A stretch of 63,934 bases of DNA, filler included, from Licmophora abbreviata (Eukaryota): the NCBI GenBank assembly GCA_900291995.1. It is 13 parts of 13 records of this genome, joined end to end, with 100 filler letters (N's around TTAATTAATTAA, not from the genome) between each part and the next. Parts side by side here need not be neighbours in the genome. Positions count along the whole stretch, not along the records: positions 11,542 to 29,345 come from OLMU01001743.1; 12 more parts are not named here. One strand, 5' to 3'. The notes beneath the pieces were generated by a model, which was given only the letters and a program-made list of their open reading frames with translations, ran no database searches and was not told the origin of the DNA. Below, piece after piece: positions 1-63,934 of the stretch. The stretch's first letter is position 1. Each line of letters opens with the position of its first letter. A program made the position numbers and the translations under genes.

Positions 1-1
1 T

Positions 2-301
2 GGTGGCGCACTTCCACCTCCTCCAGGCGTTCCGCCACCATCCCAGGCGCCTCCTGGGCAGTATGGCTACCCGCCGCCACAACCACAGGGCGGCTACTAT
101 GGGCATCAGCAGCAGCAGGGTGGCTATAGTCAGCCTTCTGCTCCGCACGGCTACAATCAGCAGCAACAACAACAGCAACAGGGGAACCAGCAACAGGGGA
201 ACCAGCAACAGGGGAACCAGCAAAACGGGGGCTGGGATTATCGAAGCTATTACGGCAATTCCGGCGGCGGTGGTGGATTGAACTGGTGGGATCAGAATTA
301 A
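2..301 (+). CDS. 3' end of a gene encoding a Pro/Gly/Tyr/Gln-rich low-complexity (prion-like) C-terminus, probably an RNA-binding protein
   Basis: The frame starting at nt 2 is open and reads GGALPPPPGVPPPSQAPPGQYGYPPPQPQGGYYGHQQQQ...GNQQQGNQQQ...GGWDYRSYYGNSGGGGGLNWWDQN* (TAA 299-301). The ORF track shows a different frame. Confidence 0.7.
   Translation, partial: GGALPPPPGVPPPSQAPPGQYGYPPPQPQGGYYGHQQQQGGYSQPSAPHGYNQQQQQQQQGNQQQGNQQQGNQQNGGWDYRSYYGNSGGGGGLNWWDQN
173..217 (+). repeat. 3 x 15-bp coding tandem repeat CAGCAACAGGGGAAC (QQQGN)
   Basis: Exact units at 173-187, 188-202 and 203-217. Confidence 0.9.
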
Positions 302-388
302 AGGACGCTAGTGGAATTTGTGTGGTAAATGATTGTTTGTTTGTTTTTTCGACATTCGATATATAATTGTAAAGACAGCGCCTTCCTC

Positions 389-1100
389 CTAATCGACCAC
401 GAACGTTCCACCCTTTCCCATGGCAAAGTTCGACAATGTTTCAATGGCCTGTTCTTTTTCTTCCAATACCGCCTTGACACAATCCTTGATCGACAGCATG
501 CCCACCACATGTCCCTCATCGTCCAAGATTGGAAGATGGCGGACATCGCTGTTGATCATCTTGTTCATGCACTCGTCAATGGAATCTTCCTGCGTGGCCG
601 TCACGAGCTTAGCCTTTTGCGTGCTGATTTCGCTGACGACGACATCCTTGGCCTTGCGATTGGGGTCCATCCCAATCTTTCGGACCATGTCACGTTCACT
701 CACGACACCAGTCAAGTGCCCTGTAATGTTGAAAGCAAGAGAAGCTACATAGTGAGGGATTGTTCTCTTTTTGTTGTTGTTGGCGTGAACAAGGTGCACA
801 TTGGTTTTACAAAATTAACACTCGCGCACCTTTCGCATCCGTCGTGACGAGACAGCCAATGTCATAGGCGGCTAGTTTCTGAATGGCGACAATGGCCTTT
901 TCATCTTCTTGAATGGTAAAGTCGATTTCGAGGTAGCAGCTAGCCTTCATGGCGTCCGTAGCCGACGAACTAGTCGCCACCGTTGACATCATCCTGGGTC
1001 GGTAGCAGGCTGCAGAAAGTGTTGTAGTAGGGGCAAGCATGATGCTATCGCGGGAAGAAGCCGCAACCACAGCGCGTCGGAGTGCCATTCTTCCAATCAT
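389..1100 (-). CDS. CBS-domain pair protein (CBSX3-like), probably mitochondrial; exons 1100-830 and 720-389
   Basis: Motifs IGCLVT, G-VVSERD, VRHLPILD and VVGMLSIKD. Arg/Ser/Ala-rich presequence. A GT..AG intron at 829-721 joins the frames. Confidence 0.9.
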
Positions 1101-1477
1101 CTTATGAATTTAGGGTTTTACCGAGACAATGAAGCAATAAAAGAGTGCACTGAGGCGTTCCTTTCTCACCAGAGACAAAGCTTGAGTGACATGACAGCCG
1201 CCCAAAACGATATCCGTGTGTGTGTTTGTTCTTTGAAACGCAAAGCAGCAAAAAACAAAAAAACTACAGATTTTGGTGCAAAAGTGGAAGTGCAGAGACA
1301 CTTTGAGTTTATCAGCTAAATCTGTCGACGTAAATGCTACGGGGTGACGTACGCGTGCTTCACGTTTTTCTCACTCTTGTCGTCCGACGTCCGACGCGAA
1401 GAAGAAGACCTCATGGCACACGCACCACAACCTTGAACTTAGCACAACTCCCGCACCCCCGATAAGAAGCATCGACA

Positions 1478-2130
1478 ATGTTGAGCAGAGCTTCCTTTAC
1501 CTTAATCCGTCAGGCGCGGCCTCGTTTCTTGACTGCTGCTCCTAGCAGCCGTCTGATGACGCGCTCCTTTACAACGGTCGAGGAAGTCATGACGGCCGAC
1601 GACGCTTTGAAAAAGTCGGGATACTCCCAGATTGACTACACTATTCAGGACAACTTGAGCGTCTACGACGCTGTTCAGAAACTGGCTGCATTCAACATTG
1701 GATGTCTCGTGACTGTGGATGAGCAAGGTGGGTGTTTTTGCGGTGTACGTCTGTCTTTTATTTCCCCGATTCTCACTTCTTGTGCTACTGTGCTCCACTA
1801 GGCAACATGACGGGCATTGTTAGCGAGCGCGATTACGTGTGTAAGATTGCGTTGCTGGGAAGGACGTCCAAGGAAACCAAGATCAAGGAGATCTCGACCA
1901 AATCGGCCAACTTGGTCACAGCCTCGCTTCAGGATTCCGTCGAGGACTGCATGCAGAAAATGTTGACCAAGGATGTTCGTCACTTGCCTCTTGTCAGCAG
2001 CGAAGGGAACGTGGTCGGCATGATCTCGATTAAGGATCTAGTCAAGACGCTCGTGCAAGAGAAGGAAAAGACGATTCAGGTTCTTTCGAACTTTGCTCTT
2101 GGAAAGGGAGGCTTCTACGGAAGCGATTGA
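1478..2130 (+). CDS. CBS-domain pair protein, paralog of the previous gene; exons 1478-1727 and 1802-2130
   Basis: Motifs IGCLVT, GIVSERDY, VRHLPLV and VVGMISIKD. Mitochondrial-type presequence. GT..AG intron at 1728-1801. Confidence 0.9.
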
Positions 2131-2353
2131 TGGAGAGGTAGTGGTGGAGTGTGCCATGTGGGCATCATTCGGTGTGACTAAGTTTTGATTTTCTCGAAAG
2201 TGCCTCGACGGCATCCGTTGGACGACTCACTAGGTTCCTATACTCTGAAAGCTAGTAGGACGAAATTCGGGGAGCAATCCAACATAACGTGCCTCGCGCA
2301 CCAGCCGATGTACAGCTCTCGTGGTTCTGTCGTTTCTTCTATATTTGTCATTC

Positions 2354-5300
2354 TTACGATGAGGATGTGTCCAGCCAGCCCAAACTCTGCGATAGGGCCG
2401 CAATGCGTTTGTGCACCTCCAATTTTTCTTTGCCCTTGAGCTCTTTGGCCTCCACAGCTTCGAGGAGCAAGTTCAATGCAAAGTGCGTCTTTCCGGAGGC
2501 TTGCAAATAGTCACTTCGCGCGAGGAGTTCTTCCACACTCTCCAGAGTAGTATTTGCTCGGACAGCAGCGTTTTCTTCGTCAGAGTCGTCAAACGCCAGC
2601 TCCTTGCCGGCGGAAAGAAGGGCGCGTTGAGATCGTCCCAGAGATGTGGGCTTGGAGGGGGTCCCTCCAAAGGGACCTGGGGATCCCAATGTCTCTTCAG
2701 GGTCAGGACTGTACACTGCATCGTGAGACGAGATACCGACGACAGCGCCGTGGTTCTCGAGAAGGGTTGGCTTGTTACCACTGCCAAGGAGAGCACCAGA
2801 GTGCTTCGCACGAAACTTCTCCAAAAAGGCACAGTGCCCTTCCGGGCCTAGCGTGAACAACTGACGCAGCTCGCCCGGGCTGAAGTGACGTTCGGTTGCA
2901 CTTCCAGAGTTCGTCAGGACGGTGCGACGAATTCCGTCCTTGTGGACCTGCTTCTCGTACATCTTCTCTTCGACAGTTCCGGCCGCAATGAACCGATAGA
3001 CGGTGACATCCTTCTTTTGTCCGATCCGGTAACACCGATCGACCGCCTGGCAATCCTCAGCTGGGTTCCAGCTCGGATCGTAAACGATGGCTCTGTCTGC
3101 ACCCACGAGCGTCAGTCCTAGACTCGTAGCTTTCGTCGATAGTAGCATCGCATCGCACCGACTGGCGTTGCTATTGAATTCCTCCACAAGCACTTGTCGC
3201 TGCCGTTCGGGGGTTGATCCGTCAATACGCCCGAGGCTAAAGTCGCAAAGAGTCTGATCGATGATATCAAGCATTTTCGTACTCTGGCTGAAAATTAAGG
3301 GACGATGGCCCGCTTTTTTCAAGCGCTTCATGAGTGTGAACAGCACTTGGAGTTTGGCGCTGTCAACTAGTAGATCGTCACGCGCCATTCTCGGGGTATA
3401 ATGGTCGAAATCGAAACCTTCCTCCTTGAGAGCTGCACTTTCGACGAGTTCAGGATGTCCACACAGCTTCTTTAGCCAAGAAAGTGCTTCGAGTGGCGAT
3501 TTCTTTTCACGGCTTACAATCGATCGAACAGTCTCTCCGTTAGCCACATACGACTCGTACAGTTCGCGCTGTTTGACTGAAAGGTGTGTCCAAACGACGA
3601 GCTCGCGCTTCTCGGGAAGATCCGTCAGAATGGAGGCCTTAAGGCGCTGAAGGAAGTGCGGTCTGAGAACAGATTGGAGTCGTCGATTCGCCTGTTCTGC
3701 GAGTTGCAGTGTTCTATTAGTCGCGTGTTTGTCGCGGCCGCTCTCGATGGGATCACCAAACATATTTCGGAAGCTCCCAAGTGTTCCGAGTAGCTGGCCG
3801 GACGTCGCCCAATTGAAAAGGGACCACAGCTCTCGTAGGCTTCAAATGGCAGCAAGAGTCGGATATGAGGAAGCACGGACGTGTTCCAGGCGGCGGTCAA
3901 TCAAGAGGAGAATAGAACTTACTTGTTTTGGATCGGTGTGCCGGTCAAGATGAGTCGATTTGTCCGTGGATTATCACAGATTTCGGTACAGCCTTTGCTA
4001 AAATTCGTCGAAGGATTCTTGATCTTGTGTCCTTCGTCAAGCACAACGTAGTCCCATGACTCATACTTGTCCACCAAGGCGGACGGATCTGAGCCGGCCA
4101 GACCATACGTCGTAATGATCAGGTAAGGGAATCGGGAAGTGCTGTGTAGCCACAAAACGCGAGATAGTCGACATGAGAACGCATAGCCAAAGAAAAGCTC
4201 AAGCAAGGCGGCGTACTAGCCAGAAGACTTACCAGTTCAGCGCATCGCGAACGATTCGCTTGCGTGTCGGTTTCGGTTTGTCGCTCGCCAGAACAATCAC
4301 ACTGATTCTTGGGAGGCAACAATTCGAAAGGATGATTTGAGCCTCCTTCTCCCAAGAGCGAAGGACTGAGAGGGGAGCAATGACTAGCGCATTGCGAATG
4401 GTTCCAGCTCTCATCAGTCCCCCGATGCAGGTTAATGTCTGGTAGGTCTTTCCAAGACCCTGAGTTAACGAAGAGATGAGGGAAAAATACGTTGGTTGTA
4501 CATTCAGGTGGATTGAGGAGGCAGATCGCTTTCCATTGGACAAACCATATCATCTCCAAGAATACCTCCGATCTGCTTAGAGTAAAGCGTTGCCATCCAC
4601 TGAACGCCTTCCTTCTGGTGCGGGTACAGTCGGTCGTAGAGCTTGGACGGAATGCGCAAGTTGGGCCAAGTTACATCTGGTGGTTTGAACTTGGCTGAAG
4701 AGAGGTAGTACTCATCGTGGTGACTGTCGTGATCCCATGCATTCTCCTCACTTTCACTGGCCGAATCGCTCTCGTTAGACGCCCGCGTGCCAATATTGTT
4801 GGCTGGCGGAGCGACCGTCGAGAATCCATCAAAGACCTCCAAACTGTCATCGACCGAATCTCCACTTGAATCACGGGGACCGGGAGCCTTGTGCCAGGGC
4901 GAGACGTCTTTCAAGTCAATATCATCGTCATCGCTGAGCAGACCTTCAGAGTCATCGTCTTGAAGACGACGACGGGGCGCCCTTGCCACGCCGACTGGAC
5001 TCGGACTTTTGTATGGAAGAAAGTCACTAAGGTCGTCGTCACTGCTCAACAAAGCTTCTGATGCGACGTCGTCGTCGCTCGGCGAAGCCTCTGCTTGTTC
5101 ATCATCTTCTTTGTTCGGTCGGAAAGGTACAAGGACACACTCGTCGTCAGAATCTTCCTCCGAGGACTCGTCGGCGAAAATCAATGGTCGAGCTTTCTGG
5201 GGAAGGCCAATGACGGCTTCGTCGTCATCCTCGTCTTCACCCTCCGACTCGTCTGATGACGCACTGAGTTTCACTTTCGTCTCAAAAGCAGTCACCAAGT

Positions 5301-5484
5301 CCGAGTCGTTTTGGCTCTTGGCGTCGTGAAAGATCTCTTCGCCATCACTGTTTTCGTCGCTGCTACTTTCTAACACTCCGCGTCGACCTGGGATTTTCGT
5401 GTGTACTCGTAGCTGACTGTCGTCCTGGCTGAATTCTGAAGGAGGAGAAAACGACTCGTCGTCACTGTCGGAAGCAAAGTCCAT
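2354..5484 (-). CDS. ERCC6L: SNF2-family ATPase, ERCC6L/PICH (CHR24)-like; exons 5484-4546, 4459-4233, 4141-3923, 3839-2354
   Basis: Splicing restores GDDMGLGKT, LDEGHKIKN, LTGTPIQNNLRELWSLF and DPSWNP..QAVDRCYRIGQ. Acidic disordered N-terminus and a TPR-like C-terminal segment. Confidence 0.85.
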
Positions 5485-6009
5485 GGCTAGCAGCGTAGTG
5501 GTTCGTGGATCTGAAAGGAGATTACTTCTAAGTGCCGTGTTTACACCCTCAGTGAGCCATCATTGTGATCCCTCGGTGTGGCGGCGTGTAGATTCGAGAA
5601 TTTTGAAATTTGAAATTTGTCATTAGAAAAAACCCGGATCTGAGTCTGTCATGCCTCCTCTCATCCTCTTTCGAATAACACTCCTTTGGAGGGACGAAGC
5701 GATCGGCGGCAAAAAAGGATGCTTGTTTACGATTCTTGCAGTCGTCACCTCTTCGTCTGCACCGCTGGCCTTCTTTGCGGCATTGGCCTGTCCTTCCCCG
5801 ACCGATGGAGAGACGCGGCGATAATATGTGGAGAAGCGGATCGGTGCTATAACCGTTCGATCGTTTGTACCATCTCACACACACAGAAAGGCGGGACTAT
5901 CCTTTTGCAACTGGGAACGAACGCGGTCCAATACGAAAGGTTACTCTCTAGTAGAAGGTGTACCGTTTATTGGCAAACACCCACGTAAATAGTCGAATCA
6001 TCAAACTGC

Positions 6010-6522
6010 TCACGCTTCCGACACCTCCTCAAAGTTGCCTTCCACGAGATCCGGGACGTCATCGTCCTCATCTTCGTCGACTTCTTCGATCCCAGCGGCA
6101 CCAGGCATTTCTGGCATACCACCGGGCATACCTGCCGCCAAACCCTGAAGTTGCGAGATGTTGTCCATGCCCAGTTGCGACACAATCGACGGAAGCAGCT
6201 CTTGCAGGGGCTTGGTCTCGGACGGGCCTGAGATGATGTAAGTGTTGGCTCCGATCGAGGCCTGCACTTTGGGATTGATAAAGTGAATGACCTTACCGTC
6301 GTCCTTGAAGAGATTGACCTCTTCAATTCCAGGAATGTTGGTGGCACCGAGCTTTTTCAGCGCCGAGTTGAGTTTCACGTCTGATTGGGCCGAGGCACCG
6401 CGGGAGACAGCCTTCTTCTTGCGGCGAACCGTTCCTTTCCCACCCGTTGTTGTCTTGGCGCCACCGAAACGTTTGGCAATCATTCGTTGTTTCGCGGCTT
6501 CTAAGTCTGCTGCATCCGTCAT
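6010..6522 (-). CDS. BTF3: Nascent polypeptide-associated complex subunit beta
   Basis: GGKGTVRRKKK, IPGIEEVNLFKDDGKVIHFINPKVQAS and DDVPDLVEGNFEE. Confidence 0.95.
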   Translation of the reverse strand: MTDAADLEAAKQRMIAKRFGGAKTTTGGKGTVRRKKKAVSRGASAQSDVKLNSALKKLGATNIPGIEEVNLFKDDGKVIHFINPKVQASIGANTYIISGPSETKPLQELLPSIVSQLGMDNISQLQGLAAGMPGGMPEMPGAAGIEEVDEDEDDDVPDLVEGNFEEVSEA

Positions 6523-7257
6523 GATTGAGTTTAAAAAAGAACACGGGTATCTCGCTAGTTATCAGCAAAAAAAAAACTGAGCACTCTGTACACTTCCGAG
6601 CAAGAACGAAAAAGAGAGTGTGAGAGACAAATGATGCGACTGCGTCATGCTTTGCAAAAAAACACTGTGATCAATAGAACCATCATGACCAGCCGCTGCG
6701 CCTTTTCATTCTTCTTTCTCGTGCCCACCAACAGATTGGGTTCTGTGCCGGCAACTTTCGAATGGTGGTGCAACAAGGCAGTCTCGAAAGAGTTCGATCT
6801 TCCCGGTGATTTCCCTCTTTCCTGACAGAAATTCCATTCATTGCACAACATCGGACTCTCGATTGCCAGTATCACGCCGTCCTCCTGTTTCACTCTCAGA
6901 AACTCCCCGATCCCCTCATGGTCCACCTACCAAGACGATTTCTCACAATGGCGTCAATCAATTGAGGGGTCTACGTGAAGTTCAACGCAGATTCCTACCG
7001 AGACGTGTGTGTTGGATGGAATTTTGCGTAGAATCTACGTGATCGTGGTATCCAAAAATGTGCGGTTCCAAATCAGGGAATCTTGGTTTCCACATGATCA
7101 TCGACCCGCAGAAAATCACTCAAGATCCAAACAGCAAGATTCCTTGTTGACAGAGTCGCAGCGCCGTCGAAGGCTTTTTGATTTTGGACCATGATGCACA
7201 TTGCGTCATCAAAACGCCCGACGAGTCGCTGTAAATTTCCTTTGTACAACAACGACC

Positions 7258-9291
7258 ATGGCAACAATCGAGATTGATCCTTCCTCCCACGAAAATAGCA
7301 AGATTGCTTCCAAAGAGTCAAAGGAAACGGGTGATACAGGGGAGTCAGCCATCGTAGTAGACGACGACGAAGACGAGGATGACGACCAAGACATTGATGA
7401 GGAGCAGCTCCAGGAGTTTGGGGAAATGGTGGAGCAGCTCGGCACTTTCCCGGTTAGTGAATGAGTGCAAAGCACTGTGTAAGACAAGTATGAACAGGAA
7501 AACTAACAAAGTATCTCCCTTCCACAGGACAAGGTGAAAATCAATAGTATATCCATGGTCGCCGAAGATCATTCCGATTCGAAGAAGTCTGCCGCAGCAT
7601 TGTATGACTGCATTCGAAAGCCTCTCGTGTCGACCAATGTTGCGAGAGAACTAAAGTTACCGCTCGTGTACTTGCTGGACTCCATTTTGAAAAACGTCAA
7701 GGGGCATTTTGTGGCGCTGGTCGAGAGGGACGCCAAATCTTGGATGCCGGTTGTGCACGATTCTCTCTTGGAGGAACAGCGCAAGAAACTGAAGCGTGTC
7801 TGGAATATCTGGCGTGACTTCAAGCTGTTTGATGAGGATAGTTGGAGAGAAATGGGACGGTGCTTTACCATTTCGGATGCCCAAGTGAACAATTCGCGTC
7901 TCGGTGCCGGCAACAAAGTGGCGGGGATTTCGCGTGCTGTAAGTAAACAGCAGCATCCTTGAGAGGAAGGCTAACTATCGTTGTTGAAGCACTTCGTTTC
8001 TACTGTGTTTGAATTGAGAATCAGCACTGACGTTGCCTATTTCTCGCCTTGACAGGCTGACGGAACGTTGCATTTGCCGAGCGCGTTGAGGAAAGAAATG
8101 CAGATCTTATTGGATGATGTTCAGAGCACCGTCACGAATGAGCTTGACAAGGTATCGTTGGAGCGACTCGCAGATATAGACCCCGACCTCTTGGCCAAGA
8201 TCAGGAAAATGGCGGAAGACATCATGACTAGTGGTCAGAACAGCGCCGGATCAGCGCCGGCCTCAACAGGTGCATCAACCACTACGCCCTCCTTTTTCGC
8301 GGAAACTCGATCCCCCGATGTCCTGGAACGATCCAAGGGCTGGAAAAAGCTGAATTTGAATCATTTGGAGCAATCGCATGAGATGATTGCACAGCTCCAA
8401 CAATTTGTCCGAACAGGATCCTCCACATCCATGCTGTATACGAAACAAGGGGCCTTGCACATGACGTCCGTACTGGCCGTGGCGTCGGCGACCGCGGCTC
8501 AGCTTACCAATTCCTTACAACGCATCAAAGACTTGGAGGACAGCAGCAAGGGAAAGACTTCAGCGAATGCGTCGTTTGGGAATATTGCCGATCCATCGGC
8601 ACGGCGATTCTTGGCAGTCGATCCGAGTTTGTTCACTAGTAAGGGAGTTAGGCAGAAGAACGCCATGGTCATTGGGGCACTGTACGATGTCGGTCTTCCC
8701 TTTATCAGCTCCGCGGACGGTCGGCGTTTTGCTTCTCAAATGGAACTATCGAATCATCTGGATACCCTGTTTAGACAGAGGTGCGTACTTGTGTGACAGT
8801 GGAATCTCATCTACTGTCCTATCCTTGATGAAATAGGCTTGCACTCATCCATACCACTACTGATCATGCTTATCCACAGCCAACTCGAAAAGTCAATGGA
8901 ACGTACCGAAGAACGCGGCTGGTATGTCGACGGGAGTATCTGGACTGGGGAATCGAACACAGCCGTGGCGGCTACCCAAGGCGTTGTAGAGGCAATGGAT
9001 ACAACAGGGGACGCAGCGTCTGGTGATGCGGATGCGGATCCTTCCACATTTACCGTGCCTGCCGACGAGTCACGAGATCGTTGTGTCGTTTGTGGAATCA
9101 ACTTTAAGATGTTCTTCGATAATGACGACGGAATCTACAAGTACAGCAACTGTCGAGAAATGCAAGCACTCAATGACGACGCTGCAGAACGGGAATCCGA
9201 GTCGGTGCTGGTGCACGTCACGTGCTGGCGAGGACTGGGTTCGCCCGATGAGCTAACTATGGACCAAGCTCTTCAAGAGCGTCAGAGTTAG
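7258..9291 (+). CDS. PCF11: Cleavage/polyadenylation factor PCF11; exons 7258-7452, 7528-7938, 8056-8780, 8880-9291
   Basis: CID motif KLPLVYLLDSILKNV, the RGWY Clp1-interaction region, and a C-terminal CVVC...HVTC zinc finger. Introns keep the frame. Confidence 0.85.
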
Positions 9292-9346
9292 AAGACTGTA
9301 AAGACGACGCTCATTTGTCGCGTAGCTACTACTCATTCACACGCCA

Positions 9347-9991
9347 CTACACTATGCTCTCGCCTGGTTCCTGTTTCCATTTTTGGTTTTGACAGGATAT
9401 ATAGTCGTCAATGTCGAACGAATTAGGCTTTGTGTTGAATGTCTTGACACTGACGTAGTCCTCTTCTGTCTTGTATGAATCCAAGAGGCTGTTTGCGATC
9501 TTTCGTCCCTCGCCATCCTCGATTCCCTTGTTCACAATATCACATCGTACCAACGTCATGTCCAAGTCTTTCGCATAGTCGTCAAACACACTGAATGTCA
9601 TCAACGGTTGCGCCCTGGCAGGATCCATTTTGTAGTCTTCCAAATATGCTAGCAAGAAGTGCGAAGGCTCTTGAAACTCACTCATCAACATGAAGAAGCC
9701 ATCGTCTCGAAAGACCGGTTGAACAAAGTAGGGACACTTATTGGCACGTTTCAAAACCGTTTGCCCTTCAACCCCTTTCAGAATTATCCCATGTACATTA
9801 TCGCGAGTCTCATGGTAGGAGTACCAGATGTCCGCAACCTCAGCAGCAGTCTTGCCTTGCAGTAAGTCCTTCTTTACGATTTCGTCCAGCGACCGCGGTC
9901 CTGCGAAACTGAAACTTAGAGACCGACGCGCTTTGGCGCTCACTAAAGGCTGGACTCGACGCGATTGTCGAAGCAAAGCAGCGGACCACAT
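9347..9991 (-). CDS. ATP11: Mitochondrial F1-ATPase assembly chaperone Atp11 (ATPAF1)
   Basis: Presequence followed by LDEIVK.DLL...IW..YH, CPYFVQPVFR, LEDYK and AQPLMT motifs. Confidence 0.85.
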   Translation of the reverse strand: MWSAALLRQSRRVQPLVSAKARRSLSFSFAGPRSLDEIVKKDLLQGKTAAEVADIWYSYHETRDNVHGIILKGVEGQTVLKRANKCPYFVQPVFRDDGFFMLMSEFQEPSHFLLAYLEDYKMDPARAQPLMTFSVFDDYAKDLDMTLVRCDIVNKGIEDGEGRKIANSLLDSYKTEEDYVSVKTFNTKPNSFDIDDYISCQNQKWKQEPGESIV

Positions 9992-10358
9992 GATACGGTT
10001 AGGCGATGAGCAGCGACGGCATTCGCAATAACGCCACGAGATCTTTTGACACGGCCGCTAAACGTCGTCTTCGGCACTTCTACAACATCGTACTGCACGA
10101 CAGACGTCACAATGGATGCCAACACACAAAAAGCAATGAGCAATGAATGACATTGATTGGATTGAACATGCGATCTATTGTAGTACAATTGTGCAACAAG
10201 AGATTTTCCTCAGAGGCTAACAATTTCGCCTCTTTCTCAAGTCTATGTTCAGAGTCGATTCGATCCTCCCCGATTTGCTCTCGAGTATGTTCGAGATGTG
10301 GATATCTGTGAGCCGAATGAATCTCAGTATCGACTCCTAACGACACCAGTTTTAATTC

Positions 10359-11150
10359 CTATGATGTAACCGCATACCTCAGTTGCTCATCGAGCGTATC
10401 GAGTCCCAACGAAACAGGTTGCTGCTCTCGTACACGGGTCAGAAAGACGTCTCCGTATATTGACTCGTCGTCGTTCTGTCCAGCTTGACGTAAAAAGAGC
10501 AATGCCCGTGGATTGAGTAGACGCTGCTTTAGATTAGCGCTCTCGTCCCAGTATAGATATAAACATCCATCTTCGTCGTGTGTGCCCGCAGAAACCTTCA
10601 CGTGCACCACAGTCCCCGCTTCCGCAGATCGTCGCAATGTAGCCGGGGAAACATGGGGGCACATGCCAGTCGAACACCCGGCCTCTCTTTCTTGATTCGC
10701 TTGTTGCTGCAGTAATTTCATGTCGACCTCCTCTCCCTCCTGAATTCGAAAGTAGGGTTCAAACACTTCTGCGAGTAAAATGTTGGGAGTGGATGTCAAG
10801 ACGAGCTCTTGAAGTGCGCGGGAGGTATCAGCAGGAATTAGAACAAATGAGACACCGTCGATATTATTTTCCTCCTTGAGGCTTACACCCGCGAGTGCAG
10901 TCAATCTCGCCATCATCAAACCAGCGTCACTGTTCACTGTTGCAACGCAGGGATCGACATCAATTCTCATTTGTAAAGGGACGGCGCTATTGTGATGGTG
11001 TGAACGGGGGTTTAACCGAGTGTCGATTTTTGTTTCCCACGCCGCCATCTGCAGGATGCGATGACCGATCGCTTCTGACATGACGTGTTCCACGTCAGCG
11101 TCTCCACCAAAGTGTACACACAGAACACTGATCACTATGTTTGCCTGCAA
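10359..11150 (-). CDS. Hypothetical protein with a DUF3846-like C-terminal motif; start codon uncertain
   Basis: 263-aa ORF containing VLIPAD and LYWDESANLK.RLLNPRA...IYGDVFL. Confidence 0.55.
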   Translation of the reverse strand: MQANIVISVLCVHFGGDADVEHVMSEAIGHRILQMAAWETKIDTRLNPRSHHHNSAVPLQMRIDVDPCVATVNSDAGLMMARLTALAGVSLKEENNIDGVSFVLIPADTSRALQELVLTSTPNILLAEVFEPYFRIQEGEEVDMKLLQQQANQEREAGCSTGMCPHVSPATLRRSAEAGTVVHVKVSAGTHDEDGCLYLYWDESANLKQRLLNPRALLFLRQAGQNDDESIYGDVFLTRVREQQPVSLGLDTLDEQLRYAVTS

Positions 11151-11371
11151 GTGTGACGGAGTGAGTCAGTTGAGCGGACCAAGGCCTTCTGAACTGGCCA
11201 CTGTGCGGGTCGCTCTGTCTGTGCTGTCATTGAAATCGTGGGTGAGATGCGATTTTTGATTTTTGATGAGTTTTGAGTTTTGGGGGCACAACAACGACTG
11301 AGCGAGAGTGATCGACACAACTCTCTGTATTGCTGATGCTTGTTTCTCTTTTTCGTACTCAATAACGCAGC

Positions 11372-14346
11372 ATGAGTGCTGGAGATGAGGCGATTCCGTT
11401 GGAGGAGGCACTCCAGCTGTCCATGCTGGGATCGCCGCTGANNNNNNNNNNNNNNNNNNNNNNNNNNNNNNNNNNNNNNNNNNNNTTAATTAATTAANNN
11501 NNNNNNNNNNNNNNNNNNNNNNNNNNNNNNNNNNNNNNNNNACGGCTAGTTCAAAGACTGCTGGCGCTGTATCTACGACGCTAGGGAGCTCGACGCTTGC
11601 TGTGCAGTCTTCTCCATCACTTCGCTTGCCTCGGCCGACATCGATTGGTGCATCATGTCATTTACCCCCTAAATCGATGTGGTCGTCGGAGCCGTCATCC
11701 TCATTTGAGTCCCAGCTCCGTGCTGCGATGTCTGGTTTCCAGCAATCGAAGGGGAGACTCGTCGACGCGCGCGCTCAAATGAATGTGGATCCTGAGTATG
11801 AGAAAGATATCGAAAGACTTGTGAATGAACGAGAGCATTTGACCTATTTATGTGCCGCTTCCGATGACACTGTGTCGAAACAGAAGGAGCGATCGCTTTT
11901 CTTGCTCAGTAGAGGAACAGACATCGAACGACAAGTGAAGGAAGCAAAAAGACTACTTGATGAGCAGAAGAAGACTCAGGTTGAGAGGGAAAAGATGCTA
12001 CGCTTGCAACCGCTTGACGCCGAATCCGAGCGTCTTCGAAGAAGCCTGGCAGTAAATGCCATTCTGGCAACAAGATGTTTAGAGAATGCAGAAGCTCGAG
12101 TCGATTTGAGTAGGGCTCTGATAGACAGAGAAGTCGACGAAAGCGACAAGAGATTCATCCTGTTTGAGGCTGTGAAAAGTGACTTTGATCAAGTCCATGT
12201 GTTTGCGACAGACTGCGCTCGAAAGATGAAACAGGTTTCGCACATGTCGGAGGCCACGCCTTCCAGAAAGCCAGTTTCGCCAGTACGCACAAAGCATCGC
12301 TCAGTCCCGAAGTTGGAAAGCGGTAGAAGATTGTCGCCACTCCCTATCGGAGCGAGCGCTCGTCCTCCGTCACGTGTTGCTTGCTCATCGTTTAGAAAGT
12401 GGCAGACACTCGAGCGATCGCTGAGTGACTACGACGTCGAGGCCTCCAGAGTGAAGAAGCTCACGAGACTGTCGCACATTGGGTCTAGCTCAGCAGGCGA
12501 TGCGGTGCGCAGTACGGGCAAACTCTGTCAGAAAAGTGGAGGCTCTCTACTTCTTTCCCGAGACGAAGCAAAGTCAATCATGCCTGTCCCTCCTCGGGCT
12601 AGTCGATTGGATTTCTCTTCGCCCGTTGGGAGTGTCAGATCTGGATGGGACAAGACTTTCCATGTTGACCAAGAAAGCATGCGTGCGGCTTCTCGTCAGT
12701 TTCCACAGACGGTCAAGGAAGTCACTGCATCCTCTGCCGCACGTGAAGCACTCTCATCGTTTGGTACTACTCCCGAATCTATCGAAAAAACACTAGAAAC
12801 AAAGAAGAAGAGCGAGGCTTCGCTGGAGACAATGAAAACCACGAAACCACGCCTCCCGGCTCCGGGGTTCCCTCCAATGTCATCAAAGGCCCCAACCTCA
12901 TTCTCAAAGGGGTCAAAGATAGCGTCATCCAGTATGCATCCAAAGGGTGCACCATCTATCTCTCAGATTGGCAAGCAGGCCCAAAAGCCTAATTCTCTGC
13001 TGGCTGATGGCGACAAAGCGACCGAAAAGTCTGTAGCAGCCGCGTCCTCTGGTGCAGCTTCAATACAAAGCAGTATGGTCTCCTCTTCGTCGTTCAGGGA
13101 CGTGAGGAGTTTGGGCGACTCGCTTTTCTCGGACGCTGCAATCGATTCTCAGTCGAAAAGCACAATCAAGTCAATGTGGACGAGTGGTTCCCCGAGAAAG
13201 CAGGATAACTATCCCTCTTCTGCGACAAGCTCCTCCCTTGACTACAGCAGCACTCTGACGGCATTCTACCAGAAGCACAACCCCTCCAAGATCTCTGAGG
13301 TCGACCGGCATCTGCAAAAGTACAAGGTGATTGTTTTGTGTCGTCATATTTTTTTGTTTCAATACAAGTGAAAACTAATTCTGTACGCCTCGTGCCTACA
13401 CGGTCTCACTTTTCAGGGCCGCGAGCCAGAGATGTTTGCGAAACTTGCACGAAAATACAAAGTCTCGAACCCACTGGAATCTGCAACACAGAAGCCTGTC
13501 CCATCACAACCCTTGGTTGCGAATGCCTCGCCTCTTCAACAGCCGAGCACTCCAGGCCCCTCGCTCGATCTTTCGACGCCCTTTGGGAGATCGACAGGAC
13601 AAGGTCAGTCGCCGTCTACCTTCGGGAGCTTTTCAAAACCGCCTCCATCACCGTCGCCATTTGGAGCTCCTGCGAATAGTGGCGTTACTGGCCAATCGCC
13701 TTTCGATCATCCATCCGCAGCATCAAATCTTCCAGGGGCTGGACAGACAACTGGTTCGTTCGGCCGGTCGCAGCCAGCTCAAGGTCCGTTCGGCAGCACC
13801 CCCACATCAGCGCAGACAGCAAGATTGATCGGTGGACGAAACCCTCGAGATGTCCTTGTTGAGTTCTATTCCAAAAACAATCCCACGAAAGTATCAGAAG
13901 TGGACAAGCTTCTCGGCAAGTATCAGGGCAAGGAAGAACAGTTGTTCTTGAATCTCGCTAAGAAGTACAACTTGAATCCATCCGTTTTCGGAATCAATGA
14001 GCCGCCCCCAGCTGCGTCTGCGCAGCCGACTGCCCAGCCTGGTTTTGGAAGTCCAAGCGTCCTTGGTGGTGGTCCAAGCCCTTTCGCTACGGGCGCTGCT
14101 GGCGGTGCCTTCGGGCAGCCTTCGACGCTTGGCGCAGCAATCGCTTCGCCAGCCCCTAGCGGCTTTGGTGCCTTTGGTGCGTCGTCTGCAGGTGGCGGAC
14201 AAGCTAGTTTCGGTACCCTGGCGCAGTCAGGAGTGGCGTCATCATCTCCGTTTGGGGCATCTACAGGCTTTGCAGCTCCTGCTACTTTTGGGGCACCTGC
14301 CGCCCCAGCTTTTGGCGGATCGCCTTTCGGCGCTCCGCGACGCTAG
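11372..14346 (+). CDS. FG-repeat nucleoporin, Nup214/Nup159-like. Probable start at 11372 before the gap; continues 11542-13326 and 13417-14346
   Basis: Open frame from the gap edge, a coiled-coil region, many FG/PFG/xFG repeats ending ..FGAPRR*, and a phase-0 intron at 13327-13416. Linking the pre-gap ATG to this gene is inference. Confidence 0.7.
11442..11541. other. Artificial 100-nt assembly linker. Identical linkers at 29346-29445, 32134-32233, 33960-34059, 41108-41207, 46602-46701, 48210-48309, 49618-49717, 50834-50933, 54158-54257, 58715-58814 and 62751-62850
   Basis: N-run + TTAATTAATTAA (stops in all six frames) + N-run, always 100 nt regardless of how much coding sequence is missing. 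Confidence 0.97.
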
Positions 14347-14477
14347 CCACACAGATTGAAGTTGGATACTAGTAGCTATCCGCATAGCAATGGTGACACG
14401 GATGCAAGCAAGCGGTACCAGTCGCCAAGGTAAACTTCTAGTACACAAACAACAAATCTTTAATGTGTCAGTCTAGT

Positions 14478-15386
14478 CTATGTTTGAAAGGTCTTTGCAA
14501 AATCGGATGTCGCAATGCCACGATCGTATTGAGAATAGGACGATATCAAGCGCTCCTTGCAGACCATGGTCTCGGCCACGCTTGGACGTGCCGATGTGGC
14601 CTCCCACCACTTTTGCAAGCGTCGAAATTCCTTATCGTCCGGAAATTGCAGTCCCAGATAGTGTCCACCCACCCAAATCATGCGTTGCCAAAAGGGTGCC
14701 AGCGCCACGTCCACCATGCTGAATCGACTCCCCAGAAAGTAAGGTCCGTCGTCGCGCATTGCGTTTGCGAGCGCTCGGCATTCTATAAAGTACTGATCCA
14801 GAGCCTGGTGCTTCTCTTCTTCTGTCTGCGACATGAGAGCTGCGTAGTAAGCTTTTTGTATACGATCTGTACAATGGGCAGACCAAATCTGCACCATGGC
14901 TCGTGCATGCGGTTCGTCCGGCACCAACGAGCCTGTCCCAAAGACAGAGTCCACATACTCCACTACGGGCAGGGACTCCCATACCACCGCATGCCCATCA
15001 AAGCGAACGGCCGGAACCAGCCCACGCGGAGACGCTGCTACGAATCCAGGATACAACCTTGATTTCTCCTCGAGCGACAAAGCCTGCTTGGTGTAGCCGC
15101 CGGGTTCCTCCGGATCCACCGAGTATGGGTTGATTTCTTGGTAGAGATAGTTCGTACCCGTTTCTTCCAATGCGATCCAGGCTCGCTGTGCAAAGGGACA
15201 AAACCATGAAGAGTATAAGGTAACCAGAACGGGACTTGGAGCTGCCATGCGGCGCTGTATGGTGGCCTCGCCTGCGGCAGGTACCCACGAAGGGTCCCAA
15301 AGAGCGTCTCCTGGAAAGTAGGCGGCCATATCATTAGATGATGGCGTTTCGTCTGATGACGCGGATGGAGGGGAGCTCATCGCCAT
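14478..15386 (-). CDS. Glutathione S-transferase, omega/lambda-like (catalytic Cys)
   Basis: LYSSWFCPFAQRAWIAL, GLVPA, WESLPVVEYVD and GPYFLG..FSMVDVALAPF. Confidence 0.9.
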   Translation of the reverse strand: MAMSSPPSASSDETPSSNDMAAYFPGDALWDPSWVPAAGEATIQRRMAAPSPVLVTLYSSWFCPFAQRAWIALEETGTNYLYQEINPYSVDPEEPGGYTKQALSLEEKSRLYPGFVAASPRGLVPAVRFDGHAVVWESLPVVEYVDSVFGTGSLVPDEPHARAMVQIWSAHCTDRIQKAYYAALMSQTEEEKHQALDQYFIECRALANAMRDDGPYFLGSRFSMVDVALAPFWQRMIWVGGHYLGLQFPDDKEFRRLQKWWEATSARPSVAETMVCKERLISSYSQYDRGIATSDFAKTFQT

Positions 15387-15625
15387 GACACTGCTTGGAG
15401 GAGGATGCCAATGCTGGTACTGCAGTGCTAAATGTAGGGCGACAGGTGTTTTAAGACTATATTTAATCTTTTCGCAATCAACTGCAATGTGTGGGTGTGT
15501 GTGGGTGTGTGTGTGTTGAGGCGCGCTCGCCGTTTGCGCGTGTTGAGTGTCTCTCATCGTCCCTCCTCACGTCTGTCGGCGTCACATCATAGTCATGGGC
15601 AGTGTGTGCCCTCTCGTACTCCCTC

Positions 15626-16977
15626 ATGCTCCTTCGACGCCATTTAGGAGGACGTCTCGCTGCCTACTACGCTCAGCCATCAAACCGTGTCGTTGGATCG
15701 CTCCATTTTGAGAATAATAATCTATTAGCCGATGGAATTTCCTTTTCGTCCCTCTGGGGCGAAGCTCATTGGCGGCGTGTCTACGGACGCCTGTACGAAG
15801 AGCAACAAGGTCAATGGCTGACTCCTGTGGAACTCTTTCGACCGTACTACTCGCAGGTGTTGGCGAATTTCGTGTCTTGTCAGAATAGTGATGATGATAC
15901 AGAGTCGTCCCATCCTCGCTATGCGGTCGTGGAACTTGGAGGTGGTCGAGGGACCAATGCGCAGCTATTGCTCTCGTACTTGCAAGAGACGAGGCCGGAT
16001 TGTTACAATCGATTGGAGTCCTATACGATCATTGATTCGTCACCCTCCTTGCTGGAACTGCAACACGAACTGCTCCTGAAGAATGGACCGCACGCGGACA
16101 AGATGCGCTTGGAACGCAAAGATCTCTTGGATGTGGCAGAAGAAAGGTGAGTCAGTCACGATGATGGTGGTGGACGCACGGATGTATTCTGCATCCCTAG
16201 TAAGCTTGGCTGGACTGAACGTTCTGTGCATCGTGTGGGTCTTACAGAGAACCGCTCTTGGAATCGTCGAATATCCCGACTGTGGTGATTGCATTGGAAG
16301 TCTTGGACAATCTGCCTCATGACAAGGTACGAAAGGACCCACGTACCAGACTGCTGCAGCAAGCTGAGCTCGTCGATACCAAGACTTCTGGCGGAGACTT
16401 CAACAATCGGGAGGAAGAGGTCTTTGTACCATTGTCCGATTCGCTCTTGACGAGAATTCTAAAGCGTGTACCTGCCTACTGTGGAAGTATGGGCCGACCG
16501 TTCTGGGTCCCGTCCGTGGCATGCGGTGTAGTAGAGCAGTTGAATAAGGTCCGACCGAACGCTCGGTTGCTTCTTGCTGACTTTGATTATCTGCCACCCC
16601 CTGATTTGATACGACACGACGATTCTTCTGTGGGTTCCTCGTCTCTTAAAAAGGGGACATCGGAAGCGGGCGACGGCGAACCGCTCGTCACGTCCATGGA
16701 CGGCGTCGATCATGAATGCTATCTCAACGCACCGAATGACTATTGCGACATTTTGTTTCCCACGGACTTTGACAAGTTGGCCAAGTTTGTGGAGAAAACT
16801 TGGAAGAAACCGAATGGGACGACCGTGTCGACCAGCAAGCAGTCCGCATTTCTGCAGCAGCAAGGTCCGGCGCAAGTGCGGGCGACGCAAAGTTGGCTGA
16901 CAGGATATACGCCGCTGGTCCATGATTTTGCAAACTGCACTGTCCTAACAGTGACCAAAGGAGGTGAAATAATATGA
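15626..16977 (+). CDS. SAM-dependent methyltransferase, NDUFAF7/MidA family; exons 15626-16146 and 16248-16977
   Basis: WLTPVELF, VVELGGGRGTNA, IALEVLDNLPHD and DILFPTDF. GT..AG intron at 16147-16247. Confidence 0.85.
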
Positions 16978-17044
16978 GCAACGCTAGCTTGATAACTTTA
17001 TTGGGTGAAGTCGTGACGATATGCTTCAGAGGACAGTAGTCATT

Positions 17045-18662
17045 TCACTTCTTCCCGCCCTTCTTCTTAGGCTTCCGTTTCGTTCGTTGAACTTCAAACT
17101 CTTCCTCGCTTTCATCCTCGTCGAGCTCAATGACTTCTACCTCGCTGTCGTCTGAATCTTCATGGACGTCGTCGTCACCGCTATCGCTTTCTTCACTCTG
17201 AGTGTAGTTCACCTTGGCCCGTGATGCCGTACTGCGCCTCGCTCGTTTCACACTGTTCTTAGCCGGCTCGATCACTGGAACCTCATCGCTGTCCGCGTCA
17301 CTATTGTCGAAACCCTTTTCTGTTGCCTTGTCTTCTTCGCTTTCTCCACTCTGCGTGTAATCCACCTTTGTCCGTGATGCCGTACTGGGGCGAGGTCGCT
17401 TCACACTTTTCTTAGCAGGTTCGATGACTGCAACCTCATCGAGAGAATCTTCCCCTTGTTCGCTTGTGTCCTCGTCGTCGTCCGAAGCCTCTTCGCTTTC
17501 TTCACTTTGAGTGTAATCTACCTTGACTCGAGAGGCCGTACTACGTCGTGGTCGCTTCTTCCTTTCGACTTCGACGTCGCTTCCGACAAATGCAATATCA
17601 TCGTCGTCGCCTGCTTTGGAAGTGTTGACAACCTCCTCGACGTCGTCGTCAAGTTCCATCGTGTCATCCTCCACATGATCGTCGATTGTAACGATGGGTT
17701 TCCCTGTGGTCGCAGCAACTCTTTTCGCTTTGGCAACCGATTTTCTGACCTTTGTTGACTTGGAAACTCCACCGTCCAGCGTGCGTTCCGATCCTCCATA
17801 GTGGTGGAACGGAGATTCTTCCATAATACCAAGCAGAGAGTCGTCATCGTCGCTGTCTTGAACTAACTCCATTGTTTCTTTGCTGTTAGTAGCTTCCATT
17901 GTAGGATCGGCAAAGACAATCACAGAGGAAAAGACGTCCTGGAAAAACGGAATGTGCCACACGAGTAAGTGACTTGTAGGATAGTTGGGCAAGAGCCTTT
18001 CGACGAAACTTGACTCGACTCACCTTGCACGCAACCGACTCTTTGCTACTCTTGCAGGTTAACATCATGAACTTCGTCTGCGATTCCACCTTTTTGCCTT
18101 GCATGACGAGACACTTGCCGTTCGGGTAGGGAATCTTCAAAACAGGCGCATCCGACGCAATCTGTTCGATACGTCCCAGCAGGGGAGGTGCACTGCTCGT
18201 CTTGCCAACATTCGTCTTGGTCGATGTCTCGGTATCTTGGGTCATTGATGCTGCTGTTTCTATATCTTGACTCAGTGTCGCTGTGGTTTCTTGACTCTGT
18301 GACAACCCAGTGTCACCTGATTTTGTCGTCTTGGTGCTTGCCGGCTTGAGTGACAGTAGTCCTGGCAGAACAATCAAGAACCGACCCCGGCCTTTGGTTA
18401 GATTCGGACGCGCATTGGCACCCCGCGCAAGCTGAATGTCGCTGCCGCTGCAAGCTTGCATGCATGGTCCAGGAGTCAAGGACGGCATAGTCGGCGCGAC
18501 GGTGGTGGGCTGGGCCTCGTCCTCACTGTCGTCGTCGAATTCAAAAGAATCTTTTTCCACTAGCTCGCTACTACTCTGTGTCAACATAGACAGAGATGCA
18601 TCCTTTGTGGAACAGAGGGGCCACCCCTCGGGAACCGTCAAGGTAGACTCCTTCGATGCCAT
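17045..18662 (-). CDS. RHL1: RHL1-like topoisomerase VI accessory DNA-binding protein; exons 18662-18024 and 17938-17045
   Basis: GSDI..RFLIVLPGLL..LGRIEQIASDAPVLKIPYPNG..KFMML..VACKDVFSSVIVF parallels the plant RHL1 core as I recall it (GTDI..RFLFSFPGLL..IGDLDRLSTKNPVLYLNFPQG..RYLTL..VLCDDYFDNMIVF). Acidic/basic tail. Confidence 0.75.
17185..17560 (-). repeat. Three imperfect ~150-bp coding repeats (KR.R.STASR.KV[DN]YTQS.ESE)
   Basis: Visible at both DNA and protein level, with units near 17185-17290, 17336-17440 and 17490-17560. Confidence 0.85.
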
Positions 18663-18952
18663 GGTCGTCGTGCCGGTGAGAGAGGCCCCGAGATATCGCA
18701 GGGAATTTGGATCTGTTCGATGCCATCGTAAAAACGAGAAATTCTGACATTCCAAACTCCAGATTGAAATTTGAAAAAGTATCTTTCTACGCAAGTTTTG
18801 TACTACGAATACGTCTACAGTCATCGCCTAAATTTGACACACCGATTTTTTTCTGTTGAGACGACGCGACGCATCTCATCACATGCAGTGTTTGATGATT
18901 CTCACATCTTTCCAAGCAATCTCTACGAACCCTCGATACTCTTCTTCTAAGC

Positions 18953-21900
18953 ATGTCACATTATGGCCGTGGCCCTCCCGGCTGGGGTGGCGGCGGCGGC
19001 CATCATCACGGCGGTGGTGGCCGAGGTTATGGCCCTCCGGGTGGATTCCCAGATCCGAAGCGACCGCGATACGATGATCACTATCGTGGAGTTCGCGGCG
19101 GTGGGCGAGGAGGCGGTCGTGGAGGTGGAGGCGGCCGGAGTCGCGGTGGTCCTAGGAGAGAGACTGATCAGCCCATCCAAGTCAAGACGAATGTGTTCGC
19201 GGTGCGCGCGACGAAGCCGGAAGGCCATGAGGGCACCTGGGTCGAGTACCGCGTCGACATTATCCCCGCGAAGCGCTTGAAAGGGGAAGGAATTCCATTT
19301 GTTCCTACCTCTGATATCCCCGTCTTACCGAAAACGGATAAGGATGTGAATCTCGTCGCATTCATGAAGCGCAAGGAAAATCCGGACGATGCAAACGAGC
19401 CAAAGTGCCTTGATTTGGTGAAGGGCTCGACGGGGCGATCGCGTCATATTCTAAAGAAACTTCAAGACGAAGTGTGGCGACAGTCTGAGGGGAAACTATG
19501 CTTTGTGGTAGGTACTAAGTCTTTGTAATTGGATCGGTGCGTGCGTGTGTGTTTGGTGACGACATCGCTTACTTACGTACCCCTTATTGTTGCTTTGCTC
19601 ATTACAAGACGGATGGAGAAAGCATGGCCTACTCGCCAGACGAGTACAAGATCTTCGACGAGCTCGATCCGGTCACAAAGGTTCTCAATACTACAATTGC
19701 CAGTCAGTCTACAAAAGGGGGGGCTGGCACCGGACACGGCATATATGGACCGGCTGATGCGCCGCCCACTAGTGCACCACCAGCTGAGGTTGCACAGAAA
19801 GCGCCGGCTCCCGCAAACACGGAGCAGGCGCCCCCCGCCTCCAGGTCTCGGACTCGAACATTTCAGATTTGTGTCAAAAGGGCATGTGGTGAGCGTGACG
19901 AGCAAGAAAACCAGTAAGTGACTTGAAGAGCGAACTGTCTTGTCAGAAGGAACCGGCGTTCTCATCTTGCTTTTCGCCTTCGAAAATCTAGGGGGAAGAA
20001 TGCCTTCTTCTTCGTAAGGCTCACCCAAACTCGAACGATTGGGTACAAGGTATTGAATGAGAAATTACTCCCCCTCAAGCTCGAGCTTCAGAACGCGATC
20101 GACATTTCAAAATGCTTAAACACGCTACTGAACAGCAAGCTTCTATCGAAGTTGGTTGCCTTCGGAAGGTCGCCGCGGACGTTTCTCTTCCATGAAGACA
20201 TGTACGACAACGAGCGCTATATGGACGTCCTCTCTCGACAGATGGTTCAAAAATTCTTCACAGGAGATAATGTAAGTTCCAAGGCTTTTTGCAGTCGGCC
20301 CCTTGCACTGTGTTCCGGATGGCTCACTCCTCATGGCTTGTTACATCTCACGCGGTCGGAACCCTAGCAAAGGGATCGTCACATCCCAATGCTTGGACTG
20401 CGAGAAATGCTGGAGATGTGTTCGGATAACTTTGCCATTGTGAAGAAGTTCGTCGGAACTACATTCTGTCACAGAGGTAGAGAATGGAATCGTGATCGCA
20501 AGCACGATCAACGAGAGTACCTGCCCATCGTCGTACCTGCAGGTGGCAGAGTAGACATAGCTGGAACTATGGTCCCTGTCAACCAGGGCGCAAAAGGAAA
20601 TCCGACACTTCAGAAAGAAATTGAAGACAAACTTATGAAGATGGGTGAATTACGTGTGAAGTACACTATCGAAAAGTTTCCTGAGGAATGGAGTACTCGT
20701 GAGTTCAAGTGCTTTCATTGAATGTCTCGCCCAGAGTTAAAGCACTGACACGAGACTCTCTATCTTTCTATCTTTTTCAGGCTTTGCAGAAAAGCACGGT
20801 CGACCCATGACATCGGAAGAAATCAAGAAAAGGAGCCGCAAAGTGTTTCGTGTCCGAATAAGCCGAGCTGATCCCAGAGAAGGTAGGAAAGTCTTCTATT
20901 GGGATCCCATGGAGCACCAGTTCGACCACAACGGGGAGAGCACTACAGTACAACAATACTTTCAGGTCAAGTACGGGACCCGATTCAGATTCCCCGCCCT
21001 CCCTTTGGTGTACTGCGAGGATGCGAATGATCGGAAGAAGAGTCTTGGCTACTTTCCGATCGAGTTCCTTTTCCAGGTGTTTTGTCCTGTCAAAGGCGCA
21101 AACACGGAAGAACATGTGCAGGCGGCTCTCGACTTCCATGACCAATTCTCATCAACCAAAAAGATTCAGCACATCCAAGACATGTTCAAGCATTTTGAGA
21201 AAGTCCAAAGTCAATCGGGGATCCCCTTTCAACGCGTACTTAATATGTTCGGTTTTCAAGTTGGCGACGAGCCCGAGCTTGTACCTGCGGTTGTGCTACC
21301 TGAACCTGTTGTAAGGTTTAAAGGCGACGCAACGGGCGAATGGGGAGCTTTCAATTTGAATCGGAAAAAGTTTGAAAGGTTCGTCGGGAGAGATAAATGA
21401 AGTTTTTGGCGTGATGATTCATTATTCGCCTCTATCGTACCAACACTTCTTTTGCATTGTTCGGACAGAGCTGCCGACCTACAATCCTTTGCTGTTCTTG
21501 ATTGCACAAATCAACGCCCGCCGGAGGCACACGACTTCTTGAAGGATCTGTTCAGCGTGTTCCCATCTCATGGCCTTGAGAAACCTGCATTTGACTGGTT
21601 GAATAATCTGAACAGAATTAAAAGCCATATCAACGAACAGCTGAGTCCTGAGAGTGTACGTGTGTGTGCGTGTGTGTCGACCAACCAATTTAGATTGAAA
21701 GGCTCGATCTCTGACAGCTTGTATCCCCCGTTTATTTTCTTTCCCACCGAAGATGGAGCAGAAATTTCGGGAGGTCGTGGCGAAAGCGCGGGACTTCTTT
21801 CTTCGGGACACGAGTCGCTGGTATAGCAACCAAAAAGCTTGGTTTCGGACTTGTGTGCTTGACGAAGCACATGGCATTGTATCTGAGGTTCTTGTTGTCC

Positions 21901-23898
21901 CTCCGAAACCCGGTAGTTCTCACGGCGGCGTCTCTGTCGTCTACCCCGAAGAACTTAAATGGGACACACATGTGTCCACGGCTTCTGGAGAAAGATTCGT
22001 ACGGGTAATGGTACAAGTTGTGCATACTCGTAGGACTACAACAGTGGTTGACCCCTTCGATTTTCGATGGGCAGATGGAGCAACTCAAGCTAGAATTTCT
22101 GGAATCTGGATCAGCGTGACCGATGCTCAGTGTGTATATATGACTCAAGGTGGCGAACTGCTACCGTCTGACACGGATGCAACGCCGACAAATGTGGTTC
22201 AAGAGAGCTTGGTCGAGTGCCCATCGGTTGTCTTTGTGTACCTACCCGAGAAGAAAACACAGCCATACAACGTCGCAAAACAATTGTCAGACTTTTTGCA
22301 CGGGGTCCCGTCACAGTGCGTCGTGCAAAAGAGCTACGGCAGTCAGAAGCGCAAAGAGCAGTAGTAAGTACTAGTTTGTTGAGAGGGCGTCTTGTTTGTT
22401 GTCCCAGTGGCCCTCATCCCTTCCGTTGAATCCATCGTGTTGCAATTTCAGCTGCAGCAACATTGCGCTTAAACTTAACACGAAACTCAGCAGCAGCACC
22501 AATGGTGCATATGCGTGGAATGTGGACTATGGCCGTGGCATCGAAGACAATTGGGTGAACGAAGTGCCGACTCTTGTTCTTGGTTACAGTTTGGCAAAAG
22601 GTGTGTAGAATCGATGGAGTCTTGTTTATGTACAATCACCACTCCGTCTCAGACCCAATTGCATTCCAACGTAACACACGAACAGAGCAAGGGATTGATG
22701 GTCGGACGGTGATTGCTGCATCGGCGTGTCTTGATAATGGAATGCGAATCACGCTCGAAACGCGCATCATGCGGGGGAATTGCGCAGTTATTGACGGTGA
22801 CGTAATGGCACACATCACCGTGGTGAGTGGCTTGTGACTGGATCGATGTTTTTCGCCTTGCTTGTGTCGAGCCTCTCATTCTGAGTTTCGACTTGTGACA
22901 GGCACTTGCCACACAGTACTACGCTCAGACAAAGAGGAAACCGAGCGAATTCTTGTGTACAGAGACGGTTCCTCGGAAGGAAGTTTCGACGGTTTGCAGG
23001 AAGAGTGCCGTGGGATCCGGAAGGCGTTGAAGTATCTTCTCTCAGAAGGACAAGAAGATCCAAAGACATGTCCAAAAAGCTGTGATTCAGGATGTATCTT
23101 TTGTACGCCTCCAATCACTTTCGTCGTCTGCATCAACCACCACAACGCCGTTATTACCCCACAGACGGCATCTGTTGGCGGCCGTGGTCCCCACAACGTC
23201 GAAAGTGGCACATGTGTTGACAACTCGAAGCTAATGGCCTTTCGTGACGGTCTTGGGCCGCAGCGGAGCAAAATGCAGCAAGAGCTACACGATCAGCTTT
23301 CTCAATCGGATAGTGATAAGAATCCTGATGTCGATAGGCAGGACTTCTACCTTATTTCGCAAAAGGGCCTCAAAGGCACTTCCAAGCCCGTCTTCTACAG
23401 GGTACTTCTGAATGAAAACGCTGTCTTCACACCAGGCGGCTCGGCAACTCCTCTGACAAAGCGCAAATTGCAGCTTTGTACGTACTTAATGAGCCATCAA
23501 TATGGCACTGCAACGAAAGCTATTCGAGGAGTTCCTGTCACTCGTTACAGCAAGCGTCTTATGAACAGAGTGCTTGGAGCTCTCCCTTGTGAGTGTAAAT
23601 TTATTAATGTCCAAAAACAATGATGCAGATCAATGTGCTCCTCACGCGTCCCTTGTTGTATCGCCTTACAGACATGACAAATTATTTGGGTCCCATCAGT
23701 GATGATACAGACACGTTGCTCGTCCGCTCGAGGCGCTCGGGCGTGACTGCGAATGATGAGACTGATGAGACTGATGACAGGTCGAATGGTGTGTCATTTG
23801 ACGGGTATGATGAGTCTGTCATTATGCCTGCTGCGAGCTGCTTCCGAGGGGAGAGTGACAGGATCTGTCCTCCATTTCGATTGAACTTTACTGCCTAA
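18953..23898 (+). CDS. AGO: Divergent eukaryotic Argonaute (RGG-N-PAZ-MID-PIWI), 11 exons: 18953-19507, 19609-19913, 19992-20271, 20368-20698, 20781-21378, 21469-21655, 21753-22363, 22452-22600, 22686-22822, 22902-23588, 23672-23898; apparent frameshift near 22941-22943
   Basis: RGG leader; VKTNVF; PAZ TTVQQYFQVKYG..FPALPLV..YFPIEFL; MID Y..K..SQCV..YCSNIALKLNTKL; PIWI ILVYRDGSSEG, GTCVD, DFYLISQ.GLKGTSKP.FY. All ten introns are GT..AG. Confidence 0.92.
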
Positions 23899-24446
23899 CA
23901 CTATCGCACAATGAGGTCTGGGTTTTATGGATGCGTCTCAGCGTGTTAGCACGGTTGGGAGGCATACCTTATTTGGATCTACAGGTACAGTCGGTCTGTT
24001 GAATGGACTTGCATGATTAGGATACTTGTAAAAGTACATATTATATATGATTACCCGTCGCAAGCTCATTGTTGCTTCCAGTAGGTACAAGACCGACTGC
24101 AATACAGTAGCACTATGGCAAGGAGAGCTGGTGGAAGGGACAAGGAAACAACATTCGACATCGTGTAGCGCTGAAGCACAAGAAAGCAAGAGCTCTGAGC
24201 TCTTCCTTAAAGCTCTCGCTCTCACTGAAAAGTCGACACCACGAAATCGGCACGTGCTCACACGTCATGGCGCACCTTCGATCGTTTCGTCTAGTCAAGT
24301 CGGCGGTACATTTTTCGCATTAGCTGTCCACCCTGCTGACACTACTATCCCTGAGACTGCTCCGTTGCTGGCCGGTTCGTCACATGCCTGTTCGACTGTA
24401 CTCGTGGTCTCGAATTCTGTGTGAAATAGACGCTTGAGAGCGTCGT

Positions 24447-26456
24447 ATGCCGCGTCATTGGCTAAGCACAACAACTGGCACGATTCTGCTGTCCTTTGTA
24501 CTTTCTTCTTTCAGCCCCAAATCGATCTTAGGCTTTCGTTTCTTTCAACGTCCAAGTATCAGGGCAATGTCGTTTCGTTCAGCCAAGACTATGGTCAAGC
24601 GTAGCAAGACGACAGGCAACGTGGATGAAGAGCGGCAACCACATTCCAAGATGACAATCAACACCAACTCTCTCCTGTTTCGGTGGGCGACGCATTCAGA
24701 TGCCTCCTTTCACTCTCTGGATGACAGAAGCGCCACAGAGATTCGACATGCTCTCCTCACCTGGTATCGTGCTCATCGACGGAAGCTCCCCTGGCGTGGC
24801 GATAAGCCTCCGTTCGACGGCTCTACTGCAGGAGTCAACCGCGGCGCTTCAGACAACAAGCGAGCGGATAGTCACAAGCAGCCGAGTATCAGGAAGTTCT
24901 TTGGGACGACAACGACAGTGGGAAAGGAAGAAGACAAAGCGATCGAGAACGTTGAATCATCAGGAGAAGCTATACCCGTCACCGCCTATGGAGTGTGGGT
25001 CAGCGAAATTATGCTCCAACAGACTCGTGTCGAAGCGGTGATTCCGTACTATCTGAAATGTAAGTGACACAGATACGTCGAGTGCTCCGCTTCTCAAAGA
25101 AGTGAACTCACGTCTATGTGTTTTGCGGTTGAAGGGATGAAGTCTTTCCCGACTGTGTATGACTTGGCGAACGCGACGGAAGAACAAGTCAATGCTCACT
25201 GGGCAGGCCTGGGATTCTATCGCCGGGCGCGACTGTTGCACAAGGGTGCTAAGCGCGTCGTGGACGATTACAACGGTGTACTGCCCCGTACCGTTGAGGA
25301 ACTTCAGAATCTAGAAGGTATCGGGCGGTACACGGCATCGGCCGTTGCGAGTATTGCCTATGATGTGTGTGTCCCCGTTGTCGATGGAAATGTGTGTCGG
25401 GTCTTGTCGAGGCTTACTGGTATCGCAAATCACATCAAGGCGCCAGTACTGAAGGATGATTTGGGATGGGATCTGGCAGAGCAGATTGTCCAAGCAGGCG
25501 ATGGAAGTGACGCGGGTGAAGTGAACCAAGCCTTGATGGAACTTGGTGCGACGTATTGCGCACCTTCAGGGGCGACTGGCATGGACGATCGGGACCCGTT
25601 GAAACCGTTCTACATGTCGACGCAGCTTGGATTTGCGTTTTCAGAGGAGCCAAAGAAAAGCGGGGACAAGCCGAATGGCGGCCTATCTGTGTCTGACTAC
25701 TTGGAAGAAATCGCAGCGGCCCAAGAAGCGACAGGTTCCAGATGCAAGCTTTGCGGCGATGATGGTGTCGAGGTAGCCCTGAACGAGCTCTTCAATGTCT
25801 TCAATTGGGCAGCCAGCGAAAAGTCGCAGACTGATTTTTGCCCAGGCCAGGCTGGACACAGTGTCTTTCCGCTGTCTCCTCCAAAGGGCGAAAAGCGAGA
25901 AGAGGTGCTGGCAGTCGTTGTCGCATCCTATTCATGTGCGTCGGACCAGACGCAGAAATGGTTGCTCGTCAAACGACCAGCAAAAGGTCTGTTGGCAGGA
26001 CAGTGGGAGTTTCCATCTGTCTGCGTCTGGAACAGTGCGGACCTGCCTCCCCAGACGAACAAGAAGCGAAAAAGCGGGAAGATCGAAGTACCGACCATCA
26101 AAGATGCGATTCGAAGGGAAGCTTTGAACGAGTTCCTCGACGAGCTGCTGACGGGCAGCGATGAGAACAAACTGCACCATCACTTGCGTCAGTCGGGCCG
26201 CTCAAGTGTCCAAGACTTACCACTGGAGCATATTTTCAGTCATGTGCGCCATACAATGTGGCTGGAGTACTGCGAGCTAACGGGGCTAGATGGGTCTATC
26301 AGCGATGCTTCTGAGTGGACCGCTGCAAATGGGAGACAAGTTCGGTGGATGTCAGAAAGCGATATGAAAACGGTGGGGATCACATCCGGAGTCAAGAAGG
26401 TATTGAAGGCAGTGAAAGCTAAAACGAAGAAATCGAGCAAGAAACCAAAACGATGA
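24447..26456 (+). CDS. MUTYH: A/G-specific adenine DNA glycosylase MutY/MUTYH; exons 24447-25059 and 25135-26456
   Basis: RKLPWR, VWVSEIMLQQTRV, WAGLGFYRRA, HhH LEGIGRYTA, VVDGNV, GLLAGQWEFP and HIFSH. Confidence 0.93.
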
Positions 26457-26464
26457 TACGGAGG

Positions 26465-27771
26465 CTATTTTAAAACACCAGCCAAAGGCTTTACACCAAG
26501 CTGCGATCGCATCTCGTCGATCAGCTTGGCATTTAGCAAAGTCTCATTCCATGTGTATTGAGGCGCCTCTGTTTTCCCTGCCGCTATGCAGCGCGCTACA
26601 GCTGCTGCTTCGTAGGAAAATCCAGCGCTATTGGGATAGAAGTAACCACCAGCTTGCACAATCTCGTCTGTGTCTGCCGGCAAAGCATATTCATAAGCAA
26701 AGTCGCCACCTATATTACCTCGGCCTGACGCCTTGATCAGCGCGGTTAACTTCGTCGGACAGTGGCCTGGCGAATTGATCTTCATACGCCCTTTGGTACC
26801 TAAAATGATCGTCTCCTCGGCACTCTCGGCTAAGAAACCGCAGCTGCACGTGGCCGTGCCCGCCCTGCATAGAAAGAGACACGACAATGAGCAAAATGTC
26901 TCCACCAGACGTAGCACGTAGACGATAATGTTTGCTCTTTAACTAACCCTGGAAGTTTTGGTGTATTCTCCTCTTCATTCAGGTCGTCCAGAGCTGGGAT
27001 AACAGTGCTTGTTGGAGCGTAGTTGAGTATCAAGGAAGCTTGCAGGTCCACACCAGTAGCCTCGTCAACCTGTCCGATAGCCATGATCTTCTCAGGCTCT
27101 CTACTCGGATAGAACATTGTCACAGCGGCGAACGGATACGGTGCAACAAGAAAGCTTGCTCCACCTCCCAGCTGATGATTATAGAAGAACGAGTTTGGGT
27201 AGTTCTCCGAGTCGGACGCATTGAAATTGAAATCCGAGTACACCGACACCACCTCCCCAAGAATGCCTTTCTCGTTCTCAGAACCAAATGCCAGTCGGCG
27301 AGCTTGCTCCACCGCAGGAAAAAATCGCGTCCACATTCCCTCCAGCATGAACACGTTGCGTTCTCTTGCCAAATTGACCAAGTATTCAGCATCCTCCAAT
27401 GAACACGCAAATGGCTTCTCTACCAATACATGCTTATCGGCCTTCAAGATTTGTTCCACAATCACACGACGAAATGCATGAACATTCCCCACATAGACAA
27501 TCTGAACATTTTCGTCCTTCACAAGTTCGTCATAGCTCCCATAATGCTTTGGAATCTTGTGCTTTTCGGCAAAGACTTTGGAACTCTCAAAGCTACGTGC
27601 GGCGCACGCGACGACAGACGCCGAGGGCAAATGCTTCAAACTTTGAGTAAAGTCATGCGACACGCGTCCACATCCAAGAATCCCCCAACTCAGCGGAGGA
27701 CACTCGAGGGGATCCTCCATGGATGGGTCGTCCATGGGTGGAGGAGGTTTCGTAGTCGTCGCCGCCATCAT
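26465..27771 (-). CDS. Gfo/Idh/MocA oxidoreductase (DHDH / D-xylose 1-dehydrogenase-like); exons 27771-26948 and 26864-26465
   Basis: WGILGCGRVS, KHVLVEKPF, FMLEGMWTRFFP and LGGGA. GT..AG intron at 26947-26865. Confidence 0.88.
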
Positions 27772-28431
27772 GGTTGTTCTTTGAACAAGGTGCGGGAAAG
27801 GCGCGAGCGAAGTGCGTCATCGAGAAACTATATTATCGGAGCTTGGAGCTCGCAGATGGGATCCTTTTGTTCGGAGACGACGACGGGACGACCATGGGGG
27901 TGCCTGAACGGAACAAGGCCGTTCGTTGATCAAAACGAGAGGCATGGGTAGCAAATGGAGGCCCGTATCATTTTCGGATGACTGTGGGTATGGAGGAGAG
28001 AAGTTGGATAGGAGCGAAAGCATTTTTCATCTTTCAAGCGTGCTGTCGCGACCGGCCGGCATCCATGATTGCATGCCCCACACGCGTCCTCAAACACCAA
28101 AACGATCTGGTCTATTCTCCTCTGTCACAAGATTAACCATCGACCGAAGCACAGCGAGGTAAGTTTTGATGACATTGAATGAATATCTAGCAAAATGCTA
28201 CATGCTTTCGAGCAATGGTCGCTGGTCGGTAGCTCCAGCGTTGATGCAATGACAAACTCATAGATGAAGGTACAAATATGTGGTGCAAGGCGTGTTCGTG
28301 GCATCAGTCAATGCTTACAATACTATTATACTTCTAGAATCTATATCGCACGGAGCGACCTGGAGTCCTTGTATAGATCGTCTCGACCGCATTGCTGGAA
28401 AGAACATCGTTGCATGTAATGCCGCATGTTC

Positions 28432-28760
28432 TTACTTTCCCGAGCTAGTAGTGTTTCCACTGGGGGACGTGTAGGTAGAGGAACCGCTGCCCGAGTTGTA
28501 GTAGGTCGATCCGTTGTCGTTGGCGTAGTAGTACGAGCCGTTCGAGTTGGAGTCTGTGAGAGAAATGCAAGGAGAACAAGAATCAATGAGGACATTCGGA
28601 AAGATTATTTAAGTATATAAGACGAGCAAACACACGGCGGCCGTCACTCACAGTGGTACGACGATCCCGAGCCCGAGTTCGTTCCTCCAGGGGTGTTGTA
28701 GTGGTTTCCCTGGCTGTTGTAGCCAGAGCTAGACGAGTTGTTTCCGGATCCGCGAGGCAT
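28432..28760 (-). CDS. 76-aa Ser/Gly/Asn/Tyr-rich microprotein; exons 28760-28652 and 28553-28432
   Basis: ATG..CAC T|GTGAGT intron ..CTCACAG|AC TCC gives MPRGSGNNSSSSGYNSQGNHYNTPGGTNSGSGSSYHYSNSNGSYYYANDNGSTYYNSGSGSSTYTSPSGNTTSSGK*. Strong C-ending codon bias. Confidence 0.85.
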
Positions 28761-29048
28761 GATGATGATGATGATTGAGCAATGCGACGAGTGTCAACGC
28801 GAACAGAACTTTTTGTGTGAGAATATCTTTTGGAGGGAAGAAATGTAGTACGAAGATTTATGTAGGTTTGTACATACGAGTTCCGCCGTAGAAGTATACC
28901 CCAATTTTTGGCGCCCCAGGAAGTGATTGAAATGCCGTATTTCTGTAGGTTTTCAAAAAGTTGATACGGAATCGAAAAAAAATGACAATCCATCATCCTC
29001 ATCAAGTCTCGATCTGCGCCATCATCGTACCGCGGTATCGCGACGACC

Positions 29049-29345
29049 ATGGCGGCCATGAGGAGACAGCATCACCACACACAGGGATCAGAATCCGTAT
29101 CTCGGAGAAATGCAGATAGTCAAGGTGGCGCTCAGAAGAAAAGGAAATCTTCTCGGAATGTTTTCTCTGGCATTTCCAAGGCTCTCGTTGTTGCCTTGAT
29201 GGTGCTACTTGCATGCTGGGTCTCCTCACAACAGCGACCTCCATTTCTTGATGATTTCATGACACCAGAACGCGGTGTTTCCGTGGATATGCCCCCGCTG
29301 CTAGTTTCGTTTTCTTCCGACGCACTGAACCTTCAAGAATGCTCC
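29049..29345 (+). CDS. N-terminal fragment of a probable type II membrane protein, truncated by the gap
   Basis: Basic segment followed by one hydrophobic helix (ALVVALMVLLACWV); the frame runs into the gap. Confidence 0.5.
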
Positions 29346-29445
29346 NNNNNNNNNNNNNNNNNNNNNNNNNNNNNNNNNNNNNNNNNNNNTTAATTAATTA
29401 ANNNNNNNNNNNNNNNNNNNNNNNNNNNNNNNNNNNNNNNNNNNN

Positions 29446-31650
29446 TCCACGGGATACATGCAAAATAGTCTGGTACACATCAAACGGTGTTGTATAGAGT
29501 TCAGCGTTGGCAACCGAATCACTTTCTTGAGCATTTGAAGTTCCAGAGGGCAGGTGCATGTGCAGTATAGGCTGCGATCGTTCTCTTCTTCCCTCAGGCG
29601 ACAGCAAGTAGCTTCCATAGTGAAGCCCATGATCCGACAATAGCAAAATGAGCGTATTATTCCATATTTCACCCCTAATCTTGCTTTGCCGTTGTTCGTA
29701 AAACGAATAGAGAAATTTCCACAAAAGCGTGTCGAGTGTCCCTTCCATACTCATGGTGTCTTCGTGAGAGTCAATGAAGTGTAGAAAACCAGCCCAGGGG
29801 CGACCCATTTTTAAATAAGTGCGCACAAAGCTCTGAAAGTGTTCCGTCATGTGCTCCGCTGCGCTCTTGTGGCCTACGCAGTTGGGGCGCTGAAACTCAT
29901 AGCACATCATGTGCGTGAGAGCCTCCCCATGATGCGTTTGTGGTCGAATGGACTGCATCATGTTTGAATTTTCAATACATCCGTCTTCGGCCTTGAAAGT
30001 GGCGTATCCCTCATCCCGGAGAGAATCCCATAGCCATTGCTTCATCGTACTATTGCTGCCATCCTCCAATAAGTGTTTCGCGATCGTATCACGCGAGTGC
30101 AATGGATATCCTGAATACAAGGCCGCTTGGTTCGGCCCAGAACTGTTTCCGACTGCTGTATAGTTGGAAAACGACAAAAAGTTTAGCCGCTGCAGCAATC
30201 GGTTCGTTTTGGGGAGCGACCTTTCGAACCGCGACCGACTTATTGGATCCATCATGAGCACCAGCAAGTTTGGCCGCTTCTTTTTGACGTCCTTTTCACC
30301 CGGTGTCAATTCGAGCTGAGGAGTCAGGATACGCGATACACAAGTGGATATCCATCGTGCCTCACAAAATACTCGTGCACATGCAGCTTCGGAACTCGGT
30401 ATGTCGTTGTTGTGGTTAGCCCACACGTCTTTCACTTGAAGAGCCGGAATCCCTCGACACGTCGCCACTAGTCGAGTAGATCCATCTCTTCTCACAAACT
30501 TCAGTCCCACGTCAGTACTGGAGCAGCTCCGATATTCAATGTGACCAGGCTTGACTCCGAGAACATACTCTGTGGCAGCCGGAATGGCCAAGTCAAACCC
30601 CTGCGTGCAGAAAAGGTATCCCCGGACATGCGCCTTGGCTCTCTTTGCCGTTGCTCGCAGAGTTTGAAAGAAGAACTTAATCGACGCTATCGAGGATGTT
30701 GCTTTCATTGGTTCCCCCGTATCCTCCTCTTGCAGCAAGATGTTTGGACGAAGGACGGAGTCGAAATGTGATAGACTCAATATCTGCACCTTGTACTTTC
30801 GAGCTGTTAGTACCTCCGCAGCCTCTCGCCCAAACGTTTGTCCGCCGGGATCTGCCCCCACTCCCAGGACAATGTACGTAATGGTCGTATTACTCAACCA
30901 CCCAGTCGCTCGTTCAAAGACTGCTCTTGTGTCGAACCCAGCATCTACGAGGGCAAAAAGCGTCCAGCTGGGTAAATCATGAAAAGGCGACGTTGGTTCC
31001 AACCCGGTAATAGCGTGGCCTTGTCGAAAGGCATGTAGCAAGGTCGACCCAGCCACAGAATGGTTCATTTGAACTCGTAGCTCTTCTTCTGCTATACTCG
31101 ATTGCGACACGCCGCTCTGCACGCGGTGAGCCAGCTTTGCAGCTTCGGGCGCGAGGACGAGGACGTGTGCCTGCTGGGCAATGTGTCGAGAGCATATCCG
31201 CGTGAGCAAGTCTCGAAAAACAAAACCAAAGAATGTCTGAGACGAGCCATAGATATAACCTGGGATACGCTTCGGGTTCCGTGATAAGATGTCGGGTGGT
31301 GATTTGCCACTCAAGTCGAAGAGCTCTTGCATTGCATTCTCAGTTATGCTGAAGCTGCTGCTGCTACTCCTGGCCGGGCTGGGTAAAACAAAATTCTTCT
31401 TCGCGCTTTCATTCTTTTGCGCAAGAGTTGGTACTCTATAAACAGACACGTTTATGAAACAACATGTTGCAATCAGGGCTGCGAGCAGGAACAGGATAGC
31501 CCGGGAATGCCTGAGGCGTAAAAACGGGCGCGGCTTCGTGTTCCGGGAGGTGCCAACGAGCGCCGCTCCACTCTGACGATGCTTGCTGGTCTCGATCCCA
31601 CTGATACGCTCGGAATCAGGCAAGGGAATTCTGTACGAGGTGGGGCTCAT
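29446..31650 (-). CDS. DUF229 / alkaline-phosphatase-sulfatase superfamily type II membrane protein, 3'-truncated by the gap
   Basis: TM helix, then RPNLLVLMMDPISRSRFERSLPKT, FLHFIDSHE, ILLLSDHGLHYG and YTTPFDVYQTI. Confidence 0.8.
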
Positions 31651-32233
31651 AGCGTGAACATCCTTTCGAGAAACTTTTGTAAAAGAGTACCTGGTACCAA
31701 TAATAGAGAAAAAGATCAATGCAAAAGAGCGCTACACAACGACGAAAGCGCGGAGACGTACGAGTAGTGCGGTAGACTATCCTCTTTGAACCTGCGACCC
31801 CATCATCAGGTTGTTTTTGGAGCGCGACCGCTCATGCATCATCACAATTTCAACGTTGAAACAGAACAGCTCGGCGTGCTCTTTCCGCCAAATGCAAGCT
31901 TTATATATCATTATTTTGTATTAAACAATTAATACACAAGTATATTGGAGAGCGATGAGGAGTGAAAAGCTATTTGAAATTGTGCCGTTGCATGCACTCC
32001 GATGGAACGGTACTCGTACTCCGATGCGAAGGGTAATTTTTCGCCTATTTCGCCTCTCGTCGATGCTGGAAATGGCGCGCTGAACGACGGTGATACAGTA
32101 GCACAGGAAGAAAAAACGTTCAAGCCACCCCCCNNNNNNNNNNNNNNNNNNNNNNNNNNNNNNNNNNNNNNNNNNNNTTAATTAATTAANNNNNNNNNNN
32201 NNNNNNNNNNNNNNNNNNNNNNNNNNNNNNNNN

Positions 32234-34412
32234 GTGTTGAAAGCACAGTGTCGACCCAACAGCCCCCCCTTCGGATTAACTTGGCGGGGCCCGCATTCCG
32301 AGATTCTTTGGGAACGGATTGGCAACCCGAGGCGTTCACTAACGGCGAAGGGGCAGTGCTTACCACGTCCACAGCTATCGTCGACATGGCCTCGGATAAC
32401 CAGCCGCTATACACCTCAGCCCGAACCGGACCCGGTCTGAAGCTCGATATTCCCATGCCCAACGGAGACTATGTTGCATCGTTTCACTTTGCCGAGATCG
32501 ACGAAAGCGCGCAGGGCGTCGGCCTGAGGACGTTTGATGTCCTGCTCGAAGGGATTGTGGCTTTTGAGGGTGTAGATGTGTACAAAGAAGTCGGAGGATA
32601 CACGGCATTGGCATGGGAGGTTTCGGCGAGCGTGGAAGACAATAGCCTCTCGGTGGAATTCAATGCAATTGTTGGGACGCCTTTTCTGTGCGCTATCGAG
32701 ATTGAATTTGTTGGTCACCGAGCTCACGCTGTACCAGGAGGCCCGTACTATGGGGTCGACACGGACGATGACGGCTCGCAAGTCGTCGCTTTCGACGGAA
32801 CGTTCTCTCATACGCACACTCCCTACGCGATGCTGAACAGTGCTCGGTGGATTTGGAACGGCATGGTGATGGCCGAGGGCGACCTTGTGACGAGCTTCAC
32901 TCTACCGGTGGGGGATCACACAGTGTGGCTGGAGGTAGAAGATACTGCTGGCTTTGCGGCGAATGACTTCACAAGCGTCACGATTGAGCCCTTCGGATAC
33001 CCTTTCATTGACTCGTTGGTCCCTGACGTGGGTGCGGTCTCTGGTGGTCAATCCATCGTGATCGTCGGGTCCGGGTTCTCGTACAACAAGAACCAGATCA
33101 CGGTCATGTTCGGGTCGAACGTGCTGGCGAACTCAGACTTCAGAGTCCTCAGCAACACTGCCATTGAAGTGCTGAACACGCCATCAAACGATGATCCTCG
33201 CAGTGTGTCTGTGACCGTACGGACGCCCGTGTCGATCAGCAACGAGGCAAGATTTCGGTACATAAGCTACCCGATCGATTGGACCACGGGTGTCATCTCA
33301 GACAATACGGTTGGGCCGGCCTGTATTACGTTTGGACCGGACAAGCGCCTCTACGTTGGGACGGCGGCAGGACAACTCATTCGATTCACCCTTGACGACG
33401 AGTACAATGTCATCGAGACAGTGACATCCGATGTTGTAAACGAGAAGAACCCCAGTCCTCCCAATCCTCAAGTTCCAAATCGCTCCATTCTGGGTATTGC
33501 CTTCGACCCTCTGGACACATCGGAGTTCCCGATCGTGTACGTGTCACACAGCTTTCTCTTTCACAATCAATTCGAAAGCTTTAATGGGAAAGTGAGCGCC
33601 ATCAGCGGCACGGACCTTTCTACTTACGAGGACATCATTACGGGCCTCCCTGTATCAGGGTTTGACCATGGGATCATGGGTCTCGAGTTCGGTGACGACG
33701 GTGAGCTATACGTCCAAGTCGGCGGCAACACCAATGCTGGCGTGCCTGGCGGCCTCTCTGACTCTGGTGAGCTGACGCCCGATGGTGTTCTTTCGGCGGC
33801 AACTCTGGTAGCGTACAACGCCACCCTTGAGGGTTTTGACGGAGACGTCACTTACGACAGCAGCGGTGATCAGATCACTGGCCTCGATGTCAAGGTCTTT
33901 GCTCCAGGCCAACGTAATTCGTTCGACATTACACTTCATTCGAATGGAAATCTGTATGCNNNNNNNNNNNNNNNNNNNNNNNNNNNNNNNNNNNNNNNNN
34001 NNNTTAATTAATTAANNNNNNNNNNNNNNNNNNNNNNNNNNNNNNNNNNNNNNNNNNNNTACAAATCAAATGCGTATTTCCGAGACGAGGGCTGTGGCAG
34101 GGTGGTAGTGTACTTTCTGTCTACGGCAACAATCTAGACATCGGCATTCCGGGAACGCTGCCCCAGGTGACTGTGGGCGGCCAGGACTGCCCTCTCACGA
34201 ATGAACCTATCAAGGACTCATCGTTGTCGTGCATCCTTCCTCCGGGAACTCCGGGTAGAACTGTTGACGTGGTGGTTGACGTGATCACACAGAATGGCAT
34301 GAAGTCGGACAGCTTCATTGGCGGCTACCGCTACATACAGGGGCCGTCAGAGGAGGAGCAATCGGCAGTTTTTGGAACAGAAGGGCGCACCCGCCTCCAC
34401 AATCCGAACTAA
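32234..34412 (+). CDS. Modular malectin + PKD-like + IPT/TIG + glucose/sorbosone-dehydrogenase-like beta-propeller + IPT/TIG protein, interrupted by gaps; possible start at 32002
   Basis: RINLAGP..LY.SAR..FHFAEI..RTFDVLLEG (malectin); GAVSGGQSIVIVGSGF (IPT); ITGLPVSGFDHG..GGNTNAG..APGQRNSFD (propeller); FPRRG..GG..LSVYGNN (second IPT) after the gap. Confidence 0.8.
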
Positions 34413-34613
34413 AGAGAGAGTGCGGATGTGCCTTGGCGAGACGTTGCTAGAAAACGTACGAGGTATCTGTGTGCTGTGAAATAGGAAAAATCTTAATGTT
34501 TGTTCAGGACGTGAGGATATCGAACGCTTGTCGATCCGACAGTTTTACAAAAAATCGTAGGGGCAGTGACTCTATCGGCAGCGCCAAAATTGTGACTGGG
34601 GCCTTCCTTCCTT

Positions 34614-35693
34614 CTAAGCATCGGCGGCCTTTTTCTCTTCGTCTACCGAATACATGGCATGGAGAGGTTGTGCCTCGTACAAAGGCTGGTAGTAGTAAAG
34701 AGAAGGTGCGCCACCGGTATGGAGAAACAAGACGTTCGACTCGGGAGGAAAGTATCCTCGTCGCACCAAATCGAGCAACCCATCCGCCGCTTTGCCACTG
34801 TACACAGGATCCAATAGAATTCCTTCCGCTCGCGCGAACAAGCAGACCGCCGCCTCCATGCCTGAAGTAGGAAGACTGTATCCGGAGCCGACATAGTCAT
34901 CTAGCACAACGACGGAAGATAGGTCGACTCCCTCCCCTTCCGAGTCTCCTGTTACGTGCTTGTAGGTTTGACATGCAAGATTGTGAATGTGCTTTGTCTG
35001 CTTGTCTTTTTCGTGTCGAGTCGAAATGCCAATGACCTGGGTCGGTTGGCTGAGAGCCGTTACGCCAGCCAGCAATCCAGCATTGGTTCCGCCAGATCCG
35101 GATGCCGTGACGATGAAATCAAAGGATGATGGCAGCTTCTCGTCCGATTCCACCTGGCTTTGAATCTCGGCAGCGCATGCGGCATATCCGGTCGCCCCGA
35201 TTTCGTTGCTAGCCCCTCCGGGAACAATGTACGTGTCTCGGCCGGCACGTTTCAAGTCTTCGGAAATCTTCTCCACCATGTCGCTGGCCTCTCCTGGCCC
35301 CACCTTGACGATCCGCTCGGCTCCCAGAAGTTTAAATAAATAGTTATTTCCGGACGCATCCGAGCTGTAGGAGTTCGGAACCCTTTCCTCGAGGACAAGA
35401 ATGCACTTTAGGTTCTCCTTGTTGCAGGCGGCCAATGTCAGTCGACAGTGATTGCTTTGAACGGCCCCGCTGGTAATGATTGTAGTGGCACCTTGATTGA
35501 GAGCATCCGCCATGGTATACTCCAGTTTTCGAGCCTTGTTTCCACCACCGACCAAACACGCTGCACCGGATAGGTCATCACGCTTGATATAGAGATTCAC
35601 GTGTCCACCTAGCAATTCTGTGAGGTTCGGAAGCAAGGCGATCGGTGTCTCTCCTTCGACGTAGTGGCGTCGAGGAAAGCGGGAGAGGTCCAT
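34614..35693 (-). CDS. dcyD: D-cysteine desulfhydrase (PLP-dependent), intronless
   Basis: IKRDD, GGNKARKLEY, QSNHCR, SGSGGT, LLDPVYSGKA and FLHTGG. Confidence 0.88.
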   Translation of the reverse strand: MDLSRFPRRHYVEGETPIALLPNLTELLGGHVNLYIKRDDLSGAACLVGGGNKARKLEYTMADALNQGATTIITSGAVQSNHCRLTLAACNKENLKCILVLEERVPNSYSSDASGNNYLFKLLGAERIVKVGPGEASDMVEKISEDLKRAGRDTYIVPGGASNEIGATGYAACAAEIQSQVESDEKLPSSFDFIVTASGSGGTNAGLLAGVTALSQPTQVIGISTRHEKDKQTKHIHNLACQTYKHVTGDSEGEGVDLSSVVVLDDYVGSGYSLPTSGMEAAVCLFARAEGILLDPVYSGKAADGLLDLVRRGYFPPESNVLFLHTGGAPSLYYYQPLYEAQPLHAMYSVDEEKKAADA

Positions 35694-36141
35694 AGTTCGA
35701 CTTCTTCTTTTACTGCTGGATTGGTCGAGGTGGGAAGCAAGACACGTGGACCAACAGCAGCACCATGAGCAACGCCACTGTGAGCAGACAATAAGAAAAT
35801 GCTTTGTGATTGTGAGAATATTCCGTGAGATGACAACGTCATTGGAGAACTTTTGCCACGCCGGTCAGCTTCGAAAGAGTACCGGACGTCTTCAACAAAG
35901 CAATGGTTCTACCGTCCGTTTTATGTATGTATATTTATTTTATTTTGAATGGTATGATATACAGCCAGCCGGTTCCTTAAAGAGCGTTGGGCACAAATTC
36001 ATCTGCAAGATCCGTATCCATTCGACACGAGAAAGATCGCCTCATCGCCACAAAATCACCATCTTGCATCTCGACATCTTAAGAGACCTTGGCATCATAT
36101 AGCATAGATTGCTCTTCCAAAGGCCGAAGATCTATACCACT

Positions 36142-37140
36142 ATGCTCGTTCTTGCCAGACTTTTAGCCGTCTTCATTGCCGTCGCTACGTCCGCGGTATT
36201 GGCTGACAACCCAACTCCCGTCCTTGACAGTGAGCTCGCGGTCATTACTGAAATCGCCGCAGACTTATCGCTGATCACCTTCTTTGAGTTTCCAGACAAT
36301 CGCGATGGCTACGACATATTCGAGGTCTATACAGACGAGCCTGACCGGGCCATTCTCGCTGCGACGGAAGGCTACTGCTTTGTAGCCTTTCGAGGCGCAG
36401 ACTTGTCAAACCCAGCTGATGTCCTTCAGAATGTCAAGCCTGGGCTAAGCAAAGTATGCCCCGATGGGACCACAAAGAACTGCTGCAAGACGAAGACTGG
36501 TCTGCGGAATGCGTACTTTGAGCCCGACTTCTTGGAAAAGCTCCAGACGGATCTCGCAACCTGTATGGGAACTTGCGCGGACCCTGACAATTGTGTCGTC
36601 TTTACAGGTTTCTCGCAAGGAGGTAGCATTGCGCAGGTTGCAGGCATTGTCTATAAGAGTGTGAATCCATATGTCATTGCGTTTGCAAATGAAAAGACGT
36701 TGAATCCGGAATGCGACCAAGTCAGTGACGAAACTCGCTGGTTCCGCTACATCAACACCCGAGAAACGGACGTGTTTGGTCGCATCAACTACGATCCCAT
36801 CCCGCTAAAGGACAACGATCGTGGTCTGGTGAACTTTGGATACACATTGTTGTTGTCGGAAGACGACACAGGCGTTGCTACCGTCGGATTGAGCAATGAC
36901 GACGACAATTTTCGTCCGTTCGATCTCAGGCCCTATCAACGGTCGCACCGTATCAATACCGACGACGATGATGCGAATCTTGGGTATCGCAACCGGATTC
37001 AGATCCTTGTGGCCCGCGATTCCTTTCCCATTCGATCGAACGGCTTTGCGGAAGGCTTTCCCTGCTCGCGTAAACTCGAATGCGAGTCGGGGCGCTGCAA
37101 GCGCAAGTTTTTCTTTTCGAGGAGGCAGTGTGTCGCCTAG
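36142..37140 (+). CDS. Secreted class 3 lipase
   Basis: Signal peptide, CFVAFRG, VFTGFSQGG nucleophile elbow, YDPIP and a Cys-rich C-terminus. Confidence 0.85.
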   Translation: MLVLARLLAVFIAVATSAVLADNPTPVLDSELAVITEIAADLSLITFFEFPDNRDGYDIFEVYTDEPDRAILAATEGYCFVAFRGADLSNPADVLQNVKPGLSKVCPDGTTKNCCKTKTGLRNAYFEPDFLEKLQTDLATCMGTCADPDNCVVFTGFSQGGSIAQVAGIVYKSVNPYVIAFANEKTLNPECDQVSDETRWFRYINTRETDVFGRINYDPIPLKDNDRGLVNFGYTLLLSEDDTGVATVGLSNDDDNFRPFDLRPYQRSHRINTDDDDANLGYRNRIQILVARDSFPIRSNGFAEGFPCSRKLECESGRCKRKFFFSRRQCVA

Positions 37141-37288
37141 CTAGAACTGCAATAGAAGGAATATGCTACTATAAAGAGTAACAAATGCAATAAGAGAGTA
37201 ACAATTATTTACACATTACTGGCGCTCTCTAGACGTCCAGGAAAGATGCAAGGCGCTTCTCATCTTTGGAATCATGGAGCTCTTGAGT

Positions 37289-40200
37289 CTAGTCATTGAC
37301 ATTGTCGCCAACAATAAAACCCCTCAAGTCTGATGCGTCGTCATCGTCCTCGAAATGTCCTTCCCAGTCCTTCATCTCATCCTTGACCTCGAAAAGGTCC
37401 TTCAAGGCAGTAATTCGAGCCTAGAAGAAAGAAATTTGGGGAGGGGCAGCAGTTAGTAGCAGACGATCAAATATAAGAGAATAAAATGCAGGCACCATAT
37501 GAACGAGTTTGACCCACCCGTCGGCGCTCGGCCCGTGTCAGCTTCTGCAAACTACCCTTGCCAAGTGCCTCCTTGGCGGATTGAAGAGAGATCACTCTCT
37601 GCTCCATACTGTTCTCCATGATGAACCGCGTAACCCTGACAGGACGAGACTGCCCGAGTCGATGGACCCGATCCATCGCTTGATTCTCGACAGCAACATT
37701 CCACCAGCAGTCCATCATGAACACTACGTTCCCACGGGTAAGATTGATGCCCGTACCACACGCGTGCAGGCTACACAAAATGAAACGCGGGGAGGTTCTT
37801 TCGTTTTCCGACGAGAAGGCGTCCATCGCGTCAATTCTCTCCGATGCGCTCATGGTTCCATCGATCCTCGTGTAGGTATGAGTATTCTGATCAAGCGCAT
37901 TTTGGATGATGTCAAGAAAAGAGGTCCACTGGCTAAAGATCACTGCCTTCTCGTCCTTAGCCATCTCGTCGATTGCTGCGAGCATTGCCTGGATCTTCGG
38001 AGCGACTTCAGCAATGTCAGAAACATACTTCTGCCGAGCCTTCTTCTTCTTGCGTCTCGCCGTTGCTAGCACAGCTGACCTGGCGATCTTGTCCTCGGGC
38101 TCAAACGGTTTGTTGCAGACCGGACAAAGCTGGTTCCGCACGCCATCGAGACATGTATAGCAAAAGACATGCTGGCATGAACGCAGGACCATTGCGTTCT
38201 GATGCTCCAGCTCGTTGGAACAGACTGCGCATTCGCTCGAAACCGCGTCCTGATCTCGAACGGAGTTAAAGAGCTTCCAAAATAGGATCTCGCCTGTTAT
38301 GGTTCCGGCTTCAAGTTCACGTTGGACTTCCTCAGCTACTTCGCGGTTTGCCTGTCCGATAAGTCCGCCATGACAACACGATTGACGGATGCGAAGCACT
38401 AACGTGAGAAGCTCAAAGAAGTTGTCAAAGACTTTTTGAGTCCCCTTCTTCAGTAGACCAATAAACGCAGCTCGAGCCGTATCGTAGAGAACGTCATGGA
38501 TTGATTTATGGAGACCGTCTTGCCATGGTACAGACTGGATGGTGACCCGTTTCGACACGAGCTGGATTGTTGATTCAACAAGTTCCTGAGACGTGATGAG
38601 ATCGACATTTTAGGAAAACAAGAGGATGAGAGAAGCAAAGCAAGAAGACGGCTCCCGACAGATAAACTTTACCTTGGTTCGTCGGATCGCAATGTGCCCC
38701 ATCATCGTACGAATGCGGGACAGGCCGATCTCTTGCCTGTTGAGTATCGGATTTATAACGCTGTGGGCAAAGACAGGTTTCTCCGAGAGGGGGCGGGCGT
38801 CGAGGAAAGAAAAGAGGGAGTGAAGGTCGGTTGGACGATTTATGAATGGAGTTCCGGTAATGGCGAGTCGTAGTACGCTTGGCACGCTTGTTGTAGCTTT
38901 GAAAAAGCCTGTGCCGGAGTTTCGTATTGTATGGGCTTCGTCGAGACACACACGCCAGAATGGCAAGTCAAAAATCCAATGCTCAGGAAACCTTTTCCGT
39001 CTTCTCTTCTTTTGCAAATCGTGATCGACATCTTCGTCGAGAGCGTGCATTGATTCCTGCTTCCAATCGTATCCACCCTTTTCGTCACGTTTCGCCTCCC
39101 CCTTTGGTTTTTTCAAATAGGTGTTTTCTTCCTCTTGCTCTTCCAGGTACTCCTCGTGCCTCTTGAGATCACTCGCGAGAGTACCGTAGGAGGTTATGAG
39201 GATGTCGAGTTCATTCCACTTAACCAGCGTAAGCACGTGCTCACGCTTGGAGCCATGGTATAGCGCTACGTTTAGAACGCCCGGCTTCACAAACTGCTCG
39301 ATTTGAGTCTTCCAGTTGGCCATAACGCTAACGGGGCACACGATGAGAGTGCAACGCGGGCGACCCTTTGCAGCAGGATTCGACAGAATCAAGCCGATCG
39401 TCTGGAGCGTTTTGCCCAAGCCCTGTGGAAGTGGAAGCCGTTGGTCGGCCAACGGGTGAGTTCATGATGAAATGTGTGATACACGCCATAACAAGGCCGT
39501 AGAACGATATGAGAAAGAGGCACTCACCATATCATCTGCGAGAATGCTACCACGTATAGGATCCGGTCGACTCTTCTGCATCCTGTGTGTAAGCTTGCAT
39601 TTCCACCAGAGATTGCCGTTGTTGAGGCCGAGCTTGGTTTGAAACCAGAACGGGGGCAGGCTATCTTCGTTTCTTTCATGGTGAAGCATCCATCGAATCC
39701 CATCCTTCTGGTAGTCGTAAAGCTTCAAATGATGCTGGAAGCCAGGTGGTCTTACGAAAGGGGGGACATCCGTAAACTTTTCTGTGGACTCCTTCTCAAA
39801 CATGGCGTCCAGTTCCTTCTGTGTCTCTCGCCAGTTTACCAGTTCTTCCTTGACCCCGATCGATTTGGTCATGTCTTCATTAAAATCTGTACCGTCGTGC
39901 ACCTCGGCAGCAGTCATCGACGAGAATGTAGATTTCGTCGCCGCAAAACGCATAGTGTTCGGAAGGCCGGCCACCGAGCTGACGAAGGAGGAAGCTCTGT
40001 TAGAAACGATGCTGCTATTCCTAACATACGCCTGGGAAAACGCCGCGTCGAAAGATGGGAGGGCTGACAACACCGCAGCGGAAAAACAAGGGGCGTTCTT
40101 GGTGGAAGTGAGCTTGGATTCGGGATCCGGAGACGGCGTTACTCGAAGGAATCCGACGGGCTGAGTTTGGGCGTTCGAAGTCGTAGTACACTTCAAGAAG

Positions 40201-40928
40201 ACGGGTTGTCCAAGTTCCTCGTCGCTATCGTAGGCCAAAGGAGGGCACTGGAACACGGGCTTGCCAATTTTCTTCTCGCTGCTAGACTTGACGGTGCGCC
40301 TCTGAAAGACGGGCTCTCCAAGTTCTTCGTCGCTGTCGACTCCTGCATATGCTTCACTCAATGCATCATCGCAGCCAAAGTCTTTCCCCAGGTTCTCGTA
40401 TTGATTCATTTTGATCTCAAGTGCCGAAAGACGCAGTTCCTCGACGCCATCGTTGTCGTAGGTAACTTCGTAGAGATCATCCGAGAACTTGGTCACCGAA
40501 CCAATGACGACTTGGCCATCAAACCGCGTGGCGACTTTATGACCAATGTAGTCCGGAGGAGGCGTTCTAGGCTCAGCAGTTGAGCTTGAGGTGTCTTCGC
40601 TTTTCGATTTTGACATGCGTGCAGTCTCAGATGCGATGTGGACCGCCTCGTTGTCGTGTAAACTTTCGCGCCTGTACAAGTCTAGAGCCTTGTTGAGGTC
40701 TGACCTGTTGAGATCCTCCTTGTCGCCATCATCGTAGGAAACTGCCCAATGGTCAGGACTATGATCCATCTTGTGACTGGGAAAGAATGCAGTGACGGAT
40801 CCAAAGTAGAGCGCTTCATTGAAGACCTTAGCGACACGCTTGCCGACACACTCTTCGCCTCGTCGCCGTGCAGAGACTTTCGAGTGAAGTGCGGGTAGTG
40901 CTGCGGTCTGGAGGTGAAAGCCTTCCAT
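37289..40928 (-). CDS. Rad5/HLTF-like SNF2 ATPase with C3HC4 RING and two N-terminal Tudor-like domains; exons 40928-39528, 39422-38673, 38585-37518, 37420-37289 (start uncertain)
   Basis: ADDMGLGKT, LDEAHTIRN, ITGTP, LRIRQSCCH, RING CAVC..C.HVFC..C..CPVC, FSQWTSFL and QAMDRVHRLGQ. Confidence 0.88.
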
Positions 40929-41241
40929 ATTCAACAAGACACTGACCCAGTAGGTAGGATTCAGTCAGAGGTGTCTTGGAGAGGCGTCGTCAGGCTGTTC
41001 GATCACACTTCCAAGTAGACAGAAGAAGTCAAGCGTCGCCTCTTAATGATGCTTATGATGATGAAAGGAACATGAAAAGTGTGCCGAGCGATTGAGGTTT
41101 TGAAGTGNNNNNNNNNNNNNNNNNNNNNNNNNNNNNNNNNNNNNNNNNNNNTTAATTAATTAANNNNNNNNNNNNNNNNNNNNNNNNNNNNNNNNNNNNN
41201 NNNNNNNGACCTGCAGTTGGTAAACTTGAACGCTTAAAATG

Positions 41242-41276
41242 AACCGCTTCGGCCTTGGGTCGGGGCGGTTTTTTTG
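41242..41276 (+). terminator. Rho-independent terminator, possibly bidirectional, downstream of rpiR
   Basis: Stem-loop AACCGCTTCGGCC-TTG-GGTCGGGGCGGTT (with G-U pairs) followed by a T run. Confidence 0.75.
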
Positions 41277-41323
41277 TGCGTAGCCCCGTGATGGATTAAG
41301 CAAGATTGCGATCTGACCCACGG

Positions 41324-42178
41324 TCAGATGAATTTTCGGAAAAGTTTCGTCTGGTCGAACATGGTTTCGAGATCGTCCGTTCGCTCCTTCACGGTCGTCC
41401 ACATCATTTCCTGAAGGGCGGCGATCGTGCATTCGATCAGCATCAGCAAGGGCAGGCAGGAATCCCAAGCCGAGGGCACGACGATCCGGCCGGAAAATGT
41501 ATTGCTGGCGATTCGATGGATCGGCGAGCGCCATTGATCGGTAAAAAGCACGATCTGAGCGTTCTTGCTCGCGCACATCTGGGCCATCTGCAGCGTGGTG
41601 TTCTCGTAGCGGCGGACATCGAACACGATCACCACGTCGCCTTGCTTGACATCCAGAAGGTCCTGCGGCCAGGCCCCACTGTTCGAGACCAGACGCACGT
41701 TCGGCCGTATCATCTGCAGATGCAGGTACAGATAATTGGCCAGCGCCGAGGTGATCCGCCCCCCCGCTATGTAGACCGTTCGTTCGGGCGTGCTGAGAAG
41801 TTGGCACAGCTGATCGAAATCTTCGGGATTTACATCGTCCAGGCTGCGCTGCTGGTTGTCGAGCGCCTGCCGGGAATAGCGGTTGAGGATATGTTCATCC
41901 GGCAGTTCGTGTTTCCAGACACTGCGCTTGGCGATGGGATCGGAAATCATTTCCTTCAATTCGCTGCGCAGGGCTGCCTGAAATTGGGGAAAGCCTTCGA
42001 AACCGGTTTTCTGCAACATGCGCGTGACCGTCGTGGTCGAGACCGAGGCCGCGTCGGCAAGGTCAGTGATGCTGCTCAGTCCGACGATCGGGTAATCGTC
42101 GAGCAGAGTATTCACCAACTGCCGCTCGGACGGCGTCATGGCATCGCGGTGTTCAAGAAGTCTGTCGGATACGGTCAT
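41324..42178 (-). CDS. MurR/RpiR-family transcriptional regulator (HTH + SIS)
   Basis: MTPSER, SITDLADAASVSTTTVTR..GFEGF and the SIS region DVVIVFDVRRYE..LFTDQW.SP. Confidence 0.93.
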   Translation of the reverse strand: MTVSDRLLEHRDAMTPSERQLVNTLLDDYPIVGLSSITDLADAASVSTTTVTRMLQKTGFEGFPQFQAALRSELKEMISDPIAKRSVWKHELPDEHILNRYSRQALDNQQRSLDDVNPEDFDQLCQLLSTPERTVYIAGGRITSALANYLYLHLQMIRPNVRLVSNSGAWPQDLLDVKQGDVVIVFDVRRYENTTLQMAQMCASKNAQIVLFTDQWRSPIHRIASNTFSGRIVVPSAWDSCLPLLMLIECTIAALQEMMWTTVKERTDDLETMFDQTKLFRKFI

Positions 42179-42259
42179 GACCCAAGTTTCTGCATTTTTC
42201 CAGAAATGTCAAAAAAATCATCTCTCGAACGCGCCTGAAAAAATCATGACGGAAAAAAA

Positions 42260-42288
42260 TTGACAGGCCGAATGGTTTCGCAAATTAT
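42260..42288 (+). promoter_or_regulatory. Sigma70-type promoter for the catabolic operon
   Basis: TTGACA-17 nt-AATTAT. A direct repeat AAAAAATCAT near 42212 and 42238 is a candidate RpiR site. Confidence 0.55.
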
Positions 42289-42295
42289 TTTCCAC

Positions 42296-43090
42296 ATGGA
42301 ATCGCTTCAGATCGATCAGACCGAACAGGTGACGGATTTCGGCGAGGCTGTGCATGTCACGCCTCCGGCGCAAGAGCCTTATGCGATTGTGGTGTGCGAA
42401 CATGCGTCGAACCGTGTTCCCGAGCCGCTCGAGGGCCTTGGCCTAGGGCGCGATGTCCTGAGCAGTCATGTCGCCTGGGATCCGGGGGCATTGGGCGTGG
42501 CGCGGCATGTTGCGCAGCACTTGGGCGCTGTGCTGGTCAATGGCGCGATCTCGCGGCTGGTCTATGATTGCAACCGTCCGCCCGAAGCCGCCAGTGCGAT
42601 CCCGGAAACAAGCGAAATCTATGACATTCCCGGCAATCAGGCCTTGTCGCCCGAGGCGCGCGAGGCGCGGATTGCCAGTGTCTACGCGCCGTTTTCGCGA
42701 GCCCTGAAAAGCGAGCTGCGCAAATATGCCGGCACGCTTGAGCTGCTGGTGACGGTCCATAGTTTCACACCGGTCTTTCATGGCCAGACGCGCCACGTCG
42801 AATTGGGCCTTTTGCACGGGCGGGATGCAAGGTTTTGCCATGCGATGATGGCACATCTGCCCACCCGTCCGCGCTATGACACGCGGATCAACGAGCCATA
42901 TTCCGCAGCGGATGGGGTGGCGCATACGCTGGATCTGCACGGCTGTGACAACGGGCTGTCGAATGTGATGATCGAGATCCGCAATGATCTGATCCGCACC
43001 GCCGATCAGCAAGCCAAGATGGCCGCCTATCTTGTGGAGTGGATCACTGCCACGCTGCAGGACCTGCACCAGACAGGGAGCGCGTCTTGA
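42296..43090 (+). CDS. N-formylglutamate amidohydrolase family; probable gamma-glutamyl-glycine hydrolase
   Basis: VCEHASN, HVAWDPGA, SRLVYDCNR, TVHSFTP, NEPY and MIEIRNDLI. Confidence 0.92.
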   Translation: MESLQIDQTEQVTDFGEAVHVTPPAQEPYAIVVCEHASNRVPEPLEGLGLGRDVLSSHVAWDPGALGVARHVAQHLGAVLVNGAISRLVYDCNRPPEAASAIPETSEIYDIPGNQALSPEAREARIASVYAPFSRALKSELRKYAGTLELLVTVHSFTPVFHGQTRHVELGLLHGRDARFCHAMMAHLPTRPRYDTRINEPYSAADGVAHTLDLHGCDNGLSNVMIEIRNDLIRTADQQAKMAAYLVEWITATLQDLHQTGSAS

Positions 43091-43668
43091 GGGTGTTGCT
43101 TGGTTTTGCCCGCGCGGTTGATGGCATGAACCGACGCATCGGTCTTGTGGTGATGTATGGCATCTTCGTGCTGATGGCGATCTTGTTGTGGTCCTCGATC
43201 TCGAAGACGTTTTTCCTGCCGACGATCTGGACGCTGGAAATGGCGCAGTTCGCCATGGTGGCCTATTACATGCTGGGTGGTCCCTATGCGATGCTGGCCG
43301 GGGCGAATGTGCGCATGGACCTGTTCTATGGCAACTGGTCGCTTAGGCGAAAATCGACGATTGATGTCGTTACCGTTCTGTTCCTGCTCTTTTATCTGGG
43401 TGTTTTGCTCTATGGCGCGCTTGGATCGACGGCCTATTCGCTTGGCTATTGGGGGGATGCGCCGATCGCGTTTTTTGCCGGACTGGTCATCGGCGCGGAA
43501 GAGATCGGGCGGCTCGAACAATCGTCTACCGCATGGCGCCCCGTCATCTGGCCCATCAAGGTGATCATGATCTGCGGCCTGTTCCTCATGCTGCTGCAGG
43601 CGCTATCCGAGATGATCAAGGACATCGCGCGCGCCTTGGGGCAGGACATCCCGGAGCCGAAAACATGA
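43087..43668 (+). CDS. dctQ: TRAP transporter small permease
   Basis: TTG start overlapping the upstream stop; WTLEMAQF, ANVRMDLFY and four TM segments. Confidence 0.9.
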   Translation: MRVLLGFARAVDGMNRRIGLVVMYGIFVLMAILLWSSISKTFFLPTIWTLEMAQFAMVAYYMLGGPYAMLAGANVRMDLFYGNWSLRRKSTIDVVTVLFLLFYLGVLLYGALGSTAYSLGYWGDAPIAFFAGLVIGAEEIGRLEQSSTAWRPVIWPIKVIMICGLFLMLLQALSEMIKDIARALGQDIPEPKT

Positions 43669-44984
43669 GCCAGGAGCATATTGCCCTTTTCATGTTCGCA
43701 TCCATGATGCTGATGCTCTTCACCGGGCAGCGCGTGTTCGGGGCCATTGGCGCTATCGCGGCCATTGCCGCGTTGGCGCTGTGGGGGACGGGTGGGCAGG
43801 ACATCCCGTTCTCGGCGGCGATGAAGCTGATGAAATGGTATCCGCTGCTGACGCTGCCGATGTTCATTTTCATGGGTTATGTGCTGTCGGAAAGCCGATT
43901 GGCTGATGACTTGTACCGGATGTTTCATGTCTGGTTCGGCAATGTCAGTGGCGGGCTGGCGATAGGTACGATCGGGCTGATGGTGCTGATTTCGGCGATG
44001 AACGGCCTGTCGGTGGCAGGTATGGCGATCGGGGCCACCATCGCGCTGCCGGAACTTCTCAAGCGCGGCTATGACAAGAAGATGGTCACCGGCGTCATTC
44101 AGGCGGGATCGTCGCTTGGGATCCTGGTGCCGCCGTCGGTGGTGCTGGTGCTTTATGCGATGATTGCGCGTCAGCCTGTCGGGCAGTTGTGGCTGGCTGG
44201 CATTCTGCCGGGTCTGATGATGGCGGCCTTGTTCATCCTCTATATCTGGCTGCGTTGTCGGGTGAACCCCGCACTTGGGCCGGTCGCCGATGATCTGGCC
44301 GGTGTCAGCCGGGCCGAGAAGATCAGGCTGCTTGGGGCCGGGGTTCTGCCGCTGCTGATCTTCGCGTCGATGATGGTGCCTTTCGTCAATGGGTGGACCT
44401 CCCTTGTGGAAAGCTCGGCGATCGGCGCGCTTGCGGCACTTGCGGCGTCCATCGTGAAGCGGCGGATGACCTGGCAGATATTTCACATCTGTACGAAACA
44501 GACGCTTGCCATTTCATGCATGTTCATGTGGATCATTCTGGCGGCTCTCGGCTTTGGTGCGGTGTTCGATGGGCTTGGCGCGGTGAGGTCGATCGACGCC
44601 TTGTTTACCGAACAGCTGGGGCTTAACCCTTGGGTCATTCTGATCCTGATGCAGCTGTCGTTCATCGTGATGGGCACGTTTCTGGATGACACAGCCATGC
44701 TTGTGATCGTCGCGCCGCTTTACGTGCCTCTGGTGGGCGAATTGGGCTTCGATCTCATCTGGTACGGCGTGCTTTATACGATCACCACGCAAATCGCCTA
44801 TATGACGCCTCCATTCGGCTATAACCTGTTTCTGATGAAGGCGATGGCGCCGCCGGAAATCGGGTTGAGGGATATCTACACATCAATTGTCCCTTTCGTG
44901 GGGCTGATGATCCTGTCTCTGGCGATGATCATGATGTTCCCGCAGATCGCATTGTGGCTGCCGGAATATGTTTACGGAAAATAA
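43665..44984 (+). CDS. dctM: TRAP transporter large permease
   Basis: LPMFIFMG, GGLAIG, LGILVPPS and YMTPPFGYNLF. Confidence 0.95.
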   Translation: MSQEHIALFMFASMMLMLFTGQRVFGAIGAIAAIAALALWGTGGQDIPFSAAMKLMKWYPLLTLPMFIFMGYVLSESRLADDLYRMFHVWFGNVSGGLAIGTIGLMVLISAMNGLSVAGMAIGATIALPELLKRGYDKKMVTGVIQAGSSLGILVPPSVVLVLYAMIARQPVGQLWLAGILPGLMMAALFILYIWLRCRVNPALGPVADDLAGVSRAEKIRLLGAGVLPLLIFASMMVPFVNGWTSLVESSAIGALAALAASIVKRRMTWQIFHICTKQTLAISCMFMWIILAALGFGAVFDGLGAVRSIDALFTEQLGLNPWVILILMQLSFIVMGTFLDDTAMLVIVAPLYVPLVGELGFDLIWYGVLYTITTQIAYMTPPFGYNLFLMKAMAPPEIGLRDIYTSIVPFVGLMILSLAMIMMFPQIALWLPEYVYGK

Positions 44985-45031
44985 CAAGAAGGCCGAAAGG
45001 CACGCAAAACCAGCACCTTATGGAGGTTGAT

Positions 45032-46072
45032 ATGACGAATACCACAAGACGGAAGTTTCTTTCGACGGCGGCTGTCGGTGCGGCGGCGGCTCCGCTTGCG
45101 GCGCCCGCTCTGGCGCAAAGCACGATCACCTGGCGGATGCAGACCTATGCCGGTCCGGCACTGGCGGCGCATGTGATCGATCCCGCGATCGAGATGTTCA
45201 ACAAGATCGCCGGCGACCGGATGCAGATCGAACTTTTCTATGCAGATCAGTTGGTTCCGACCGGAGAATTGTTCCGGGCCATGCAAAGAGGGACGATCGA
45301 TGCGGTGCAGTCTGATGATGACTCGATGGCATCGCCGACGGATGTGACCGTTTTCGGCGGGTATTTCCCCTTTGCATCGCGCTATTCGCTGGATGTTCCG
45401 GTGCTGTTCAATCAGTACGGATTGAACGAAATCTGGGATGAACAGTACAGCGCCGTGGGGGTCAAGCACATCTCGGCGGGCGCATGGGATCCCTGCCATT
45501 TCGCGACGAAGGATCCGATCCGCAGCCTCGAGGACCTCAAGGGCAAGCGTGTCTTCACGTTCCCGACTGCCGGTCGCTTCCTGAGCCAGTTCGGCGTCGT
45601 GCCGGTGACCCTTCCGTGGGAAGATATCGAGGTTGCCGTGCAGACTGGTGAGCTGGATGGTATCGCCTGGTCCGGGATCACCGAGTGCTACACTGTCGGT
45701 TGGGCGGATGTGACCAACTATTTCCTCACGAACAACATCTCGGGGGCATGGGCGGGATCGTTCTTTGCTAATATGGATCGCTGGAACGAACTGCCCGAAG
45801 ATTTGCAGACGTTGTTCCGGGTCTGCTGTGAGCAGTCGCATTACTATCGCCAGTGGTGGTATTGGGGCGGTGAGGCGAACCTGCGGGTCAATGGAACCAA
45901 AATGGAACTGACCTCGGTTCCGGACGCAGAATGGGCACAGGTCGAGAACGCGGCTGTCGCGTTCTGGGATGAAGTGGCCGCCGAAGGCGAGGTGCAGGCG
46001 AAGGTCGTCGAGATCTTGCGCAAGTACAATACCGACATGCAAAAGGCCGGGCGCCCCTATCGCTACGGATAA
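45032..46072 (+). CDS. dctP: TRAP solute-binding protein with Tat signal (ethanolamine-binding clade candidate)
   Basis: TRRKFL twin-arginine signal, APALAQ cleavage site, WRMQT and DLKGKR; GGAGG RBS. Confidence 0.92.
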   Translation: MTNTTRRKFLSTAAVGAAAAPLAAPALAQSTITWRMQTYAGPALAAHVIDPAIEMFNKIAGDRMQIELFYADQLVPTGELFRAMQRGTIDAVQSDDDSMASPTDVTVFGGYFPFASRYSLDVPVLFNQYGLNEIWDEQYSAVGVKHISAGAWDPCHFATKDPIRSLEDLKGKRVFTFPTAGRFLSQFGVVPVTLPWEDIEVAVQTGELDGIAWSGITECYTVGWADVTNYFLTNNISGAWAGSFFANMDRWNELPEDLQTLFRVCCEQSHYYRQWWYWGGEANLRVNGTKMELTSVPDAEWAQVENAAVAFWDEVAAEGEVQAKVVEILRKYNTDMQKAGRPYRYG

Positions 46073-46087
46073 CCCAAGGCTCAATTT

Positions 46088-46116
46088 AGCGGGTGGGGTA
46101 TTGCACCCCGCCCGCT
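46088..46116 (+). other. Intercistronic GC stem-loop after dctP
   Basis: AGCGGGTGGGGT-ATTGC-ACCCCGCCCGCT with no U tract. Confidence 0.7.
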
Positions 46117-46136
46117 CCTATAGCATCGAACAGATC

Positions 46137-47536
46137 ATGACATTCGAAGACCTCAAGACTGAAATCGCCGCAGCCCGTATCGACACGGTGCTGGTTTGCA
46201 TGGTCGACATGCAGGGCCGGTTGCTGGGCAAACGCTTTCACGCCGAAGCCTTTCTGGAAATGGCCGAGCACGAGACCCATTGCTGCAATTACCTGTTGGC
46301 CACCGATCTGGCGATGTCGACGCCCGAAGGCTTTGCCGCGACCAGCTGGCAGAGCGGCTATGGCGATTATGTGATGAAGCCCGACCTGAGCACGCTGCGC
46401 CCTGTTCCCTGGCTTGAAGGAACGGCCATGTGCCTGTGCGATGTGCTGGATCATCACACCCATGAGCCGGTGCCGCATTCCCCGCGCGAGATGCTCAAGC
46501 GGCAGGTGGCACGCGCCAAGGCGATGGGCTTTGACGCGATCATGGCGACCGAGCTGGAGTTTTTTCTGTTTCAGGGAACCCATGACGAGATCGCGCGCAA
46601 TNNNNNNNNNNNNNNNNNNNNNNNNNNNNNNNNNNNNNNNNNNNNTTAATTAATTAANNNNNNNNNNNNNNNNNNNNNNNNNNNNNNNNNNNNNNNNNNN
46701 NCCAGACCACCAAGGAAGAGCCGATCATGCGCCCGATCCGCAACCATCTGCGGTCCATGGGCATTCCGGTGGAAGGATCGAAGGGCGAGGCCGAGGCCGG
46801 TCAGGAAGAGCTGAACATCAAATATGCCGATGCCTTGGCGACCGCCGATCACCACACGATCGCCAAGCACGGGATCAAGGAAATCGCGCATCTGAACGGG
46901 GCGGCGGCATCGTTTCTGGCGAAATGGCATCATCAACGCGTGGGCAGCGCCGCGCATGTCCATCAATCGCTTTGGACGGCAGAGGGCAATGCCTTTTTCG
47001 ATGCGGACCGTCCATTGGCCAAGTCCGACGTGATGGGTCACTACATGGCGGGGCTGTTGAAATACGCCGCCGATTACACGTATTTCATGGCGCCCTACAT
47101 CAACAGCTACAAGCGCTTTGCCAAGGGCACCTTTGCGCCCACGCAAATCGTCTGGTCGGTGGACAACCGCACGGCGGCGTTCCGTCTGTGTGGCGACGGC
47201 ACCAAGGCGGTGCGCATCGAATGCCGGGTGCCGGGGGCGGATATGAACCCCTATCTGGCACAGGCTGCGATGCTGGCCGCGGGGCTCAAGGGCATCGAGG
47301 ACAAGTTGCCATTGCCCGAACCGTTCAGGGGTGATGCCTATGCCGATGGTGTGGCGAGCTATATTCCCGGAACGCTGCGCGATGCCTGCGAGGCGCTGAC
47401 CGGGTCCGAGATGCTGAGAGAGGCGTTCGGAGACGACGTCATTACGCATTACGCGCGCGCGGCCACATTGGAAATCGAGGACTTCAACCGCGTGGTCACC
47501 GACTACGAAATCGCCAGAGGGCTGGAAAAAGCATGA
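46137..47536 (+). CDS. Glutamine-synthetase-like gamma-glutamyl ligase (spans the gap at 46602-46701)
   Basis: DMQGRLLGKR, ATELEFFLF, EAEAGQEE, GSAAHVH, NSYKRF, DNRTAAFR and RIECRVPGADMNPY. Confidence 0.93.
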
Positions 47537-48975
47537 CTTTGTTGCGCTGTATCTCACCGATCGACGGATCGGTTTTTGCCGAACGCGAGACCCTGTCACC
47601 GGAAGCGGCGCGCAGCGCCATCGACCGTGTGCGCGCCGCACAGGCGCAGTGGGCCGCGCGGCCCCTGCAGGACAGGATCGACCTTGTGATGGCCGGTGTG
47701 GCCGCCGTGGGGGCCATGACCGACGAGATCGTGCCGGAACTTGCGCACATGATGGGCCGCCCGATCCGCTATGGAGGGGAATTCGGCGGCTTCAATGAGC
47801 GCGCGTCCTATATGGCCGAGATCGCGAAAGACGCGCTGGCCGATATCGCGGTCGGGGAGGATGCGAGTTTCAAGCGCTATATCAAGCGCGTGCCACATGG
47901 CGTGGTGCTGGTGGTGGCGCCGTGGAACTATCCTTATATGACGGCGATCAATACCGTCGCTCCGGCGCTGATTGCGGGAAACACCGTTGTGCTGAAGCAC
48001 GCGACCCAGACGCTGCTTGTGGGCGAGCGGATGGCACAGGCTTTCCATTCGGCAGGCGTGCCCGAGGACGCGTTCATGAACGTGTTCCTTGATCACCAGA
48101 CCACGTCGGGGCTGATTGCGCAGAATGCCTTTGATTTCGTGAACTTCACCGGGCCTGTTGCGGGCGGCGCCGAGATGGAGCGCGCGGCGGCTGGTACGTT
48201 CACCGGGGTNNNNNNNNNNNNNNNNNNNNNNNNNNNNNNNNNNNNNNNNNNNNTTAATTAATTAANNNNNNNNNNNNNNNNNNNNNNNNNNNNNNNNNNN
48301 NNNNNNNNNATGGAGGATGCCGATCTGGATGCGGCGGTAGAGACGCTGATCGACGGGGCGATGTTCAATTCGGGGCAATGCTGCTGCGGGATCGAGCGGA
48401 TCTATGTTCACGAAAGCCTGTATGATGCCTTTGTGGAGAAGGCGGTGGGGATCGTGAAGGGCTACAAGCTGGGCAATCCGCTTGACCCCGAGACCACCCT
48501 TGGGCCGATGGCCAATATCCGCTTTGCCGCCGAGGTGCGCGCGCAGATCGCCGAGGCGGTGGCCATAGGCGCGACCGCGCATATCGAGACCTTTGCGGAG
48601 GATGATGGCGCGGCGTATCTGACGCCGCAGATCCTGACCGGTGTCACGCATGAGATGCGGGTGATGCGCGACGAAAGCTTCGGACCTGTCGTGGGGATCA
48701 TGAAAGTGTCCTCCGATGAGGAGGCGATCGCGCTGATGAACGACAGCGAATTCGGCCTGACGGCCAGCCTCTGGACCGCTGATGTGGCGCGGGCGGAGCG
48801 CGTCGGCGACCGGATCGAAACAGGCACGGTTTTCATGAACCGGGCCGATTACCTTGACCCGGGCCTGTGCTGGACCGGATGCAAGAACACGGGCCGGGGG
48901 GGCGGTTTGTCCGTCATCGGCTATCACAACCTGACCCGACCGAAATCCTATCATCTCAAGAAGGTGACGACATGA
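47533..48975 (+). CDS. Aldehyde dehydrogenase (spans the gap at 48210-48309)
   Basis: APWNYP, FNSGQCC, ESFGPV and FGLTAS. Confidence 0.95.
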
Positions 48976-50118
48976 GCCCCTCTGCAAACTGGTCTTACCC
49001 CACCGCAATCCGCTTTGGCGCGGGCCGTATCAAGGAACTGGCCGAGGCCTGCAAGGCCGCCGGCATCCAGCGCCCGCTGCTGGTGACCGACCGAGGGCTG
49101 GCGGCGCTGCCTGTCACGCAGACGGCCCTTGATGTGCTGGAAGCGGCGGGCATGGGCCGCGCGCTTTTCGCGGACGTGGACCCGAACCCGAATGAGATCA
49201 ATCTGGCCGCCGGTGTCGCCGCCTTCCGTGAGGGCGGGCATGACGGGGTTGTGGCCTTTGGCGGCGGCTCGGGGCTGGACCTTGGCAAGATGGTGGCCTT
49301 CATGGCGGGCCAGACGCGCCCTCTTTGGGATTTCGAGGATATCGGCGATTGGTGGACGCGCGCGGATGCCGATGCGATCTATCCCAATGTGGCGGTGCCC
49401 ACGACGGCCGGCACCGGCTCGGAGGTGGGGCGCGCCAGCGTCGTGACCAATTCGCAGACGCAGGAAAAGAAAATCATCTTCCATCCCAGGGTGCTGCCGT
49501 CGGTGGTGATTGCCGACCCTGAGCTGACCGTGGGCATGCCGGCCTTTGTTACCGCGGGCACCGGGCTTGATGCGTTCGCCCATTGCGTCGAGGCGTTCTC
49601 GAGCCCGCATTACCACCNNNNNNNNNNNNNNNNNNNNNNNNNNNNNNNNNNNNNNNNNNNNTTAATTAATTAANNNNNNNNNNNNNNNNNNNNNNNNNNN
49701 NNNNNNNNNNNNNNNNNTGATGTCAGCGGCGATGATGGGGGCGACGGCGTTCCAGAAGGGGCTGGTGGCTATTCACGCGCTCAGCCATCCGATCGGGGCG
49801 ATGCATCATACGCATCACGGCACCACGAACGCGGTCTGCATGCCTGCCGTGCTGCGCCTGAATGCCCCGGCGATCCGCGACCGGTTCGATGCGGTTGCGG
49901 GGTATCTGGGTGTTGATGGCGGGTTCGAAGGGTTTTGCGCCTTCGTGGACGGTTTCAACGAGGGGTTCGGCATCCCGAGGCATCTGTCGGGACTGGGCGT
50001 CAGCGATCCGGATATCGACCGGCTGGTCAAGGGTGCGCTGAGCGATCCGAGTTGCGGCGGCAATCCGGTGCCACTGAACGAAGAGAACACGCGGGCCTTG
50101 TTCGAAGCGGTGCTCTGA
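48972..50118 (+). CDS. Iron-containing alcohol dehydrogenase (spans the gap at 49618-49717)
   Basis: FGGGSGLD, VPTTAGTGSE, GLDAFAH and HALSH..HHG. Confidence 0.95.
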
Positions 50119-50146
50119 CACAGCATCAGATGTCGGGAGAACGATG

Positions 50147-50171
50147 CGGGCGCGTTCAAGCGCCCGTTTTC
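50147..50171 (+). terminator. Rho-independent terminator of the catabolic operon
   Basis: CGGGCGC-GTTCAA-GCGCCCG-TTTT. Confidence 0.7.
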
Positions 50172-50344
50172 TATTGCGCGATGCGATCCCTGAGCGGCGA
50201 CCGTGATGCTTCTATGGGCGGTTTAAGACCCGCTGCGAAATATAATTGCAGAAAAATGGCAAAAATATTTCATTAACTATTGTTAACCATTTTCGACGGC
50301 GTATCTCTGCACCTCTTATGTAACGAGTGAAGTGGAGTTTAACT

Positions 50345-50833
50345 GTGAGACTAGGTACTACTTTGATCCAAACGTCAGTTTTCGCACTGCTGGCGTCGAC
50401 CGCGATTGCGAATGGCCCTGATGAAGTCCCTGACGACGTGATCGCGGCACAACGTGCTGTGTTGGCAGAAACCACGGCGAATGTCGGCTTTGGGCCGCAA
50501 GCCCCGCGCGACCTGCGCACGCTTGAGGGTGAAAACCTGAGGGTTTTTTCGAAGGCACCTGCTCATACACAGATGAACCTGTGCAACATCCATTTCCATG
50601 AAGGCGCTGAACATGCTGGCGGTGAGTTCACCACATTTCTGGGCAATGGCGATGGCGAAGGCTTTGGCACCGGATTTGGCTATGATGGAGAACTGAGCGA
50701 GGCGGAGCTGCGCCCGATCGATGCGCCGATTGGCAAAGGCGAAAAGGGCCTTCTGTCGCCCGGCGACACGATCGAGGTGCACTATGTCCATACCACCGCG
50801 CAGATCGAGCCGGGCCCGACGCTTGGCGCCTGT
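50345..50833 (+). CDS. Secreted delta-class carbonic anhydrase (TWCA1-like), truncated by the gap
   Basis: GGAG RBS + GTG start, signal peptide, GPQAPRD, MNLCNIHFHEGAEH and GDTIEVHYVHTT..PGPTLGAC. Confidence 0.8.
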
Positions 50834-50933
50834 NNNNNNNNNNNNNNNNNNNNNNNNNNNNNNNNNNNNNNNNNNNNTTAATTAATTAANNNNNNNNNNN
50901 NNNNNNNNNNNNNNNNNNNNNNNNNNNNNNNNN

Positions 50934-51638
50934 TGCGCGGCCGGGATCGCCATGGGTTTCGAGTGTCGGCAGGGTTCTCAGGTCCGGGTAATTGCGATGG
51001 ATCACCGCATCGAAACCCAACCGGCGCTCCAGGCTGTCGCGCGATTGGGTCGTTTCGGTGAGCACGATGATCGATCCCTGCACAGGTCCCAGAAAGCGCG
51101 CGAGAAGCCGGCCGGCCGTGGCGCCCGCAGCGCGGTTGTCGATGCCCATGAAGTCCCCTGTGCCGTAGGAGTGCTGGTTGGCAACGAAAGGCAGGGTCCT
51201 TATTCCGCGTTCGCGCATCCGCAACAGGGCATCGCGGATCTGTGGCGTTTCGGGCGCCATGATCGCGATCCCGTCGATATCGTCCAGCGACAGTCGCGAC
51301 AGGACGTGCGCGGCCTTGTGCGGGTCACGATCATCGAGGCGGATGACCTTTGCCTCGATCATCTCGGCGCGGCCTGCGGTGTCGAATTCCCGGATCCGGT
51401 CTATGATTTCGTCGAGAAATTCATCGCCGGAACGGGGCAGGGCAAAAGCGAACCTGTAGCCTTTTTGCCGAGCCAAGGTGGCGGCGACCTGATTGCGCTG
51501 AAAGCCCAGCCGTTCAATCGCGTCATTGACGGCTTCGACCGTCTTTTGCCGAACGCCTGCACGGCCGTTGAGCACCCGATCCACTGTGGCGAGGCTGACG
51601 CCAGCCGCTTTTGCAAGATCTTTCGTGGTCGGGCGCAT
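50934..51638 (-). CDS. LacI-family transcriptional regulator, truncated by the gap
   Basis: MRPTTKDLAKAAGVSLATVDRVLNGR and GIDNRAAGATAG. Confidence 0.93.
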
Positions 51639-51711
51639 TGGGGCGAATATCCGTGTTTCCAGAGGTTTATGCAAGATTATCGCCCAGAATTTCGGCAAGG
51701 GCAATCATATT

Positions 51712-51760
51712 TGAGGTGCGTACCTCAGAAATACCTTGAAATGAGGTGCGCACCTCATTT
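51712..51760. promoter_or_regulatory. Two LacI-type operators
   Basis: TGAGGTGCGTACCTCA (51712-51727) and the perfect palindrome AAATGAGGTGCGCACCTCATTT (51739-51760), both CG-centred. Confidence 0.85.
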
Positions 51761-51823
51761 ACCACTTCGGGCAGTCGAGTCGCGGCAGGAGGGCCGTGAT
51801 GGACCAAATGGGAGGATTTCCGA

Positions 51824-53146
51824 ATGAAGACCAAACATCTGATGTCGGCTGCCGTTTCTGCGCTGATCGCAGGCGGTGCCGCCACATCCGCGACCGCCGA
51901 AGATCTGACGCTTTGCTGGGCCGCGTGGGATCCCGCGAATGCGCTTGTCGAACTGTCCAAGGATTTCGAGGCGCAGTCTGGCCACACGATGAACTTCGAG
52001 TTCGTGCCATGGACCTCGTTTGCCGACCGCATGCTGAACGAGCTGAATTCTGGTGGTCAGCTTTGTGACCTGATGATCGGCGACAGCCAATGGATCGGTG
52101 GTGGTGCCGAGAATGGCCACTACGTCAAGCTGAACGACTTTTTCGATGCCAATAACATCGACATGGCGGATTTCATTCCCGCGACCGTGACCGGTTATGC
52201 GGAATGGCCCAAAAACACCCCCAATTACTACGCGCTGCCGGCCTTTGGTGACGTGGTTGGCTGGACCTATCGCAAGGATTGGTTCGAGCGCCCCGAGATC
52301 GCGGCCGAATTCAAGGAAAAATACGGTCGTGACCTTGGCGTTCCGGCCACTCTGGAAGAGTTGAAGGATATCGCCCAGTTCTTCCAGGGCCGCGAGGTCG
52401 ATGGCACGACCGTCTATGGCGCGGCGATCTATACCGAGCGCGGATCTGAAGGGATCACCATGGGCGTGACCAATGCGCTCTATAACTATGGGTTCCTCTA
52501 CGAGAACCCCGAAAAGCCCTATGATCTGGAAGGTTTTGTGAATTCCGAGGGCGCTATTGCGGGCCTCGAATTCTACAAGGAGCTTTACGACACGGCGACG
52601 CCTCCGGGGTCGTCCAACTGGTATATGGGCGAGAATATCGACGCCTATAGATCCGGGCAGGTGGCGCTACAGATGAACTTTGCCTTCATCTGGCCGGGCG
52701 TCGAGGCCGATCCGAATGTCGGCGGTGGCAAGTCCGGTTATTTCCCCAACCCGGCCGGTCCGGCGGGCCAGTTTGCCCAGCTGGGCGGTCAGGGGATCTC
52801 GGTTGTGGCCTATTCCGACAAGCAGGATGCCGCGCTTGAGTATATCAAGTGGTTTGCCCAACCCGAGGTTCAGGCCCGCTGGTGGGAGCTGGGTGGATAT
52901 TCGGCCCTGCGCGCTGTGGTGGAAGATCCGGGCTTTGCCGCAAGCCAGCCTTATGCGCAGACCTTCCTCGACAGCATGGCCATCGTGAAGGACTTCTGGG
53001 CCGAACCTGCCTATGCCGACCTGTTGCTGCCCATGCAGGAGCGCATCCACAACTACGTGATCGCAGGCGAAGGCACGGCGCAAGAAGCGCTGGACGGTCT
53101 GGTGCGTGACTGGATCGAAGTCTTCGAGGACGAAGGCAAGCTGTAA
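51824..53146 (+). CDS. CUT1 sugar/polyol ABC transporter solute-binding protein
   Basis: Signal peptide, YYALP..YRKDWF and AQLGGQGISV; GGAGG RBS. Confidence 0.92.
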   Translation: MKTKHLMSAAVSALIAGGAATSATAEDLTLCWAAWDPANALVELSKDFEAQSGHTMNFEFVPWTSFADRMLNELNSGGQLCDLMIGDSQWIGGGAENGHYVKLNDFFDANNIDMADFIPATVTGYAEWPKNTPNYYALPAFGDVVGWTYRKDWFERPEIAAEFKEKYGRDLGVPATLEELKDIAQFFQGREVDGTTVYGAAIYTERGSEGITMGVTNALYNYGFLYENPEKPYDLEGFVNSEGAIAGLEFYKELYDTATPPGSSNWYMGENIDAYRSGQVALQMNFAFIWPGVEADPNVGGGKSGYFPNPAGPAGQFAQLGGQGISVVAYSDKQDAALEYIKWFAQPEVQARWWELGGYSALRAVVEDPGFAASQPYAQTFLDSMAIVKDFWAEPAYADLLLPMQERIHNYVIAGEGTAQEALDGLVRDWIEVFEDEGKL

Positions 53147-53268
53147 GGCTGATGCCTGTCGGCGCCTTGGCGCGCTGACATTCCCCGGCCGCCCGCAGCG
53201 GGTGGCCGGGACATCTTTCCGCATCAAGCAAGACGCGCAGATCTGCTGTGGGTCATGGGGCAAGACCA

Positions 53269-54305
53269 ATGACAGACACACCCATCGACAAGGCCGCGCA
53301 AGCCACGCCCGAGCCACTGGCACGCCGCATTCGCGGCTTGTCGGATCGCAGCATTGCCTGGATCTTCGTGGCGCCGACGATCTTTCTGCTGCTGGCCGTC
53401 AATATCTTTCCCCTGATCTGGACGATCCGCCTGAGCTTTACCGATTACCGCGTGAACCGGCCAAACCGCGAGGTGGAGTGGGTCGGGCTGCGCAATTACG
53501 AACGTATTCTGACGGACCCGGATGTCTGGGCGACGATGCAGGCGACCGCGCATTTTCTGATATGGACCATCGTTCTGCAGGTTCTGATCGGCTTTGCGCT
53601 GGCGTATCTCATCAACAAGAAATTCCGGGGAAACGATCTGTGGACCACGATCATCGTCTTCCCGATGATGCTGTCGCCCGCCGTTGTGGGGAATTTCTGG
53701 ACGTTCCTCTATCAGCCGCAGATCGGCTTGTTCAATTACGTGATCGCTTTCTTCACCGGCGCTGATCCGGCCAGTTTCTCGATGATCGGGGATGTGCATC
53801 TGGCGCCTTGGGCCATCGTGATCGCCGATACCTGGATGTGGACGCCCTTTGTCATGCTGATCTGTCTGGCGGGTCTGCGGTCGATTCCCGATAGCATATA
53901 TGAGGCGGCTGAATGCGACCGCGCCAGCAAGTGGCGGCAGTTCTGGACGATCACGGTGCCGATGGTGCTGCCGTTCCTGATGTTGGCGGTCCTGTTCCGG
54001 GGGATCGAGAATTTCAAGATGTTCGATCTGGTGGTCCAGCTGACGGGCGGCGGACCGGGCAACACGACGACGCTGACCTCGATCGACCTCAAGCGCGAAG
54101 CGTTCGAGAAGTGGCGCACGGGCTACTCATCGGCCTATGCGGTGATCCTGTTCGTTANNNNNNNNNNNNNNNNNNNNNNNNNNNNNNNNNNNNNNNNNNN
54201 NTTAATTAATTAANNNNNNNNNNNNNNNNNNNNNNNNNNNNNNNNNNNNNNNNNNNNCTTGCCTCGATCTATGTGAAAGCGCTGAACAAGGTGAAAGAAC
54301 GATGA
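53269..54305 (+). CDS. Sugar ABC permease (spans the gap at 54158-54257)
   Basis: WVGLRNY and the EAA loop IYEAAECDRAS.WRQF. Confidence 0.92.
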
Positions 54306-55240
54306 GCTTTTCGGTCACAGAAGCGTCCGGGCGGACCAAATGGATCGCGGGCATCCTTGTCGTGGGCTATGCGCTGATCACCATTGCGCCGCTCGTGTGG
54401 ATCATTGCCACCGGTTTCAAGAGCGGCCCCGATTCCATCGCCTATCCGCCCAAAGTGGTGTTCGAGCCGTCGCTGGAGGGGTATGTGAACCTCTTTACCG
54501 ACCGGACCCGCGCCACCGAGGACATGCTGGAGGAAGCGGGCCCGCCGGAGACATGGTATGATCAGATCGCACGCGATCAGGGCACGGTCATCACCGGCCC
54601 GTCACGCTATGGCGAACGATTCCTGAATTCGGTGATCATCGGTTTTGGCTCAACCGCGCTGTGCATGCTGCTCGGGACAGCGGCGGCCTATGCGTTCAGC
54701 CGGTTTCGTGTGCCGCTCAAGGATGATCTGATGTTCTTCATCCTGAGCACGCGGATGATGCCGCCGATTGCCGTGGCGATCCCCATATTCCTGATGTTCC
54801 GGCAATTGGGGCTGAATGACACGCATCTGGGCATGATCCTGCTTTACACGGCGGTCAACCTGTCGCTGTCGGTCTGGCTGCTCAAGGGCTTTATCGACGA
54901 GATCCCGGTCGAATACGAAGAGGCGGCTTTGATCGACGGCTACACCCGGTTTCAGGCGTTCTACAAGGTCGTGCTGCCGCAGGCGGCCACGGGCATCGCC
55001 TCGACCGCGATCTTTTGCCTGATCTTTGCCTGGAACGAATACGCCTTCGCGGTGCTGCTCACGTCCGGGACCGCCCAGACCGCGCCGCCCTTCATTCCGA
55101 CGATCATCGGCACATCGGGCAAGGACTGGCCCGCCGTCGCCGCCGGAGCGACGATATTCCTCGTGCCGGTGATGGTCTTCACAATCCTGTTGCGTAAGCA
55201 CCTGCTGCGCGGGATCACATTCGGAGCGGTGCGCAAATGA
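54302..55240 (+). CDS. Sugar ABC permease
   Basis: EEAALIDG and FAWNEY. Confidence 0.95.
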   Translation: MSFSVTEASGRTKWIAGILVVGYALITIAPLVWIIATGFKSGPDSIAYPPKVVFEPSLEGYVNLFTDRTRATEDMLEEAGPPETWYDQIARDQGTVITGPSRYGERFLNSVIIGFGSTALCMLLGTAAAYAFSRFRVPLKDDLMFFILSTRMMPPIAVAIPIFLMFRQLGLNDTHLGMILLYTAVNLSLSVWLLKGFIDEIPVEYEEAALIDGYTRFQAFYKVVLPQAATGIASTAIFCLIFAWNEYAFAVLLTSGTAQTAPPFIPTIIGTSGKDWPAVAAGATIFLVPVMVFTILLRKHLLRGITFGAVRK

Positions 55241-55425
55241 GCGGTTTCATCAAAGGTCTGCTGAGATTGCGCCGTGGTCCTTGGGAGATGGTGGCGTCGG
55301 TACTAATTGCGTTGGGCGTTGTGATGCTGATGCAGCCCATCTGGATCACGCTATACACATGGTCCTTTGTCATCACGTTGATCGGCACGGTGATGTTCAT
55401 CATCGTCAGCCATTTCCCGGAGTAA
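55237..55425 (+). CDS. 62-aa two-TM membrane protein
   Basis: ATGA coupling to the upstream gene, two hydrophobic helices, and it fills the space up to the next ATG. Confidence 0.8.
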   Translation: MSGFIKGLLRLRRGPWEMVASVLIALGVVMLMQPIWITLYTWSFVITLIGTVMFIIVSHFPE

Positions 55426-55428
55426 CCC

Positions 55429-56526
55429 ATGGCACAGATCAGAATTGAAAACGTGCGCAAGGAATTCGGGTCGTTCACCGCTGTCCAGTCTTCGACATTC
55501 ACGATCGAGGATGGCGAATTCTTTATGCTGCTGGGGCCGTCGGGTTGTGGCAAGACGACAACCTTGAGGATGATGGCCGGGTTGGAACTGCCGACATCGG
55601 GTCAGATCTATATCGACGGCGAAGAGGTCGGCCAGAAACCCGCAAGCCAGCGCGATATCGCGTTTGTCTTCCAGATGTTCGCGCTTTACCCGCATATGAA
55701 CGTGCGCGGCAACATCAGCTATCCGCTCAAAAGTCAGGGGATGCCTTCGGCCCAGATCAAGGCAAAAGTCGCCGAGGTGGCCGAGATTTTGGGGATCTCC
55801 GACATTCTGGACAGGCCGGTTGGGGGATTGTCGGGCGGGGATCGTCAGCGCGTTGCCCTTGGCCGTGCGATCGTGCGCGATCCCAAGGCGTTCTTCATGG
55901 ACGAACCGCTTGGTGCGCTGGATGCGGAATTTCGCGAGCGCATGTCCGAAGAGCTGCGCGCGCTGCATGATCGGATGAACGCCACAACTGTCTATGTGAC
56001 GCATGACCAACTCGAGGCCATGCAGATGGGCGACAAGATCGTCGTGATGAACCACGGGGTCGTGGAGCAGTTCGGCGTTCCGCAGGATATCTATGACTGG
56101 CCCGCCACCAGATTTGTGGCGCAGTTCATCGGATCGCCGCCGATGAATTTTCTGGAGTTCGAGGGGATGATCGGCGCAGGACAAGATGAGGTTCGGCTTG
56201 GCGATGCCACGATCGGCGTGCCGCGGAGTATCGATGGCAGGGCTGGAAAACTGACGCTCGGAGTGCGGCCGGAGCATGTGAGGCTGGATGACAGTGCGGC
56301 GTATCGTGGCAGGGTGCTGGCGACGGAATATCTTGGCACGACGCAGATCGTCACGATGGAAACCGCGCACGGAGCGGTGAAGGTGCGCGTTCCAAGCAGT
56401 GATCCCTTGACGCTTGGGGCGACAACCGGCTTGCGGTTCGATGCGCGCACGATCACGCTGTTTGAGAATGACCACGGGCGCGCCCTCACATCAGAGGCAA
56501 ACAGGAGGGTGCTGGGTCATGGCTGA
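55429..56526 (+). CDS. ABC ATP-binding protein (MalK-like)
   Basis: GPSGCGKT, LSGGDRQRVA, MDEPL and a TOBE domain. Confidence 0.95.
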   Translation: MAQIRIENVRKEFGSFTAVQSSTFTIEDGEFFMLLGPSGCGKTTTLRMMAGLELPTSGQIYIDGEEVGQKPASQRDIAFVFQMFALYPHMNVRGNISYPLKSQGMPSAQIKAKVAEVAEILGISDILDRPVGGLSGGDRQRVALGRAIVRDPKAFFMDEPLGALDAEFRERMSEELRALHDRMNATTVYVTHDQLEAMQMGDKIVVMNHGVVEQFGVPQDIYDWPATRFVAQFIGSPPMNFLEFEGMIGAGQDEVRLGDATIGVPRSIDGRAGKLTLGVRPEHVRLDDSAAYRGRVLATEYLGTTQIVTMETAHGAVKVRVPSSDPLTLGATTGLRFDARTITLFENDHGRALTSEANRRVLGHG

Positions 56527-57514
56527 AGTCTGTCTGACAGGGATCACCAAGCGTTTTGGCCAGGACGTGGCTCTTGACGATGTCACGATGACCATACCCG
56601 ATGGCTCGTTCGTTGTGCTGCTTGGTCCGACAGGAGCGGGCAAGACCACTACGTTGCGGATGGTATCGGGATTGGATGCGCCCGATCAGGGCCGGATCAC
56701 CATCGGTGGGCATGATATGGCTGGATTGACCCCGGCGCAGCGCGATGTGGCCATGGTGTTTCAGCAATATTCGCTTTATCCGCATATGACGGTTCGGCAA
56801 AACCTTGAATTCCCTCTGAAATCTCCGATTTTGCGCACGCCACAGGCGGATATCGACCGCAAAGTCGCCGAGATCGCCGAGATCCTGCAAATCTCGTCCA
56901 AGCTGGACAACAAGGCGACGGCGCTGTCGGGGGGCGAGATGCAGCGCGTGTCGATCGGGCGGGCGCTTGTGCGCAATCCGTCGGTCTATCTGATGGATGA
57001 GCCGCTGAGTTCGCTGGATGCCAAGCTGCGCGCCGATCTGCGGCTGGAATTGAAGTCCATTCAGGCGGATTCGGGCGCGACGCTGCTCTATGTGACGCAC
57101 GATCAGATCGAGGCGATGACGATGGCGACCCATGTGGGCGTTCTGGACAAGGGCCGGCTGGTGCAGTTCGGATCGCCCCGCGAGATCTATGAGAACCCGG
57201 TCAGCATTTATGCCGCCAGCCGTCTGGGCCAGCCGCGCATCAACATCCTTCCGGCGGATATTTTTGGCAGCGCGCCCTCGGGGGCGGCCAGCATCGGGCT
57301 GCGTCCTGAACAGATCGTGCAGGGCGAGGGGGAGGAAAGTCTTGTCCAGAGAGTCGAGCATCTGGGCGATCAGACGCGTCTGCATCTGACCTGCAAGTCG
57401 CATGACATCATCACCGTCACCGACGCGCATACCGAACTTAAACCGGGCGATATCGTCAGGATACGCCCGAGAAATCCATTCTATTTCGACGCAACCGGCG
57501 CGCGTCTGGCCTGA
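56519..57514 (+). CDS. Second ABC ATP-binding protein (MalK-like)
   Basis: GPTGAGKT, LSGGEMQRV and MDEPL. Confidence 0.95.
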   Translation: MAEVCLTGITKRFGQDVALDDVTMTIPDGSFVVLLGPTGAGKTTTLRMVSGLDAPDQGRITIGGHDMAGLTPAQRDVAMVFQQYSLYPHMTVRQNLEFPLKSPILRTPQADIDRKVAEIAEILQISSKLDNKATALSGGEMQRVSIGRALVRNPSVYLMDEPLSSLDAKLRADLRLELKSIQADSGATLLYVTHDQIEAMTMATHVGVLDKGRLVQFGSPREIYENPVSIYAASRLGQPRINILPADIFGSAPSGAASIGLRPEQIVQGEGEESLVQRVEHLGDQTRLHLTCKSHDIITVTDAHTELKPGDIVRIRPRNPFYFDATGARLA

Positions 57515-57525
57515 GGGAGGGAACC

Positions 57526-58925
57526 ATGGCCCAATTCATAAACAACAAAGATGCAATCGTCACCGAGGCGATCGACGGTGTGATCCAGGCGTCGGGCGGG
57601 CAGTTGGCCCGGCTGGACGGGTATCCCCATATCCGTGTCGTTGTGCGCGCCGACTGGGACAAGTCGCGGGTTGCCCTGGTGTCCGGCGGTGGCTCGGGGC
57701 ATGAGCCGGCCCATGCGGGTTTCGTGGGCGAGGGGATGCTGACCGCGGCTGTGTGCGGTGATGTCTTCGCCTCCCCTTCGGTCGATGCGGTGCTTGCGGG
57801 GATACTCGCGGTCACCGGGCCTGCAGGCTGTTTGCTGATCGTCAAGAATTACACAGGCGACCGGCTGAATTTCGGGCTGGCCGCCGAAAGGGCCCGGGCC
57901 TTCGGCTTGAACGTGAACATGGTGATCGTGGATGACGACATCGCTTTGCCCGATCTTCCCCAGCCGCGCGGTGTGGCGGGCACCCTGTTTGTGCACAAGA
58001 TCGCGGGTGCCATGGCCGAAAGTGGCGCCTCGCTCGAGGATGTGACGAAGGTGGCCGAGCATGTCGTGAAACACACGAAATCTATCGGAATGTCGCTGGA
58101 TACCTGCACCGTTCCCGGCTCGCCCAAGGAAAATCGCATCGGCGAAGGCAAGGCCGAGCTGGGTCTGGGCATCCATGGTGAGGCAGGGGTTCAGCAGATC
58201 GACTACCACAATGCCGAGCACGCCATCGCGGCGGTGACCGCCAAGCTGGCCGCGACGATGGAGAACAAGCCGCATGTCGTTTTGCTGAACAATCTCGGCG
58301 GGGCCTCTGTGCTGGAAATGGCGATCCTGGCCAATGAATTGGTGAAATCGCCTATCGGCAAGAACCTCAAACTGATGGTCGGGCCGGCGGCGCTTATGAC
58401 ATCGCTGGATATGCGCGGGTTTTCGGTGTCGGTCTATCCTCTGAGTGCCGAGGATCATGCGTGGTTGTCCGCGCCCTGCGCGCCCTCGGCCTGGCCGCGC
58501 TGCCAGACGATCCAGCCGGTCCGCGTGCTCGACCTGCCCGATGGACTGCGGCCCATTCAGCCGATCCCGTCCGAGCACCGCGAAACGGCGGCCTTTCTGA
58601 CCAAGTGCTGCCAGATCCTCATAGAGGCGGAATCCGATCTGAACGCGCTTGATGCCAAGTCCGGCGATGGCGATACCGGGTCCACCCTTGCCGGTGCCGC
58701 GCGGGCGCTGATCGNNNNNNNNNNNNNNNNNNNNNNNNNNNNNNNNNNNNNNNNNNNNTTAATTAATTAANNNNNNNNNNNNNNNNNNNNNNNNNNNNNN
58801 NNNNNNNNNNNNNNGTCCGCGCCAAGGCAGGGCGCGCGTCCTATATCAACGCAGCCCAGCTTGAGGGCCATGTCGATCCGGGCGCCGAGGCGGTTGCGCG
58901 GTTGTTCGAGCAGCTCGCGCCGTAA
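57526..58925 (+). CDS. Fused DAK1-DAK2 (DhaK-DhaL) ATP-dependent dihydroxyacetone/ketotetrose kinase (spans the gap at 58715-58814)
   Basis: GGGSGHEPAH, KNYTGD, GLGIHGE and GDGDTG; after the gap, GRASY..DPGAEAV..*. Confidence 0.93.
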
Positions 58926-59139
58926 CCCTGCGCAACCCGTCCGGGGCAGTGATCGAAACGGCTTGGCCGGGCAGCGCGACACGCTTCGGCGGACCACGCG
59001 CTTGCCCGCCCGCGCCGGGGGGGCAATGACGTGCGGCTGCGATGTGCCGGTGCCTGTTGATGAAGCCATGCAAGTCGCAACTCGTCTGTCATTCAGCGTT
59101 GGATGGTCTGTTTCCAGGTCCCTCAGTGATTTGAGGACC

Positions 59140-59420
59140 GACAATATCGTATGCTTCGCGGCGGGAAACCTGAGTGAGACGACTTGTGGTCTGAGGCCTG
59201 TCGAGGCTTTGCAAAAGAGCGATTTGGTCAACACATTGGAAGATCGCCCGCAGGAAATTCGTTGGATCGGTGGTGCGAAAGTCAAATGCATAGGGCCGCA
59301 CGCGCCTATAAGTATCAAGCGTGGCGCTATTCCCGGTCCTGTGCGTCCAGCGTTTTTGCGCGCGGGCTGAAAAAGGTGAATTGTGAAGCGGGTGCTTTGG
59401 TCTCATCGGACAAAGAAAAC
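59140..59420 (+). pseudogene. Degenerate Hint (BIL/Hint_2-type) domain remnant
   Basis: IVCFAAGNLSETTCGLRPVEALQKSDLVNTLEDRPQEIRWIG..APISIKRGAI follows the pattern CF..GT.I.T..G...VE.L..GD.V.T.D.G.Q.IRWIG..API.I..GA, then breaks down. Confidence 0.7.
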
Positions 59421-59526
59421 CGGATGAGAAGAGCCGTTATTGGCCCCTGTCATCGACTCGGGTGAAGAGACCTATCTTCTGGTGAGCCGGGGTGAATGCC
59501 GCAGTGCAGCATTTTTGACGCGGGAT

Positions 59527-59648
59527 TGGTGCACACAAAAGCGGCGCTGGGGACATTTCCGCTCATAGATTAATCAAAATGCCCCTTTTGGCGTCAGGCG
59601 GCGTAGACCGTCTCGTGGCACCTGCCGGTTTATGGCGCTTAGGATGCT
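59527..59648 (+). promoter_or_regulatory. Candidate nitrogen-regulated promoter of urt (NtrC-like boxes plus a -24/-12-like element)
   Basis: TGGTGCA half-site, degenerate GC-N-GC boxes, and TGGCGCTTAGGATGCT (GG-N10-GC) at 59633-59648. Confidence 0.4.
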
Positions 59649-59820
59649 TTGTCCGATCTTGGACGTGGACACCGACCAGCGGCCCCGGTCCGGGCAGACT
59701 AGAAACCGCTGGACGGTGGCAACATGGAAATGCTGCCGCGCGAATTTAGCAGGGGGTACGGTGAATGGAAACCCGATCCCCGACGCAAGCGCAGCCCTGA
59801 CACTGGGAGTTCAGAGCATA

Positions 59821-61104
59821 ATGAATACCAAGACATTGCTGGCCGGTCTGGCCGCAACCACAGCACTTTTTTCCGCACCTGCGCTGGCGCAGGATTGCCC
59901 CGTAAAAGTAGGCGTTCTGCATTCGCTGTCTGGCACAATGGCAATCTCGGAAACCACGCTGAAAGATACGGTTCTGATGTTGGTCGAGCAGCAGAACGCC
60001 AAGGGTGGCGTTCTGGGCTGCGAGATCGAAGCGGTTGTGGTTGATCCGGCTTCGGACTGGCCGCTGTTCGCCGAGAAGACGCGCGAGCTTCTGACTGTGA
60101 ACGAAGTGGACGTGATCTTCGGTTCATGGACAAGCGTCAGCCGCAAGTCGGCGCTGCCGGTGCTTGAAGAGCTGAACGGGCTGATGTTCTATCCGGTACA
60201 GTACGAGGGTGAGGAATCGTCGAAGAATGTGTTCTACACCGGTGCCGCGCCCAACCAACAGGCGATCCCGGCAGTGGATTATTTCCTTGAAGAGCTTGGC
60301 GTCGAAAGCTTTGCGCTGCTTGGAACCGACTATGTGTATCCCCGCACCACCAACAACATCCTGGAATCATATCTGAAATCCAAGGGCGTAGCCGAAGAGG
60401 ACATCTTCGTGAACTACACACCCTTCGGGCATTCCGACTGGGCGACGATCGTGTCGGATGTCGTGGCTCTTGGTGCATCGGGCAAGCAGGTTGGCGTGAT
60501 CTCCACGATCAACGGGGATGCAAATGTTGGCTTCTACAAAGAATTGGCCGCGCAGAATGTCAGCGCAGCGGATATTCCCGTGGTTGCCTTCTCGGTCGGC
60601 GAAGAGGAATTGTCGGGTCTCGATACGTCGAACCTTGTGGGTCACCTTGCGGCCTGGAATTACTTCCAGTCTGCGGATACCCCGGAAAATGCCGCGTTCA
60701 TCAGCGCATGGCATGACTATATCGGCGATACGGCCCGTGTGACCAATGACCCGATGGAGGCCCATTACATCGGTTTCAACATGTGGGTGAACGCCGTTGA
60801 GGCCGCAGGCACCACCGACGTCGATGCCGTGCGCGAGGCGATGTGGGGGCAGGAATTCCCCAACCTGACGGGCGGCATGGCGGTGATGAACGCCAACCAC
60901 CATCTGTCCAAGCCGGTGTTGATCGGTGAGATCCGCGACGACGGTCAGTTCGATATCATCAGCCAGACGGAAGAGGTGCCCGGTGATGCGTGGACCGATC
61001 ACCTGCCGGATAGTGCCGTTCTGAAAAGCGATTGGAAGGAACTCGGCTGCGGCATGTACAATGTCGAGACCAGCACCTGCGTGCAGATGACCTCGAACTA
61101 CTAA
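59821..61104 (+). CDS. urtA: Urea ABC transporter substrate-binding protein
   Basis: VGVLHSLSGTMAISE, WTSVSRK, YPVQYEG, GAAPNQQ and DYVYPRT. Confidence 0.96.
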   Translation: MNTKTLLAGLAATTALFSAPALAQDCPVKVGVLHSLSGTMAISETTLKDTVLMLVEQQNAKGGVLGCEIEAVVVDPASDWPLFAEKTRELLTVNEVDVIFGSWTSVSRKSALPVLEELNGLMFYPVQYEGEESSKNVFYTGAAPNQQAIPAVDYFLEELGVESFALLGTDYVYPRTTNNILESYLKSKGVAEEDIFVNYTPFGHSDWATIVSDVVALGASGKQVGVISTINGDANVGFYKELAAQNVSAADIPVVAFSVGEEELSGLDTSNLVGHLAAWNYFQSADTPENAAFISAWHDYIGDTARVTNDPMEAHYIGFNMWVNAVEAAGTTDVDAVREAMWGQEFPNLTGGMAVMNANHHLSKPVLIGEIRDDGQFDIISQTEEVPGDAWTDHLPDSAVLKSDWKELGCGMYNVETSTCVQMTSNY

Positions 61105-61180
61105 GGTAACGGCGCCGCGCGGGGTGTCATGTCCCGCGCGGCCCATCCATTCCATTTCCCCGATCAGGACCGGACGGATC

Positions 61181-62750
61181 ATGCGTTTCACCGCCCTTTT
61201 TGCCCGCGTCATTGCGACAGCGATGCTGTTTGTCTGCATTGTTGCGTGGCGTCCTAGCGATGTCGCTGCGCAAGAAACCCTGCAATCTGTCCTGCAGCCC
61301 TACAAGGCCGAACTGTCCAAGCCCTCGCGCCGGACCATCGGGCCGGTGATTGCGGCCCTTCTTGCGTCCGATCATCCCGCCATCTCTGACTTCCTGCGGA
61401 AATGGGAGGCGCGTGAGGTGTATCAACGCCCCGGTGACGGTCTGTTCTTCTATGCCGAGGATGCGGGCGATGCGCTCACTCTTGTCGACATCGACACCGG
61501 AGAGGCCGTGGGTCAGGTCGGCAGTCGTGAGGTGGATCAGATCAAGCCGAACGCGGGCGTGCAACGAGAAGTGGCCGCAGCGCTGGTGCCGTTCGAATTG
61601 AACGCTTCAGACCCCGCCCGTCGGGCCGCGGCGCTGGAGTCTATCGCAAGAAGCGCTGATGCCAGCCAGATCGAGCCTCTGGCCGCCAGCATCGACGGCG
61701 AACCAGATGCCGATCTGAAAACTCGCAAACAAAGGCTTTTGGCCCTTTTGACCGCTCAGTTCGGAGCGGATAAGGCGGATCGTCTGGCGGCGATCGACGC
61801 CCTGTCCGGGGATACCAGTATCGAGGCGCGCAGCGTTCTGAATCAATTGACCGCACGCCGGGACGCTGTTGCCAACACCGTGCCTGACGGCGCCAATATC
61901 GCCCGAGTTCTTGAGGTCGGCCAAGATATGACCCGGGCTGAAGCATATGACAGGCTGGTCGAGAAGGATCTTGCCCCGCCGCGACAGACTGCGGCGGAAT
62001 CGCGCGATGTTCTGGCTGAGCACATCGTAGAAGGCAAAGTTGGCGGTGTGCCGTTGCATCGTCTGAACACGGTCGAAAATCGCGCAATCGCATATGAGGC
62101 CCTTGAAGCCGCTGGCACGGTTCCGCCAAGAGCTTCAGACGAAGAGGTGGCGCGCGCCGTTGCGGCGTATGTATTCTACGAGGAATACCTTGAGCCGGAC
62201 CCTGATATCACCAACGCCGCAGAGGCAGCGCTGACTGCGACTTCGCGAATGCTGGCCGTCTACCAAACGCTGGATCTTGTGCTAGATGGAGTGTCGTTGG
62301 CGTCGATCTTTTTTCTGGCGGCGATCGGGCTGGCCATCACTTTTGGGGTGATGGGCGTCATCAACATGGCGCATGGCGAGTTCATCATGATGGGCGCCTA
62401 TACCGGCTATGTGGTGCAGTTGTTCATCCCCGATTACACACTCAGCCTGCTGGTCGCGCTGCCGCTGGCCTTTGCCGTGACATTTGGCGCGGGCGTGACA
62501 ATGGAGCGTCTGGTGATCCGGCATCTCTATACACGCCCGCTGGAAACCTTGCTGGCCACCTTCGGTATATCCATCGCCTTGCAGCAATTGGCCAAGAACA
62601 TCTTCGGCACGCAGGCGCGGCCCCTGACCGCACCCGACTGGCTGGGTGGGGCGATCACGCTGAACGATATCGTCGGCATCTCAACCATTCGTGTCGCGAT
62701 TTTCGTTCTCGCGCTGATCTTTCTGGCGCTGCTGCTTTATGTCCTCAAAC
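61181..62750 (+). CDS. urtB: Urea ABC permease with large periplasmic N-terminal domain, truncated by the gap
   Basis: GLAITFGVMGVINMAHGEFIM and LYTRPLETLLATFG. Confidence 0.93.
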
Positions 62751-62850
62751 NNNNNNNNNNNNNNNNNNNNNNNNNNNNNNNNNNNNNNNNNNNNTTAATT
62801 AATTAANNNNNNNNNNNNNNNNNNNNNNNNNNNNNNNNNNNNNNNNNNNN

Positions 62851-63264
62851 ATCCGTGACAACGAGGCGCGCGTGCGGTTTCTTGGCTACCATGTCGAGCA
62901 TTACAAGCTGGTGATCTTCACCCTGACGGCCATCGTTTCGGGATTGGCTGGGGCGCTCTATTATCCGCAGGCCGGTATCATCAACCCGGCTGAAATCGCA
63001 CCTATCGCGTCGATCTATCTGGCCGTCTGGGTGGCGATCGGGGGCCGTGGGCGCCTTTATGGCGCTGTGATCGGGGCGGCGGTGGTCAGCCTTGCGTCAA
63101 GCTGGTTCACGGGCGGAGGCGCGCCCGACATCGACCTTGGCTTCTACGTTATCAACTGGACCGATTGGTGGCTTGTTCTTCTGGGCCTTGGCTTTGTCGC
63201 AGTAACACTGTTCTTCCCGCGCGGTATCGGTGGGCTGTTCGACTACCTTGTGAGCGCCAAATGA
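62851..63264 (+). CDS. urtC: Urea ABC permease, 3' part
   Basis: IRDNEARVRFLGY, YYPQAGIINP and WVAIGGRG.LYGA. Confidence 0.92.
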   Translation: MRDNEARVRFLGYHVEHYKLVIFTLTAIVSGLAGALYYPQAGIINPAEIAPIASIYLAVWVAIGGRGRLYGAVIGAAVVSLASSWFTGGGAPDIDLGFYVINWTDWWLVLLGLGFVAVTLFFPRGIGGLFDYLVSAK

Positions 63265-63934
63265 CGACGCTTCTCGAAGTCTCGGGTGTTTCTGTCACGT
63301 TTGACGGGTTCCGGGCAATCAACAACCTGTCGATTCAGATCGCCGAGCCGGAACTACGGGCGGTGATCGGCCCCAATGGTGCGGGCAAAACCACATTCAT
63401 GGATATCGTGACCGGCAAGACACGCCCCGATGAGGGGCGCGTCATCTGGGGTGAAAAATCGGTGTCGCTTCTGGGGATGAGCGAAAGCGAGATCGCTCGC
63501 GCGGGCATTGGCAGAAAATTCCAGAAGCCTACGGTGTTCGAAGATCAGACCGTGCGTGAAAACCTTGCCATGGCCCTCAAGAACAAACGCGGACCGTTCG
63601 ACGTGCTGTTCTACCGGCGCACCCGGCATGCGGCCACCCGGATCGGAGAGATCGCGCAGGAGATAGGCCTGCTCGAGCAGTTGTCGAAGCGGGCAGGGGC
63701 GTTGAGCCATGGTCAGAAACAATGGTTGGAAATCGGGATGCTGCTGGCGCAGGATCCGCGGCTGTTGCTGGTCGATGAACCGGCGGCCGGGATGACGCCC
63801 GCAGAGCGGGAATACACCACCGATCTGCTCAAGCGCGCCGCCAAAACCCGCGCCGTCGTGGTGATCGAACATGACATGGAATTCGTGCGTCGCCTTGGCT
63901 GCAAGGTCACGGTGCTGCATGAGGGATCCGTGCT
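63261..63934 (+). CDS. urtD: Urea ABC ATP-binding protein, runs off the window end (absent from the ORF track)
   Basis: ATG at 63261: MTTLLEVSGVSVTFDGFRAIN..IGPNGAGKTT..GRKFQKP..LSHGQKQWLEIGM..VDEPAAGM..IEHDM. Confidence 0.95.
   Translation, partial: MTTLLEVSGVSVTFDGFRAINNLSIQIAEPELRAVIGPNGAGKTTFMDIVTGKTRPDEGRVIWGEKSVSLLGMSESEIARAGIGRKFQKPTVFEDQTVRENLAMALKNKRGPFDVLFYRRTRHAATRIGEIAQEIGLLEQLSKRAGALSHGQKQWLEIGMLLAQDPRLLLVDEPAAGMTPAEREYTTDLLKRAAKTRAVVVIEHDMEFVRRLGCKVTVLHEGSV

Follow-up and report, generated by a model that had tools for sequence, protein, structure and literature searches.

Diatoms account for a large share of marine photosynthesis. According to the accessible part of one report (PMC3145265), the first two diatom genomes each encode one AGO-like protein and no Piwi-like protein, and the available sections of De Riso et al. 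2009 (PMC2724275) describe diatom Argonautes (AGOs) that have a poorly conserved catalytic site and form a clade apart from the AGO-like, PIWI-like and WAGO groups, in organisms in which silencing works. The excerpted descriptions of Phaeodactylum tricornutum Pt2_47611 and Thalassiosira pseudonana Tp3_1029 likewise give a PAZ-MID-PIWI protein with such a site, and in the available text of Bollmann 2018 (PMC6284064), too, diatom AGOs fall into neither the AGO-like nor the PIWI-like group. Silencing in diatoms works and yet is unlike classical RNAi, as silenced genes keep their mRNA, according to the accessible portion of PMC11910954. The same source reports that DCR produces 26-31-nt small RNAs (sRNAs) from marked transposable elements (TEs). 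sRNAs of 26-31 nt are also required for H3K9me3 and H3K27me3 on TEs (PMC12203969, in extract), and the part of PMC4247016 at hand reports 25-30-nt sRNAs on methylated TEs and no canonical miRNAs. In the portions of the diatom literature consulted we found no AGO-level experiment, and no slicing or binding assay for any diatom-clade AGO.

Human AGO1 and AGO4 (hAGO1, hAGO4) are AGO-like proteins that act by recruitment and not by cleavage. RNase H-type catalysis requires the first Asp of the catalytic tetrad, and hAGO1 keeps this Asp as well as the glutamate finger. The GW182-family partners of hAGO1 and hAGO4 are, to our knowledge, not known in diatoms.

A diatom-clade Argonaute gene in Licmophora abbreviata

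The window, by which we mean the whole stretch of 63,934 nucleotides of L. abbreviata DNA that was analysed, holds a true Argonaute gene of a marine diatom, with 11 exons and 10 introns of 75-101 nt each (Table 1). The exon model was drawn manually, guided by tblastn of homologues, and checked by translation. Exons 8 and 9 may join at 22602|22688, as modelled, or at 22600|22686, the choice deciding between Glu and Gly after LAK. Both ends of the protein, MSHYG at the start and PFR....A at the end, are common to homologues: MSHYGGGG...RGG-like starts recur in P0011 and P0016, and homologous C-termini read ..PFRPHLSA, ..PFRNHLAA and similar. Pfam detects PAZ (PF02170) in exon 5, where the score of 31 bits exceeds the cut-off (28.8), and PIWI (PF02171) in exon 10, at 70 bits, and homologues carry ArgoN, PAZ, ArgoMid and Piwi, so that the predicted layout is an RGG-rich tail followed by N, PAZ, MID with an insert of ~130 residues, and PIWI. 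The PAZ aligns with hAGO1 residues 304-439; the first-pass annotation had called its core intact, which stands at the level of the domain and of the Y..Y motif in QQYFQVKYG, and goes no further than these. An Rfam search of the AGO contig gave no match, and a search of the whole window for tRNA genes was also negative.

Table 1. Features of the L. abbreviata Argonaute gene, in window coordinates.
Feature	Position	Strand	Remarks
Argonaute gene	18953..23898	+	ATG 18953 to stop 23896-98
Exons 1-4	18953-19507, 19609-19913, 19992-20271, 20368-20698	+	
Exons 5-8	20781-21378, 21469-21655, 21753-22363, 22452-22602	+	
Exons 9-11	22688-22822 (or -22826), 22902-23588, 23672-23898	+	
Gly/Arg-rich (RGG) disordered N-terminus	18953..19165	+	translation
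PAZ domain core, inside exon 5	20912..21082	+	Pfam PF02170, E 2.6e-07
Insert of ~130 residues in MID, clade-conserved	21825..22217	+	alignment
MID 5'-phosphate pocket Y, K, Q, K, K	22266..22485	+	spans intron 7
MID pocket residues, exon 7	Y 22266-68, K 22278-80, S-Q-C 22311-19 (Q 22314-16)	+	
MID pocket lysines, exon 8	K 22471-73, K 22483-85	+	NIALKLNTK
Tetrad position 1: Ser (AGT)	22588..22590	+	Asp in slicers
Tetrad position 2 (glutamate finger): Ala (GCA)	22784..22786	+	in NCAVID
Intron 9	22823..22901	+	consensus donor GTGAGT 22823; weak alternative GTGGCT 22827
Frame defect	22941..22948	+	CCG 22941-43, 2 nt (AG), CGA 22946-48
Tetrad position 3: Asp of RDG, retained	22964..22966	+	opposite hAGO2 D669
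Tetrad position 4: K-R in RYSKRL	23552..23557	+	His/Asp in slicers (YYAHL)
Last exon, conserved C-terminal tail	23672..23898	+	...PPFRLNFTA + stop; translation

In a 27-row MID-PIWI tree (quick search, with the DEDH protein P0171 as the single canonical outgroup), the L. abbreviata protein is nested in the diatom AGO clade as sister to P0021 (SH-aLRT 97), surrounded by diatom homologues named Corethron, Thalassiosira and Odontella, and P0171 is set apart by a branch of 5.4. Its end branch (0.71) equals the median, and thus gives no sign of long-term decay. The nearest homologues share ~34% identity over the full length, with a maximum of 48% over the last PIWI exon, and a near-length protein search returned no near-identical fragment, the best match at high coverage being 46% identical and identities of up to 65% spanning only 28-37% of the query. 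With a profile of the clade, the closest solved structures are hAGO1-4 at 207-211 bits, the non-slicing hAGO1 and hAGO4 among the best, as against at most 89 bits for PIWI-clade proteins; by this measure the protein falls outside the PIWI clade. The suggestion that it might represent an algal class of AGOs not yet characterised is thus not supported, because it nests in the known diatom clade, for which a degenerate catalytic site has already been reported; there is no new class here.

Non-catalytic residues at three of four tetrad positions and a conserved guide pocket

Mapping of the tetrad with HMMER and MAFFT alignments gave S-A-D-R/K in place of the D-E-D-H/D of slicer-competent AGOs. The Ser of LGYSL aligns with the D of hAGO 'LGADVTH', the Ala of CAVI with the E of 'RQEIIQD', and RDG is kept, all as the first-pass annotation had read them. 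Its choice of 'YSK' as the site of the fourth residue was also right by HMMER and the numbered hAGO2 alignment: HMMER puts position 4 at R (23555-57), opposite the position after hAGO2 residue 806, and MAFFT one residue over at K (23552-54), both candidates being basic and neither of them H or D. The Q of FYLISQKG was considered as the fourth residue and rejected, as the hAGO2 alignment makes it the equivalent of H753. hAGO1 and hAGO4 share Arg at position 4, the 'YYARL' of hAGO4 aligning with the clade's 'YSKRL', but hAGO4 differs elsewhere in the alignment, keeping the first Asp and the glutamate finger where the L. abbreviata protein has Ser and Ala, and carrying G in place of the RDG Asp that the latter retains.

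Loss of the tetrad is clade-wide. Among 185 homologues collected, DEDH or DEDD occurs in 0 of the 41 that cover all four columns, which agrees with the available text of PMC2724275. Position 1 (covered in 47) is S in 20, A in 10, G in 5, D in 4 and another residue in 8, its residues across the clade including S, A, G, N, H, C, T and K, and one of the four D belongs to the canonical P0171. Position 2 (covered in 57) is D in 18, E in 15 and other in 24; position 3 (covered in 87) is D in 59; position 4 (covered in 140) is R in 96 and K in 27. Some members thus do retain single tetrad residues, such as D at position 1 or E at position 2, which counts against the non-slicing reading. That the protein still slices with the help of other, non-canonical residues, such as the RDG Asp paired with a conserved D in a G.G.D motif a few residues past position 1, seems to us very improbable: RDG is indeed kept in 59/87 homologues and G.G.D is common downstream of position 1, but position 1 varies freely, R or K occupies position 4 in 123/140, and the equivalent D in hAGO 'PPAGDG', at the same place, is non-catalytic.

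The pocket in MID for the guide's 5'-phosphate had been described as intact, and alignment to 13 homologues, hAGO3 and QDE-2 bears this out, as its motifs line up with those of the latter two and Y172, K176, S187 and Q188 (exon 7 numbering) are invariant in 14/14 sequences (the gene and 13 homologues). Exon 8 alone gave only chance matches against PDB. The earlier prediction of a slicer-dead AGO with guide binding retained is therefore upheld, as a prediction from sequence, by three of four non-catalytic tetrad positions and an invariant pocket.

A MID insert shared across the clade

The MID insert carries the motifs WFrT..CLViPP..TH..ARlMv..vDPFxF..VECPS and in P0011 is located between ArgoMid profile position 60 and the start of the Piwi profile. 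It had been read as lineage-specific and as part of the case for a possible new class, but it is common to all 12 homologues shown in the alignment. Searches of Pfam and Atlas gave no match and PDB sequences gave chance-level matches only, and we found no published description of the insert in the available portions of the diatom AGO papers; its use as a mark of clade membership is this analysis's own and not a published one. hAGO1 and hAGO4 lack both this insert and an RGG tail of the diatom kind, and, among the features that may set diatom-clade AGOs apart, the insert offers a concrete candidate open to testing.

Predicted silencing by recruitment

We hold with considerable confidence that the locus encodes a diatom-clade AGO that is most likely a guide-binding, non-slicing silencer. 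Given the invariant pocket residues, the protein would accommodate a 5'-phosphorylated small RNA in the standard manner and, because its tetrad is S-A-D-R/K, would not slice; as no slicing is predicted, silencing would most likely occur through target binding and recruitment of other factors, with repression at the level of translation as an alternative outcome. The combination of a clade with no full cutting site and an invariant guide pocket fits the persistence of mRNA and points to recruitment-type silencing. By analogy with Phaeodactylum, it would be directed at 25-31-nt small RNAs that derive from transposons and are tied to DNA and H3K9/K27 methylation, a link to heterochromatin that comes from Dicer and sRNA data of another diatom and not from AGO data.

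As a working analogy we propose the nuclear, slicer-independent chromatin guides Drosophila Piwi and the ciliate PIWIs that recruit PRC2-like complexes, on the basis of the 26-31-nt sRNAs, transposon targets and H3K9me3/H3K27me3 of Phaeodactylum in the accessible text of PMC12203969, although by the profile scores given above the diatom clade is much nearer to AGO-like proteins. A more speculative idea, which we think rather unlikely, is that the MID insert could be a lineage-specific platform recruiting chromatin machinery for small-RNA-guided H3K9/K27 methylation, the clade consisting of obligate non-slicers; if so, the clade would be a mechanistically distinct effector class, and not merely a degenerate AGO.

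A one-nucleotide frame defect ahead of RDG

Compared to Pt2_47611 and Tp3_1029, the assembled L. abbreviata copy has a 1-nt frame defect. All of the homologues aligned here (22/22) have one full residue between a conserved Pro and the Arg of RILVYRDG, where the assembly leaves two nucleotides. In intron 9 the donor that matches the consensus (GTGAGT 22823), which scores 8.94 bits with a matrix made from the gene's nine other donors (2.06 to 9.91 bits), opens exon 10 in the conserved frame (ALATQYYAQTKRKP), 1 nt short of RILVYRDG, and leads to a stop at 23028-30, so that the assembled copy may yield no full-length protein under consensus splicing. The assembled ORF stays open only with the donor GTGGCT 22827, which at -0.63 bits lies below all nine. 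The manual splicing of the first-pass annotation did bring RDG into frame, but only through this weak donor, and the defect passed unremarked; against the clade HMM, the frame-0 segment scores 398.0 bits, that annotation's frame 380.3 and the masked segment 373.4. The gene model thus lacks one base ahead of RDG, and until reads support it, an annotation as intact is not warranted.

Three explanations share the probability, by a split that is judgement and not measurement. An assembly or consensus error behind the 1-nt gap has, in our estimate, about an even chance. Apparent frameshifts in the window's bacterial genes were considered as evidence that the assembly is prone to error and rejected, since they coincide with the 100-nt contig spacers and are therefore uninformative on indel error. 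Less probable, though still a serious contender, is a recent pseudogene or a very recent or strain-level null allele, in which a real 1-nt deletion combines with consensus splicing so that the stop at 23028-30 makes the mRNA a target for decay. The gap between the two donor scores speaks for it, as does the clear homology of the frame-0 segment, which gains 24.6 bits over the masked one. The window's contigs are short (1-18 kb), which suggests a short-read assembly, and such assemblies have few indel errors, so this too was counted for a real deletion. Against it, the 218 and 75 codons downstream are open and hold the clade's near-invariant motifs, the end branch is not lengthened in the tree, and environmental contigs vary only in synonymous or in-frame ways: of the two exon substitutions that contigs from marine metagenomes show, 19638 A>C and 22022 G>A, neither changes the amino acid, and the sole indel is an in-frame GAA.

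The deletion might also be real and compensated, the donor four nucleotides on being used to give a full-length protein of 1356 residues with a replacement of ~15 residues just ahead of RDG (VSTCHTVLRSDKEET). This reading, which we regard as improbable, would explain the single uninterrupted ORF from 18953 to 23898, as four nucleotides gained at the donor and one lost in the exon make one codon; yet the donor it needs is weaker than any other in the gene, the replaced segment, a helix leading into the RDG strand, scores 17.7 bits worse than frame-0 on the clade HMM, and to meet by chance with an in-phase GT that has 15 open codons close by is, in our estimate, not improbable.

Metagenome contigs from four runs cover scattered bins, at most 10 of 30 each, and none lies over 22618-23462. 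An expression look-up listed no RNA source of the gene. Scanning metagenome contigs for exact 24-mers gave 0 matches, and a protein-guided contig scan gave 89 pattern matches with no relative among them. Contigs of one of the four runs, X4, continue unspliced across introns 1, 3 and 7, and are in this respect DNA-like.

Gene model and guide pocket

Using homologue tblastn as a guide together with GT-AG sites taken from the sequence, we modelled the Argonaute (AGO) gene as an intron-rich eukaryotic gene with 11 exons, separated by ten introns of 75-101 nt. Both ends are fixed because the start (MSHYG, then an RGG-rich segment) and the end (PPFRLNFTA) are common to full-length homologues. Besides PAZ and Piwi, Pfam gives weak ArgoN and ArgoMid matches in full-length homologues. 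The MID pocket, completed by the two lysines of NIALKLNTK in exon 8, lines up with the corresponding motifs in hAGO3 and QDE-2, and its Y, K, S and Q do not vary when it is aligned with 13 homologues. MID carries an insert of ~130 residues, located after ArgoMid profile position 60 and before the Piwi profile begins, that is kept across the clade (motifs WFrT, CLViPP, ARlMv, vDPFxF and VECPS) and for which we found no match in Pfam, PDB sequences or Atlas.

Intron 8 (22600-22688) has two solutions of equal length, neither of which touches the tetrad: GGT/GTGTAG...AGAG/, giving Gly from a donor of only 2.06 bits, or AAG/GTGTGT...ACAG/, giving Glu after LAK. Intron 6 starts with a GT-rich microrepeat (21647-21677, GTGTACGTGT x 2.4); this repeat draws numerous metagenome contigs that are short and imperfect, and gives rise to false "joints" in read placement.

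Features of the AGO gene and of other genes in the window
Feature	Location	Strand	Evidence
AGO gene	18953-23898	+	exon model
PAZ	exon 5	+	Pfam, 31 bits vs cut-off 28.8
Piwi	exon 10	+	Pfam, 70 bits
MID pocket Y	22266-68, exon 7	+
MID pocket K	22278-80, exon 7	+
MID pocket S-Q-C	22311-19, exon 7	+
Tetrad position 1	Ser of LGYSL, AGT 22588-90	+	opposite Asp of hAGO "LGADVTH"
Tetrad position 2	Ala of NCAVID, 22784-86	+	opposite Glu of "RQEIIQD"
Tetrad position 3	Asp of RDG, 22964-66	+	aligned with hAGO2 D669
Tetrad position 4	R 23555-57 (HMMER) or K 23552-54 (MAFFT)	+	opposite hAGO2 H807
Long acidic/lysine-rich ORFs	17048-18827	-	no Pfam match
MutY-like glycosylase	24438-26453	+	HhH-GPD + NUDIX_4
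Large chromatin-remodeller-type gene	37470-40964	-	PTM/DIR17-like Tudor + SNF2 ATPase + RING finger + Helicase_C
Delta-carbonic-anhydrase	50324-50878	+	CA_like, E 1e-32

Catalytic tetrad and clade placement

The PIWI tetrad, D-E-D-H/D in slicers, reads S-A-D-R/K in the window protein. In the numbered hAGO2 alignment "PAYYA" ends at residue 806, and the residue that follows is H807 of the tetrad numbering, in agreement with that alignment, which also rules out the Q of FYLISQKG as position 4. We collected 185 homologues and counted each tetrad column separately; DEDH or DEDD occurred in none of the 41 with all four columns covered. H or D stands at position 4, in either register, in 8 of 140, and is joined by the first and third Asp only in P0171, a canonical AGO that ranked among the last hits.

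Residues at the tetrad columns among the collected homologues that cover each column
Position	Homologues	Residues
1	47	S 20, A 10, G 5, D 4, N 2, H 2, C 1, E 1, T 1, K 1
2	57	D 18, E 15, G 6, S 5, A 5, N 3, H 3, P 1, K 1
3	87	D 59, N 9, S 7, E 5, G 3, A 2, Y 1, Q 1
4	140	R 96, K 27, others 17

The homologues that carry names are diatoms throughout (Corethron, Attheya, Thalassiosira, Odontella, Proboscia, Trieres). The nearest are distant, with at most 48% identity over the last PIWI exon and ~34% over full length (372/1104 and 399/1182 aligned positions), and an exhaustive library search returned only 265 representatives at E <= 0.001, 109 at <= 1e-10 and 23 at <= 1e-30. A MID-PIWI tree of 27 rows places the window protein inside the clade as sister to the homologue P0021 (SH-aLRT 97), on an end branch of median length (0.71; P0171, 5.4), and the clade profile scores hAGO1-4 at 207-211 bits versus <=89 bits for PIWI-clade structures. 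The degenerate tetrad is a trait of the whole diatom AGO clade, of which the window protein is a divergent member.

The first-pass annotation had described a guide-binding, slicer-dead AGO: all the residues it listed are found in the sequence, its site for the fourth tetrad residue agrees with the numbered hAGO2 alignment, and its slicer-dead reading is well supported by the window tetrad and the clade-wide census. We find no support for its suggestion of a new algal class, since the protein falls inside the known diatom clade in our tree. The main point, a degenerate catalytic site in a separate clade, is already in the literature: De Riso et al. 2009 call the diatom AGO catalytic site "only poorly conserved" and the proteins a clade distant from known groups (PMC2724275), and in Bollmann et al. 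2018 the diatom proteins likewise fall in neither of the two major groups (PMC6284064). Brown algal AGOs, in contrast, retain DEDH (PMC12867755).

A frame defect at exon 10

Intron 9 has a consensus donor, GTG/GTGAGT at 22823. On a matrix derived from the remaining nine donors of the gene, which themselves range from 2.06 to 9.91 bits, it reaches 8.94 bits. Joined to acceptor 22901, it lets exon 10 begin with ALATQYYAQTKRKP, which aligns with the clade (e.g. TLITQFRIYNKGRLP in P0011 and SLAIQYYLHTGKWP in P0019, two collected homologues) and with hAGO "LLIQFYKSTRFKP". Exactly one residue separates the conserved Pro-position from the Arg of R(I/L)LxYRDG in 22/22 aligned homologues; the window has two bases only between these codons (CCG-AG-CGA, 22941-48), and the frame continued past them reaches a stop at 23028-30. 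The ORF is uninterrupted only if splicing uses GTGGCT at 22827, a donor of -0.63 bits, and VSTCHTVLRSDKEET then takes the place of the conserved segment. The spliced ORF proposed in the first-pass annotation does contain RDG, but it depends on this donor and the frame defect was missed. On the PIWI part the clade HMM gives 398.0 bits with the segment entered from donor 22823, 380.3 with the frame from 22827 and 373.4 with the segment masked, scores that identify the first as the ancestral frame; the contig is one base short.

Downstream of the defect, the frame stays open for 218 + 75 codons, among which the near-invariant motifs of the clade are found, and the window protein's branch is not lengthened in the 27-row tree. 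Short marine metagenome contigs match the gene at 99-100% identity and low depth, with the defect site outside their span; together with the distance of the nearest homologues, this makes the source look like an uncultured marine diatom. Both of the exon substitutions in these contigs are synonymous (22022 G>A, 19638 A>C) and their single indel is in-frame (GAA insertion after 21971), which indicates natural strain variation that preserves the coding frame. Given the open codons, the unlengthened branch and these frame-compatible variants, the one-base lesion is either not real or very young. Neither of two metagenome scans found the source organism or a close relative, and reads should confirm the assembled copy before it is called intact.

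Proposed mode of action

The window protein has a PAZ domain, its MID pocket is intact, and its PIWI fold lacks the first Asp, the glutamate finger and the fourth His/Asp. From this combination we infer that it would load a 5'-phosphorylated guide and pair with targets without cutting them; silencing would then proceed via recruited factors. Published work on diatoms describes 25-30-nt small RNAs on methylated transposons and canonical miRNAs as absent (PMC4247016), Dicer-dependent 26-31-nt small RNAs from marked transposons and persisting mRNA of silenced genes (PMC11910954), H3K9me3 and H3K27me3 that require Dicer-dependent transposon small RNAs (PMC12203969), and one AGO-like and no Piwi-like protein in each of the first two diatom genomes (PMC3145265). 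Taken together, these reports, which concern small RNAs, chromatin marks, mRNA and gene content, fit a non-slicing effector.

Neighbouring genes and composition of the window

On the AGO contig (11542-29345), which holds no Dicer or RdRP, the acidic/lysine-rich ORFs lie upstream of and divergent from AGO and the MutY-like gene lies downstream; the remodeller-type gene is on another diatom contig, with no linkage to that of AGO. The window's 13 contigs are separated by 12 identical 100-nt spacers (44 N, TTAATTAATTAA, 44 N) within 11442-62850, starting at 11442, 29346, 32134, 33960, 41108, 46602, 48210, 49618, 50834, 54158, 58715 and 62751. The genes for GlnA, aldehyde dehydrogenase, Fe-ADH and a permease run on past a spacer with the frame changed, and neighbouring pieces are therefore collinear. 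The region 41208-63934 consists mostly of bacterial contigs (GC 0.56-0.61) with genes for RpiR, N-formylglutamate amidohydrolase, TRAP transporter DctQMP, glutamine synthetase, aldehyde dehydrogenase, Fe-ADH, LacI, a sugar ABC transporter, Dak1 and a urea/branched-chain-type ABC transporter; the "genome" is therefore a bin or scaffold set in which diatom and bacterial sequences are mixed. Amid them, the 1.1-kb piece with the delta-carbonic-anhydrase may be eukaryotic, because this is a diatom-type enzyme.
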